Source: Eledone cirrhosa | Taxonomy: Eukaryota | Length of the DNA stretch: 64,000 nucleotides | NCBI GenBank assembly: GCA_964016885.1 | Contig: OZ024744.1 | Location: forward strand, 96,968,001 to 97,032,000 | Reading direction: 5' to 3' | In this document: positions 1-64,000 of the stretch, in pieces | How the letters are laid out: every line of letters begins with the position of its first letter | Numbering within the stretch: the stretch's first letter is position 1 | The notes under the pieces: generated by a model | What the model was told of the DNA's origin: nothing | What the model saw: only the letters and a program-made list of their open reading frames with translations | Databases searched by the model: none | Program-made: the position numbers and the translations under genes

Positions 1-440
1 CAAAGTTAACTTCGGCGGGATTTGAACTCAGAACGTAAAGGGACGTAAATCTACGTTGCAAAGCATGGCGCCCGACCATCCATAACAATTGTTTCTGCTT
101 TTTGGCCCAAGGCCAGCATTTACCCAGTACATTACTGGTACTTTATTTTATCGACCCCGCAAGGATGAAAGGCAAAGTTAACTTCGGCGGGATTTGAACT
201 CAGAACGTAAAGGGACGTAAATCTACGTTGCAAAGCATGGCGCCCGACCATCCATAACAATTGTTTCTGCTTTTTGGCCCAAGGCCAGCATTTACCCAGT
301 ACATTACTGGTACTTTATTTTATCGACCCCGCAAGGATGAAAGACAAAGTTAACTTCGGCGGGATTTGAACTCAGAACGTAAAGAGACGTAAATCTACGT
401 TGCAAAGCTTGGCGTCTGACCCTCTACCGATACTGCTAAT
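1..440 (-). mobile_element. Tandem ~172-bp copies of the dominant tRNA-derived SINE
   Basis: CAAAGTTAACTTCGGCGGGATTTGAACTCAG recurs at 1, 173 and 345. The reverse complement gives the B box GAGTTCAAATCC and the body motif CTTTCATCCTT-CGGGGTCGATAAAATAAAGTACCAG. Confidence 0.85.
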
Positions 441-599
441 CTGAAGCTCCACAATAATATCAAAATATTCTAATAAATATATGAAATATTTTTGGCAAGT
501 ATAAAATTATGGAGGCGATGGAGAGAAGGTCCAGTTAAATCTTGTCAACAATCTTCATACGGTTTAGATTCACAACAATTCTCTAATATCCGAAGAGCT

Positions 600-750
600 A
601 AATGTCAGCAGAAGGACATGCAGGAGTCATAACCTGGATGTGACCTGGCCCGCTTAGAGGGTAAGAAGTTTAGCGCCGAAACATTTCTATGAGGTGGGTG
701 GTTCTTCTCTGAAGACCTTCTGCTGTCCAGTTCTCCTAAATGTTTTTTTA
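600..750. repeat. Unclassified dispersed repeat (second copy ~33790-33960)
   Basis: Both copies share AAATGTCAGCAGAAGG...GCCGAAACA...GTTCTTCTCTGAAGACCTT(C/T)TGCTG and have a short terminal inverted match CAGCAGAAGG/CCTTCTGCTG. Confidence 0.6.
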
Positions 751-1505
751 ACCAATTATCTAGAAACAAAGTAACTATGAATTGAAATGTTTGTTAATCA
801 AGTATTACTTCAGATTCTAATGAAAGTGTATAGAATGCTTCAATGATAATGTAGGCGTAATAAAATAAGACTGAAAAGAGATTGACTTAATATTTTAAAT
901 ATCTTACCAAAATTACATTACGGATGTCATGTCTGAGAATATCAGAATCATGCGCCATACTAGCTGTGGAATAAGCTCTAAGTATCCAAGTAGTAAATCC
1001 GAGCATTTATCTTAAATATCTTATACGTTGGCTCTTTACATTCTGAAAACAAAACCTGCTAAGGTCAACCTTACAATTCATCCTTCCGGGATCGATAAAA
1101 ATAAAGTACCAGTCAAGTGTTAGGGTTAATTTAATCAAATTAACCCTTTCCCCAAATTTGCTGGCCTTGTGTCTAAATAAAAAATCAATATTTTATACTA
1201 ACAGAATAAAAGGTCTAGAAACTTTTTCTCGTCGTTCAACAGAAAAGCAAATTAATAAAATTTTATATTCTAAAAATCTGCATAAAATTATTGCTGTTTT
1301 AATGGTATTTAAATAAAAATTGAAAAGTTCGTTTTGTAGTGCGGAAAATATACTTCAAATTCAGAATAGAATATTTTTTCTTGGACAACAATTATGTTTA
1401 TACGATAAAAACATATTGTCTACATGTGCTGGCACACACGCACACTAACACTCACAAACATAGACACACGTTAAAGAAACATAGGCACACACATGCACAC
1501 GTATA

Positions 1506-1629
<124 letters not shown>

Positions 1630-1659
1630 AAAATTGAACGGGAACAAAACAGAGAGGCA

Positions 1660-1741
<82 letters not shown>

Positions 1742-2375
1742 AAATTGAAATAAAAAAGTAGGGTTCAAACTCTGTGTGATGGTAACATTACTGAAATGTC
1801 TATAGACTTGTAAGCGAGAATGGTACGTATACGCTCCTCGTTATGAATATGAAATACGGGAAATTGAGGGATTTTTTCCTATAAAACACTGATTCTTTTG
1901 ATGTTTTATAGATTGGAATAGATACATTAACACATACTGCTGTAGCTAAATTTAAATTTAATAATCCTTTTTATGCAGTCACCATTTATCAAAGTTACAC
2001 AACTCTTTTTGAAGCTTGTTTGATATTCTAGCTTTTCACTTCATCGATTGTCAATTTAAAAGCTATAAACAATCTCTCCAGAGGCTTATTTTGATATCAT
2101 ATGATTGTTTCTAACGCCAAAGACGATGCATCAAGTTAAACATTTCTTCTACTATGACGAAACCTGAGCATCTACGTCACTATACCCAATTACTAAAGTC
2201 CCCTTTTGAAAAGCTCAATCAACTATATCTATGTTGATTTTTTCGAGGGCTTAGAAAAGCTTAAAAAAGATGACAATGATACGTTACAATGTATGGTTTT
2301 TGTTTTTGTTTTATGCATTTCTGGTACTATGCCGTCTAAATCCATTGTATTGTATATATGTATATATATATCTAT

Positions 2376-2648
2376 CTAAGGCGGGTAAAATTCCCGAGAT
2401 CCATGGACGAGTTCTCTCCAGCGGTCTCTGTCCCTCATTATCGCTGCCATATCCTGCATCTCCAACAGACCAGTGTCTGTCCTTAGGGCATCAACATATG
2501 TTAACCTTGGTCTTCCTCTTCTAGTGTGTCCATGTAGGGGCTCCCAAAGGAGCACTGAGTGCAATGTCAACTCTGGATGTCGGTGAGCATGTCCAGCCAA
2601 CCTCAGTCTCCTCTGTGTCACTTTTGAGCTGACTTTTGGGATGCTCCC
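2376..2648 (-). mobile_element. 5'-truncated RTE-clade LINE 3' fragment in (TA)n
   Basis: Translation KVTQRRLRLAGHAHRH...WEP...RRGRPRLTYVD...DRDRWRELV is typical of the RTE/RTE-X ORF C-terminus. It is nearly identical to 3116-3390. Confidence 0.8.
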
Positions 2649-2657
2649 ATATATATA

Positions 2658-2796
2658 TATATGAATAAAAATAGACCGAGAAACAAGAATGTCCATTATC
2701 AGTAGTCTGCTGATTATCATTGGTATTGCTTTGCATAATAATCAGCAGACTACTGATGACGGACATTCGTGTTTCTCGGTCTATTTTTATTCATAT
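2658..2796. repeat. Fold-back inverted repeat with a degenerate hammerhead-like CTGATGA
   Basis: The ~60-bp arms (ATATGAATAAAAATAGACCGAGAAAC.../...GTTTCTCGGTCTATTTTTATTCATAT) are complementary. The right arm has AGACTA-CTGATGA-CGGACATTCG but no GAAA. Confidence 0.7.
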
Positions 2797-2827
2797 GTTC
2801 ATATTCGCAACAACGCAGCATGCCATT

Positions 2828-2902
<75 letters not shown>

Positions 2903-2903
<1 letters not shown>

Positions 2904-3086
2904 ATATAGAAAGGTTTCTACAAGACTAGAACTTTTTTTCGAGAGAAATAACTAGGAAGCCTGATGATTTCTCCCGAATGAAACAGTTCTAGTCCTGTAG
3001 AAGCCTTTCTATATTAAATATTTATACTATGCTTTGTATTGGGTACCTTACTTACTGTGGTTACCCCCGATTGAACCCGGGATAAT
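2903..3086 (+). mobile_element. Family-A hammerhead fold-back element (PLE-derived, non-autonomous)
   Basis: CTGATGA(2961)-TTTCTCCCGAAT-GAAA-CAG-TTCTAGTC-CTG-TA-GAAGCC is preceded by a decayed inverted copy and followed by the tail GTACCTTACTTACTGTGGTTACCCCCGATTGAACCCGGG. The tail is shared with copies near 4260, 27570, 30055, 40170 and 50655. Confidence 0.75.
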
Positions 3087-3115
3087 CTTATATATATATA
3101 TGTATATATATATAT

Positions 3116-3521
3116 CTAGGGCGGGTAAAATTTCCGAGATCCATGGACGAGTTCTCTCCAGCGGTCTCTGTCCCCTCATCAACGCTGCCATGTCCTGCGT
3201 CTCCAACAGACCAGTGTCTGTCCTTAGGGCATCAACATATGTCAACCTCAGTCTCCCTCTTCTAGTGTGTCCGTGCAGGGACTCCCAAAGGAGCACTGAG
3301 TGCAGTGTCAACTCTGGATGTCGGTGAACATGTCCAGCTAACCTCAGTCTCCTCTGTGTTACTTTCGAGCTGACTTTTGGGAGGCTCCCGTACAGGTCTG
3401 AGTTCTTCATCCTCAGTGTATACTGATTAATGTTCAGAGCCATCCTCAGCATTCTCGTGTAGCACCCATCCACCATCTGAGTGAGATTCTTGGTCAGTGT
3501 CATTGTCTCAGACCCATACAT
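3116..3521 (-). mobile_element. 5'-truncated RTE-clade LINE 3' fragment
   Basis: The ORF reads [10 protein letters not shown]...DGCYTRMLRMALNI...RRLRLAGHVHR, containing the RTE-type YGSE motif. It is flanked by TA repeats. Confidence 0.85.
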
Positions 3522-3652
3522 ATATATATGTGTGTGTTTGTCTGTGTGCGTGCGTATATGTTTGAGTGTGCATCAGTGTGTGTGCGTGTCTGTGTATTGT
3601 ATGGGGACTCAATGTACAGGTAGAGTGTATATAAAAAAGTTCGTTTAAATAT

Positions 3653-3775
<123 letters not shown>

Positions 3776-3804
3776 AAAGAATAGAGGTGTAACACACAAG
3801 TTAT

Positions 3805-4228
3805 TATATATTGGTAAACGGAATAGAAAATGCTGACAAATTGTTCACAGTTGAAAAATGGTTTAATTAGGAATAAAAGAGTATTAGTGATTGTATGGGT
3901 TAGTATTCAGTTGTGGTTTTAAGTTTTTAAGTTTTTACCGGTTGCGCATTTCTAAATGCTTTTCAAAAATAATTTTGAGAAAGAGTGTCCGTGCTGTTTG
4001 CTCTGATCAAACATATCGGGTTTTCATCTGAGCAAACAACACGGACACTCTATCTCAAAATTATTTTTGAAAAGCATTTAGAAATGCGCAACCGGTAAAA
4101 ACTTAAAAACTTAAAACCACAACTGAATACTAACCCATACAATCACTAATACTCTTTTATTCCTAATTAAACCATTTTTCAACTGTGAACAATTTGTCAG
4201 CATTTTCTATTCCGTTTACCAATATATA
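3805..4228. repeat. Near-perfect palindrome, ~200-bp arms
   Basis: 3805-4006 is the reverse complement of ~4027-4228. The left flank (3770-3850) recurs at 15548-15625. Confidence 0.9.
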
Positions 4229-4525
4229 TATATATATATTTTTTTATTTTTTTATTTTATAGAAGGAGCTTCTACAGGACTAGTGCTGTTTCATTCAGAT
4301 GAAATCTTCAGCCATGTATTGAGTACCTTACTTACTGTGGCTAAACCCGGGACCTACGTATATATATATATATATATATATACATATGACAAAGAGGGTG
4401 TGGTAAGATACCTGGTGGGCCATAATGCACCAGAGTATTCGATACTTGGGGTAGTAGTGGGGGCTTAGTTTAGATCTAGCTGTCGAAACGGCCGGAGCTC
4501 AGCCGTAGCGGTCCTGAATCTTTTC

Positions 4526-4559
<34 letters not shown>

Positions 4560-4561
<2 letters not shown>

Positions 4562-5382
4562 CAAAATAAGATGCTGAGGTTACATATATCGTTTAATTAT
4601 TATAGTTATTTCTACGGTTCTCCATGCAATAGAGATGTCCTTCATGCATTTGTTGTTGTTACGAGAACGGTCTCCTCAGATGAAAAATCCGATTTGTTTG
4701 TTATGTCGCTGGCAGAAAAAAAACACACGCCTTATTGCTTGTGTGCCCAGCAGACATATGAGGTCCTTGCCAGCCGTCGTGTTTGCTAGAAAAAAGCTAT
4801 CAACGAAAAAAACGAAAAACGAAAAACCCTATGTAGCGAAAGTAAGTGTTTACTGTAGCTGTTGCTTTAGTTGTTGTTGTCAGTAGGGAAGTAATATCAC
4901 ACCGACTATTGCTGCGGCCAGTGTGGACGATATTGGTGGGCGGTTTGCTGTTATTGTCGTTATTGCTGGTTGTCGTTGTTGTTATTGTTGTTGTTGTAGT
5001 TGTAGTTGTTGTCTCTAGGTGGTTGTCAACAAAATATATACTCCATCCTCCCTCAGAGCTCCATTTATTACTTTCACTGTCTACTAGGTTTTGGCTAACA
5101 TACGGTTTTTCGTTTTTCGTTTTTTTCGTTGATAGCTTTTTTTCTAGCAAGTACGACGGCTGGCAAGCCCTTCAAAGAACTCATCATATGTCTGCTGGGC
5201 ACACAAGCAATAGGACGTTTTTTTCCTGCTAGCGACAAATCAAACATATCGGGTTTTCATCTGAGGAAACCGTTCTCATAATCAACAGCAAATGCATGAA
5301 GGACATCTCGATTGCATGGAGAACCGTGGAAATAACTATAATGATTAAACGATATATGTAACCTCAGCATCTTATTTTGTTA
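4560..5382. repeat. Inverted repeat, ~275-bp arms with ~260-bp spacer
   Basis: AACAAAATAAGATGCTGAGGTTACATATATCG... at 4560 pairs with ...CGATATATGTAACCTCAGCATCTTATTTTGTT ending ~5381. The arms are visibly diverged. Confidence 0.85.
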
Positions 5383-5455
5383 TTTTTTTAAAATTCTCTA
5401 TTGTAACTAAAAACAACGATTGTTGTGAGTTTTCTCCTGCCTACTCCTGTTTTTA

Positions 5456-5499
<44 letters not shown>

Positions 5500-5502
<3 letters not shown>

Positions 5503-5707
5503 GTAATAATAATAAATGTGAAGACTAAAAATCCAAAGAGGTCCCGATAAAGATAAATATATATCAAATATATAAGAACCGTAGAGCAAATATTTATTAA
5601 AATAACAGATTAATGTTTAAGCAAAGAATCGCTGCTCTCACCCTTAACGGGATCTTCAGGGTGAAAGCAGCGATTCTTTGCTTAAACATTAATCTGTTAT
5701 TTTAATA
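5500..5707 (-). mobile_element. Solo pLTR end of the 16731-20610 Penelope-like family, folded back at its hammerhead
   Basis: 5500-5657 matches 16731-16887. The minus strand reads CTGAAGA-TCCCGTTAAGGGT-GAGA-GCAGCGATTCTTTGC-TT-AAAC. An inverted arm occupies 5658-5707. Confidence 0.85.
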
Positions 5708-5730
5708 TATATATATATATAAACATATAT

Positions 5731-5766
<36 letters not shown>

Positions 5767-5949
5767 TTTAAACTGATATATCCCTTTTTCATTCATTCTA
5801 TTTTGGTATTTAAACTCTGCGATTCCTCTTGATACCAGTACCAAGTAGTAGCAGACATCTTCCGCCCCTTGTGTCGAGACAACTTCACTTTGGGACCGCA
5901 GTGTCACATTGAATGTAGAGCCTGCTTTATACGTGCATTAATTGCCTTG

Positions 5950-6110
5950 ATTGGCAGTATCGGTAGAGGGTCGGACGCCATGCTTTGCAGCATAGAGTTC
6001 AAATCCCGCCGAGGTTAACGTTGCTTTTAATCCTTACGGGGTCGATAAAATAAAGTACCAGTAATACACTGAGATAATTGCTGGCCTTGTGCCAAAAGTA
6101 GAAACAATTA
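5950..6110 (+). mobile_element. tRNA-derived SINE (dominant family)
   Basis: A box TGGCAGTATCGG, B box GAGTTCAAATCC, body GGGGTCGATAAAATAAAGTACCAG, end GGCCTTGTGCCAAAAGTAGAAACAATT. Confidence 0.85.
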
Positions 6111-6217
6111 ATAGCAAATAGCTTTGCTATTCCTACCAAATGTTTCATGTTTTTACATGTACAACTCCGATAACGTTACACACTTTCTTTGAGTAACTGT
6201 TTACTTACCAGCGGGAC

Positions 6218-6333
<116 letters not shown>

Positions 6334-6353
6334 TTTTCTCCCTCTTTTTCCCT

Positions 6354-6385
<32 letters not shown>

Positions 6386-6423
6386 GTCTATATATATATA
6401 TCTCCCTTTCATCTATCTGTCTA

Positions 6424-6534
<111 letters not shown>

Positions 6535-6592
6535 CTATATGTCTATATATATCTCTCTCCCTTTCATCTATCTGTCTATCTATCTTTCTGTC

Positions 6593-6653
<61 letters not shown>

Positions 6654-6904
6654 CTATCTATCTATCTATCTTTCTATCTATATCTATCTATCTGGGATGG
6701 ACACACGCGTATAACTTGCTGAGTAAGTTCTGTTTAAATTTCTATAGAAATTCTTGTCTGATAACTTTAATTTTTGTACCATTTTGTAGAGGGACTGCCA
6801 GGTCAAACTTTGATCTGGTCAGTCTCTCAAAATATTCTACGCCTTTAGGCGAAATAGTTAAAAAAAAAAAGTTTTTTCTTGTTGAAAAGTCAATATTTTT
6901 TTAA

Positions 6905-8686
6905 ATGGCCGAAGCTTCTTCACCAAAATTCGAAGGAGGAAAGGGGAAGATGAACTTACAGCTTCCCCCTGCCACTGTCACAGTAGCAGAGGTCAAGAAG
7001 ATAGGTCAGCCAGAGGAAGAATTCTCTCCACCTGTTAACCGACAACTTGACGTTACCATGGCAACAACCCAAAGAACCAACAGCAACAACAACAACAATG
7101 CGACGGTAGAAAACAACACCAATAACAATAACAATAACAACAACAAGACCAATAACGGTGACAACAACAACAATGATAACAACAACACCACCAACGACAA
7201 CAACAACACAAACAAACAAAATTTCTCCTTCGCCGAGACGACAAGGAAAACCCTCGACTATCTGCCAGTAGATATAACAAAAGCGAAGGAGCTACTGGCG
7301 GATGCGAAAAAATATATAGTGTACGGGGAAAATGGTTCATTCACAATCCATTCCCCCCCGGAACTAAAAAGCCAGAGACTCCTAAACACGGTCATGTTTA
7401 GGACAATCTCGAACAAAAGTAAAAAACCAGCTCAACCATCACAGAGCGAGATAGAGCTGGTTTTAAAAGACGTCATGAAGGACATCACCTTCATTCAGAA
7501 GGATAGACTCTACGGGAGTCTATCCATTCTCATGAAGGACAGGGACACAGCAGTGAAACTGTCCATCAAACCAATCACATCCACCGCATACACCTTCTAC
7601 CCTACGTACATGGGTAGAAGAACACAAAAAATAAAAATCCACACCATCCTGCCGATTATGGACATATGGTGGGTTTTGACAGGTTTTCTGGACCTGGAGG
7701 ATGACATGCTGGTGTCCATGGGAAAGGCATCGGGTGACGCGTTCAGTGGAACGAGCCTCGAACTTGTAGTTCAAATGAGGCCCGAAAGGATCGCCCAGAT
7801 CCCTGAACGCGTCATACTGGATGATCTAACCTTCATCAACATTACCGTTGAGGGTAGACGGCCCTCGTGTTACCTCTGCGGAACCAGAGGTCACCTGAGG
7901 GCTGTCTGTCCCCAACTTAATAAGAAAACCCCAATCCTGCCTACACCACCAACAACTGCACAACCAACACAATCACCACAACAACCACTACAAAAACAAC
8001 CACCACAGCTCAAACCAAAACAAAACAATGTCCAACCCATCCCCTCCACTCAAAAAACAAAAACAATTCCCAAAACACCCGTACCGCAAACACAACCCGA
8101 AAATATACCCCTCCCCTCCAACGCGGAAGATGACCCTAGTTCGTCGTCAGACGAGGAGGAGCACTTCCACACAATCAAAAGAAAAAAAAGAAAACACACC
8201 TCAGACACACAAATGAAAAAAACCCCTCCCCAAAACATAACACTGACACCAACACAAAAGAGCTCACAACAGCAAACAAAAAACACCACACAAAAACAAA
8301 AACATGCATACACATACATAAATACAAGAAACAAAAAACTGTTAAACATTGTGTACAACAACAATCTAATAAAAACACAAGGGCCTAACTTCACCCAGGC
8401 AGGGGATTTCCCCCACCTCAAAATGATTAAGGCCCCACAGGACACCTATAAAACTTTAAAAAACAATTTTAAAGAGGACGTGGGTCCCCCCTGCGTCGGG
8501 CCCATTAACCGAGTCCTCCTAAAAAACTATCCCACCCCCTCCCCAAACACCCTCACAACTCCAAGCTCCCCAACCACACAACACACTGATGCCCCCACAC
8601 TTCCACAAACCACCACCCCACCCAACAACCCATCCCCCACCCTAATGGAAATTGTGCAGCCCGATACCCGGGACGCAGAGAGGTAA
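6905..8686 (+). CDS. LINE ORF1 (gag-like nucleic-acid chaperone)
   Basis: 593-aa ORF with a CCHC knuckle CYLCGTRGHLRAVC preceded by ITVEGRRP, plus poly-N and P/T/Q-rich linkers and a basic KRKKRK patch. Confidence 0.9.
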   Translation: MAEASSPKFEGGKGKMNLQLPPATVTVAEVKKIGQPEEEFSPPVNRQLDVTMATTQRTNSNNNNNATVENNTNNNNNNNNKTNNGDNNNNDNNNTTNDNNNTNKQNFSFAETTRKTLDYLPVDITKAKELLADAKKYIVYGENGSFTIHSPPELKSQRLLNTVMFRTISNKSKKPAQPSQSEIELVLKDVMKDITFIQKDRLYGSLSILMKDRDTAVKLSIKPITSTAYTFYPTYMGRRTQKIKIHTILPIMDIWWVLTGFLDLEDDMLVSMGKASGDAFSGTSLELVVQMRPERIAQIPERVILDDLTFINITVEGRRPSCYLCGTRGHLRAVCPQLNKKTPILPTPPTTAQPTQSPQQPLQKQPPQLKPKQNNVQPIPSTQKTKTIPKTPVPQTQPENIPLPSNAEDDPSSSSDEEEHFHTIKRKKRKHTSDTQMKKTPPQNITLTPTQKSSQQQTKNTTQKQKHAYTYINTRNKKLLNIVYNNNLIKTQGPNFTQAGDFPHLKMIKAPQDTYKTLKNNFKEDVGPPCVGPINRVLLKNYPTPSPNTLTTPSSPTTQHTDAPTLPQTTTPPNNPSPTLMEIVQPDTRDAER

Positions 8687-8710
8687 GTGCCTTTTCTCTT
8701 CACCACCAAC

Positions 8711-11700
8711 ATGGCTATGCTAAGAGTAGGCTGTTTAAATGCGCGTGGCCTGGGCTCAACTTGGAAGCAAGCAATGCTTCTAAATGACCTCAGGTCACAA
8801 CGTATAGATGTGATGGTTATTTGCGAGGCCCGGATCAGCAACGTGCGACAGCTGGCCCCCACCTTTGATGACTTTGAGATGCACGCATCTCTCTGTCAGC
8901 CTGGAGGTGGGGGTGGAGTTGTCGTTCTGCTGCAAAAACATCTGGGTCTCGCAACACAGATGGTACATTTGGACCCGGAGGGTCGACTAGTGGTTCTGGA
9001 CCTTGGCAGTGGTAAAGGCGGAGCGTTTAGGTTGGTAGCCGCCTACGGCCCTTTCGGGTCAATGCGGCCGGACTTCTTCCATCGTCTGGAGACTTTTCTA
9101 GGGACGTCCCGCTCCTTGCTATTAGTGGGGGACTGGAATGGTATCCTAGATGCACGCTGGGACTACGTAGGGGCCTGCCCCGATAGAGAGGGGTGTAATA
9201 GCCTCAAAGGGTTAATCGGTCGATTTGACCTGGCCGATAGATATCGACTAGATTTTCCGACTGCGCCAACCTGGACTTGGGCAAATCGTAGCGGATCATC
9301 TAGGTCGTACCTAGATAGGTTCTTAGTTAGAATTAAGGATAAGGACTTTTTAAGTTGTCCAAAAATGCGCATTGTTGGCTATTCAGACCACAAATTAGTG
9401 ACCTGCATGGTCAACCTTGACAGAACTCATAGACAGGGCCCCGGTTACTGGAAGCTCAACTTGTCCTTGCCGGCAAGTAGAGCCTACAGGAATCGGATTA
9501 GTACGTTAGTTAAGGAACGGTTGACTGGAGCGATCGTCAACAGCAGGTGGTGGGTATCTCTAAAGAGAGAGATTAGAGTAGTCTCGATTGAATTTAGTAA
9601 GGTTCTAGCTGCGGATAGGAATAGGAAGGAAAGGGAGCTAATAGATAGAGTAGAAGAGGCAATTAGAAGCGGCGACGTGGCCAGAGTGCTAGCGTCGAGA
9701 ACGGCTTTGAGCCAGTTTTTCGACGCGAAGCACGAAGGCTGCGTTGTCCGAAGTAAAATACGTGCTCTAGGGAACGAGGGGACCAAAGCTGTTAGCTGGG
9801 CCCGCGTGACAGAGGCCAACAGTGGAACTAAATCCACCATCCGGTCTTTGCGAGACCTGGATGGACGGGCGATTCTTGAGCCTAAGCAGATGTGTGAGGC
9901 CTTTCAAAGGCACTTTGCCCGACTGTTCGGGAGGGGCGGGGAGCCGGTTGGGAACGTGGACTTCGGTCCATACCTCGACGGCCTGCCGCGCCTCTCGGAC
10001 AGGGAGGCGAAGTCCTGCGAGGAGCCGATTTCGGCCGCTGAGATAGAGGACGTGCTGAGCCAATGCGGCAAACGCAAATCCCCGGGTCTCGATGGTCTTC
10101 CTTACGAATTATATCTAGCTATGCCGGACTTGTTCCCCGATCTCCTCGAGGCGGTCTACTGCAACTGGCAACAGAACGGGAGAATTCCCTGTACTGTGAC
10201 CAAGGGCGTAGTCACGCTAGTGAGGAAGGACGAGAACAAGGGGGACGAAATAAGTAACTTCAGGCCCATAACACTGCTAAATACAGAGTTACAGATTTTG
10301 GCCAAGGTGCTAGCAAAGAGGTTGGCGCTTGTCGTGGGCAAACTGGTGGGAGATGCGCAGACATGCGCTATCCCGTCCAGGTCCATCCATGACAACCTCC
10401 ACCTCATGCGATACATCATAGAGAGGGTTGGGAACGAACCCGGCTTTGGTGGGGCTCTGATCAACTTGGATCAATCTAAGGCGTTCGATAGGGTCGACCA
10501 TGGTTACCTGGATGCGGTGCTAGCGGCGGCAGGCTTCGGACCCGTTTTCAGGGGCTGGATCACTGCTATGCACAGCAGCCGCATCTGCTCTAGGGTCAAG
10601 GTGAACGGCTACCTCTCGGAGCCGTTCAAAATCGCGCGGTCCATCCGACAAGGGTGCCCTCTCTCCTCCCTTCTGTATGTATTGACTCTCGAGCCACTAC
10701 TGCGGAAGTTGGAGTTGTTGCAGGGCATCCCTTTGGAACCGGGATTGCGGAAAGCGGTGTCGGCCTACGCCGATGACGTGACAGTAATGGTGTCGACGGC
10801 CTCCGAAATCGAGGCGGTCGGCACCTTACTGGAGGAGTACGAAAAGTTCACAGGGGCTAAGCTGAACCGGGACAAGTCGATCGGTTTGCAACTCGGCACG
10901 TGGAGGGGCAGACCGATGCCCTCCGATAGCGTCGTCGGACGCTGGACGGAGGGCCCGGTGAAGTTGCTCGGGGTCTGGTTCGGACCGGACCTCCAGGTGG
11001 AGAAAAACTGGGCGGAGGTTACGAACAGAGTGTTTGCACTGACCCAGAAGTGGGCCAGTTGCAAACTATCCCTTAAAGGTCGGGCGGAGGTGGCGAACAC
11101 CTACATAGCGTCCGTCATCTACTACCGCCTGACCGTAGTGCCCTGCCCAAGGGAAACCCTCACCAAGATGGAGCGCGCGCTCTTCCAATTCCTTTGGAAG
11201 AGGCGGGCTCCTATGGTGAGGAGATCCATCTGCTGTCAACACCCTTCGAAAGGAGGGCTGGGGATGCCGTGGCTAATGATGCGTAAACACGCATTAAGGC
11301 TACGGCACCTCTACGTATTCCTCACCGGACAACCGGTGTGGGCCTCGTTTATGAGACGAACCTTTCCCAGACTCGTCTCACTGACCGAGCTGCAATCCTG
11401 GGTCAAGCAAAGACCGAGAAAACTGGGCGCCTGGCACACTGCGTGTGCCCAGGCGCTCACCGCCCTCTGGCAGGCGGATCCGGTTATCAGTGGAGACTCC
11501 ACCGCAACATTCTATAGAGGGCTGGTACGCAGCAGGTGCGACGACGCCCTCGGAGAAGCCCTAGACATGGAGGAGGACGAACTGGCCAGCCTTTTCGGTA
11601 GGACATTCAGCCCGGGACCTATGGACAACTTCCAGAAGTCCCTGGCCTGGCAGTGCTACCGAGGGGCTTTACCCGTTCGAGAAAGGCTCTACAGACACGG

Positions 11701-12148
11701 GCGCCCGGGTAGGGACCCCGCCAAAAAGATCTGTCCCAGATGCGTGTGCGACGAGGAAACCGTTGCACACGCATTAGTACACTGCTCGGGCGTAGCCGAT
11801 CTGTGGGGCTATGTCGAACAACTGCTGTCAAGGGTGGGACCAATCCGGTTGACCACCGAGTCTATTGTAATGATCAAGCCGCCTCCCCCCTTCAAAGATG
11901 AAGCAGAGGCGGTGTTTCTGTGCGTAATAGCCATGGCGAAAGAGGTTGTATGGTGGACGCGTCTGAAAGGACTGAGGTCGGGCACCTTTCTCTCTGGCCA
12001 ACAACTGGTCCGTTTCTTCCGATATCATTTCGGAAGAAGGATCAGGATGGAGAGAGAGGTGCTGCACCCCAGCCGTTTCTATGAAAGATGGGTGAAAGTG
12101 GCGAGAATGGCCCGTGTGAATGGGCCTTCACTCTACATCAGACTATAG
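8711..12148 (+). CDS. LINE ORF2: AP-like endonuclease + reverse transcriptase + C-terminal zinc finger
   Basis: APE motifs LNARG, GDWN, YLDRF, SDH. RT motifs KSPGLDG, FRPITLLN, DQSKAFD, QGCPLS, YADD. C-terminal CPRC..EETVAHALVHC. The ATG at 8711 is in a CCAACATGG context; the reading frame is open from 8687. Confidence 0.95.
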   Translation: MAMLRVGCLNARGLGSTWKQAMLLNDLRSQRIDVMVICEARISNVRQLAPTFDDFEMHASLCQPGGGGGVVVLLQKHLGLATQMVHLDPEGRLVVLDLGSGKGGAFRLVAAYGPFGSMRPDFFHRLETFLGTSRSLLLVGDWNGILDARWDYVGACPDREGCNSLKGLIGRFDLADRYRLDFPTAPTWTWANRSGSSRSYLDRFLVRIKDKDFLSCPKMRIVGYSDHKLVTCMVNLDRTHRQGPGYWKLNLSLPASRAYRNRISTLVKERLTGAIVNSRWWVSLKREIRVVSIEFSKVLAADRNRKERELIDRVEEAIRSGDVARVLASRTALSQFFDAKHEGCVVRSKIRALGNEGTKAVSWARVTEANSGTKSTIRSLRDLDGRAILEPKQMCEAFQRHFARLFGRGGEPVGNVDFGPYLDGLPRLSDREAKSCEEPISAAEIEDVLSQCGKRKSPGLDGLPYELYLAMPDLFPDLLEAVYCNWQQNGRIPCTVTKGVVTLVRKDENKGDEISNFRPITLLNTELQILAKVLAKRLALVVGKLVGDAQTCAIPSRSIHDNLHLMRYIIERVGNEPGFGGALINLDQSKAFDRVDHGYLDAVLAAAGFGPVFRGWITAMHSSRICSRVKVNGYLSEPFKIARSIRQGCPLSSLLYVLTLEPLLRKLELLQGIPLEPGLRKAVSAYADDVTVMVSTASEIEAVGTLLEEYEKFTGAKLNRDKSIGLQLGTWRGRPMPSDSVVGRWTEGPVKLLGVWFGPDLQVEKNWAEVTNRVFALTQKWASCKLSLKGRAEVANTYIASVIYYRLTVVPCPRETLTKMERALFQFLWKRRAPMVRRSICCQHPSKGGLGMPWLMMRKHALRLRHLYVFLTGQPVWASFMRRTFPRLVSLTELQSWVKQRPRKLGAWHTACAQALTALWQADPVISGDSTATFYRGLVRSRCDDALGEALDMEEDELASLFGRTFSPGPMDNFQKSLAWQCYRGALPVRERLYRHGRPGRDPAKKICPRCVCDEETVAHALVHCSGVADLWGYVEQLLSRVGPIRLTTESIVMIKPPPPFKDEAEAVFLCVIAMAKEVVWWTRLKGLRSGTFLSGQQLVRFFRYHFGRRIRMEREVLHPSRFYERWVKVARMARVNGPSLYIRL

Positions 12149-12553
12149 GTGAGGAAGATGAAAGACCAAGGGAGCACCCCTTCTCTGTGCTCCTGAGGAG
12201 AAGGGTTGCACACTTTTTTCGGGGGTGTGTGCGACCCCCCAAGGCGCCTCCTCTCTATTGAGGATTTTGTTAAAAATTTTATTTTTTGTTATATCTTATT
12301 TTATTTTTATATTTTGTTATTGCCTCCTCCTTATTGAGGACGCCTTTTTGTGTAAACTCCCCCCTTTGTACTTGTCCCACTTTTGATGCCCTAGTGGCAA
12401 ATAAAAGAAATATATCTATCTTTCTCTCTCTCTCTCTCTCTCTCTCCCTTTTCCCCCTCTCGCTATCTTTCATAATATATCCCTTCTTTATTGGTAAAAG
12501 TCTTATTTGCATTTCCCTCCTACTGGCGTTATTATTTGCACACAGGGCGGTGG

Positions 12554-12735
12554 TTTGGCAGTATCAGTAGAGGGTCGGACGTCATGCTATGACGCATACA
12601 GTTACGGCCCTTTCCATTCTAAGTTCAAATCCCGCCGAGGTCAACTTTGCCTTTCATCCTTACGGGGTCGATAAAATAAAGTACCAGTAATGTACTGGGT
12701 ATTTGATGGCCTTGTGCCAAAAGTAGAAACAGTTA
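12554..12735 (+). mobile_element. tRNA-derived SINE (dominant family)
   Basis: Same A box, B box and body as 5950-6110. Confidence 0.85.
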
Positions 12736-13012
12736 TTATTTGCACACTTGTTTGCACTGCATCCTGTCTTCTTTCCAGTCAAAGGACAATCACTTGTTTC
12801 TATGCTATCGTGTTGTCTTATACGCATGTTTCCGCCGGCTTGTCGTAAGCTGTCGGGCAACTTCGCCTCAATATTATGCAATGACACCCTTATGAAAGCA
12901 GTTGCATTTTATGGCGGCGTAGCAGAAGTGCAAGATATGCAGTCTTGTTCATTCGTCCTGCACGTTTCGTTAATTTTATGTGCATCATTGCTATATATCT
13001 ATATATTATTGA

Positions 13013-13055
13013 TTGCCCTGATGAGTCCTTAATAGGACGAAACATTGTTGGCTAA
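13013..13055 (+). ncRNA. Minimal type I hammerhead ribozyme
   Basis: TTGCC-CTGATGA-GTCCT(TAAT)AGGAC-GAAA-C(ATT)G-TT-GGCTA: intact core, perfect 5-bp stem II, GUU cleavage triplet, and a short GCC/GGC stem I. Confidence 0.85.
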
Positions 13056-13199
13056 TAAAGACTTTTGATGTATTGAAGGCTTCTTTGTTTTATTTTCATA
13101 ATTCTTCGGCTCTGTTTAATTACATTGAGCTATACCTTTTACTGTCATTTCTATAATACGAAGAGGGTGTTTAACTCCAACAGGCTCCAGTATTTTAAT

Positions 13200-13310
<111 letters not shown>

Positions 13311-13391
13311 TGTGTGTGTATGTGTATGTGTATGTGCGTGCGTATGTGTATCTATGTGTGTATTTATGTGTGTATCTATGTATGTATCTAT

Positions 13392-13797
<406 letters not shown>

Positions 13798-13944
13798 GCA
13801 GCGCGCCGTTCGAAGCACTCAATGTGTGTATCGATGTGAATGGGTCTCTATGTGTGTGTTGTGTGTGTATGTGTTTGTGTATGTGTATGTATATGTGATG
13901 GTATCTATATGCGTGTTTGTCTCTCTCTCTTTCTGTATATCTCC

Positions 13945-14705
13945 GTGTGTGTTTGTTTGTGTGTATCTGTGTGTGTTTGCTGTTTGTGTGTATCTGTGTT
14001 TGTTTGTTTGTATGTATCTGTGTGTGTTTGCTGTTTGTGTGTATCTGTGTGTGTATGCTGTTTGTGTGTATGTGTGTGTGTTTGTTTGTGTGTATCTGTG
14101 TGTGTTTGCTGTTTGTGTGTATGTGTGTGTGTTTGTTTGTGTGTATCTGTGTGTGTTTGCTGTTTGTGTGTATGTGTGTGTGTTTGTTTGTGTGTATCTG
14201 TGTGTGTTTGCTGCTTGTGTGTATCTGTGTGTGTTTGCTGTTTGTGTGTATCTGTGTGTGTTTGCTGTTTGTGTGTATGTGTGTGTGTTTGCTGTTTGTG
14301 TGTATCTGTGTGTGTTTGTTTGTGTGTATCTGTGTGTGTTTGCTGTTTGTGTGTATGTGTGTGTGTTTGTTTGTGTGTATGCTGTTTGTGTGTTTGCTGT
14401 TTGTGTGTATGTGTGTGTGTTTGTTTGTGTGTATCTGTGTGTGTTTGCTGTTTGTGTGTATGTGTGTGTGTTTGTTTGTGTGTATCTGTGTGTGTTTGCT
14501 GTTTGTGTGTATCTGTGTGTGTTTGTTTGTGTGTATCTGTGTGTGTTTGCTGTTTGTGTGTATGTGTGTGTGTTTGTTTGTGTGTATCTGTGTGTGTTTG
14601 CTGTTTGTGTGTATCTGTGTGTGTTTGTTTGTGTGTATCTCTGTGTGTTTGCTGTTTGTGTGTATGTGTGTGTGTTTGTTTGTGTGTATCTGTGTGTGTT
14701 TTGTA
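13945..14705. repeat. GT-rich compound minisatellite
   Basis: Alternating GTGTATCTGTGTGTGTTTGCTGTTT and GTGTATGTGTGTGTGTTTGTTT units. The long ORFs over it are artefacts. Confidence 0.9.
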
Positions 14706-15026
14706 TCTCTGTGTCTGTATATCTGTATGTGCATGTGTGTCAACTATAACAAGCTAGGATCTGTGCACATATAAACTCGCATATCTGACGAGATGCTGAA
14801 GAAGAGTCGGGCCCTGTTTGTTTGTTAGTACAATCGTAGTATGACATTAAAGTTTGTACATAAACTGCAAACTGACTTCGATTCTACTTATTCTATATAA
14901 ATCTTATGAGGTTATATTTTAACTCGACTTTTTCTAGTCATAGTTACCGTTGGCTTTTTTCACGGCTACTCCGTGATTGACATTCTTACAATTTGTGCTA
15001 TTACACACACACACATATACACACAT

Positions 15027-15114
<88 letters not shown>

Positions 15115-15495
15115 TAGGGAGTGTAACTTGGAGTTACTGTAGGTTCACCTGGGTGAGCACTCGATGTTTATGTTCACTTCTGTGTCGAGGTGTAGAGCTA
15201 GACAGAGTGTAATATATTGAAAAGATAACAAGGACGATTGGTTACTCCTTCATTACATTTATTGGTAGCTGACGCGCGTTTCGCCACTGATTAGCTCAAG
15301 GTTCGATCTGTATCGATCTTACCCGACTCTATAATCCGCAGCTCGACGGACCCCTTAAAATGCTAGTAGAAAATGAATACATGCTATATGGTAAAGTCAG
15401 AAGAAGTTCATATGTTGGACAATAAGGATTGTTTTGATTGGTGGAATAGATCATACGGATGTTTTCGCGTGCAGTGTATGTGGGGGTGGATATGA

Positions 15496-15550
<55 letters not shown>

Positions 15551-16257
15551 AAAGAATAGAGGTGTAACACACGAGTTATGATATATTGGTAAAAGGAAAA
15601 GAAAATGCTGACAAATTGTTCTCAGTGAATCACAAGAATGTTTGCAACACGAATTGGCGCGAAACTTATTTTAATACATCTGGAGCCTCTTTTTTCACAT
15701 AAAACAGGTAGAATTTCCAAATACTATAAATACTATAAAATACTATAAAGTAAAGCATGTCCAGATGGAATTGCTTTACTTTATAGTATTTTGCTCTGAT
15801 TATTTAATTTATTAATTCTTCATTGAGCCACACAGTGAATGGTTACCAAAACACATATATATCTGTTACTTTGTTTAATTGGTGTATGTGTAAATATTTA
15901 TATGTGTAGAGATTTATCCTTAATAGCATATCTCAAAATACGAACGAAACCATGGTAGGGATTTAGTGATTTAATCCTGGTATGTATATAAGCATTTCTA
16001 ACTTTAATTTTATACCTAATTGTGTATGGTTGAACGTATATTTAATTAATTAATTTCCACGTGCTGTTGAAATGTTGTGTAGATATTTTATAGCGGTTGG
16101 CCGCGAAGAAGCTGCTATGGTATATTTATTTACTGTTTCTTCATAGGTGCCTTTAATCTTATAGCCTGGTCTAATTGATTTTTTGTGTGGTTAATTATGG
16201 TATTTGGGAAAAGAAATGATGTATATATATTATCAAATGATTCTATGGACTTGCTTT

Positions 16258-16305
<48 letters not shown>

Positions 16306-16449
16306 AATCTTAGACAGGAACAAAAACAAAGAGGCAGTACAAATATTAGTTTATTAGGTAACACTTGAGGGTTAGATATGTAGTAGTAGAGCACTCAGTC
16401 CATGGTACGAGTTTGGTAGTAGTAGTAACACAACAGTCAGTTCAGCATA

Positions 16450-16490
16450 CCGGGAACAAATATTTCGCCTTAGTCGGATCTTCAGCTCGG
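16450..16490 (-). ncRNA. Minimal type I hammerhead ribozyme
   Basis: The minus strand reads CCGAG-CTGAAGA-TCC(GACTAA)GGC-GAAA-TA(TT)TG-TT-CCCGG. Stem I has one mismatch and stem II is weak. Confidence 0.6.
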
Positions 16491-16843
16491 TCTATATATA
16501 TATATATATATATATAGACCACGGTTCTGAGATGAGGAGGCCACAGATCATGGGAGTATTCAATGCATGAGAAGATGTAGAGTGATTGTAGACACAGGTA
16601 TAAGACCGATCGCCACGACAAGCAGTTTCGGCTTGTGCGTTCTGACGTGGCGGTCGGCGTAACACCTGTCTCTCTCTCTCTCTGTATGCGTTTTTTTTTT
16701 GTGTGTATGTATATATATATATATATATATATAGTAATAATAATAAATTTGAAGACTAAAATCCAAAGAGGGCTCGATCAGGATAAATATATTTCAAATA
16801 TATAAGAACCATAGAGCAAATATTTATTAAAATAACAAATTAA

Positions 16844-16894
16844 AGTTTAAGCAAAGAATCGCTGCTTTCACCCTTAACGGGATCTTCTAAAACT
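16844..16894 (-). ncRNA. pLTR hammerhead, core mutated
   Basis: AGTTT-TAGAAGA-TCCC(GTTAA)GGGT-GAAA-GCA(GCGATTCTT)TGC-TT-AAACT. The stems are intact but CTGA has become TAGA. Confidence 0.7.
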
Positions 16895-17909
16895 AACAAA
16901 GTCAATCTGTGAACGCAGAAGTGAATATTTCAAAAAAACGTTGCAACCGGAGGAAGACAGGAAGACGATACTTTGGTTCGTGGAAACGTTCCCTGGCAAA
17001 GAACGGGGGAAAAACGAGTATAATACGTCATTATTTGGAGCAGTGAAAAACAATTACAAGCAAAGACAAAACCACGTTTATGGTATAAAAGAAGTCGTAG
17101 ACAAATATTCTATTATGTGGTTCATAGAGACGTTCTCAGGCAGTGAACGGAAAAAACGAAGATAATACGTCATATGAGAAAGACAAAACCACGTAAATGG
17201 TATAGCTGAAGTCGTAGACTAAAATTCTAACTAGGAAACCGAATGATTCTCGGCTTCAGAGTTAAGAATAAAGTAAATAAAATACAGAGGTAATTGAAAT
17301 AAATACATACACGCATTCGTATACGTACATACACAAGCATACGCGAAAACACTCGCCATAGGTATACATATACACGCACGTAGATAAAAAAAAAACACAC
17401 GCACATACAGAACCCACTCAATGCCTGTACCCACACACGTACGAATGTATACACCAAATACCCACAAAAATATACATTAAAATATATATATTAATATATA
17501 TATGTGTGTGTGTGTGCGTGTATACATATAATTAAATAAACGCACACAAACAAACAAATACGTATACAACAAGCGCACACACATACCTACATGTAAATAC
17601 ACACATGTTCAAAACACGAAGTACACATATACACACACCCTACATACGCACGAACCCGCATATTTACACAGAAGCAAAACATATACACGTCGATAAGGTA
17701 TACACATAACCAAAAGCATATGTACCAGAATATATAATATATACGCCATAACACATACAATCAAATATACGTATGAGGAAGTATACGTACCTTCATAAAA
17801 CATACAGGTAATATATACTTACCTATACAAATAAGTAACTGCACAAACACAACATATACTTAGCTACCACACCAAGACGTAAAATATCCGCGTATAGTTC
17901 GTACTTCCG

Positions 17910-19986
17910 CTAGGGTATAATGTGTGGCTGTAATACAGGAAAGTTTTGTGCAATTTGTTTACAAGCCGAAATTGCCCCAGACTTTTTGTTTAAGATGTGG
18001 TCTTTTGCGCAGTGTATCTCCAGAGCCCCAGCGACGCAGAGGCCACATGGTCCTCCACTTCCGCTACACGATCCAGCCCTAGCAAGGATCTCCCAGTGTA
18101 ACCCACACTGGGTATGGTTGTCTCCTAGACTCCAGATATAAGCTGAAAGTGACGTCATATTTCTTCTTAAAGGGTAACGAAAAGAATGGATATGCATCTA
18201 AAGACGCTGCCTGAATCTATTGGCGGTTAACCCTGTGTAGGCCTTACGGGACGTGGGTGTTTCAACCTTACATTTGTAGACAGTGTTACTAGAGAGGCAT
18301 TTCCCGGATAGGGGGCAGTCAACCCGATTCCTACAATTACAGTCGGTACTACCTACACGGTTGCACGTGTTCCCACGGCTAGGCAGCTTAGCTAAATCTG
18401 AAGCTGTGATGTTATGTGCAAGGCCAGGAGTCGTAGAGTAAGAAATGTTAATAGTATCTCTATTAAAAATTTTACTATGTTTATGTGTAGGGGGAAAATG
18501 CACCATAATAAGGGAAAGAAAGATCTTAGCTAATGGTGTGGGCACCTTTATATTATATGGTGGGTTATACCGGGATCTATTTCTTCTAGGTCTATTCTCG
18601 TACTCTGTATATGCTACCTTATCGACAAATCCACTCCGAGCAAGAGCTTCCTTGTAATATGTGGAATGGTCGTTGAAAATATGCTCGTTAGTAGATAGAC
18701 GGGAAAGCCTCAAAGAAACGTTTCTTACCAGGTTCTTGGTTAAGCTGGCAGGATGGTTAGAAAGCTTACTTATGTAATTAAGCGTATCATTCGGCTTTCT
18801 ATACGGGTAATGAAAGCCATTCGATAAACTGAGGGTAACGTCGAGGTAATTAACGACAGAGAGGTTGGCCGCAACCTGTATGGTGAAGTTGAAGCCTTTA
18901 AAGAAGGCTGTGAGTTCTTTTCTGAACCTGTCGCAAGCACGTGGGCCGCACTTAGTCATGGTCAAAAGACCATCATCACGGTACAAACCACCGCCCATGT
19001 TGGGGAATTCTTCCTTGATAGAGAAAAAAGGAAAAGGCCGATAAGATCAGTAACCTCCGCAGAATCGCTGGTGCCCACACTCACGTCGAATGGGGATTTT
19101 TTAATCCAAATAGAGTCGTCGAAATTAATCACCGACTTACGGGCATTAAAGATGACATCAACTTCGAAATCCTTAACCACTGTGAGTGTTTTAGAGAAAT
19201 TGATAGCTCTAAGGAGAAGTGGTAAAGTGATGGAGGAATAGTAATTGTTGATGTCGAATTGGATAAAACGGCAATGTTCCTTGTTGCATATGCCATTGAA
19301 CTAATCAATCACCGGGAAAGAATTGTTCCACAGTGCAAGAGGGGCCAAACTTCTAATTTCAGGTATAATTCTATCAAGAATCCTTTTACTAAGTCTACCT
19401 AAATCGGACTTCGTAGGGTTAATAAGCCAAATAGGAGGGTTGTTCGGAAAATTGGATTTGTGATCCTTCAGGGTAAAGTGGAGAGAAATAGGGTCCAGAG
19501 GTTCAGTCCGGTCCAGGATGTTGAGATCAGAGGTGATTTTAAACCCAGCATCGTTGATTTCATTAATGACGCTCCGATTAGTTTTACGGTAATCCTTAGT
19601 TACAGCATTATGTAGGAGTTGATGGTAAGTACTGCGCTCAACTTGATATAGGTTGCCAGTTTTGTCGGAGTGGACGTGCACAAACGAATTCTATTCTTCA
19701 GGTCCTGCTGGAAGGAATTGCTCCTATTCCGAAATTTGATACTCCGTATGAGTTCCAAGACATCATTTTCGAACGGTAGCAATGCTGGGTTACTCGGAGG
19801 GTTATTATAGGTTTAAATCCAAATTTATTTGTTGTCTGCTTTTCCCTGATTATCGAAATAAAAGGCACGCCAACGCAACCTTTTAATGAACGCGTCTGTT
19901 TTCTGTATCAGGAGTTTTAGGTATGTTTTCCTGCTTGGTACGGGTATGTCCTTTGTAGAAATATTCAGATGTTGTTTCTGCATGAT
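17910..19986 (-). pseudogene. PLE RT-GIY-YIG endonuclease ORF broken by stops and frameshifts
   Basis: Fragments in order: STKDIPVPS..LIQKTDAFIKRLRWRAFYF; DKTGNLY, KDHKSNF, LINPTKSDLG; GGLYRDDGL, NYLDV, YRKPND..Y...SNHP; CNCRNRVDCPLSGKC..VYKC..YTGLT; TSLSAYIWSL..WEIL..CGLC. Confidence 0.9.
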
Positions 19987-20536
19987 GAATAGAGTGCTCA
20001 ACCGAGGGAGCCAAATAGTAATATTAATAAATTTGAAGACTAAAATCCAAAGAGGGCTCGATAAGAATAAATATATATCAAAAATATATATATATATCAA
20101 ATATATATCAAATATATATGAACCGTAGAGCAAAATATTATTCTTAACTCTGAAGCCGAGAATCATTCGGTTTCCTAGTTAGAATTTTAGTCTACGACTT
20201 CTGTTATACCATAAAAGTGGTTTTGTCTTTGCGTGCAATTGTTCTCCCCGCTCCACATATGACGTATTATCTTCGTTTATTCCGTTCATTGCCTGAGAAC
20301 ATCTCTATGAACCACCTAATAGAATATTTGTCTACCACTTCCTTTATACCATAAACGTGGTTTTGTCTTTGCGTGTAATTGTTTTTCACCGCTCCTATTA
20401 ATGACGTATCTTATTCGTTTTTTCCCGTTCTTTGCCAGCGAACGTTACCACGAACCAAAGTATCGTCTTCCTGTCTTCCTCCGGTTGCAACGTTTTTTTT
20501 AAATATTCACTTCTGCGTTTACAGATTGACTTTGTT

Positions 20537-20587
20537 AGTTTCAGAAGATCCTGTTAAGGGTGAAAGCAGCGATTCTTTGCTTAAACT
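20537..20587 (+). ncRNA. pLTR hammerhead in the inverted 5' copy, core mutated
   Basis: AGTTT-CAGAAGA-TCCTGTTAAGGGT-GAAA-GCA(GCGATTCTT)TGC-TT-AAACT. Confidence 0.7.
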
Positions 20588-20829
20588 TTAATCTGTTATT
20601 TTAATAAATATATATATATTGTGAAGGCTGATTTGTTAGAGAGCTGGGTTCTCAATCGTGAGTTTATCAGTTCGATTCTTGGACCAGGCGATGCGTTATC
20701 TCGTTTATTTCACGTTGGTCCTTATACCTGGAGTTGCGATCGATAGATAGTATTAGTAGTATTAGCAATTGAAAAGACCAACGGAAACATTGTTTCCTCG
20801 GGTCGGTTTTACGAAATTCGATCGACTGC

Positions 20830-20875
<46 letters not shown>

Positions 20876-20880
<5 letters not shown>

Positions 20881-21081
20881 AACCAGTAAGACCCCGACAG
20901 CTGAGCTCAAGCCGTTTCGACGGCTAATTCTGGACGCTAATTCAGTCCAGAATTAGCCGTCGAAACGGCTTGAGCTCAGCTGTCGGGGTCTTACTGGTTC
21001 CTATTATCCACTCTACTACCTCAAGTATTGAGTACTTTGGTGCGTTATGGTCCACCTGGTTCCTTACCACATTTCCTTCGT

Positions 21082-21083
<2 letters not shown>
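20876..21083 (+). mobile_element. Family-B fold-back element retaining the 3' half of a hammerhead
   Basis: Palindrome 20876-21004. Each arm reads ..AGCCGTC-GAAA-CGGC(TTGAGCTCA)GCTG-TC-GGGGTC. The tail is shared with 26428-26508, 60587-60667, 4395-4465 and 41150-41210. Confidence 0.75.
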
Positions 21084-21114
<31 letters not shown>

Positions 21115-21187
21115 ACATACAATTATAGTAATAATAGATGTGAACATTAAAATCCGAAGAGAGCTCTATAGGGATTATAGATATATG

Positions 21188-21234
<47 letters not shown>

Positions 21235-21247
21235 ACTTTGATAATTG

Positions 21248-21359
<112 letters not shown>

Positions 21360-21400
21360 ATATATATTAGACAATTATCAAAGTTGTGTTCAAATCATTT

Positions 21401-21452
21401 AATAGCTAACAATCGTTTCTTCCAAACTTTCATTTGGAATCATCGGAGCATT
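21401..21452 (-). ncRNA. Type I hammerhead, one core substitution
   Basis: The minus strand reads AATGCT-CCGATGA-TTCCAAA(TGAAAG)TTTGGAA-GAAA-C(GATT)G-TT-AGCTATT, with a perfect 7-bp stem II. Confidence 0.7.
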
Positions 21453-21561
21453 ATCAATGTTTGTACATATAATTAACCTCCTATCAACTGAACAATCATA
21501 TAGATACATATATATTAATGTTATGAGCAACAGTTTCGTATTTACAGGGTGTACTGGATGC

Positions 21562-21609
<48 letters not shown>

Positions 21610-21976
21610 GCATCCAGTGGTGAACCTCAAACCTGAATATATATATATATATAAAACCCGTAGAGTTATATATATATATCATATATATTAAAACAATTTG
21701 TCTGTAATATACATTACATTTCGATAAACTTTGAATCTAATTTAGAGAAGCTTGTAAATAAAATTATAGTAATATCTTAAATAAGGTGCAAATTAACCAG
21801 CCGGAAGACCTCAGTAAAGTACTTTTAAATAAACACACTTTTTTTAAAAAGAACTTTAGAATAAAGAAAGTTGTTTACTATGTTTTTAGTTTTACGCATG
21901 CGTACAGTATTGTACATCATGCTGGATCGTTATACGTACGTAATGTTCAGCAATAGGCATATATACATCTTTTAAA

Positions 21977-22105
21977 TAATTGTTTCTACTTTTTGGCACA
22001 AGGCCAGCAATTATTCCAGTGTATTACCGGTACTTTATTTTATCGACCCCGTAAGGATGAAAGGCAAAGTTAATCTCGACGGGATTTGAAGTCAGACCGT
22101 AAAGA
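21977..22105 (-). mobile_element. tRNA-derived SINE, 5'-truncated
   Basis: Same body as the other copies. Confidence 0.8.
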
Positions 22106-22382
22106 GATTTTTTAAACAATAATAATCAGAACCCTTTCTGAATATCGACCAGTTCTGGCAGAACGAACTATCTTTGATTAATACAAAATAGTCAATTCTG
22201 TTATTTTGCTCGTAAAACTGTAGTAAAGGAAAAATATGTTGAGCCCTCTAGCTATAGGTCGCTTAACAATTAAGCTACCTCTAGGGTGAGATACTTGTGA
22301 AGTTTCTTTATATTATAGTACTTTACTGAGAACTTCCACTTCATATCTCTCACACGCATATCTCTCACACGCTCTCTCCCTC

Positions 22383-22521
<139 letters not shown>

Positions 22522-22600
22522 ATGTGTATATATAAATATATATATATTTTATGTATATACTCACATGTATACACATGTAGTTATATATATATGTACATGT

Positions 22601-22680
<80 letters not shown>

Positions 22681-23199
22681 GAAATTAATACAAAGAGTTT
22701 AAAACCGTTAAAACATGTTTATATAATAGTGCGCCTACGTACGTGTCGCCCAGAATGGGTTATCAAGGGCATGGAAAGCAAAATAATGAACAATATAGGA
22801 CCCAGGAGGGAATTCACGGTTAAATTAACATCATCGTTCATTCTCCCCCTCTGTGCATGTGTTTTTATTATCACAGAGCAGAGGGAGTAACTCTGGCCGG
22901 TGGTCAAACAATCAGTCCCATATGGATTTTTATACCTGTTCATATGCTGGTGTTTAGCATCTTTATATTATGTGTGTTGTTTCACTAGTGCCAGTACAGG
23001 TCGGGTCTGGGATGTACATTTATTATTTAGTAGATGTTGCTTCAATAATGTTTGTTCGAGTATGGTCTGCGGTGTACATTTGGTTCACAGATGTTTGTTC
23101 ATACTGCCTGCCCACCGGGGTGTTATGGTTCGGGCAGTGGGACCCAGTTCATAGTTTTCATGTCACAGTCGCCTCCCAGGCAAAATACGATGCCTGTAC

Positions 23200-24632
23200 C
23201 CGGTGTTTACAATTAATAACTGATTCTGCTCGGCTGTTTATGAGCTCGTGGGATGTTCTTATGATGTAGTACAGCTTCATGAGGCAGAGCTGGCATTTCC
23301 CCTGAAGTTGTAGGGTGCAGTCCTACTGACAATATCCCAGTGTGTGGAGAAGCTTATGTTGGCGTCTAGCAATCTGGTGACGTAGTTGGCAAGCGATGTG
23401 GAGTGCCTTAGTTTTGTTTGTTCCTGAAAGAGTGGAGATGCGTTCTAAATCTCGTTTTAAACTGGCCAGAGGTGGCTCCTATATAGTGTTTAACTCCGCT
23501 ATGGCTAGTTACGGTGCACCTATAAATAACCTTATCGGTCAGGCAGTTTCCCCTGAGAGGGCAGCCTCTCCTGTCACGACATATCCATTTTCCGTCACGG
23601 TCGCTCCTAGTTCATGAAGTAAAGCTGTTACTATTGCTACCTATGTTGTTATCTATGTCTCTAATTCTGTCATTGATACTGTTATCTCTCAAGGCGTACG
23701 GTGTTGTACCATTATTATTCCGCACGCCTCAGCCCGTTCTGCAACCGGTGGGTCACGCGTGTGGGTCGCCGGTATATTCTCCAATCACACCCTGATTACG
23801 TGGGTTTCGTCTGCCGGGGCGGCCATCAACCCTATTTGGTGCTGTTAGGAGTATGTTAAGGTAATTCGTTTTTTTGTCAGGTCTAGATGTATCTGTGCTA
23901 AGGTGTAGTGTTTTGTTAATCTTACTGTGATTAGTTGCTCCTATGATGTCAGCTAGATTGGGGGTGGTAGAGAAGGATATTTTGATATTGTTCCTGTTAA
24001 GTATTTTTCTTTATTTATGATTAGAAGAATATCCTCGGTACGTCGGAGGCCACACTCCGAGAGAGTCGGGGGGGGGGACCATATGATATTACGGTGGCGT
24101 TTCCGCTTTACAGTGGGTTTGCTACATGTTGTGCTTCCTAGTTGACAGTACTTACGGTTGTTCCTGTGCTGTAGCCGGTTATACGTCCCCATTACTTTAT
24201 GTTCAGGTAAGGGTGCCTTACCTCCGTACTTTTTGTGTGTGGCTAGACGCGGGTTGGAGGGTGTTGGTAATAGGCCGCCGCCATTGCTAGTCTTATAGTT
24301 AAGGAATAATTCCAATAGGCTGCAGCGATTGGCGTTGCCAATCGGGTAACACTTACCATACTGTCGGTTGTCTTGGTCGCCACTCATATAATTAACGGTG
24401 TGGCCAAGTTTCTTAGTGTGGTTCTCTATACTATAGTTCTTGACACTGTCATGGCTGTAGCGTGCTCTGTTATAGGTATGGCTTACTATAACATTAGTCC
24501 TATGTTGGGGTTGGTTTCTATAGCTAGCGTTCAGGATGTAGGATATTTTCCGGTTAAAACCGGCATTTAGTAAAGGCTTATTGTAATATTCGGCCGCTTG
24601 GTTGAAGATATCTTCATTGGCGGAGAGCCTCG
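23200..24632 (-). pseudogene. Decayed 5'-truncated Penelope-like element (RT thumb to GIY-YIG)
   Basis: SRLSANEDIFNQAAEYYNKPLLNAGF parallels LSRLSTNEHIFNDHSTYYKEALARSGF in the 18-kb element. RHRNIIWSPP follows. Minus-strand remnants HWDIVSRTAPYN and GKCQLCLMK lie near 23270-23350. Confidence 0.7.
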
Positions 24633-24633
24633 A

Positions 24634-25380
<747 letters not shown>

Positions 25381-25554
25381 CATATATCTACATCTACATC
25401 TACATATACGTGCATATACAAATATATATATATATATATATATATATGGAAAAGAATGAAATGAAATGAAATTTCTCTCTCTTAGTACGGCTGATACTTA
25501 AATATAAGTATGTATACGTACATACATATATGTATACAGACGTACAGTAATATG

Positions 25555-25589
<35 letters not shown>

Positions 25590-25902
25590 ATATATATATA
25601 CACACCTATATTGCCGAAGAGTTCAATAGACAGCGGGAAATAAATGTTAGACTACCAGTAGAATTTACGTATGTTAAGAAAATCAAAAGAAAAAACCCAG
25701 ATCATATATTGTGTAAATAAAAGAAAATAGAAGTAATATTGATTTCGTTGAAATAAAATGTGCAGCATTTCTTTCGTATAGTGCTGAAAGATCTGTCGTA
25801 ATTTCTATAATATACTTCTCCCTCTTCTCTCGTAGAAACAATAGATAGCAATACAATTTGTAAATATATATGTATGTATATATATTTATATATATAGATA
25901 TA

Positions 25903-26070
25903 TAATTGTTTCTACTTTGGGCACAAGGCCAGTAATTATCCCAGTGTATTACTGGTACTTTATTTTATCGACCCCCCGTAAGGATGAAAGGCGAAGTTAA
26001 CCTCGGCAGAATATGAATTCAGACCATAAAGGGCCGTAACTCTTTGCTGCAAAGCATGGCGTCCGACCCT
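25903..26070 (-). mobile_element. tRNA-derived SINE
   Basis: Dominant family body and head. Confidence 0.8.
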
Positions 26071-26250
26071 TCTTTCGTTGTTTTGGTATTGTATGGTTGG
26101 GTTTTGCTAACCCCAATTTTCAATTTGTCAAGCTATTTAAATGTAATGTTATTACTCCTTATTGAGTGCTCTGCTACTCATTCCTTATTGTAGGTCGACT
26201 TTGCTTGGCGACAGCCAAAGCTTCGATTTTACTAAGCTTCCACTTGTATA

Positions 26251-26313
<63 letters not shown>

Positions 26314-26318
<5 letters not shown>

Positions 26319-26508
26319 AACGAGTAGGACCCCGACGGCTGAGCTCAAGCCATTTCGACGGCTAATTCTGGACTGAATTAGCCGTCGAAACGGCTTGAGC
26401 TCAGCCGTCGGGGTCCTACTGGTTCCTATTACCCACTCTACTACCCTAAGTATTGAGTACTTTGGTGCGTTATGGTCCATCTGGTTCCTTACCACATTTC
26501 CTTCGTTA
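26314..26508 (+). mobile_element. Family-B fold-back element
   Basis: Palindrome 26314-26429 with GAAA-CGGC(TTGAGCTCA)GCCG-TC-GGGGTCC and the same tail as 21003-21083. Confidence 0.75.
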
Positions 26509-26744
26509 TATATATATACATACACACAATTAGAATTTTATTTATTTCTCGCCCTAGCACAGCCGATACTTAAGTGTAAGTATGCATACGTACACACACA
26601 CACATAACTATAGATATATATGTACGTATGGGTTACATCGAATATTAATATTGTATATATATATATATGTATTGAAGTTTCCGTTGAAAATTGAAAAAGT
26701 CATAGGAGTGAAGAGTGCTCTATGTAAGTACCAGAGCAAAATTT

Positions 26745-27050
26745 AATGTATAAAAAACAACAATACAATATAATTACCTCATTACCAGAGGTTTCCCGAA
26801 TAAGGCGAATACGAAAGAAACGTCTTCATTCGTTCGTCGGACGAGGCAATATAAAACATAGCTAAATATTTGGAAATGTCTATATTTACATAATTTTTTT
26901 TGCATTTCTTGAGGAGACTTTCCAAATATTTAGCTATGTTTTATATTGCCTCGTCCGACGAACGAATGAAGACGTTTCTTTCGTATTCGCCTCATTTGGG
27001 AAACCTCTGGTAATGAGGTAATTATATTGTATTGTTGTTTTTTATACATT
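26745..27050. repeat. Inverted repeat, ~130-bp arms
   Basis: AATGTATAAAAAACAACAATAC...TATTTGGAAA pairs with TTTCCAAATA...GTTTTTTATACATT. The right arm has CCTCAT-TTGG-GAAA-CC(TCT)GG-TA-ATGAGG, which resembles an HHR missing CTGANGA. Confidence 0.85.
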
Positions 27051-27492
27051 ATATATATATATATATATATGCATGTACGTGTGTGCGCGCGCACGCGTGT
27101 GTGTATGTGTGCACGTGTGCATACTTACATTTATATATTAGCTGTGCTATGGCGAGAAATAAAAGTAATATATAGTGATAAAGGTTAATGACCCAGGAAC
27201 ATGTTGTTTGTTCTTCAAAGCCAGTGTTGAACAAACGGATGACGATTTGTCATCGGCACAGCATTGCTTTAATCGGTCCGTTTGTTTACAAACTAATCGA
27301 ACATTTGCCTTTCATCCTTACAGGGTCGATAAAATAAAGTACCAGTAATGTACTGGGTGATTGCTGGCCTTGTGCCAAAAGTAGAAACAATTATTAATGT
27401 TCGATATAACCCATACGTACATAGGTATATATGTATATATGTGTGTGTATGCATATATATATATATGTGTGTGTACGTATGCATACTTATAT

Positions 27493-27567
<75 letters not shown>

Positions 27568-27569
<2 letters not shown>

Positions 27570-27755
27570 TCCCAAGTTCAATCGGGGGGGTAACCACAGT
27601 AAGTAAGGTACTCAATACATTAGTAGAGTATATACAAACTTTAATATAGAAATGGATTCTACAGGACTAGAACTGTTTCATTCGAAGGAAATCATCAGGA
27701 AAGTCCTGATGATTTCCTTCCAATGAAACAGTTCTAGTCCTGTAGAAGCCATTTC
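27568..27755 (-). mobile_element. Family-A fold-back element with head-to-head hammerheads
   Basis: HHRs at ~27655-27702 (-) and ~27703-27750 (+), with the family tail at 27568-27640. Confidence 0.8.
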
Positions 27756-27859
27756 TCTCTCTCTCTCTCTCTCTCCTCTCTCACTCTCTCTGTCTCTCTT
27801 AGCGTCGAAGATGGACGTTAAACGAAGATGATGATGATAATATATATATATATATATAT

Positions 27860-28040
27860 AACTGTTTCTACTTTTGGCACAAGGCCAGCAAATTACCCAG
27901 TACATTACTGGTACTTTATTTTATCGACCCCGTAAGGATGAAAGGCAAAGTTAACCTCGGCGGGATTTGAACACAGACCGTAAAGGGACGTAACTATGCT
28001 GGAAAGCATGGCGTCCGACTCTCTACTGATACTGCCAAAC
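27860..28040 (-). mobile_element. tRNA-derived SINE, full length
   Basis: Dominant family, head to end. Confidence 0.85.
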
Positions 28041-28118
28041 CACAGTTTATATGGTTCGTTGGTTATTGGAATCGAATAATCAAAACCGTAGTGGTATGTC
28101 GCATATCCAATCTCTTAT

Positions 28119-28183
28119 ATATTTTATCTGATGAAAACGTACTGAAACACCATTGTACCTTTGAAATATGTATAATAAAATAT
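28119..28183 (+). ncRNA. Type I hammerhead ribozyme
   Basis: ATATTTTAT-CTGATGA-AAACGTAC...GTACCTTT-GAAA-TA(TG)TA-TA-ATAAAATAT: 9-bp stem I and an AUA triplet. It is related to 59734-59794. Confidence 0.8.
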
Positions 28184-28374
28184 TCATTTCGTTTGGCCGT
28201 CAAATTAAAAATTTCGTGGTATTTGTTGAAATTCACTGCTCTCTGCCGAGGTCAGATTTGGCTTCCATCGTTTCGAGATCGATATGTAAAGAACCAATTA
28301 ATTAAATGACTGCAATCGAACCCCCCCCCCCCTCTCTCTCTCTCTATTTATCTATCTATCTCCCTTCTTCTTTC

Positions 28375-28408
<34 letters not shown>

Positions 28409-28958
28409 CATCTCTCTCTCTCTGCTCTCTCATTCGCTCTCTCTCTCTTTCTCCCCTCTTTCTCTTTTCTTTCTCTCTCTCTCTCTCTCTCCACCTCACT
28501 CTCTTTCTATTTCTCTCTCTCTCTCTCTTTCTAGCCCCTCTCTCTCCCTCTCTCTCTCCACCTCACTCTCTTTCTATTTCTCTCTCTCTCTCTCTTTCTA
28601 GCCCCTCTCTCTGCCTCTTTCTCTCCACCTCTCTCTCTCTCCCTCTCATTCTATTTCTCTCTCTCTCTTTCTAGCCCCTCTCCCTCCCTCTCCCCCTCCT
28701 TTCTCTCTCTCTCTCTCTCTGGCAAAAATATATCAGTTGTGTTCCGACCTGGACTGGAGAGGGTTGTACCCCGACCAAGGTTTAAATTACTCAAGAAATA
28801 TTCATGCGTCATGGTGGCTCCTCTAGGTCCCAGTGAAGTGTTAAGAGCCCTTTAACTAATTTAGACACAAATTCATGTACAATCAACTAAGGGGGCATCT
28901 ATGTATTTACTCGATTTGTGAGAATAAGCAGTCAACTCTTGTTATTATATTAGAAAAA

Positions 28959-29490
28959 TTGGCAGTATCGGTAGAGGGTCGGACGCCATGCTTTCCATAG
29001 TTACGTCGCTTTACGATCTGAGTTCAAATATCGTCGAGGTTAACTTTGCCTTTCGTCGTTGCGGAGTCGATAAAGTAAAGTACCAGTAATGTACTGGGGT
29101 AATTGCTGGCCTTGTGCCAAAAGTAGAAACAATTATTAGGTGAGATAAATGAAAATTGTAAGTCATACACCAACCCCACCACCCAAAAGTTTCGGGAGCC
29201 AAATTCTCCCAAAAATCTAAAAGAGCGTATTGACATAAATGATAACTGATTTAGGCGCAAGGTCAGCAATTTATGGGGAAGGGAAAGCCCATTATTTAAC
29301 TGGTACTTTATTTTATTGATCCCGGAAGGATTGAAACGCAAACTTGATCTCGGTCGGATTTAAACTCAGAACGTAAAGGTTCGTAAATACTTGCTTCAGA
29401 GTACTTGGTCTGATGTTGTTATGATTCTGTTAATACATCAACACTCAGAGCAGCTAAACCACCAACAACAACAACAACAACAACAACAAC
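28959..29490. mobile_element. SINE(+)/spacer/SINE(-)/(AAC)n composite
   Basis: SINE at 28959-29136 (+) and a diverged SINE at ~29245-29410 (-). Region 29065-29490 is duplicated in inverted orientation at ~46810-47235. Confidence 0.8.
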
Positions 29491-29750
29491 AAATGCAACA
29501 ATACTTACATAAAATAAAGTGTCTATTGCTTAGGAAAAAAAAACGGGATTGTCACGGCTGGAATGATTGTGATAATATGTCCGCTTAATCATTAACCCTT
29601 GCTGATCTACGACTGAAGATCAAACATCAATACATTTGCATACAAACACACATATATAGGAATATTTATATTTATATATAAACTAAGGTACATATAACAT
29701 ATATATATTCATACACACACATATATATAAATATTCATACACACACACAC

Positions 29751-29824
<74 letters not shown>

Positions 29825-30054
29825 GTTTGAATATGTGTAATAAGGCCAAAGCAATGCAGGTATGGACATAGAAAAAAGGAATGCAATAGTGAAAGATATT
29901 GATGTGAATTCGCCTTTCACCTTGAATTTATTTAAATGTCCTTAATTTTCGAGATAATATCTCTTCTTCGGAGGGAAGTAAAGGTCTCAAACCAGCGTCT
30001 TTAAATCTCTAGCCAAGCCGTGCTGACCGGAAATATATGTATATATAGTACGTT

Positions 30055-30252
30055 ATTCCGGGTTGAATCGGAGGTAACCACAGTAAGTAAGGTACTCAAT
30101 ACATTGCAGAGTATAAAAGTTTTAATATAGATGAGATTCTACAGGACTAGAACTGTTTCATTCTTTAGAAATCATCAGGAATCCCTGATTCCTGATGATT
30201 TCTAAAGAATGAAACAGTTCTAGTCCTGTAGAATCTCATCTATATTAAAACT
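30055..30252 (-). mobile_element. Family-A element: perfect palindrome of two intact hammerheads
   Basis: Arms 30118-30183 and 30187-30252 are exact reverse complements. Each reads GATTC-CTGATGA-TTTC(TAAA)GAAT-GAAA-CAG(TTCTAGTC)CTG-TA-GAATC. Confidence 0.9.
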
Positions 30253-30334
30253 ACAAGGGCGGTGCCCCAGCATGGCCTCAGCCGGATGGCTGAAACAGGT
30301 AAAAGAGGGTAAAAGAGTATATATGTGTGTGTGT

Positions 30335-30506
<172 letters not shown>

Positions 30507-30671
30507 ATATGCATGATTTTACATATAGATAAACACATGTATATACGTAGAATTATAAATTTATAATCTGTTAGTTGTGATGAGAGTAGGTTATGTGACA
30601 TGATATAATAATATTGGCAGGTCGATATTAATTATGATATTATTTTATGTATGCATGGTGTTGTTATAGGC

Positions 30672-30705
<34 letters not shown>

Positions 30706-30859
30706 CATATATATATGCACACATACACAGACGCATACACACATACACAAGCACACACAAACCCACGCATACATATACGTATATATGTATATTACATACA
30801 TCTATATATATGTGTGTGTGTATGTATGAGCGAATTGGAGAAAAAAAGAAAAGGAGAGA

Positions 30860-32110
<1,251 letters not shown>

Positions 32111-32633
32111 TCAATGAAAATATCGAGTGAATTTTCATATACAGAAATATAGTAAGATGTTTAAAAGATAAATCAATGTCAGATGTCAGTCCTATTAGAT
32201 AGACTCTCCACTGGCACTAGGCACTAGCTGATGACAAACGACATGCAAATTATACAGACTGAATGATTCAACCTTGTTCACTGATTCGAAATAAACTGTC
32301 ACATGACACGACGTTCGATAAGTCTCTTGTACAAACTTGTTATAGAGATTCATGCTTCGCTGAAGCCTACATACGTACGTACACATATACCACTCATAGA
32401 CACACATACATACACATGCATAGATACGCACACGCACACACACACAGACGAACATACATACATACATACATACATACATAGAGTCTATGTTAGTAGGAAT
32501 GATTCAAATGGGAAACTGTGTTTCTGCTGTTTTCCATTACCTTAAAACATTGTAAATAACAAACCATAATTCTTAACACATTATTACAAAATTATGTATA
32601 CTATCTCCTAAGCTACCATAATAAACAAAGCAA

Positions 32634-32816
32634 TAATTGTTTCTACTTTAGGCACAAGGCCAGCAATTATCCCAGTGCATTACTGGTACTGTATTTTATC
32701 GACCCCCCGTAAGGATGAAAGGCAAAGTCAACCTCGGCGGGATTTGAACTCAGATCGTTAAGGGACGTAACTATGCTGGAAAGCATGGCGTCCGACCCTC
32801 TACCGATACTGCCAAT
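32634..32816 (-). mobile_element. tRNA-derived SINE, full length
   Basis: Dominant family. Confidence 0.85.
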
Positions 32817-33337
32817 CTACCACCCTTAAAACAAGACGTTTCCCAAGCCGGGAAAAGATAGATAGATATAGATAAATAAACAAAGCAATAATGACTGAGA
32901 GCATATGACCTAATGTAAAATAAAGCTACATTTTAGGTTAATTTTCGATAATCTTCCACAACAGTATCTACAAATAAAGCTGAAAGGCTATAAACGATAG
33001 CAGATTTGAAAATCAAATCTACTTCCTAGCCGTGTGCTAATCTTATCAACGAGTTTGACAGGATTACTTCTAACAAATATGTATTGGTTTATGGCTATAC
33101 TTTAAATATTTAATAAATACATATATACATATATACGATATATTATATATATATACATACTGCTGAATCTTTTGATTAAGATACTGCGGCCGGCGGGGTG
33201 GTGGGGTGGTGGTGGTGGTGGTAGTGGAGGGGGTGGGGCGGTGATTTGTAATGGTCAATAAACCACCTTCTCTTTTGAAAGAACCATTAAATATTTTGAG
33301 GAATAATAAATATATTCGTGTGTGTTTTGCCCTACAC

Positions 33338-33555
33338 AATTGTTTCTTATGTAGGCAGGCACAAGGCCAGCAATTTTGGGGGAGTGGGAAAGTCGATTAC
33401 ATCGACCCCAGTGCGTGACTGGTACTTTATTTTAACGACCCCATAAATATGAAAAACAAAGTTAACTTCGGCGGGATTTGAACTGAGATCATAAAGGGTC
33501 GTAACTCTATGCTGCAAAGCAGGACGTCCGACCCTCTACCGATACTGACAATACA
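33338..33555 (-). mobile_element. tRNA-derived SINE, longer variant
   Basis: Dominant family head plus an extra GGAAAGTCGATTACATCGACCCCAG segment. Confidence 0.8.
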
Positions 33556-33701
33556 CTGCCCTTTTGCCCTACATAATCGAATTGATTTGATAATGTTGAT
33601 TTTCACTGTTTATAATCATTGTTCTTAAACATTATGAATATAATTTTTATGTTATTGTTTAGGATTGCGGCCATGCTGGGTTCAAATAAAACAATGTTTA
33701 A

Positions 33702-33740
<39 letters not shown>

Positions 33741-34257
33741 CCTGTAAAATAAATTAAATACACAGCAAGTCTCCGATTTCAGAATGGCGAAATGTCAGCA
33801 GAAGGGCACTAAAGGGTCGTGACCTGGAGACGGCTAGACCCCCCCCCCCCTTAGGGTGTAAGAAATTTAAGGGCCGAAACACTCGCTTGAGGCAGGTGGC
33901 GGGGACCTTTGAGTTCTTCTCTGAAGACCTTTTGCTGTTCAGCTCTCCTGAGAGTTTCTTATCATTATATTCAAGTCATTAACTTAGCTCGTATTAGTGA
34001 AACAAAAGTAATTAGGTCCATATATATTAATCTGCAAGATAATCCAGCAATTATTGTTAACAGTTGGATTACTGAATGAAATTTCGAAATATAGTTTATA
34101 CACACAAGCTGTTGACTCGATCCCGTTTGACTTTGACGAATTCAATGGGTTCGACTACAAAATATCTATTTAAATATTCTTTCTAACATGGTTATAAGGC
34201 CATCGGTTTGGTGGAAAGAGGATTTTCGATTATATTCACCTAGGTACTTAAATGGTG

Positions 34258-34910
34258 TGGAAGCTTGTGGTTTAGTGGTAAGGGTGTTGGTCTTACGATC
34301 ATAATGTCATGGGTTCGTTTTGGACTGGGTGGTTGTGTGTTGTGTGTTCTTGAGCAAAACACTTCATTTCACGTTGCTCCAGTATACTCAGTGGATGTGT
34401 GTGATCTAGTGGGAAGGGTGTTGGGCTTATGATCACAGTGTGGTGGGTTTATTAGCTGGGTTTTGTGTTGTGTTCTTGAGCAAAAACCTCATTTCACGTT
34501 GCTCCAGTATACTCAGTGGATGTGTGTGATCTAGTGGGAAGGGTGTAGGGGCTTATGATCACAGTGTCGTGGGTTCATTAGCTGGGTTTTGTGTTGTGTT
34601 CTTGAGCAAAAACCTCATTTCACGTTGCTCCAGTATACTCAGTGGAGGTGTGTGATCTAGTGGGAAGGGTGTTGGGGTTTATGATCACAGTGTCGTGGGT
34701 TCATTAGCTGGGTTTTGTGTTGTGTTTTTCAGCAAAACATTTTATTTCAATATACTAAGCTTAAAAAGAGTACCAGCAGCAGTAGCTGAGATTTAACCCT
34801 GGGATGGACTGGCGTCCTGTCCAGGGGTGGGGGGGGGGGGGTACTCCCTTCCTTCACGCTACGAAACCGAGAGAAGCACTGGTCTAACGAGCCTTCAGGC
34901 TTGAGAAAAA
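34258..34910 (+). mobile_element. Second SINE family (CORE-like) with head region tandemly repeated (~125 bp)
   Basis: A box TGGTTTAGTGG, B box GGTTCG, and GTTCTTGAGCAAAACACTT. The unit recurs at 34381, 34506 and 34632. Relatives lie at ~20625-20720 (+) and ~53190-53312 (-). Confidence 0.7.
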
Positions 34911-35965
34911 ACTTTAGTCTTAAATGGTACTTTATTTATCGACCCCGGAAAGCTGAAGGGTAAATTTGACCTCGGCAGGATTTAAAGTCAGAACGTAGAA
35001 AGTTGTAACTAAACGCCGCGAAACATTTTGTTCGACGATCCATAGATACTGCCAATCCATCGCCCTATATCTATTTAATATGAAAAGACGAAATAAATAA
35101 TTGTCAATCGTTGTAAAATCTGTAATTAAAAAAAATATATTTAAATTTAAATTGCGCAGAGTTTAAGATCCTTAACAAAGGTTTGATAAAGATCGAGCAT
35201 ATACACGTGCTGTATTTGGTAGAGAACAACTAAGGACACGTGATTATATGTCTTTTACATGAGCATGTAAATTAACTCGAACAATTTCTGAGGGAATAAT
35301 CTTACTTAGTTAAACCTATACAAATACACACACATACATATATACATACAGACATACAGACATACACACATACATATATACATACAGACATACAGACATA
35401 CACACATACATAAATGCATATATACTTATACACATATATACCTACATACACCTACATACATACATGCATGCATACACACTTGCACGCATACATACATGCA
35501 TGCATACATACATGCATGCATACATACATACATACATACATACATACATACATGTATGCATGCATCTATACATACATACAGACATACACACATACATAAA
35601 TGCATATATTCATATATACATATATAGATATATACATATACATACCTACATACACCTACATACATACATGCATGCATACACACTTGCACGCATACATACT
35701 TGCATGCATGCATACATACATACTTACATACATACATACATACATACATACATGCATGTATGCATGCATGTATACATACATACAGACATCATAAATGCAT
35801 ATACACATATATACATATATACATATATACATATATACATATACATACCTACATACACCTATATACACCTACATACATACATGCATACATACACACTTGC
35901 ACGCACAGATACATACATACATACATACATACATACATACATACATACATACATACATACATACA

Positions 35966-36555
35966 TGGTGGCTGCCAACTCGTTTTCGAGTACGGCCACT
36001 ACTTTATATCCATGTAGGAGAACCCCTACCGATGCGCTGAACGAATGTGACTTTAGTCCAGCCAGCGACTTGAAAACTCTGGTACAAAGACTACACTTGT
36101 GACAATTATTGACACATAGTGCTGGGCCCATGGTACCATGTGACGACAAGTGCAGAGAGATCTCCAGATACAAAGCAATGCCTGTGTCATGAAGCTTTTA
36201 TAGTGAGCAAAGGCACTGCACAAAGCCAGTCCCACTCTCTTAACCAAGATGATATTTACCAAAAAGAAGAACAAGTCAACATCATTGGATACCATCAGAG
36301 TTGCAGGTGTTATATCAGAGTTTTCCTTCTCCTTGAATTCTGCCTTGACAAAGGCTAAGAGGTCATCTCGCCCGGTGATTTTGGATGGCCATTGACTCTT
36401 AAGAGCTCCTTTGCCCTTTGACATGTTTTGTTTTTAGTCCTGCAGGATGTCCAAAGTCACCCTCCTCACCAAGAAAGCTTGGTGGGGTTGCTAGTTTAGT
36501 CGCCAGCGACCCGTCCATGAGACAGGTTGTACTGAGATACATGTTACCAGTAGCA
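35966..36555 (-). mobile_element. ~600-bp non-autonomous LINE derivative (RTE-like) in (TACA)n
   Basis: Inverted near-identical copy of 43441-44045. Remnant C2H2 motif CSLCTRVFKSLAGLKSH, 3' hairpin CTCGAAAACGAG, and an (ATGT)n tail. Confidence 0.7.
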
Positions 36556-37043
36556 CATATATACATACATACATACATACATACATACATACATACATAC
36601 ATACATACATACATACATGTAAGCATACATGCATGTATACATACATACATACATACATGAACGTTCTTTTCTTTTCTTTTATTGTTTTACTGGCTTCAGT
36701 CATTAGACTACGGCCATGCTGGAGTACTGCATTCAAGGAGCATTGATCATAACATTTTTATAAGGGAGTTACATGGAGATTTTACAGAAGATGAATTTTC
36801 ATACTGTTTGTAAAGCCATCAGCTCTGAAGTATCTTTCAATTTTCTTATAATAATTATTTACTCTAAACATTATACAGACTCCTTTGGTCAGTTAATGTT
36901 TGTTTGGTTTTATACAGTTAAAACACTTATATTAATAATGTATATATACTATATTTGTACACGTAGATAATAATATGCATACATGCATATAAACATATAT
37001 ATAACATACAGTTCTAGTCATGTAGAAACCATTTCTATTTTAA

Positions 37044-37119
<76 letters not shown>

Positions 37120-37143
37120 TTTATATATATATATATAAATAAA

Positions 37144-37212
<69 letters not shown>

Positions 37213-37253
37213 ATATAAATAAATATTTATATATATATATATATATAAATAAA

Positions 37254-37297
<44 letters not shown>

Positions 37298-37328
37298 TTT
37301 ATATATTTATATATATAAATAAATATTT

Positions 37329-37388
<60 letters not shown>

Positions 37389-37392
37389 TGTA

Positions 37393-37426
<34 letters not shown>

Positions 37427-37676
37427 CATATTTATAAATATACATATATATCTGACCGTTATACCACGTGATAATTTCCACTCCCCGAGAGTTTTTATAC
37501 GGTCAGTTCAAGAATTAGTCCTTTCACTTGAGGGTTCACTTTCAAAGCCGATAGTCTCACGGCCCTAGTTCACTTTCGTTGCATTATAGCTGCATACCAG
37601 TCGGCGAAACTGCAGTCGTGACATTCGAGAAATAAATAGGTATATTTTGTCTAATTTCTCTTCACATTTATAATCG

Positions 37677-37724
<48 letters not shown>

Positions 37725-37728
<4 letters not shown>

Positions 37729-38459
37729 GACGTAAAATAAGAAAATTATAAAAATTAACTTACTTTTTAGTAAGTTAATTTTTATAATTTTCTTATTTTA
37801 CGTCATTCATATAATTGTTCTGCATCCCCTTGCATTGAACCACAAAGTTACTAAGACAAAACCTATATATTTGCTAGCATAGGTATGCATCTGTATATAT
37901 ATGTTGGTAAATATACTAATTCTTTATAATTATCTCCAAATTATTTTGTCGAGCAAAAATTTGCCAAAACTGTTACTATAGTTCATAGTAACGGCTTGGC
38001 TACTGTCTTTTTAACACCTCACTGATTAACCTCGATGTCACGTAATTGATTCTTTTGAATTTGCCACCAACCATGTAGGCAGTGATTTTTTCAATGTCAT
38101 GGAATTTAGTCCACGCTTGCTTTTTTCCATCCACTGAATTATTTTTGTATAAGTTCCCTATTGTTGTATAAGTTCCAATCGCCAGGTATCTTAGCTGAGA
38201 ACAGACTTCCTGATGATGAAACGGCTTCTCCGTGCTTTCCATTTGGAAATCATGTTTATTCCCTTTCAGAAACTAATTAGTTGGAGTGAAATTTTAGTAA
38301 GTAAGTTAATTTTTATAATTTTCTTATTTTACGTCATTCATATAATTGTTCTGCATCCCCTTGCATTGAACCACAAAGTTATTAAGACAAAACCTATATA
38401 TTTGCTAGCATAGGTATGCATATGTATATATATGTTGGTAGATATACTAATTCTTTATA
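37725..38459 (+). mobile_element. PLE-type non-autonomous unit: 5' fold-back, direct repeats 531 bp apart, hammerhead
   Basis: Inverted repeat at 37726-37808. 37769-37928 repeats at 38300-38459. HHR at 38205-38287. Confidence 0.75.
38205..38287 (+). ncRNA. Type I hammerhead with extended, branched stem II
   Basis: ACTTC-CTGATGA-TGAAA[42 nt]TTTCA-GAAA-CTAATTAG-TT-GGAGT. Confidence 0.75.
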
Positions 38460-38529
38460 TATATATGTCCCAAGGCTCTGATACCATCAACACTATAAAC
38501 ACAGAGCTGGCATATCTAAGAACTGGCTA

Positions 38530-38585
38530 ACTGCCTGATGAGGTCATAGCCATTCAATGGCTATCATCGAAATATATATAGCAGT
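38530..38585 (+). ncRNA. Minimal type I hammerhead ribozyme
   Basis: ACTGC-CTGATGA-GGTCATAGCC(ATTCAAT)GGCTATCATC-GAAA-TATATA-TA-GCAGT. Confidence 0.85.
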
Positions 38586-38626
38586 AAATAAAGGATTATG
38601 AGTTCATGCAATTGACTTATGTTTCG

Positions 38627-38674
<48 letters not shown>

Positions 38675-38838
38675 TACATACGTAAAAACATTCAATTCTT
38701 GTTTTTCTTTGGGACTTACATCCCCTAAATCCTGAAATATTGTCCTGACGGTTCTTTAACACTGGAGTTGAATCGCGCGTAGACATTAATAAAATGTTTT
38801 GAAGTAACCTTTTTTTGGTTGTAAATTAAATGATATGA

Positions 38839-40169
<1,331 letters not shown>

Positions 40170-40171
40170 TT

Positions 40172-40400
40172 TATCCCGTGTTCAATCGGGGGTAACCTCA
40201 GTAAGTAAAGTACTCAATACAAAGCAGACTATATATATTTAATATAGAACGGCTTCTACAGGACTAGAAATGTTTCATTCGGGACAGATCTTCAGGAATC
40301 AGCTGTCCAAGTAATATATGGACAGCTGCTTCCTGATGATTTCTCCCGAATGAAACATTTCTAGTCCTGTAGAAGCCGTTCTATATTAAATATATATATA
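40172..40400 (-). mobile_element. Family-A fold-back element with head-to-head hammerheads
   Basis: Plus-strand HHR at 40328-40376: GCTTC-CTGATGA-TTTCTCCCGAAT-GAAA-CATTTCTAGTCCTG-TA-GAAGC. The minus-strand copy at ~40252-40300 has CTGAAGA. Confidence 0.8.
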
Positions 40401-40838
40401 TATTCATAGCTTAATGTGTTGTAACCTTATGTTACTGTTGGTTCACCAACTTGAGCACTAAATACGAAGATGAGTCCGTTTTAGTATAGTACGAGGTGTT
40501 ATACCTTTGGTGTTATACTTTGATCGGTTTCCTTCATACGCAGAGTATAATATTATATGAACAATGTTTCAAGGAATCATCATGAAGTTTATTCAGAGTC
40601 GGACCCGATCGATCCAGATTGAACCTTGAGCTGATCAACAGCGAAACGCACTGGTCCCTTCAATCTATTTTATTTCTCATTCTTTCTTCTGATGAAGGAC
40701 TAGCATCCGAATCGTTAAGACTCTCTTCCTCCTATTTGATGCGTTAAACTAATATATTCCTTCCATATACTGTACCGATTGTGTTGTTATTTCTGTTTAC
40801 CTTTTACACACACACACATATATATATATATATGCATG

Positions 40839-40892
<54 letters not shown>

Positions 40893-40983
40893 TACATGAA
40901 TCAGAGTTCTGTTCAAAAGGGTTTAAAATATATATAACTATAAAAGGTTTTAGTATATACATAACCATAAATAGTATCCTTAA

Positions 40984-41020
<37 letters not shown>

Positions 41021-41227
41021 AAATGCAGCAGGCTGTGTGGTTACTGTAAACGAAATTTAAAATGGTAATAGGGGCGAAACAAGAGCAGAAACCCTTCATC
41101 GGCCGTTAACTGCAGATCATAGATGTCTCGGCGCTTATGTATATATATATAACGCAGGATGTGTGGTAAGGAACCAGATGAACCCTAACGCACCAGAGTG
41201 GGTAATAGGAAAATGTATACATTTTCA

Positions 41228-41266
<39 letters not shown>

Positions 41267-41901
41267 ATATTGGTGTTTCAGTTTGTTTGAAATATTGGGG
41301 AATATGAATATATGGTAAATCCGAAATATTGGGACTAATATTTGACTAAGTTAAACAATCAGTCATTCATATCTTTTCAGTTTCCTCCTACTATTTTACG
41401 TGCTACCTCGCCTCTCTCTCAATGTTCTTCAGTTTTGATACCTTAGTATTTTAAATCTAAATGGACTGTAACAGCTTCCTTAACTTACCTACTTTCCACT
41501 GTCAACCATTGTGATTTTAAATGTAATCATTTATAGAAATATTTACTTTGTTTCTGTATATAGTCCTAATGTCTGTATTAATTTGTTTAACTGACCTCTG
41601 TTTATCTTTTTGATATTTGTAAAACTTTTGAGGGCGTATTCTACCGTGGCATCAGTCAATGCCATGTTTACAATAATTCTTTTAATTATCTGATGATAAA
41701 AATGTTTTTGTTTTTTTCTTTTTAGATTTTAGATATTTGACTAAAGAAGGGAAGAAACACAAAAATGAACTAATTTCTCTACAAGACAGAGAATAAAGAC
41801 AACCAATTCTGAAATTAATCCAATATTGTTTGTTTTTTAATTTCTAATAGAAGATATGTCTTATAGAAGATATGTCTATCACAGATAACTCCAATAATAA
41901 T

Positions 41902-42082
41902 ATTTGTTTCTACTTTTCGCACAAGGCCAACAATAACCCCAGTGTATTACTGGTACTTTATTTTATCGATCCCCGTAAGGATGAAAGGCAAAGTTAACCT
42001 CGGCGGGATTTGAACTCAGACCGTAAAGTACCGTAACTCTATGCTGTAAAGTAGGCGTCCCACCCTCTATTGATACTATCAA
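41902..42082 (-). mobile_element. tRNA-derived SINE
   Basis: Dominant family. Confidence 0.85.
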
Positions 42083-43358
42083 TCCAGCTACTCAGTATAA
42101 CAATAGAAGTTACCGTCATGCGTGGACTTATATTTCTAGATGCTGAGTTTCAAGCTGACCAACTTTTTTTCCAGTTAATGTCTGCTCCACTAATCTCCTA
42201 CCACTCCGCCGCCATATTGGTGCCAGACATCTTGATTACTGATGTGTTCGAGCCTTTCATCAGAAACGACGCCACTTTTAGGTTTGCGTGACTATGAATG
42301 CCTCCAGTCAGTTGCCAATTGCAGTAAACAATTGTTAATAGAGAAGCGAATAAGACTAGCACATAATTACAACATTCGTGGGGGAAACCATCTGGTCCTG
42401 ACGATTATTCCATCTGACAAACACGTAACATGGCCACTGCTTCATCTGAGAAAATCGCTTTTTGGCAGCAATCTACATCTTTGGACAAGAGTCAGTCACG
42501 ACATCCCGTTATTAATACCACTTCTTATTAATAATTGCACACTTCAATTTCCGCTTAACTAACTGGCTAATTCAGTCCTTGAAGTCTGTGTTTGTCGTGA
42601 TGTATACAACTTCTAGTACTCTGTTTATTAGTAGTGTCTAAGTTTCCAATATAGATCACGAATTAATGGCCTGTATAGAAAACTATCCGAAACTTACGCG
42701 ATAACTATCGGTTAACCTAATGAAAACTCCAAGTATAACCTGGATGATCCATTGCAGTTTGTCTAAGTTGATAATCCTGCGTTCAAGAAATCCAGGCGAT
42801 GCTTATCGGGTGATCAGAATTGCATGGGTAGATTTGCGAAAGTTTTATACCTACATCTACAATTTACTCCCACACAACCCCTACGTGTGTCTAAGCTACT
42901 ATTTCAGTGGTCTATTGATACCGGTGAGCTAGATGTTCCTATTGAAACCTCTATACGTTTGAAGAAATCTGGTCTTCCAGACCATACCATACCATATCAT
43001 GCCATACAATACCAATTTTCTCCAATCTCTTTTAATTCTTAACACTCTGCACTACAGGAAACTACATTTAGCAACAAATTCTTGAAAAAAAAACCCAGGA
43101 ATTTAGGATTTTTTTTTTCCTGGTAATGCCTCAGGTACCCCACCAAATTCTTTACATTGGGATTCTTTCCAAATTTCCTCATAATTCATGACATATGGAG
43201 ATCATGTCGGGAGTTCTATATTAGAAATTGACCTCCTTTTGTCCCTGGGAAAAATTATTTTATTATATTATTGCAATATATTAAGACGGTTGTCTGTGTA
43301 TGTATATATGTATGTATGTATGTGTGTATATGTGTATGTATGTATGTATGTATGTATG

Positions 43359-43392
<34 letters not shown>

Positions 43393-43440
43393 TGTGTATA
43401 TGTATGAATGTATGTTTGCATGCATGTATGTATGTATGTC

Positions 43441-44045
43441 AGGTCACCACTTGGCGCTACTGGTAACATGTATCCCAGTACAACCTGTCTCATGGTCGGG
43501 TCGTTGGCGACTAAACTGGCAACCCCACCAAGGTTTCTTGGTGAGGGGGTGACTTTGGACATCCTGCAGGACTAAAAACAAAACCTGTCAAAGGGCAAAG
43601 GAGCTCTTAAGAGTCAATGGCCATCCAAAATCACCGGGAGAGATGACCCCTTAGCCTTTGTCAAGGCAGAATTCTAGGAGAAGGAAAACTCTGATATAAC
43701 ACCTGCAACCCTGATGGTATCCAATGATGTTGACTTGTTCTTCTTTTTGGTAAATATCATCTTGGTTAAGAGAGTGGGACTGGCTTTGTGCAGTGCCTTT
43801 GCTCACTATAAAAGCTTCACGGCACAGGCATTGCTTTATATCTGGAGATCTCTCTGCACTTGTCGTCACATGGTACCAAAGGCAAAGCACTATGTGTCAA
43901 TAATTGTCACAAGTGTAGTGTTTGTACCAGAGTTTTCAAGTCGCTGGGTGTACTAAAAAGTCACACTCGTTCAACGCATCGCTAGGGGTTCTCCTACATG
44001 GATATAAAGTAGTGGCCGTACTCAAAAACGAGTTGGCAGCCACCA
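43441..44045 (+). mobile_element. ~600-bp non-autonomous LINE derivative (RTE-like) in (ATGT)n
   Basis: Inverted copy of 35966-36555. Its 5' part resembles 53370-53570 (GACTAAAC.GGCAA...GGTGAGG.GG..GA..TTGGA). A diverged relative lies at ~44185-44478. Confidence 0.7.
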
Positions 44046-44479
44046 TGTATGTATGTATGTATGTATGTATGTGTGTATGTATGTATGTAAGTGTATATGT
44101 CTGAATGTATGTATGCTTGTATGTATGTGTCTGTATGTATGTATGTATATATGTATGTATGTGTGTGTATGCATGTATGTACGTCATTACGACATTTCTC
44201 TAAGAGAAGGTCACTCGGATATAAAACCTGTGACTTCGTTTGCATCCAATGATGTAGAGCAGTTTTTCTTTTTGGGGCAAATCCATTCGATGTTCAGAGA
44301 GTGAGATTGGCACCGCGCAAAGCCTTTCCCCACTTAAAAAAAAGCTTCGAATACAGGCATCGCTTGATATATGACATTTATTGCGATGCATTGCTGGGCA
44401 TAGATACGTCCATCCGTGTGGCTCATGCTTAAGTATCAAGCGATGGCATTACTCGAAATGGACCTGCAGCCATCATCAT

Positions 44480-44664
<185 letters not shown>

Positions 44665-44805
44665 TGTGTGTGTGTGTGCGTGTGTGTGTGTGCGTGTGTG
44701 TGAGTGTGTGTGTGTGTGCGTGTGTGTGTCTTTTGGGGGGGGGGGGGTAAATTCTATTGCATTGTTCGCTGAGATATTTCAGAAAAATAATGGATTTGCA
44801 TGGAG

Positions 44806-46350
44806 TTTGTTGTTGCTGTTGTTGTAGTTGTAGATGTTAGTTTGTTGCTGTTGTTGTAGTTGTAGATGTTAGGTTGTTGCTGTTGTTGTAGTTGTAGATG
44901 TTAGGTTGTTGCTGTTGTTGTAGTTGTAGATGTTAGGTTGTTGCTGTTGTTGTAGTTGTAGATGTTAGGTTGTTGCTGTTGTTGTAGTTGTAGATGTTAG
45001 TTTGTTGCTGTTGTTGTAGTTGTAGATGTTAGGTTGTTGCTGTTGTTGTAGTTGTAGATGTTAGGTTGTTGCTGTTGTTGTAGTTGTAGATGTTAGGTTG
45101 TTGCTGTTGTTGTAGTTGTAGATGTTAGTTTGTTGCTGTTGTTGTAGTTGTAGATGTTAGGTTGTTGCTGTTGTTGTAGTTGTAGATGTTAGGTTGTTGC
45201 TGTTGTTGTAGTTGTAGATGTTAGGTTGTTGCTGTTGTTGTAGTTGTAGATGTTAGGTTGTTGCTGTTGTTGTAGTTGTAGATGTTAGGTTGTTGCTGTT
45301 GTTGTAGTTGTAGATGTTAGTTTGTTGCTGTTGTTGTAGTTGTAGATGTTAGGTTGTTGCTGTTGTTGTAGTTGTAGATGTTAGGTTGTTGCTGTTGTTG
45401 TAGTTGTAGATGTTAGGTTGTTGCTGTTGTTGTAGTTGTAGATGTTAGGTTGTTGCTGTTGTTGTAGTTGTAGATGTTAGGTTGTTGCTGTTGTTGTAGT
45501 TGTAGATGTTAGTTTGTTGCTGTTGTTGTAGTTGTAGATGTTAGGTTGTTGCTGTTGTTGTAGTTGTAGATGTTAGGTTGTTGCTGTTGTTGTAGTTGTA
45601 GATGTTAGGTTGTTGCTGTTGTTGTAGTTGTAGATGTTAGTTTGTTGCTGTTGTTGTAGTTGTAGATGTTAGGTTGTTGCTGTTGTTGTAGTTGTAGATG
45701 TTAGGTTGTTGCTGTTGTTGTAGTTGTAGATGTTAGGTTGTTGCTGTTGTTGTAGTTGTAGATGTTAGGTTGTTGCTGTTGTTGTAGTTGTAGATGTTAG
45801 GTTGTTGCTGTTGTTGTAGTTGTAGATGTTAGGTTGTTGCTGTTGTTGTAGTTGTAGATGTTAGGTTGTTGCTGTTGTTGTAGATGTTAGGTTGTTGCTG
45901 TTGTTGTAGTTGTAGATGTTAGGTTGTTGCTGTTGTTGTAGTTGTAGATGTTAGGTTGTTGCTGTTGTTGTAGTTGTAGATGTTAGGTTGTTGCTGTTGT
46001 TGTAGTTGTAGATGTTAGGTTGTTGCTGTTGTTGTAGTTGTAGATGTTAGGTTGTTGCTGTTGTTGTAGTTGTAGATGTTAGGTTGTTGCTGTTGTTGTA
46101 GTTGTAGATGTTAGGTTGTTGCTGTTGTTGTAGTTGTAGATGTTAGTTTGTTGCTGTTGTTGTAGTTGTAGATGTTAGGTTGTTGCTGTTGTTGTAGTTG
46201 TAGATGTTAGGTTGTTGCTGTTGTTGTAGTTGTAGATGTTAGGTTGTTGCTGTTGTTGTAGTTGTAGATGTTAGTTTGTTGCTGTTGTTGTAGTTGTAGA
46301 TGTTAGGTTGTTGCTGTTGTTGTAGTTGTAGATGTTAGTTTGTTGCTGTT
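44806..46350. repeat. 32-bp tandem satellite (~48 copies)
   Basis: Unit GTTGTTGCTGTTGTTGTAGTTGTAGATGTTAG with one G/T variant position. It grades into a GTT/GCT microsatellite that extends to ~46840. Confidence 0.95.
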
Positions 46351-46464
46351 CTTTTCATATCTATACGGGTTGTTGTATTTTCTTTTCATATATTCTTTTT
46401 TTGTTTTGTTTTGTGCTGGTTGCTGTTGTTTCTGCTGCTGCTGTTGTTGTTGTTTTTCTATTCG

Positions 46465-46498
<34 letters not shown>

Positions 46499-46670
46499 CT
46501 GCTGCTGCTGTTGGTGTTGTTGCTGTTGTTGTTTCTGCTCATGGTGTTACTACTGTTGTTGTTTCTGTTCATGTTATTACTGCTGCTCATGTTGTTGCTG
46601 CTGCTGCTACTGTTATTGTTGCTGTTGTTATTATTGCTGTTGCTACTGCTGTTGTTGTTGCTGTTGTTGA

Positions 46671-46702
<32 letters not shown>

Positions 46703-46753
46703 TCGTCGTCGTCGTTGTTGTTGTCCCTCTTGTTGTTTTTGTTGTTGTTGCCT

Positions 46754-46796
<43 letters not shown>

Positions 46797-47430
46797 CTTT
46801 GTTGTTGCTGTTGGTGGTGATGTTGTTGTTGTTGGTGGTGGTTTAGCTGCTCTGAGTGTTGATGTATTAACAGAATCATAACAACATCAGACCAAGTACT
46901 CTGAAGCAAGTATTTACGAACCTTTACGTTCTGAGTTTAAATCCGACCGAGATCAAGTTTGCGTTTCAATCCTTCCAGGATCAATAAAATAAAGTACCAG
47001 TTAAATAATGGGCTTACCCTTCCCCATAAATTGCTGACCTTGCGCCTAAATCAGTTATCATTTATGTCAAAACGCTCTTTTAGATTTTTGGGAGAATTTG
47101 GCCCCCGAAACTTTTGGGTGGTGGGGTTGGTGTATGACTTACAATTTTCATTTATCTCACCTAATAACTGTTTCTACTTTTTGGCACAAGGCCAGCAATT
47201 ACCCCAGTACATTACTGGTACTTTATTTTATCGACCCCCCATAAGGATGCTGCAAAGTATGGTGTCTGATGCTCTACCAATATGCGAATGATAAAGATAT
47301 TACTTATGCCCTTTTGATATCATTTGTATGACAATTCATTGTAAAATGTGTTTATTACCAAATTTTTCCTCAGGTGCCAGGTTTACATTCAGCATGATTC
47401 GGGAAGGAAGCAGAATTCAAAGGAAGTTTC

Positions 47431-47517
<87 letters not shown>

Positions 47518-47518
<1 letters not shown>

Positions 47519-48258
47519 GGCTACAGAAGGAATGTTAATGGCTGCGCAGGAGCAGGCCCTCAAAACGAAGTGGTTGAAACACCACATTTACAAGGAGGAG
47601 GCTAGCCCACTGTGCAGGATCTGTGGAGAGAGAGAGGAGATTGTGGCTCACATTGTATCCGAGTGTAAACACCTAGCCCAGACCCACTATAAGGGCTGGA
47701 GACATGATGTGATGGGCAGGGTGATCCACTGGCACCTGTGCAAAGTAAACAATTTACCACATTCTGAGAAATGGTATGAGCATAGGCCAGAGGCGGTGAT
47801 GGAGAACGATCAGGTGAAGGTGATTTGGGATTTTAGGATACAGACGGACAAGAAACTGGAACACAATAGACCTGACCTGGTGGTTGTGGACAAAGAAAAA
47901 AGAGCGTGTCTGATTGTGGATGTGGCCTGCCCATTCGACACGAGAGTGCAAGAGAAGGAGAGGCAGAAAATTAACCGATACCAGGACTTAAAGTGGGAGG
48001 TAAAAAGGATTTGGAACTGCAATGAAGTCAAAGTGATCCCGATTGTCATAGGCGCACTGGGGACTATCTCCAAAAGTTTCCAGGGATGGTTAAAGAAAAT
48101 CGGCTCCTTCACGCTTTTTGGAACGCTTCAAAAGGCATGCTTGCTGGGAACAGCAAGAACCCTCCGATACGTCCTGAATATCTGAGGCTGCAGGTAGTGG
48201 CTTGATATTCATTCCAACGGACTTTCCAGTTAACCAACATCAATGACTGAGATTCAAG

Positions 48259-48260
<2 letters not shown>
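47518..48260 (+). mobile_element. 5'-truncated R4/Dong-clade non-LTR element (restriction-like endonuclease) in (TAA)n
   Basis: Translation AAQEQAL..CRICGEREEIVAHIVSEC..RHD..WDF..D....NRPDLVV..IVDVACP..K..RYQDL..PIVIGALG. The stop is at 48185. (AAT)n lies on both sides. Confidence 0.9.
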
Positions 48261-48338
<78 letters not shown>

Positions 48339-48339
48339 T

Positions 48340-48490
48340 TTGTTTCTACTTTTGGCACAAGGCCAGCAATTACCTCAGTACATTACTGGTACTTTAATAT
48401 GTCGACCCCCGTAAGAATGAAAGGCAAAGTTAACCTCGGACGGGTTTTGAACTCAGACCATAAAGGGCTGTAACTCTATACTGCCAATCC
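48340..48490 (-). mobile_element. tRNA-derived SINE
   Basis: Dominant family, with an internal deletion in the head. Confidence 0.8.
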
Positions 48491-50142
48491 ACCATAATAA
48501 TGGTTTTCATTTATTGACACAAGGGCCGACATATAGGGGTAATGATAATAATGAACAAATGCCACCCAAAACACACTCACGCCTACACCACTCCACACAC
48601 ACACGCAGTATATACTCTACGTCAAATATACTCAATAGGTAGCCGTATAGCCCCAGCTGTGTTTTAGAGACCAAATATTTCTTTTTTTTTTAATGGGACA
48701 TTTGGTGGTGGTGGTGGTGGCGGCGGTGGCGGTGGCGGTGGTAGTTGTGGGAAGAGGGTATTCCAGAAGCTTCTGAAGATCTCACACGCAAATAAATTGG
48801 ACATTTGGAGATGGTAGTGGTAGTGGTTGTGTTGCTGGTAGTGTTGGTGATGGTGGTGTTGGTGGTGGTGGTGGTGGTGGTAGTGGTGGTAGTGGTGGTG
48901 GTGGTGATGGTGATGGTATGATTGTTGTTGTTCCAGAAGCTTCTGAGCATTTCTCATACACGCAAATATAAACTGCCATATATATATTTAGAAATATACT
49001 TGTCATAAAATCCTCATATTTCATTCTTTGTGCTAATTCAACAACATACATATTGAACATTATTACAATAGTTCACTACGATGTACTATATAGCTACTAA
49101 AACTAAACTAAAATACAAGACAACTCACATAAAAAACAATAGCATTTAACAATGTTTATGGAGACATTTGGCTACAAAAGAAGAGCAAAAGAATGCGACA
49201 CTGGATATCCTAAAGTTAGTCGCTAACGTCTGTACATCTTAGTGCATTTTATTTCTATTTTTCTTCTAACCTATGGTACGAGATGTTTTTATTCTCGTGT
49301 CACATTCTATAAAGGGGGATAAGCAACTTTTGCGTTTAGAGAAGACTTTAGTGTAGCATACAGAATCTAGAGATGGATGTATATACTTACATAGTTGCGT
49401 TCTCTCTTTCTCTCTATCTATATATATAATAAAAAAAAAAATATGCATAATAAAAATAGTAGTAACAAAATCAGTTGATATTGATAAAATGGAGTCACAA
49501 AAGACCCTGCAATATATACAACTGGAAAACTTTTTGAAACGTGTTATGAAATAACTCAGAAATTAAGATCATTCGGTATATTATCTAATCTGATGGTTTA
49601 TCGTCAGTTAAAAAAAAGATATTCCACATCGTTAGATGTCAATGACAATATAATAAGCTATATCAAAACATCAGTCATCAGCGAGTCTACAGTCATTCGA
49701 CTTCGCTTTTGTAGATTAAAAGGTATTGTGACTTGAAATAGTATAGTTACATATTATGAGGATTTTTAAAGAGAAAATGGGACAATGTTCAGAGGCCTCC
49801 AATATTTGTGTATATATTCGATATTCGAGTTGAATTTGTTTACCTTTTTTCTTCTCTGTTTCTTCTTTTTTTTCCTCTCACTCATAGTCTTTTGATAGAT
49901 AAAAGCTATGGACGCGGTACGGATAGATGTATAGTTAATAATTGTTTCTACTTTTGGCACAACCTGACCCCCACCCCCCACCCCCACCCGGCCTTTGTTT
50001 GAAGAACTTTGTAACGCGAACTGGCGCGAAATTTATTATACTCATTCACCAAACAATCAAATTACTTCTCTAAAAATCTGGCATTTCGAGCCACTTTTTT
50101 CCATATAAAAAAAGTAACATTCAAAGACCAACCAGATGTGAG

Positions 50143-51960
<1,818 letters not shown>

Positions 51961-52045
51961 GATTTCATCTCTTTTTCTTTATACTTTCACTCGTGTAGGA
52001 CACCTCGGTTATTTTTCATTTTGTAAAAAAAAACCTCACTTTCTA

Positions 52046-52076
<31 letters not shown>

Positions 52077-53687
52077 CCTTTATGGTCTGAGTTCAAAATC
52101 CCACCGAGGTTAACTTTATATATGTAAAAACTAAGATAATTTCATTGCTATATCATTAATTATTTAAGTGGATTACAGATCTTAGCAGGTTTCTATTCTT
52201 GATTACAGATTAACCATGGCTTGAGCTATGGTGAAGAAAAATGTCAGCAATATTGTATTGAATATCCATCTGACCTACAGTATTATGCCATCACCATATG
52301 ACATTACATACAAAACCAATTTGTCTCATGTGTATGGCAGCACTTTCTGTTGACAGCATTGCAGCCTTGTTAAGCAGATAAATCATTTTGAGACAAATCC
52401 CAATAACAAGAAAGAAGACAAATCACCAGAATACATTAAAAACATTACGTGGTGATTTCCGAGCAAGGAGAACATTGATTCAAACGAGTATCTGAAGTAA
52501 ATAATAGTCTACTCGCTTGTATCCTACCATCGTCGAATTGACAAGTCATTAGAACGTCAGATAGAATACTTTGCGGTAATCGTTTCGGTTCTTTGCTCTT
52601 TGGGTTCAAATCCCGCTGAGGTCAACTTTTTGTCTTTCATCCATTCGAGGTCGATAAAGTACCAGTTTTTCAAGGATGAAAGGCAAAGTTAACTTCGGCG
52701 GGATTTGAACTCAGATCATAACATAAAAGGCCGTAACTTTTTTTTTTTTTTTTTTCGTCGGATAAAATGCTTTGCGTTATTTGTTCCGTCTCTTTGAAAT
52801 CTGAGTTCGAATTCTGCTGAGATCAATTTTGCCTCTCATCCATTCGAGGTCGATAAAAAATAGTGGGTCGATTCTTCCTCTATACCTCTTTCTCACTTCC
52901 TCTCTCTCACTCTTTCTATCCTTCACTAAAAGACATTTGCTGTATTCAGACCTGGAGAGAGAAGATGGTCTCTGCTAGGTGTAAAAATGCTGCAAGAAAC
53001 GCCATATGTCAATATGGCGACCCTACGAATCCCTCGGCAGTTACAGGACCATGCCATGTTATGTGTATGTGTGTGTGTGTATGACAGCTCACACCTATGC
53101 AGGTTTAGCTGGCCTCCTCTAAGGTATATCTCGTTGGAGGTGTCTTGGGTGATTTAATGATAGGGACCCCAGTCCCTATCATCTCATTTCCACAGCTGAG
53201 TAAACTGAAGCAATGTGAAATAAAGTGTCTTGTTCAAGGAAACAACACATCACCCGGTCCAAGAATTGAACTCACAACTTTTCGATTGCAAGCCCAATGC
53301 TCTAACCACTAATGCCATGTTATGCATCCTACTACATTTATTAATGCCAGTTCGCTCTCAATCGTTATTGGGAACATGTATGTAACGCAGTACAATCTGA
53401 CACATAACTTGTTCGTCGGGGACTAAACCGGCAAGACGCACCAAACTCGATTGGTGAGGAGGGTGATATTTGGATACCCTCGTGGGATAGAAAATAAAAC
53501 CCGTCAAAGAGTGGGGAAACTCGGAAGAGTCAACAACCGTCCAATGGTTTGAAAAGAAAGATCACTCTGATTTCAAAACTGGGATAGATGGAACTCCTTA
53601 AGTGACTTTATTGAGAACCTTTCAGGTCGCCAACAGTGACGAGGATTCGCAACCGACCTGGATCCATTATTTACCCATGGCAGGGGA

Positions 53688-54990
53688 TTTGCAGTATCGG
53701 TAGAGGGTCGGACGCCATGCTTTCCAGCATAGTTACGTCCCTTTATAGTCGAGTTCAAATCCCGCCGAGGTTGACTTTGCCTTCCATCCTTACGGTATCG
53801 ATAAAATAAAGTACCAGTAATGTACTGGAATAATTGCTGGCCTTGTGCCAAAAGTAGAAACAATTATTTACTCAGGGCAGTCGATTGGCAGTATCGGTAG
53901 AGGGTCGGACGCATGCTTTGCGTCATAGTTACGTCCCTTTATAGTCTGAGTTTAAATCCTGCCGAGGTTAACTTTGCCTTTCATGCTTACGGGGTCGATA
54001 AAATAAAGTACCAGTAATGTACTGGGGTAATTTCTGGCCTTGTGCCAAAAGTAGAAACAATTATTTACCCGATGAGAATTATAAACATACAACATGTAGA
54101 CTAGCAGTAGTGTAATTGCCGATGGTCCTCAGCAATAAAGAAATGAAGAGGCCTAACGAGCTTATATACACAGGGTGGCCACTGAAAAGATTGTTTGTTT
54201 TCAATCTATTTTCTTTTCTTTCTTTTTTTTTATAGAGCATCCCTTGTTGTTTTTCACACATAATACTAGAAAAAATCCATTACTTATATTTCCAAATAAA
54301 ATAATAAAAAAATTAAAAAACATGTGTTTGAAAAAATTATTTTTGTTTTATATCATTCAGTCTTTCAGTGGCCCCACCCTATCTAATATTATTGAGTTCA
54401 AATCCCGCCGAGGTTAACTTTGCTTTCATCCTTACGGGGTTGATAAAATAAAGTACCAGTAATACTCTGGTGGGTAATTGCTGGCCTTGTGCCAAAAGAA
54501 GAAACAATTATTTACAACTACAGGTAAGTTACATAATATTTGTGAGACTTTAATTTTTCTGGTGATATCTGGTGTGATTTCAAATGTCATGAGGTACAGT
54601 GCACAGTAAATTATTATGGTTATCATTTGAAAAATATATCAGTAATAAATGAAATTTTGAAAGATGCATAAAAATAACTAACTAGTCTATTCAAAATGGA
54701 GCGGTTAAACCTGAAAATTGATAAATACATTTTAAGCCTTTCTGCTAGCGTATGTTTTGTTTTGGGTGGTATTCAGCGCTACTTTAAAATTATTTTTATA
54801 CAAGACATGACAGATCTAGAAAGGGAAATTCATTTTTCATGACGCTGTGGTTCATGGACGGCCCTTTATAATCTGAGTTCAAATCCCGCAGAGGTTAACT
54901 TTCCCTTTCATCCTGACGGGGTCGATAAAATAAAGTACCAGTAATACACTGGTATAATTGCTGGCCTTGTGCCAAAAGTAGAAACAATTA
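53688..54990 (+). mobile_element. Cluster of four same-orientation SINE copies
   Basis: Copies at ~53688-53866, 53886-54063, 54392-54510 and 54860-54990. Confidence 0.85.
54170..54382. mobile_element. Tc1/mariner-like MITE
   Basis: Imperfect TIRs CAGGGTGGCCACTGAAAAGATTG and CAGTCTTTCAGTGGCCCCACCCT flank an AT-rich interior. Confidence 0.6.
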
Positions 54991-55448
54991 TTTTTCATTT
55001 TATTTTAAATCTCTTGCTTCTAGTTTGCCTTCCGTTTATTTTTTATCTCTCTGTCTATCTTGTTTTGTTTCTTACTAGCACTATAAATACGTTTAAATTG
55101 ATTAGATAAATATACCCACGACAATTGTCCAGTCTAGAAATGTAACTAAGAATGGTGCCTCTAAGGTAGATTGATAAAACAGGTCCACTGCTTATTTTAA
55201 AATAGCGTGGAGTCTACTTGTTGCATATATTACGTGATCCGCTCTCAACATTTATTTACAAAAATTTATGAAGGTGTCTACATCTTTTAAACTTTACCAT
55301 TTTAGGGAACTTTGTGACAAACATAAAGAAGAATTTCAACGCTTACTGATATTTACAGAGGCTCGATGGTATCACAATTTATTATCTTTATAATGTTGTT
55401 TCATTATGAGATAGTATTGCTGTGGTATTTATAAAACATGTGTATATA

Positions 55449-55531
<83 letters not shown>

Positions 55532-55560
55532 TTATTTATACATATTTATATATATATATA

Positions 55561-56006
55561 TACTAGCAGAGGTACCCGGCGTTGCTCGGGTATTAAATAG
55601 CAGTTGTGTATACCATTTATGTCAATACTTCAGTGCTACTTCGAAAACTATACTTTTACAAAATCAACGGCTTTTTCCAAAAGAGGTTTCCTGCCCCCAG
55701 GGGTCCCCTACTCAATATGTGCCAAATCTGAGAGTTCACATTCATTTGTAGGACAAACGTAGCCCATGCGTCAAGTTTTGTTTAAATCGGTTGCAAACTC
55801 CAGAAGTTATGACGTTTTGTTGCATTGCACTGCAGTGCTTCAGTCGACTCCAAGGAAGTGGTTAAAGGGGGTTATCTGCCGGGGGACCCTATAATCAATA
55901 TCTGGAAAAATGAAAGTGCCCATGACCATCCGGAGTACATAAGTAACCTATGTCTTAAGTTTGGTGAAAATACTGTAGAAATGCATAAGGTTTATACACG
56001 CGCGCG

Positions 56007-56100
<94 letters not shown>
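55561..56100. mobile_element. Possible Helitron/Helentron-type non-autonomous element
   Basis: Begins TACTAGCAGAGGTACCCGGCGTTGCTCGGG (subterminal hairpin) next to (TA)n, has internal AAGTTTTGTTTAAATCGG and AAGTTTGGTGAAAAT motifs, and ends in a microsatellite. The family resemblance is from recall only. Confidence 0.45.
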
Positions 56101-56103
<3 letters not shown>

Positions 56104-56252
56104 GTGTGTGTGTATGGGGGGGTATGCATTTGTGTGTGCGTATGTATGTGTATGTCCGTCGGGGCATACTTGTGCACTGGCCTAAATCTTCACTATTTAC
56201 TTTTACTATTTTAATATCATCTGTCATTTTCGTTTTCAATTTTATTTACATC

Positions 56253-56505
56253 ATTCTTAAACTCCGGGGCTGGAAATCATTCTGTTATTTTAAATAAAAT
56301 ATTAGTCTAACGACTCCATTTACACCATAAACTTGGTCTTGTCTTTGCATGAAATTGTTCTTCTCGATCCACATAACGACGTATTATCCTCGCTTTTTTT
56401 CCCGTTCATTGCCAGGGAACGTCTTCACGAACCAAAATATCGTCTTCCTGTTTTCGTTCGGTTGGAACGTTTCTCTAAATATTTACTTCTGCGTTCACAG
56501 ATTAC
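56253..56505 (+). repeat. Diverged copy of the Penelope pLTR-associated sequence
   Basis: Aligns by eye to 20140-20170 and 20348-20527. Confidence 0.7.
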
Positions 56506-56745
56506 TCTCAGTTCAATTTGAATGGAAAATTCATGTTTCGTCGATTTTATCCATAACCATGGAAGTTTGTACCCTAAAAGTCGACCCAACGCCTCATCGG
56601 GTCATTCTGTATAACTGTGTAAATTTTCGCTGCATTCCACCAAGCCGTTTCGACGTTTATCCGACTACACCTACTTACTTAAATATACAACGTCCGACCA
56701 CTTCCAATTTATATAGTAGATATATATACATATATATATACACAC

Positions 56746-56782
<37 letters not shown>

Positions 56783-56802
56783 CATATATATAAATATTCA
56801 CA

Positions 56803-56931
<129 letters not shown>

Positions 56932-57012
56932 ATATTTATATATATATATATATACATATTTATACATATATATATACACATACATATATATTTATATATA
57001 TTTTTTTTTTTT

Positions 57013-57976
57013 ATAAAGAAATTTTAGCCTGATAGTGGGGTTTAGAATCCTCAGAGAAATGGAAAAAGATGAGTATTGGCGTACATGGGAGTCGAACCCA
57101 CATCTTTGGTTATCCAGACCACTGTGCTACCATTACACCAACACATCACTCATCTCCTTCCATTCAAATTAGAAGCTACATTCTTAGCAAGTATGATGAC
57201 AAGTAAGTATGTTTTGAAACAGTGAGCAAGTTTGAAATTAGAAAATAGAAGCTTTCACCCTATTTTTTTTTTTACTAAAGATTTTTTAGCCTGATAGTGG
57301 GGTTTAGAACCCTCAGAGAAATGGAAAAAGGTGAGTATTGACGTACATGGCAGTCCAACCTACATCTTTGGTTATCCAGACCACTGTGCTACCATTACAC
57401 CAACACATCACCCATCTCCTTCCATTCAAATTAGAAGCTACATTCTTAGCAAATATGATGACAAGTAAGTATGTTTTGAAACAGTGAGCAAGTTTGAAAT
57501 TAGAAAATAGAAGCTTTCACCGTATTTTTTTTTTTTTTCGACTAAAGAAATTTTAGCCTGATAAGTAAGTATGTTTTGAAACATTTCATTTCTCTGAGGG
57601 TTCTAAACCCCACTATCAGGCTAAAATTTCTTTAGTAAAAAAAAAAAATACGGTGAAAAGCTTCTATTTTCTAATTTCAAACTTGCTCACTGGTTCAAAA
57701 CATACTTACTTGTCATCATACTTGCTAAGAATGTAGATTCTAATTTGAATGGAAGGAGATGGATGATGTGTTGGTGTCATGGTAGCACAATGGTCTGGAT
57801 AACCAAAGATGTGGTTTCGACTCCTATGTACGTCAATACTCATCATTTTCCATTTCTCTGAGGGTTCTAAACCCCACTATCAAGCTAAAATTTCTTTAGT
57901 AAAAAAAAAAGAAAATACGGTGAAAGCTTCTATTTTCTAATTTCAAACTTGCTCACTGTTTCAAAACATACTTACT

Positions 57977-57978
<2 letters not shown>
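57013..57978. repeat. ~262-bp unit in tandem, then inverted, each full unit carrying a tRNA-like cloverleaf
   Basis: Units start at 57013, 57276 and 57543 (truncated). Inverted copies occupy 57585-57978. Confidence 0.9.
57077..57147 (-). tRNA. tRNA-like pseudogene/SINE head (Gln-like D arm, GGA in the anticodon position)
   Basis: The minus strand reads GATGTGT-TG-GTGT(AATGGTA)GCAC-A-GTGGT(CTGGATA)ACCAA-AGAT-GTGGG(TTCGACT)CCCAT-GTACGCC-A. More decayed copies lie at 57339-57409 (-) and 57765-57835 (+). Confidence 0.6.
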
Positions 57979-58028
<50 letters not shown>

Positions 58029-58091
58029 TAGATAGATATATACATATATATATACATACATACATATACAGATAGATATATACATATATAT

Positions 58092-58124
<33 letters not shown>

Positions 58125-58165
58125 CATACATATATATACATATATATATATACATACATATATAT

Positions 58166-58232
<67 letters not shown>

Positions 58233-58261
58233 CATATATACATACATATATATATATATAC

Positions 58262-58347
<86 letters not shown>

Positions 58348-58382
58348 CATACATATATATATATATACATATATATATATAC

Positions 58383-58505
<123 letters not shown>

Positions 58506-58674
58506 AATATATATATATACAAAATTTAGTACAGCATCATCGAAGCTCTGGTTGCAGCCAAGCTAACGAATGCAATCTCGGAGTGCATCTAAGCACTCAA
58601 TAGGGTATATTACCCTAGAGTTATAACATTACATTTAGACAGCTTTGCAAATTGAAGACACCGACCGATAGACG

Positions 58675-58755
<81 letters not shown>

Positions 58756-59541
58756 CGGCGATGAATTAGTTTAGCGAGGTTTTTTATATGAAATCGTGTG
58801 TCGAAACAAATATTGTTATATTTGGGGAGGGTCATATATATATAAGCAGCTTTGTAAACTTGGTTCTTATATTTTACCTTTCGGGTCAAAGGTTTAATTT
58901 GCTGTACAAACAGTTACAAAGTGAAAGCTACAATCTTATATCTTGCAAAGAGATTTACTGTACTGATTACGTTTGAAGGCACCAGCTTTACAATGTTAAT
59001 ATATAATATATAATATTTATCATGGCGAGTTTCCGATTCTAAGTACAATCGAAAAAGGAGTCCATCTGGGGTAAATAAAATTGATATTCACATGAAATTA
59101 CAGAAGAATCTCATCTCATCGAGTTGTAGAGTGATGAAACAGCTCAGACTAGACGTATATACAACTATATCAAACATAACTAAATGAAAATCGTTTCTAA
59201 TGTATTGTAAAAAGATAAAGTTATATGTTATTGTTCTCGGAAACTTCTTATCTTGTTCAGTCTTTGAACCTGACTTTGGCCAAGCGAATTTTCCATTATG
59301 GAAAGCTCACAACCGCTTTGATATTTATTTTAACTTCAGATGACTTCTTTTTTGCACTAATAAAATGGAAAAACACACTAAAACTCTGTCGTTGTATCAG
59401 CCACAGTAAACACAATGAATAATGATTATACAGCGTTACTTTATGCGTGTGTGTATTATATATATGTGTATACAGACATGCATGAATATATACACACATA
59501 TATATATATATATTTATATATATATCACACACATATATATA

Positions 59542-59573
<32 letters not shown>

Positions 59574-59579
<6 letters not shown>

Positions 59580-59841
59580 AAGATATTATTAAATGGAAAC
59601 TATATTTCTAAAACCATATTTATTCAATTATATATATTTCAAGGGTACAGGAATCAGGTCTTAACGGTTCAAGTTCCGTTTGGAACTTGAACCGTTAAGG
59701 TCTGATTCCTGGGTATTTATGAAACAAACTTTCTATTTTATCTGATGAGCGCGTACCAAAGTTTTGGTATCCTTGAAATATATATAATAGAATAAATATG
59801 GTTTTATAAATATAGTTTCCATTTATTAATATCATTGATAT
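59574..59841 (+). mobile_element. Fold-back element with hammerhead (59734-59794) and internal hairpin
   Basis: TATTTTAT-CTGATGA-GCGCGTACCAAA(GT)TTTGGTATCCTT-GAAA-TATATA-TA-ATAGAATA. Outer inverted arms lie at 59574-59648 and 59767-59841, and a ~30-bp-arm hairpin at 59648-59711. Confidence 0.8.
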
Positions 59842-59910
59842 TAACCTCCATAAAACCAGTCGAGTTATAAATATATTTGTTTAATTACCAACAAATTAAA
59901 TATACCTTTG

Positions 59911-59953
<43 letters not shown>

Positions 59954-60062
59954 TATATTATATATATATATATATATTATATATATATATATATTATATA
60001 TATATATATATTATATATATATATATATATATTATATATTATATAAATATATATATATATAT

Positions 60063-60094
<32 letters not shown>

Positions 60095-60236
60095 ATATAT
60101 ATTATATATATATATATTATATATATATATATATATTATATATATATATATTATATATATATATATATATTATATATATATATATATTATATATATATAT
60201 ATATATTATATTATATATATATATATATTATATATA

Positions 60237-60279
<43 letters not shown>

Positions 60280-60305
60280 ATATAATATATATATATATAA
60301 TATAT

Positions 60306-60347
<42 letters not shown>

Positions 60348-60381
60348 ATATATATATAATATATATATATATAATATATAT

Positions 60382-60504
<123 letters not shown>

Positions 60505-60586
60505 TATATCATTGTAAATGATCGCCTGAGATTTGAACTCATTATTATTGATTTATATATATATGTATATATATATATATATATAT

Positions 60587-60718
60587 AACGAAGGAAATGT
60601 GGTAAGGAACCAGGTGGACCATAACGCAACAAAGTACTCAATACTTGAGGAGTAGAGTGGGTAATAGAATTAGCTGTCGAAACGGCTTGAGCTCAGCTGT
60701 CGGGGTCTTACTGGTTCC

Positions 60719-60720
<2 letters not shown>
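60587..60720. mobile_element. Family-B element (rearranged)
   Basis: The inverted tail is joined to GAATTAGCTGTC-GAAA-CGGCTTGAGCTCAGCTG-TC-GGGGTC. Confidence 0.7.
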
Positions 60721-60752
<32 letters not shown>

Positions 60753-60764
60753 ATTATATATAAA

Positions 60765-60879
<115 letters not shown>

Positions 60880-61042
60880 CATGTATATATAAGCATGCAT
60901 GTGTGTAAACATACATACCTACATACATACAACATATACATACATATATTATATATATGTATATATATATTCATAAATATATATGTGTGTATATGCATAC
61001 ATACATACATACATACATACATACACACATGTATGTATATAT

Positions 61043-62836
61043 AGCTAAGTATTCTATAAGTCTCTAGCTGTGTCATTCTCGATAAAAGCACTGGATATGT
61101 AGTCCTGATGATTTCTAACAAGAATGAAACGCGTAGATTACTTCCCTTGCTTTTATCGAGAATCTAATTGTAATACGTGACGTATTCTATTCTATAGCGA
61201 TTAGGTCTTCAAAATGTTTATTATAAACATACAGAATATTTTCGAATATTCTATGTCTATATTCACATATATATCGCTATTTCAGAGCATTTATTCCAAT
61301 TTCTAATTTCTGCCGGACCGGCAACCGCTCTTTCAAACCAGTTCCTGTACACAGCTAAGTATTCTATAAGTCTCTAGCTGTGTCATTCTCGATAAAAGCA
61401 CTGGATATGTAGTCCTGATGATTTCTAACAAGAATGAAACGCGTAGATTACTTCCCTTGCTTTTACCGAGAATCTAATTGTAATACGTGACGTATTCTAT
61501 TCTATAGCGATTAGGTCTTCTAAATGTTTATTATAAACATACAGAATATTTTCGAATATTCTATGTCTATATTCACATATATATCGCTATTTCAGAGCAT
61601 TTATTCCAATTTCTAATTTCTGCCGGACCGGCAACCGCTCTTTCAAACCAGTTCCTGTACACAGCTAAGTATTCTATAAGTCTCTAGCTGTGTCATTCTC
61701 GATAAAAGCACTGGATATGTAGTCCTGATGATTTCTAACAAGAATGAAACGCGTAGATTACTTCCCTTGCTTTTATCGAGAATCTAATTGTAATACGTGA
61801 CGTATTCTATTCTATAGCGATTAGGTCTTCAAAATGTTTATTATAAACATACAGAATATTTTCGAATATTCTATGTCTATATTCACATATATATCGCTAT
61901 TTCAGAGCATTTATTCCAATTTCTAATTTCTGCCGGACCGGCAACCGCTCTTTCAAACCAGTTCCTGTACACAGCTAAGTATTCTATAAGTCTCTAGCTG
62001 TGTCATTCTCGATAAAAGCACTGGATATGTAGTCCTGATGATTTCTAACAAGAATGAAACGCGTAGATTACTTCCCTTGCTTTTATCGAGAATCTAATTG
62101 TAATACGTGACGTATTCTATTCTATAGCGATTAGGTCTTCAAAATGTTTATTATAAACATACAGAATATTTTCGAATATTCTATGTCTATATTCACATAT
62201 ATATCGCTATTTCAGAGCATTTATTCCAATTTCTAATTTCTGCCGGACCGGCAACCGCTCTTTCAAACCAGTTCCTGTACACAGCTAAGTATTCTATAAG
62301 TCTCTAGCTGTGTCATTCTCGATAAAAGCACTGGATATGTAGTCCTGATGATTTCTAACAAGAATGAAACGCGTAGATTACTTCCCTTGCTTTTATCGAG
62401 AATCTAATTGTAATACGTGACGTATTCTATTCTATAGCGATTAGGTCTTCAAAATGTTTATTATAAACATACAGAATATTTTCGAATATTCTATGTCTAT
62501 ATTCACATATATATCGCTATTTCAGAGCATTTATTCCAATTTCTAATTTCTGCCGGACCGGCAACCGCTCTTTCAAACCAGTTCCTGTACACAGCTAAGT
62601 ATTCTATAAGTCTCTAGCTGTGTCATTCTCGATAAAAGCACTGGATATGTAGTCCTGATGATTTCTAACAAGAATGAAACGCGTAGATTACTTCCCTTGC
62701 TTTTATCGAGAATCTAATTGTAATACGTGACGTATTCTATTCTATAGCGATTAGGTCTTCAAAATGTTTATTATAAACATACAGAATATTTTCGAATATT
62801 CTATGTCTATATTCACATATATATATATATATCGCT
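61043..62836 (+). mobile_element. Tandem array of 310-bp hammerhead-containing units (non-LTR retrozyme candidate)
   Basis: Units start at 61043, 61353, 61663, 61973, 62283 and 62593. They are nearly identical and have no ORF in the track. Confidence 0.9.
61099..61141 (+). ncRNA. Minimal type I hammerhead (first of six; others at 61409, 61719, 62029, 62339, 62649)
   Basis: GTAGTC-CTGATGA-TTTCT(AACA)AGAAT-GAAA-CGCG-TA-GATTAC. The GUA triplet predicts cleavage after 61135. Confidence 0.9.
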
Positions 62837-63594
62837 TGCTGTCGCGCTATAAGGACCAAGAAGAGACAACATTAACATGCGTTTTTTGTAGACAAATCTT
62901 TATTCATAACTGATATCTTTTAGACGTTAGTTTTACTGGATGCTAGTCGTAAACGTCAGAATTATTAGACGCTAGAGGTGTTTCCTTTTTCTCCCGTTGC
63001 ATTATGGGAATCACTGACGCGGTTAACAATCGTAACCTATTTGCTGCCTGCTTGCATACTCTACACATAATGCAAATCTGGTATCTTCTGATCTCACCAC
63101 ACAATGTAGAATGGAGCATCTTGGGGGTACTGAGTCCTAGACTAGTGGTAAAAAAAGCTGCACGCTCTGACTTAGCGAAAAATATAGGATATTACAGGAC
63201 TTGCAATCTGCTACTAGATGTCTGACGAGTAAGACTGTGAGGGGCACAGAATATGCCCACATATGAATGCACATCTGCTTGTGGCCTGGGCTAACATTAT
63301 CACGAACGCTCAACCGACTTAGGCGCAACACCAGGATACTTATAGTTACATACAAACGCACATATATATATAATATGTCTCCGATAAAAACATCGACACA
63401 TGACTTTAGGATTAATAACCAATTTCACAGTAATATTACTCAAACACAAACAACTTAGGGAAATTCAGCCCAATATACGCATATGAGACTGCACACACTA
63501 GTAGATACCCTCATGATTAGTATTTGACACATCATGATATACCATATTAGAAATACTCTTTCCTCCTGAGTTCGGAATACATTTTACTTAATAG

Positions 63595-63690
63595 CTGACT
63601 TTGCCTTTCATCCTTACGGGGTCGATAAAATAAAGTACCAGTCACGTACTGGGGTAATTGCTGGCCTTGTGCCAAAGTTGAAACAATTAA
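63595..63690 (+). mobile_element. tRNA-derived SINE 3' half
   Basis: Dominant family body. Confidence 0.8.
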
Positions 63691-64000
63691 TAGCTGAATC
63701 ACAATAAGAAGAGTTATTCCTCTTGCATTAGGAAAACAAAAAGTTAATTAATTAAGTCACCGTATTACCTCCCTCCCCCCTCCTCCCCCGTCTCGCGTCT
63801 AACGAGACTTCACGTTAATAACGTCGGCCATCTTTGTTTACAGTTGCCTGAAAGAAAGCATCGCATACATCTGCCAATCACACAATCTAGCATACAGGCA
63901 GCATTTGAAACGGAAGATAGCAACTTTTATGTGTTGAAGTCATTAATCATAATTAATATATTTATGTATACATGGTGGGACAGAATGTTACCGCCGTCTT

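Follow-up and report, generated by a model that had tools for sequence, protein, structure and literature searches.

Organization of the array in the window

The locus raises the question of how a homogeneous tandem array of noncoding, ribozyme-bearing units came to lie in a (TA)n-rich microsatellite. The array is likely a single young insertion of a noncoding hammerhead element, in which an RNA circle was copied into (TA)n by a Penelope-like protein acting in trans. In the window, the whole stretch of 64,000 nucleotides that was analyzed, a period of 310 spans 61043–62824 (1,782 bp, 5.75 units), and TRF gave 5.7 copies at 99%. The preliminary description had extended the array to 62836; its start was correct, but the last 12 nt consist of 8 nt of TA and a 4-nt match, and the period stops at 62824. 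Its estimate of about 5.8 near-identical noncoding units agrees with our measurement, and the two substitutions it counted, both in unit 2, were recovered as 61466 T>C and 61521 A>T, with units 1, 3, 4, and 5 identical. The array is AT-rich (GC <50%), its longest stop-free stretch in six frames is 59 aa, and it has no coding potential. Six hammerhead cores (CTGATGA...GAAA), all intact, are found at 61105+310k. The features of the locus are as follows.

61043–62824 (+): single tail-less arm of the candidate retrozyme, 5.75 units of 310 bp, unit position 1 to 232 (TRF, period analysis, locus L031)
61099–61141 (+): type I hammerhead motif of unit 1, repeated every 310 bp in six copies (stem I GTAGTC/GATTAC, core CUGAUGA/GAAA, stem II, palindromic ACGCGT)
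61135–61136 (+): predicted self-cleavage site 3′ of GUA (unit 93/94), every 310 bp (from the hammerhead consensus)
61075–61163 (+): 16-bp helix prolonging stem I (61075–61090 with 61148–61163), which joins the monomer ends in the predicted fold (covariation)
61136–61445 (+): predicted 310-nt monomer or circle, five per array (from the predicted fold)
61194–61274 (+): 3′ module, unit 152–232, with two hairpins and the CACATATATAT tract, which is the tail-less arm end; common to at least three older retrozyme families
61275–61305 (+): "tail," unit 233–258/263, the second-arm end (258 or 263) in bipartite insertions (arm-end positions)
62815–62832 (+): 3′ junction, at which the unit's own TA tract merges into the target (TA)n; putative priming site (junction sequence)
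60719–61042 (no strand): (TA)n-rich microsatellite target left of the arm, with no discernible target-site duplication

The tail sequence is internal in every unit of the window and does not form an end at this locus. Target-site duplications are not visible because the target is (TA)n. The (TA)n cluster around the array is a shared insertion hot spot. Other short element ends lie in the same cluster (59640–59880 and 60586–60719), and one short element end near the array has a hammerhead-like core at 59742. Elsewhere in the window, an intact-looking LINE on the plus strand (6905–12148) has two open frames, one of 593 aa followed by one of 1,153 aa that matches APE endonuclease, RVT_1, and zf-RVT. 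A 262-bp tandem (57002–57835) has two minus-strand tRNA-like matches and a third on the plus strand.

A canonical type I hammerhead in every unit

The motif reads GTAGTC CTGATGA T TTCT AACA AGAA T GAAA CGCG TA^GATTAC, where ^ marks the predicted cut. A 6-bp stem I (GTAGTC/GATTAC) is combined with a 4-bp stem II (TTCT/AGAA) that is closed by a U.U mismatch and has the loop AACA, and helix III consists of one pair capped by the palindrome ACGCGT; in unit 1, the cleavage triplet GUA occupies 61133–61135. The positions previously assigned to stem I, stem II, ACGCGT, GUA (61135), and the 16-bp helix (61075–61090/61148–61163) were all verified. The label of minimal hammerhead was not upheld: the definitions in PMC4209133 class the motif, with its single-pair helix III capped by the palindrome, as canonical type I, the metazoan form of which acts as a dimer (PMC4209133).

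The 101-nt ribozyme domain has a folding z of −5.83 (0 of 200 shuffles as stable), and the predicted 310-nt monomer, whose two ends are paired in the predicted fold, has a z of −4.38 (0 of 100 shuffles). The energy model places the double hammerhead of a tandem dimer 7 kcal/mol below two single hammerheads, and the free minimum-energy fold of the dimer 6.4 kcal/mol below the double hammerhead. Rfam gave no match at the gathering threshold in the window array, the best score being a subthreshold 19.2 bits for Hammerhead_HH9 (cut-off 52; E of 0.074 and 0.01). On the minus strand of the array, neither a hammerhead core nor an Rfam ribozyme match was found. Older sister families align over the whole unit, and 95.5% of cells pair, compared with 34–48% in slid controls. 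Across families, both sides have changed in 19 of 27 pairs overall and in 9 of the 15 counted pairs of the 16-bp helix, the covariation shuffle test being inflated by kinship of the sequences; moreover, one sister family has replaced C3-G8 of the hammerhead core by U3-A8. Judged from the z-scores of domain and monomer together with the helix covariation, the predicted hammerhead fold exceeds chance.

At least three older retrozyme families (L047–L050, L093, and L134–L163) have the same 3′ module and tail hairpin with different hammerheads, one of them with the U3-A8 core. A second, older tandem hammerhead family with a unit of ~480–510 bp, stem II AGCT/AGCT with a U.U base, and the palindrome ACTAGT is present in the window at ~38850–39930 (−) and 24600–25200 and is common in the fetched loci. 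Short head-to-head pairs of another hammerhead-bearing end were also seen (27698/27706, 30178/30192, 40295/40333, 2961, and 4311); its core and stem II are close to those of the 310-bp family, and it has 27,663 exact 27-nt matches genome-wide.

Selection appears to act on this fold in the copies that spread. At loci selected independently of the ribozyme pattern, variants fixed throughout an insertion were compatible with the fold in 10 of 11 cases and private variants in 3 of 21 (Fisher p = 4e-5), as scored by a hand-made rule derived from the hammerhead consensus. All nine fixed variants in the ribozyme were compatible (~25% expected). Of the two in the 16-bp helix, one was compatible, and the other pairs with a second, compensatory change to give C-G. 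Because the fixed variants retain the fold, copies that keep spreading seem to maintain a working fold, which a model with an uncleaved template does not need.

A large, dispersed family of the retrozyme class

The host is a mollusc and probably a cephalopod: its genome contains haemocyanin genes of molluscan type, and among PDB chains of a single functional unit they match best the squid and octopus entries 4yd9_C and 1js8_A (607 and 600 bits; the next scored 431). An exact 32-nt ribozyme pattern had 13,025 matches in the 3.0-Gb genome and none in the reversed control, and the family makes up ~4 Mb of DNA. Junction patterns, all followed by TA, located 1,001 ends at unit position 258, 297 at 263, and 1,091 at 232 (1,298 with tail and 1,091 tail-less). 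The number of insertions is thus at least ~1,300, exact patterns giving an undercount. Private substitutions amounted to 0.43 per kb over 168,831 bases, and the insertions appear to be young. Copies are dispersed, with a median of 3.7 units per arm and up to at least 18. The preliminary description had named a single-locus array without dispersed relatives as the mark of simple DNA slippage; the family is large, dispersed, and variable in unit number, which argues against slippage at one locus, and the retrozyme reading stands. The permuted end points that it anticipated were found for the variable 5′ ends but not for the 3′ ends, which are fixed at two sites.

The tandem noncoding units lie within the 150–450 bp range with a GC content below 50%, every unit has a hammerhead, and dimers to multimers are dispersed in the genome, as in retrozymes. 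No LTR, primer-binding site (PBS), or polypurine tract (PPT) is present, since both outer arm ends run directly into (TA)n. On these features, the family almost certainly belongs to the metazoan non-LTR retrozyme class. A plant LTR retrozyme was rejected, being defined by a type III hammerhead in LTRs, PBS, PPT, and a 4-bp target-site duplication, whereas here the topology is type I and LTRs are lacking. A viroid-like agent with symmetric rolling circle was likewise rejected, as it needs a ribozyme on both strands and the minus strand has no core or Rfam match. Pattern scans of metagenome and viral contigs for the family returned no matches.

Two-armed insertions with a one-ended tail

We fetched 91 regions around hits to the family or its sister families and scored arms of >97% identity, which gave 75 rows (64 arm pairs and 11 single arms). 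Arms of ≤97% identity (L041, L051, L056, and the short arm of L045), the nested duplicated loci L032 and L033, and sister-family loci were left out of the counts. In each pair, the 5′ ends face each other head to head, and the 3′ ends point outward into (TA)n. One end lay at 231–232 and the other at 256–263, i.e., 26–31 nt further, in 59 of the 64 pairs, and no pair had two ends of one kind; in 40 fetched regions, selected by a tail end at 258, one end of the pair was preset by that choice. Three of the remaining five pairs were cut by the fetch window, and two are pieces of one complex locus. Among the 11 single arms, three were cut by a contig end, fetch window, or gap, one had a short subthreshold partner, and seven were true singles; the tail-less window array is one of these seven in 75 rows.

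This arrangement, an inverted truncated copy with a tail at one end, is the Penelope "tail" signature. An inverted truncated copy and a 30–40 bp tail at one end are a hallmark of Penelope-like elements (PLEs) (10.1101/2021.04.23.441226, PMC3846280), and in work with a purified PLE protein, AT-rich DNA was cut and extended on both strands, synthesis beginning at two internal positions between which the tail lies (PMC11167929). In addition, a coding PLE of the same genome has an equal two-armed build with its own tail. Family-wide, the insertions show the inverted 5′-truncated copy, one-ended tail, and (TA)n target of nonautonomous PLEs, the window locus being one-armed only. The (TA)n target, the inverted 5′-truncated arm, and the 26–31 nt tail lend support from sequence to the earlier suggestion of a Penelope-like reverse transcriptase (RT), and mobilization of the family by PLE machinery is very likely.

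Inner junctions were mostly blunt or had 1–6 nt of overlap. The 128 inner ends were scattered round the unit with slight nonuniformity (Rayleigh p ~0.02). The tail arm was longer in 35 pairs and the other arm in 23. Fold-back copying of the first cDNA was rejected as the origin of one arm because the longer arm may be either, and private variants were not mirrored between arms.

Template haplotypes point to a probable monomer circle

The two arms shared one monomer haplotype in 38 of 42 pairs with at least two units per arm (chance, 0.081). Of the four discordant pairs, L200 and L202 are alignment placement artifacts, and L173 and L198 are true mosaics. We found 30 haplotypes in 64 insertions, 22 of them once; therefore, new variants have repeatedly been amplified from one unit to a whole array. 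Only 1 of 50 private substitutions was common to both arms in register, and minority variants at any register were present in both arms in 4 cases and in one arm in 62. This low in-register sharing and the finding that either arm may be longer show that the two arms of an insertion were made independently. The cleavage-site region (90–98) contained 2 of the 128 inner ends, compared with 3.7 expected, and no indels occurred at unit positions 91–95 in 697 passes over the cleavage site. A covalent monomer circle would account for the haplotype sharing, the spread of inner ends, and the clean passage of the cleavage site, mosaics excepted, and is in our judgment the probable explanation; mobilization via such a circle is likewise probable.

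Three loci depart from this picture. In L198, each arm contains two haplotypes, whose order counted from the 3′ end is the same in the two arms; L173 is a mosaic, and L164 has one minority variant in both arms; these patterns do not follow from a single monomer circle, and L198 fits a linear multimer or later interlocus conversion. In the long arm of L185 (610–10000), 174A and 177A recur together in 6 of 31 units, and the long arm of L164 (5407–10000) has a seven-unit repeat of 294T/94T. These recurring variants appear to reflect tandem DNA duplication after insertion, by which a few long arrays would have grown. Loci L032 and L033 on C14, 267 kb apart, represent a duplicated segment with nested old and young arrays in one orientation. 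A recurring single 114C change, considered as an RT hot spot, was an artifact of using unit 2 as the query.

The main alternative is that an uncleaved linear multimer from a source array served as template for Penelope-type twin priming, with the ribozyme serving another step and with lengthening and homogenization at the DNA level. Internal initiation permits priming in any unit, and cleavage is dispensable in vitro (PMC11167929); this model also predicts clean passage of the cleavage site and is favored by the in-register mosaic of L198 and the shared variant of L164. However, a linear multimer alone cannot fix new variants over up to 30 units in both arms, as would be needed for the 22 of 64 insertions with a haplotype seen once, and it is at odds with minority variants being in one arm in 62 cases and in both arms in only 4. 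Moreover, none of six variants shared between loci was on one haplotype (a small sample with low power), and ribozyme-breaking changes, which should be tolerated or favored, are absent among fixed variants. Overall, we regard this model as unlikely.

Less probable still is a nicked circle, formed by a cleaved linear monomer that stem I keeps closed, with the RT jumping the nick, or homogeneous multimers made by RNA-to-RNA copying of a circle and read by the RT. The monomer ends do pair in the predicted fold, and the rare mosaic arms could be jumps between molecules; against this, 697 crossings of the site show no indel or excess of stops, and the minus strand has no ribozyme match. Spread at the DNA level only, either as PLE end fragments grown by unequal exchange or as extrachromosomal DNA circles amplified and reinserted, has been proposed for retrozymes (10.64898/2026.07.22.740005) and agrees with the duplication traces in L185 and L164. 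It is very improbable here and already largely refuted by the fixed 3′ ends with strand polarity and tail, the inverted arms with one haplotype in register to their ends, the near-identical units, and the apparent selection on the RNA fold. Finally, expansion of one unit in assembly, to which the identity of units 1, 3, 4, and 5 might point, has a negligible probability given the two private changes in unit 2, distinct haplotypes and junctions at scores of loci, and self-closure of the unit in contigs of independent runs.

Candidate partner elements and public sequencing runs

The genome holds RT-GIY-YIG ORFs of ~710 aa and other PLE families, so that autonomous PLEs co-occur with the family, as they do with other retrozymes. 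None of the three coding families inspected (that of the window's PLE fragment and two others) has a coding PLE with the family's 3′ module. These three and the hammerhead-bearing end family with a similar stem II were rejected as partners because all have other 3′ ends, and a module-like fragment used as the query retrieved a different, older retrozyme family. The window's fragment (17907–19992, −) is a broken copy of an abundant RT-GIY-YIG Penelope-like family with 64,295 first-look candidates and frames of up to ~730 aa elsewhere; its 3′ hammerhead-like core has CAGAAGA in place of CUGANGA.

Twenty public runs under 17 organism labels contain 76–100% of the unit's words, with no RNA-labeled run among those listed. 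In seven runs that were compared, the unit formed one 331–340-nt contig with 0–2 differences, and closed 340-nt contigs are equally expected from tandem DNA. One run set covered the host SINE but not the unique flank, and another also covered a second high-copy host repeat; a Hi-C run with the same organism label as X12 had no reads on the unique flank or host SINE in 1.9 Gb. Horizontal spread was rejected as an explanation of these matches, since trace host DNA suffices at 13,000 copies, and they have no bearing on expression or transfer. In run X4, the repeat neighboring the unit (L199:1995–2470) was several hundred times deeper than the unit, unlike in X10, X12, and X17; X4 may come from a related species in which near-identical copies are few, or may contain trace DNA of the host.

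Proposed mechanism

The two-armed anatomy, the fixed 3′ and variable 5′ ends, and the single haplotype per insertion are directly visible in the sequence, and the following route would produce them. Read-through transcription of an array would yield RNA in which adjacent hammerheads are predicted to pair via ACGCGT into a double hammerhead and to cut 3′ of GUA, releasing 310-nt monomers. By analogy with other retrozymes, a host ligase such as RtcB would close the monomer, whose ends stem I and the 16-bp helix bring together; within the circle, the single ribozyme would be slow. As the junctions suggest, a GIY-YIG endonuclease would then cut both (TA)n strands, and each 3′ end would prime reverse transcription on the common template, one at the UA tract (unit 223–232) and one 26–31 nt downstream (258/263). 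Each RT would make a varying number of rounds of the template (median 3.7, up to at least 18 units) and halt at an arbitrary point, and the two cDNAs would be joined head to head, blunt or by microhomology. At the one-armed window locus, one priming may have failed, or the inverted arm may have been deleted afterwards.

Three published observations bear on this route. Only one of nine Xenopus retrozyme dimers cleaved in vitro, which speaks against a circle (10.64898/2026.07.22.740005); the anole PLE did not need hammerhead cleavage in vitro and mainly used unprocessed RNA (PMC11167929); and axolotl also contains multimeric RNAs (PMC7229834). On balance, we lean slightly toward reading the family as a genome-scale fossil record of a Penelope-type RT acting on a ribozyme-made RNA circle and priming from both target ends at once.

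Implications

For animal retrozymes, the circle-to-genome step and the mobilizing enzyme have been hypotheses only (PMC7229834). A recent study favors local tandem growth from PLE ends and calls the mechanism open (10.64898/2026.07.22.740005), and the tandem and inverted structures of PLEs have been called undefined (10.1101/2021.04.23.441226). An RNA-circle route via a Penelope-type RT has long been proposed, and the insertion structure of this family suggests it. Two independent arms per template haplotype provide a statistical test among circle, linear multimer, and DNA expansion, and the family names RNA elements for an in vitro system, namely the UA tract, tail, and hairpins. If the fossil-record reading is true, it ties retrozyme movement to the origin of the inverted-repeat-plus-tail structure of PLEs; each of more than 1,000 recent near-identical events would document which haplotype served as template, where both arms started, and how processive the RT was, and one 3′ module would be reused by at least four related families with different hammerheads. 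Furthermore, the family marks ~4 Mb of long inverted repeats in the genome, and a small circular RNA is predicted to be abundant in the cephalopod-like host.

Comparison with known systems

The class is known, and the family is almost certainly an additional member of it. Like the coral, mussel, and axolotl non-LTR retrozymes (PMC7229834), it consists of noncoding, low-GC tandem units of 150–450 bp with a type I hammerhead in each, lacks LTR, PBS, and PPT, and has thousands of copies. Its ribozyme combines the one-pair, palindrome-capped helix III of axolotl Amex1 with the U.U-closed helix II of Amex2 (PMC7229834). Unlike those retrozymes as described in PMC7229834, in whose main text the words "inverted" and "cephalopod" are absent, the family has two-armed insertions, a tail, and one haplotype per insertion. 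Minimal hammerheads paired on opposite strands have been noted in Schistosoma (PMC4209133) and head-to-tail nonautonomous insertions in Chlamys (10.1101/2021.04.23.441226, the preprint of PMC8557442); therefore, parts of the pattern are already on record. In the open literature on retrozymes, hammerheads, and PLEs, outside subscription papers, Repbase, and Dfam, we found no account of the family or of two-armed retrozyme insertions; the PMC7229834 supplement, one PMC4209133 file, and the tables of 10.64898/2026.07.22.740005 also lie outside this scope and may list cephalopod repeats.

Vertebrate retrozymes, described as PLE derivatives (10.64898/2026.07.22.740005), are similarly nonautonomous, PLE-dependent tandem hammerhead repeats. 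That study, in the part available, rests on co-occurrence and pLTR trees with no mollusc sampled, and its available text does not contain the words "tail," "junction," or "haplotype"; here, the insertion footprint points to PLE machinery, and a homologous pLTR was not found among the three coding families. Like EN+ PLEs of the Hydra/Neptune/Naiad type, which insert into (TA)n, the family has an inverted 5′-truncated copy, a type I hammerhead, and a microsatellite target (PMC8557442, PMC11167929). EN+ PLEs have a one-ended tail of 30–40 bp bounded by two internal RT starts, and likewise here (PMC8557442, PMC11167929). Both start sites of the family share short AT microhomology with the target, whereas initiation by the anole element involves no homology (PMC11167929). 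Unlike EN+ PLEs, the family has no ORF, and both of its arms are multimers of the 310-nt unit. In L1 twin priming, both target ends prime on one RNA to give an inversion joined by microhomology, and the two cDNAs cover nonoverlapping parts of a linear RNA. Here, in contrast, each arm consists of many repeats of one and the same 310-nt sequence.
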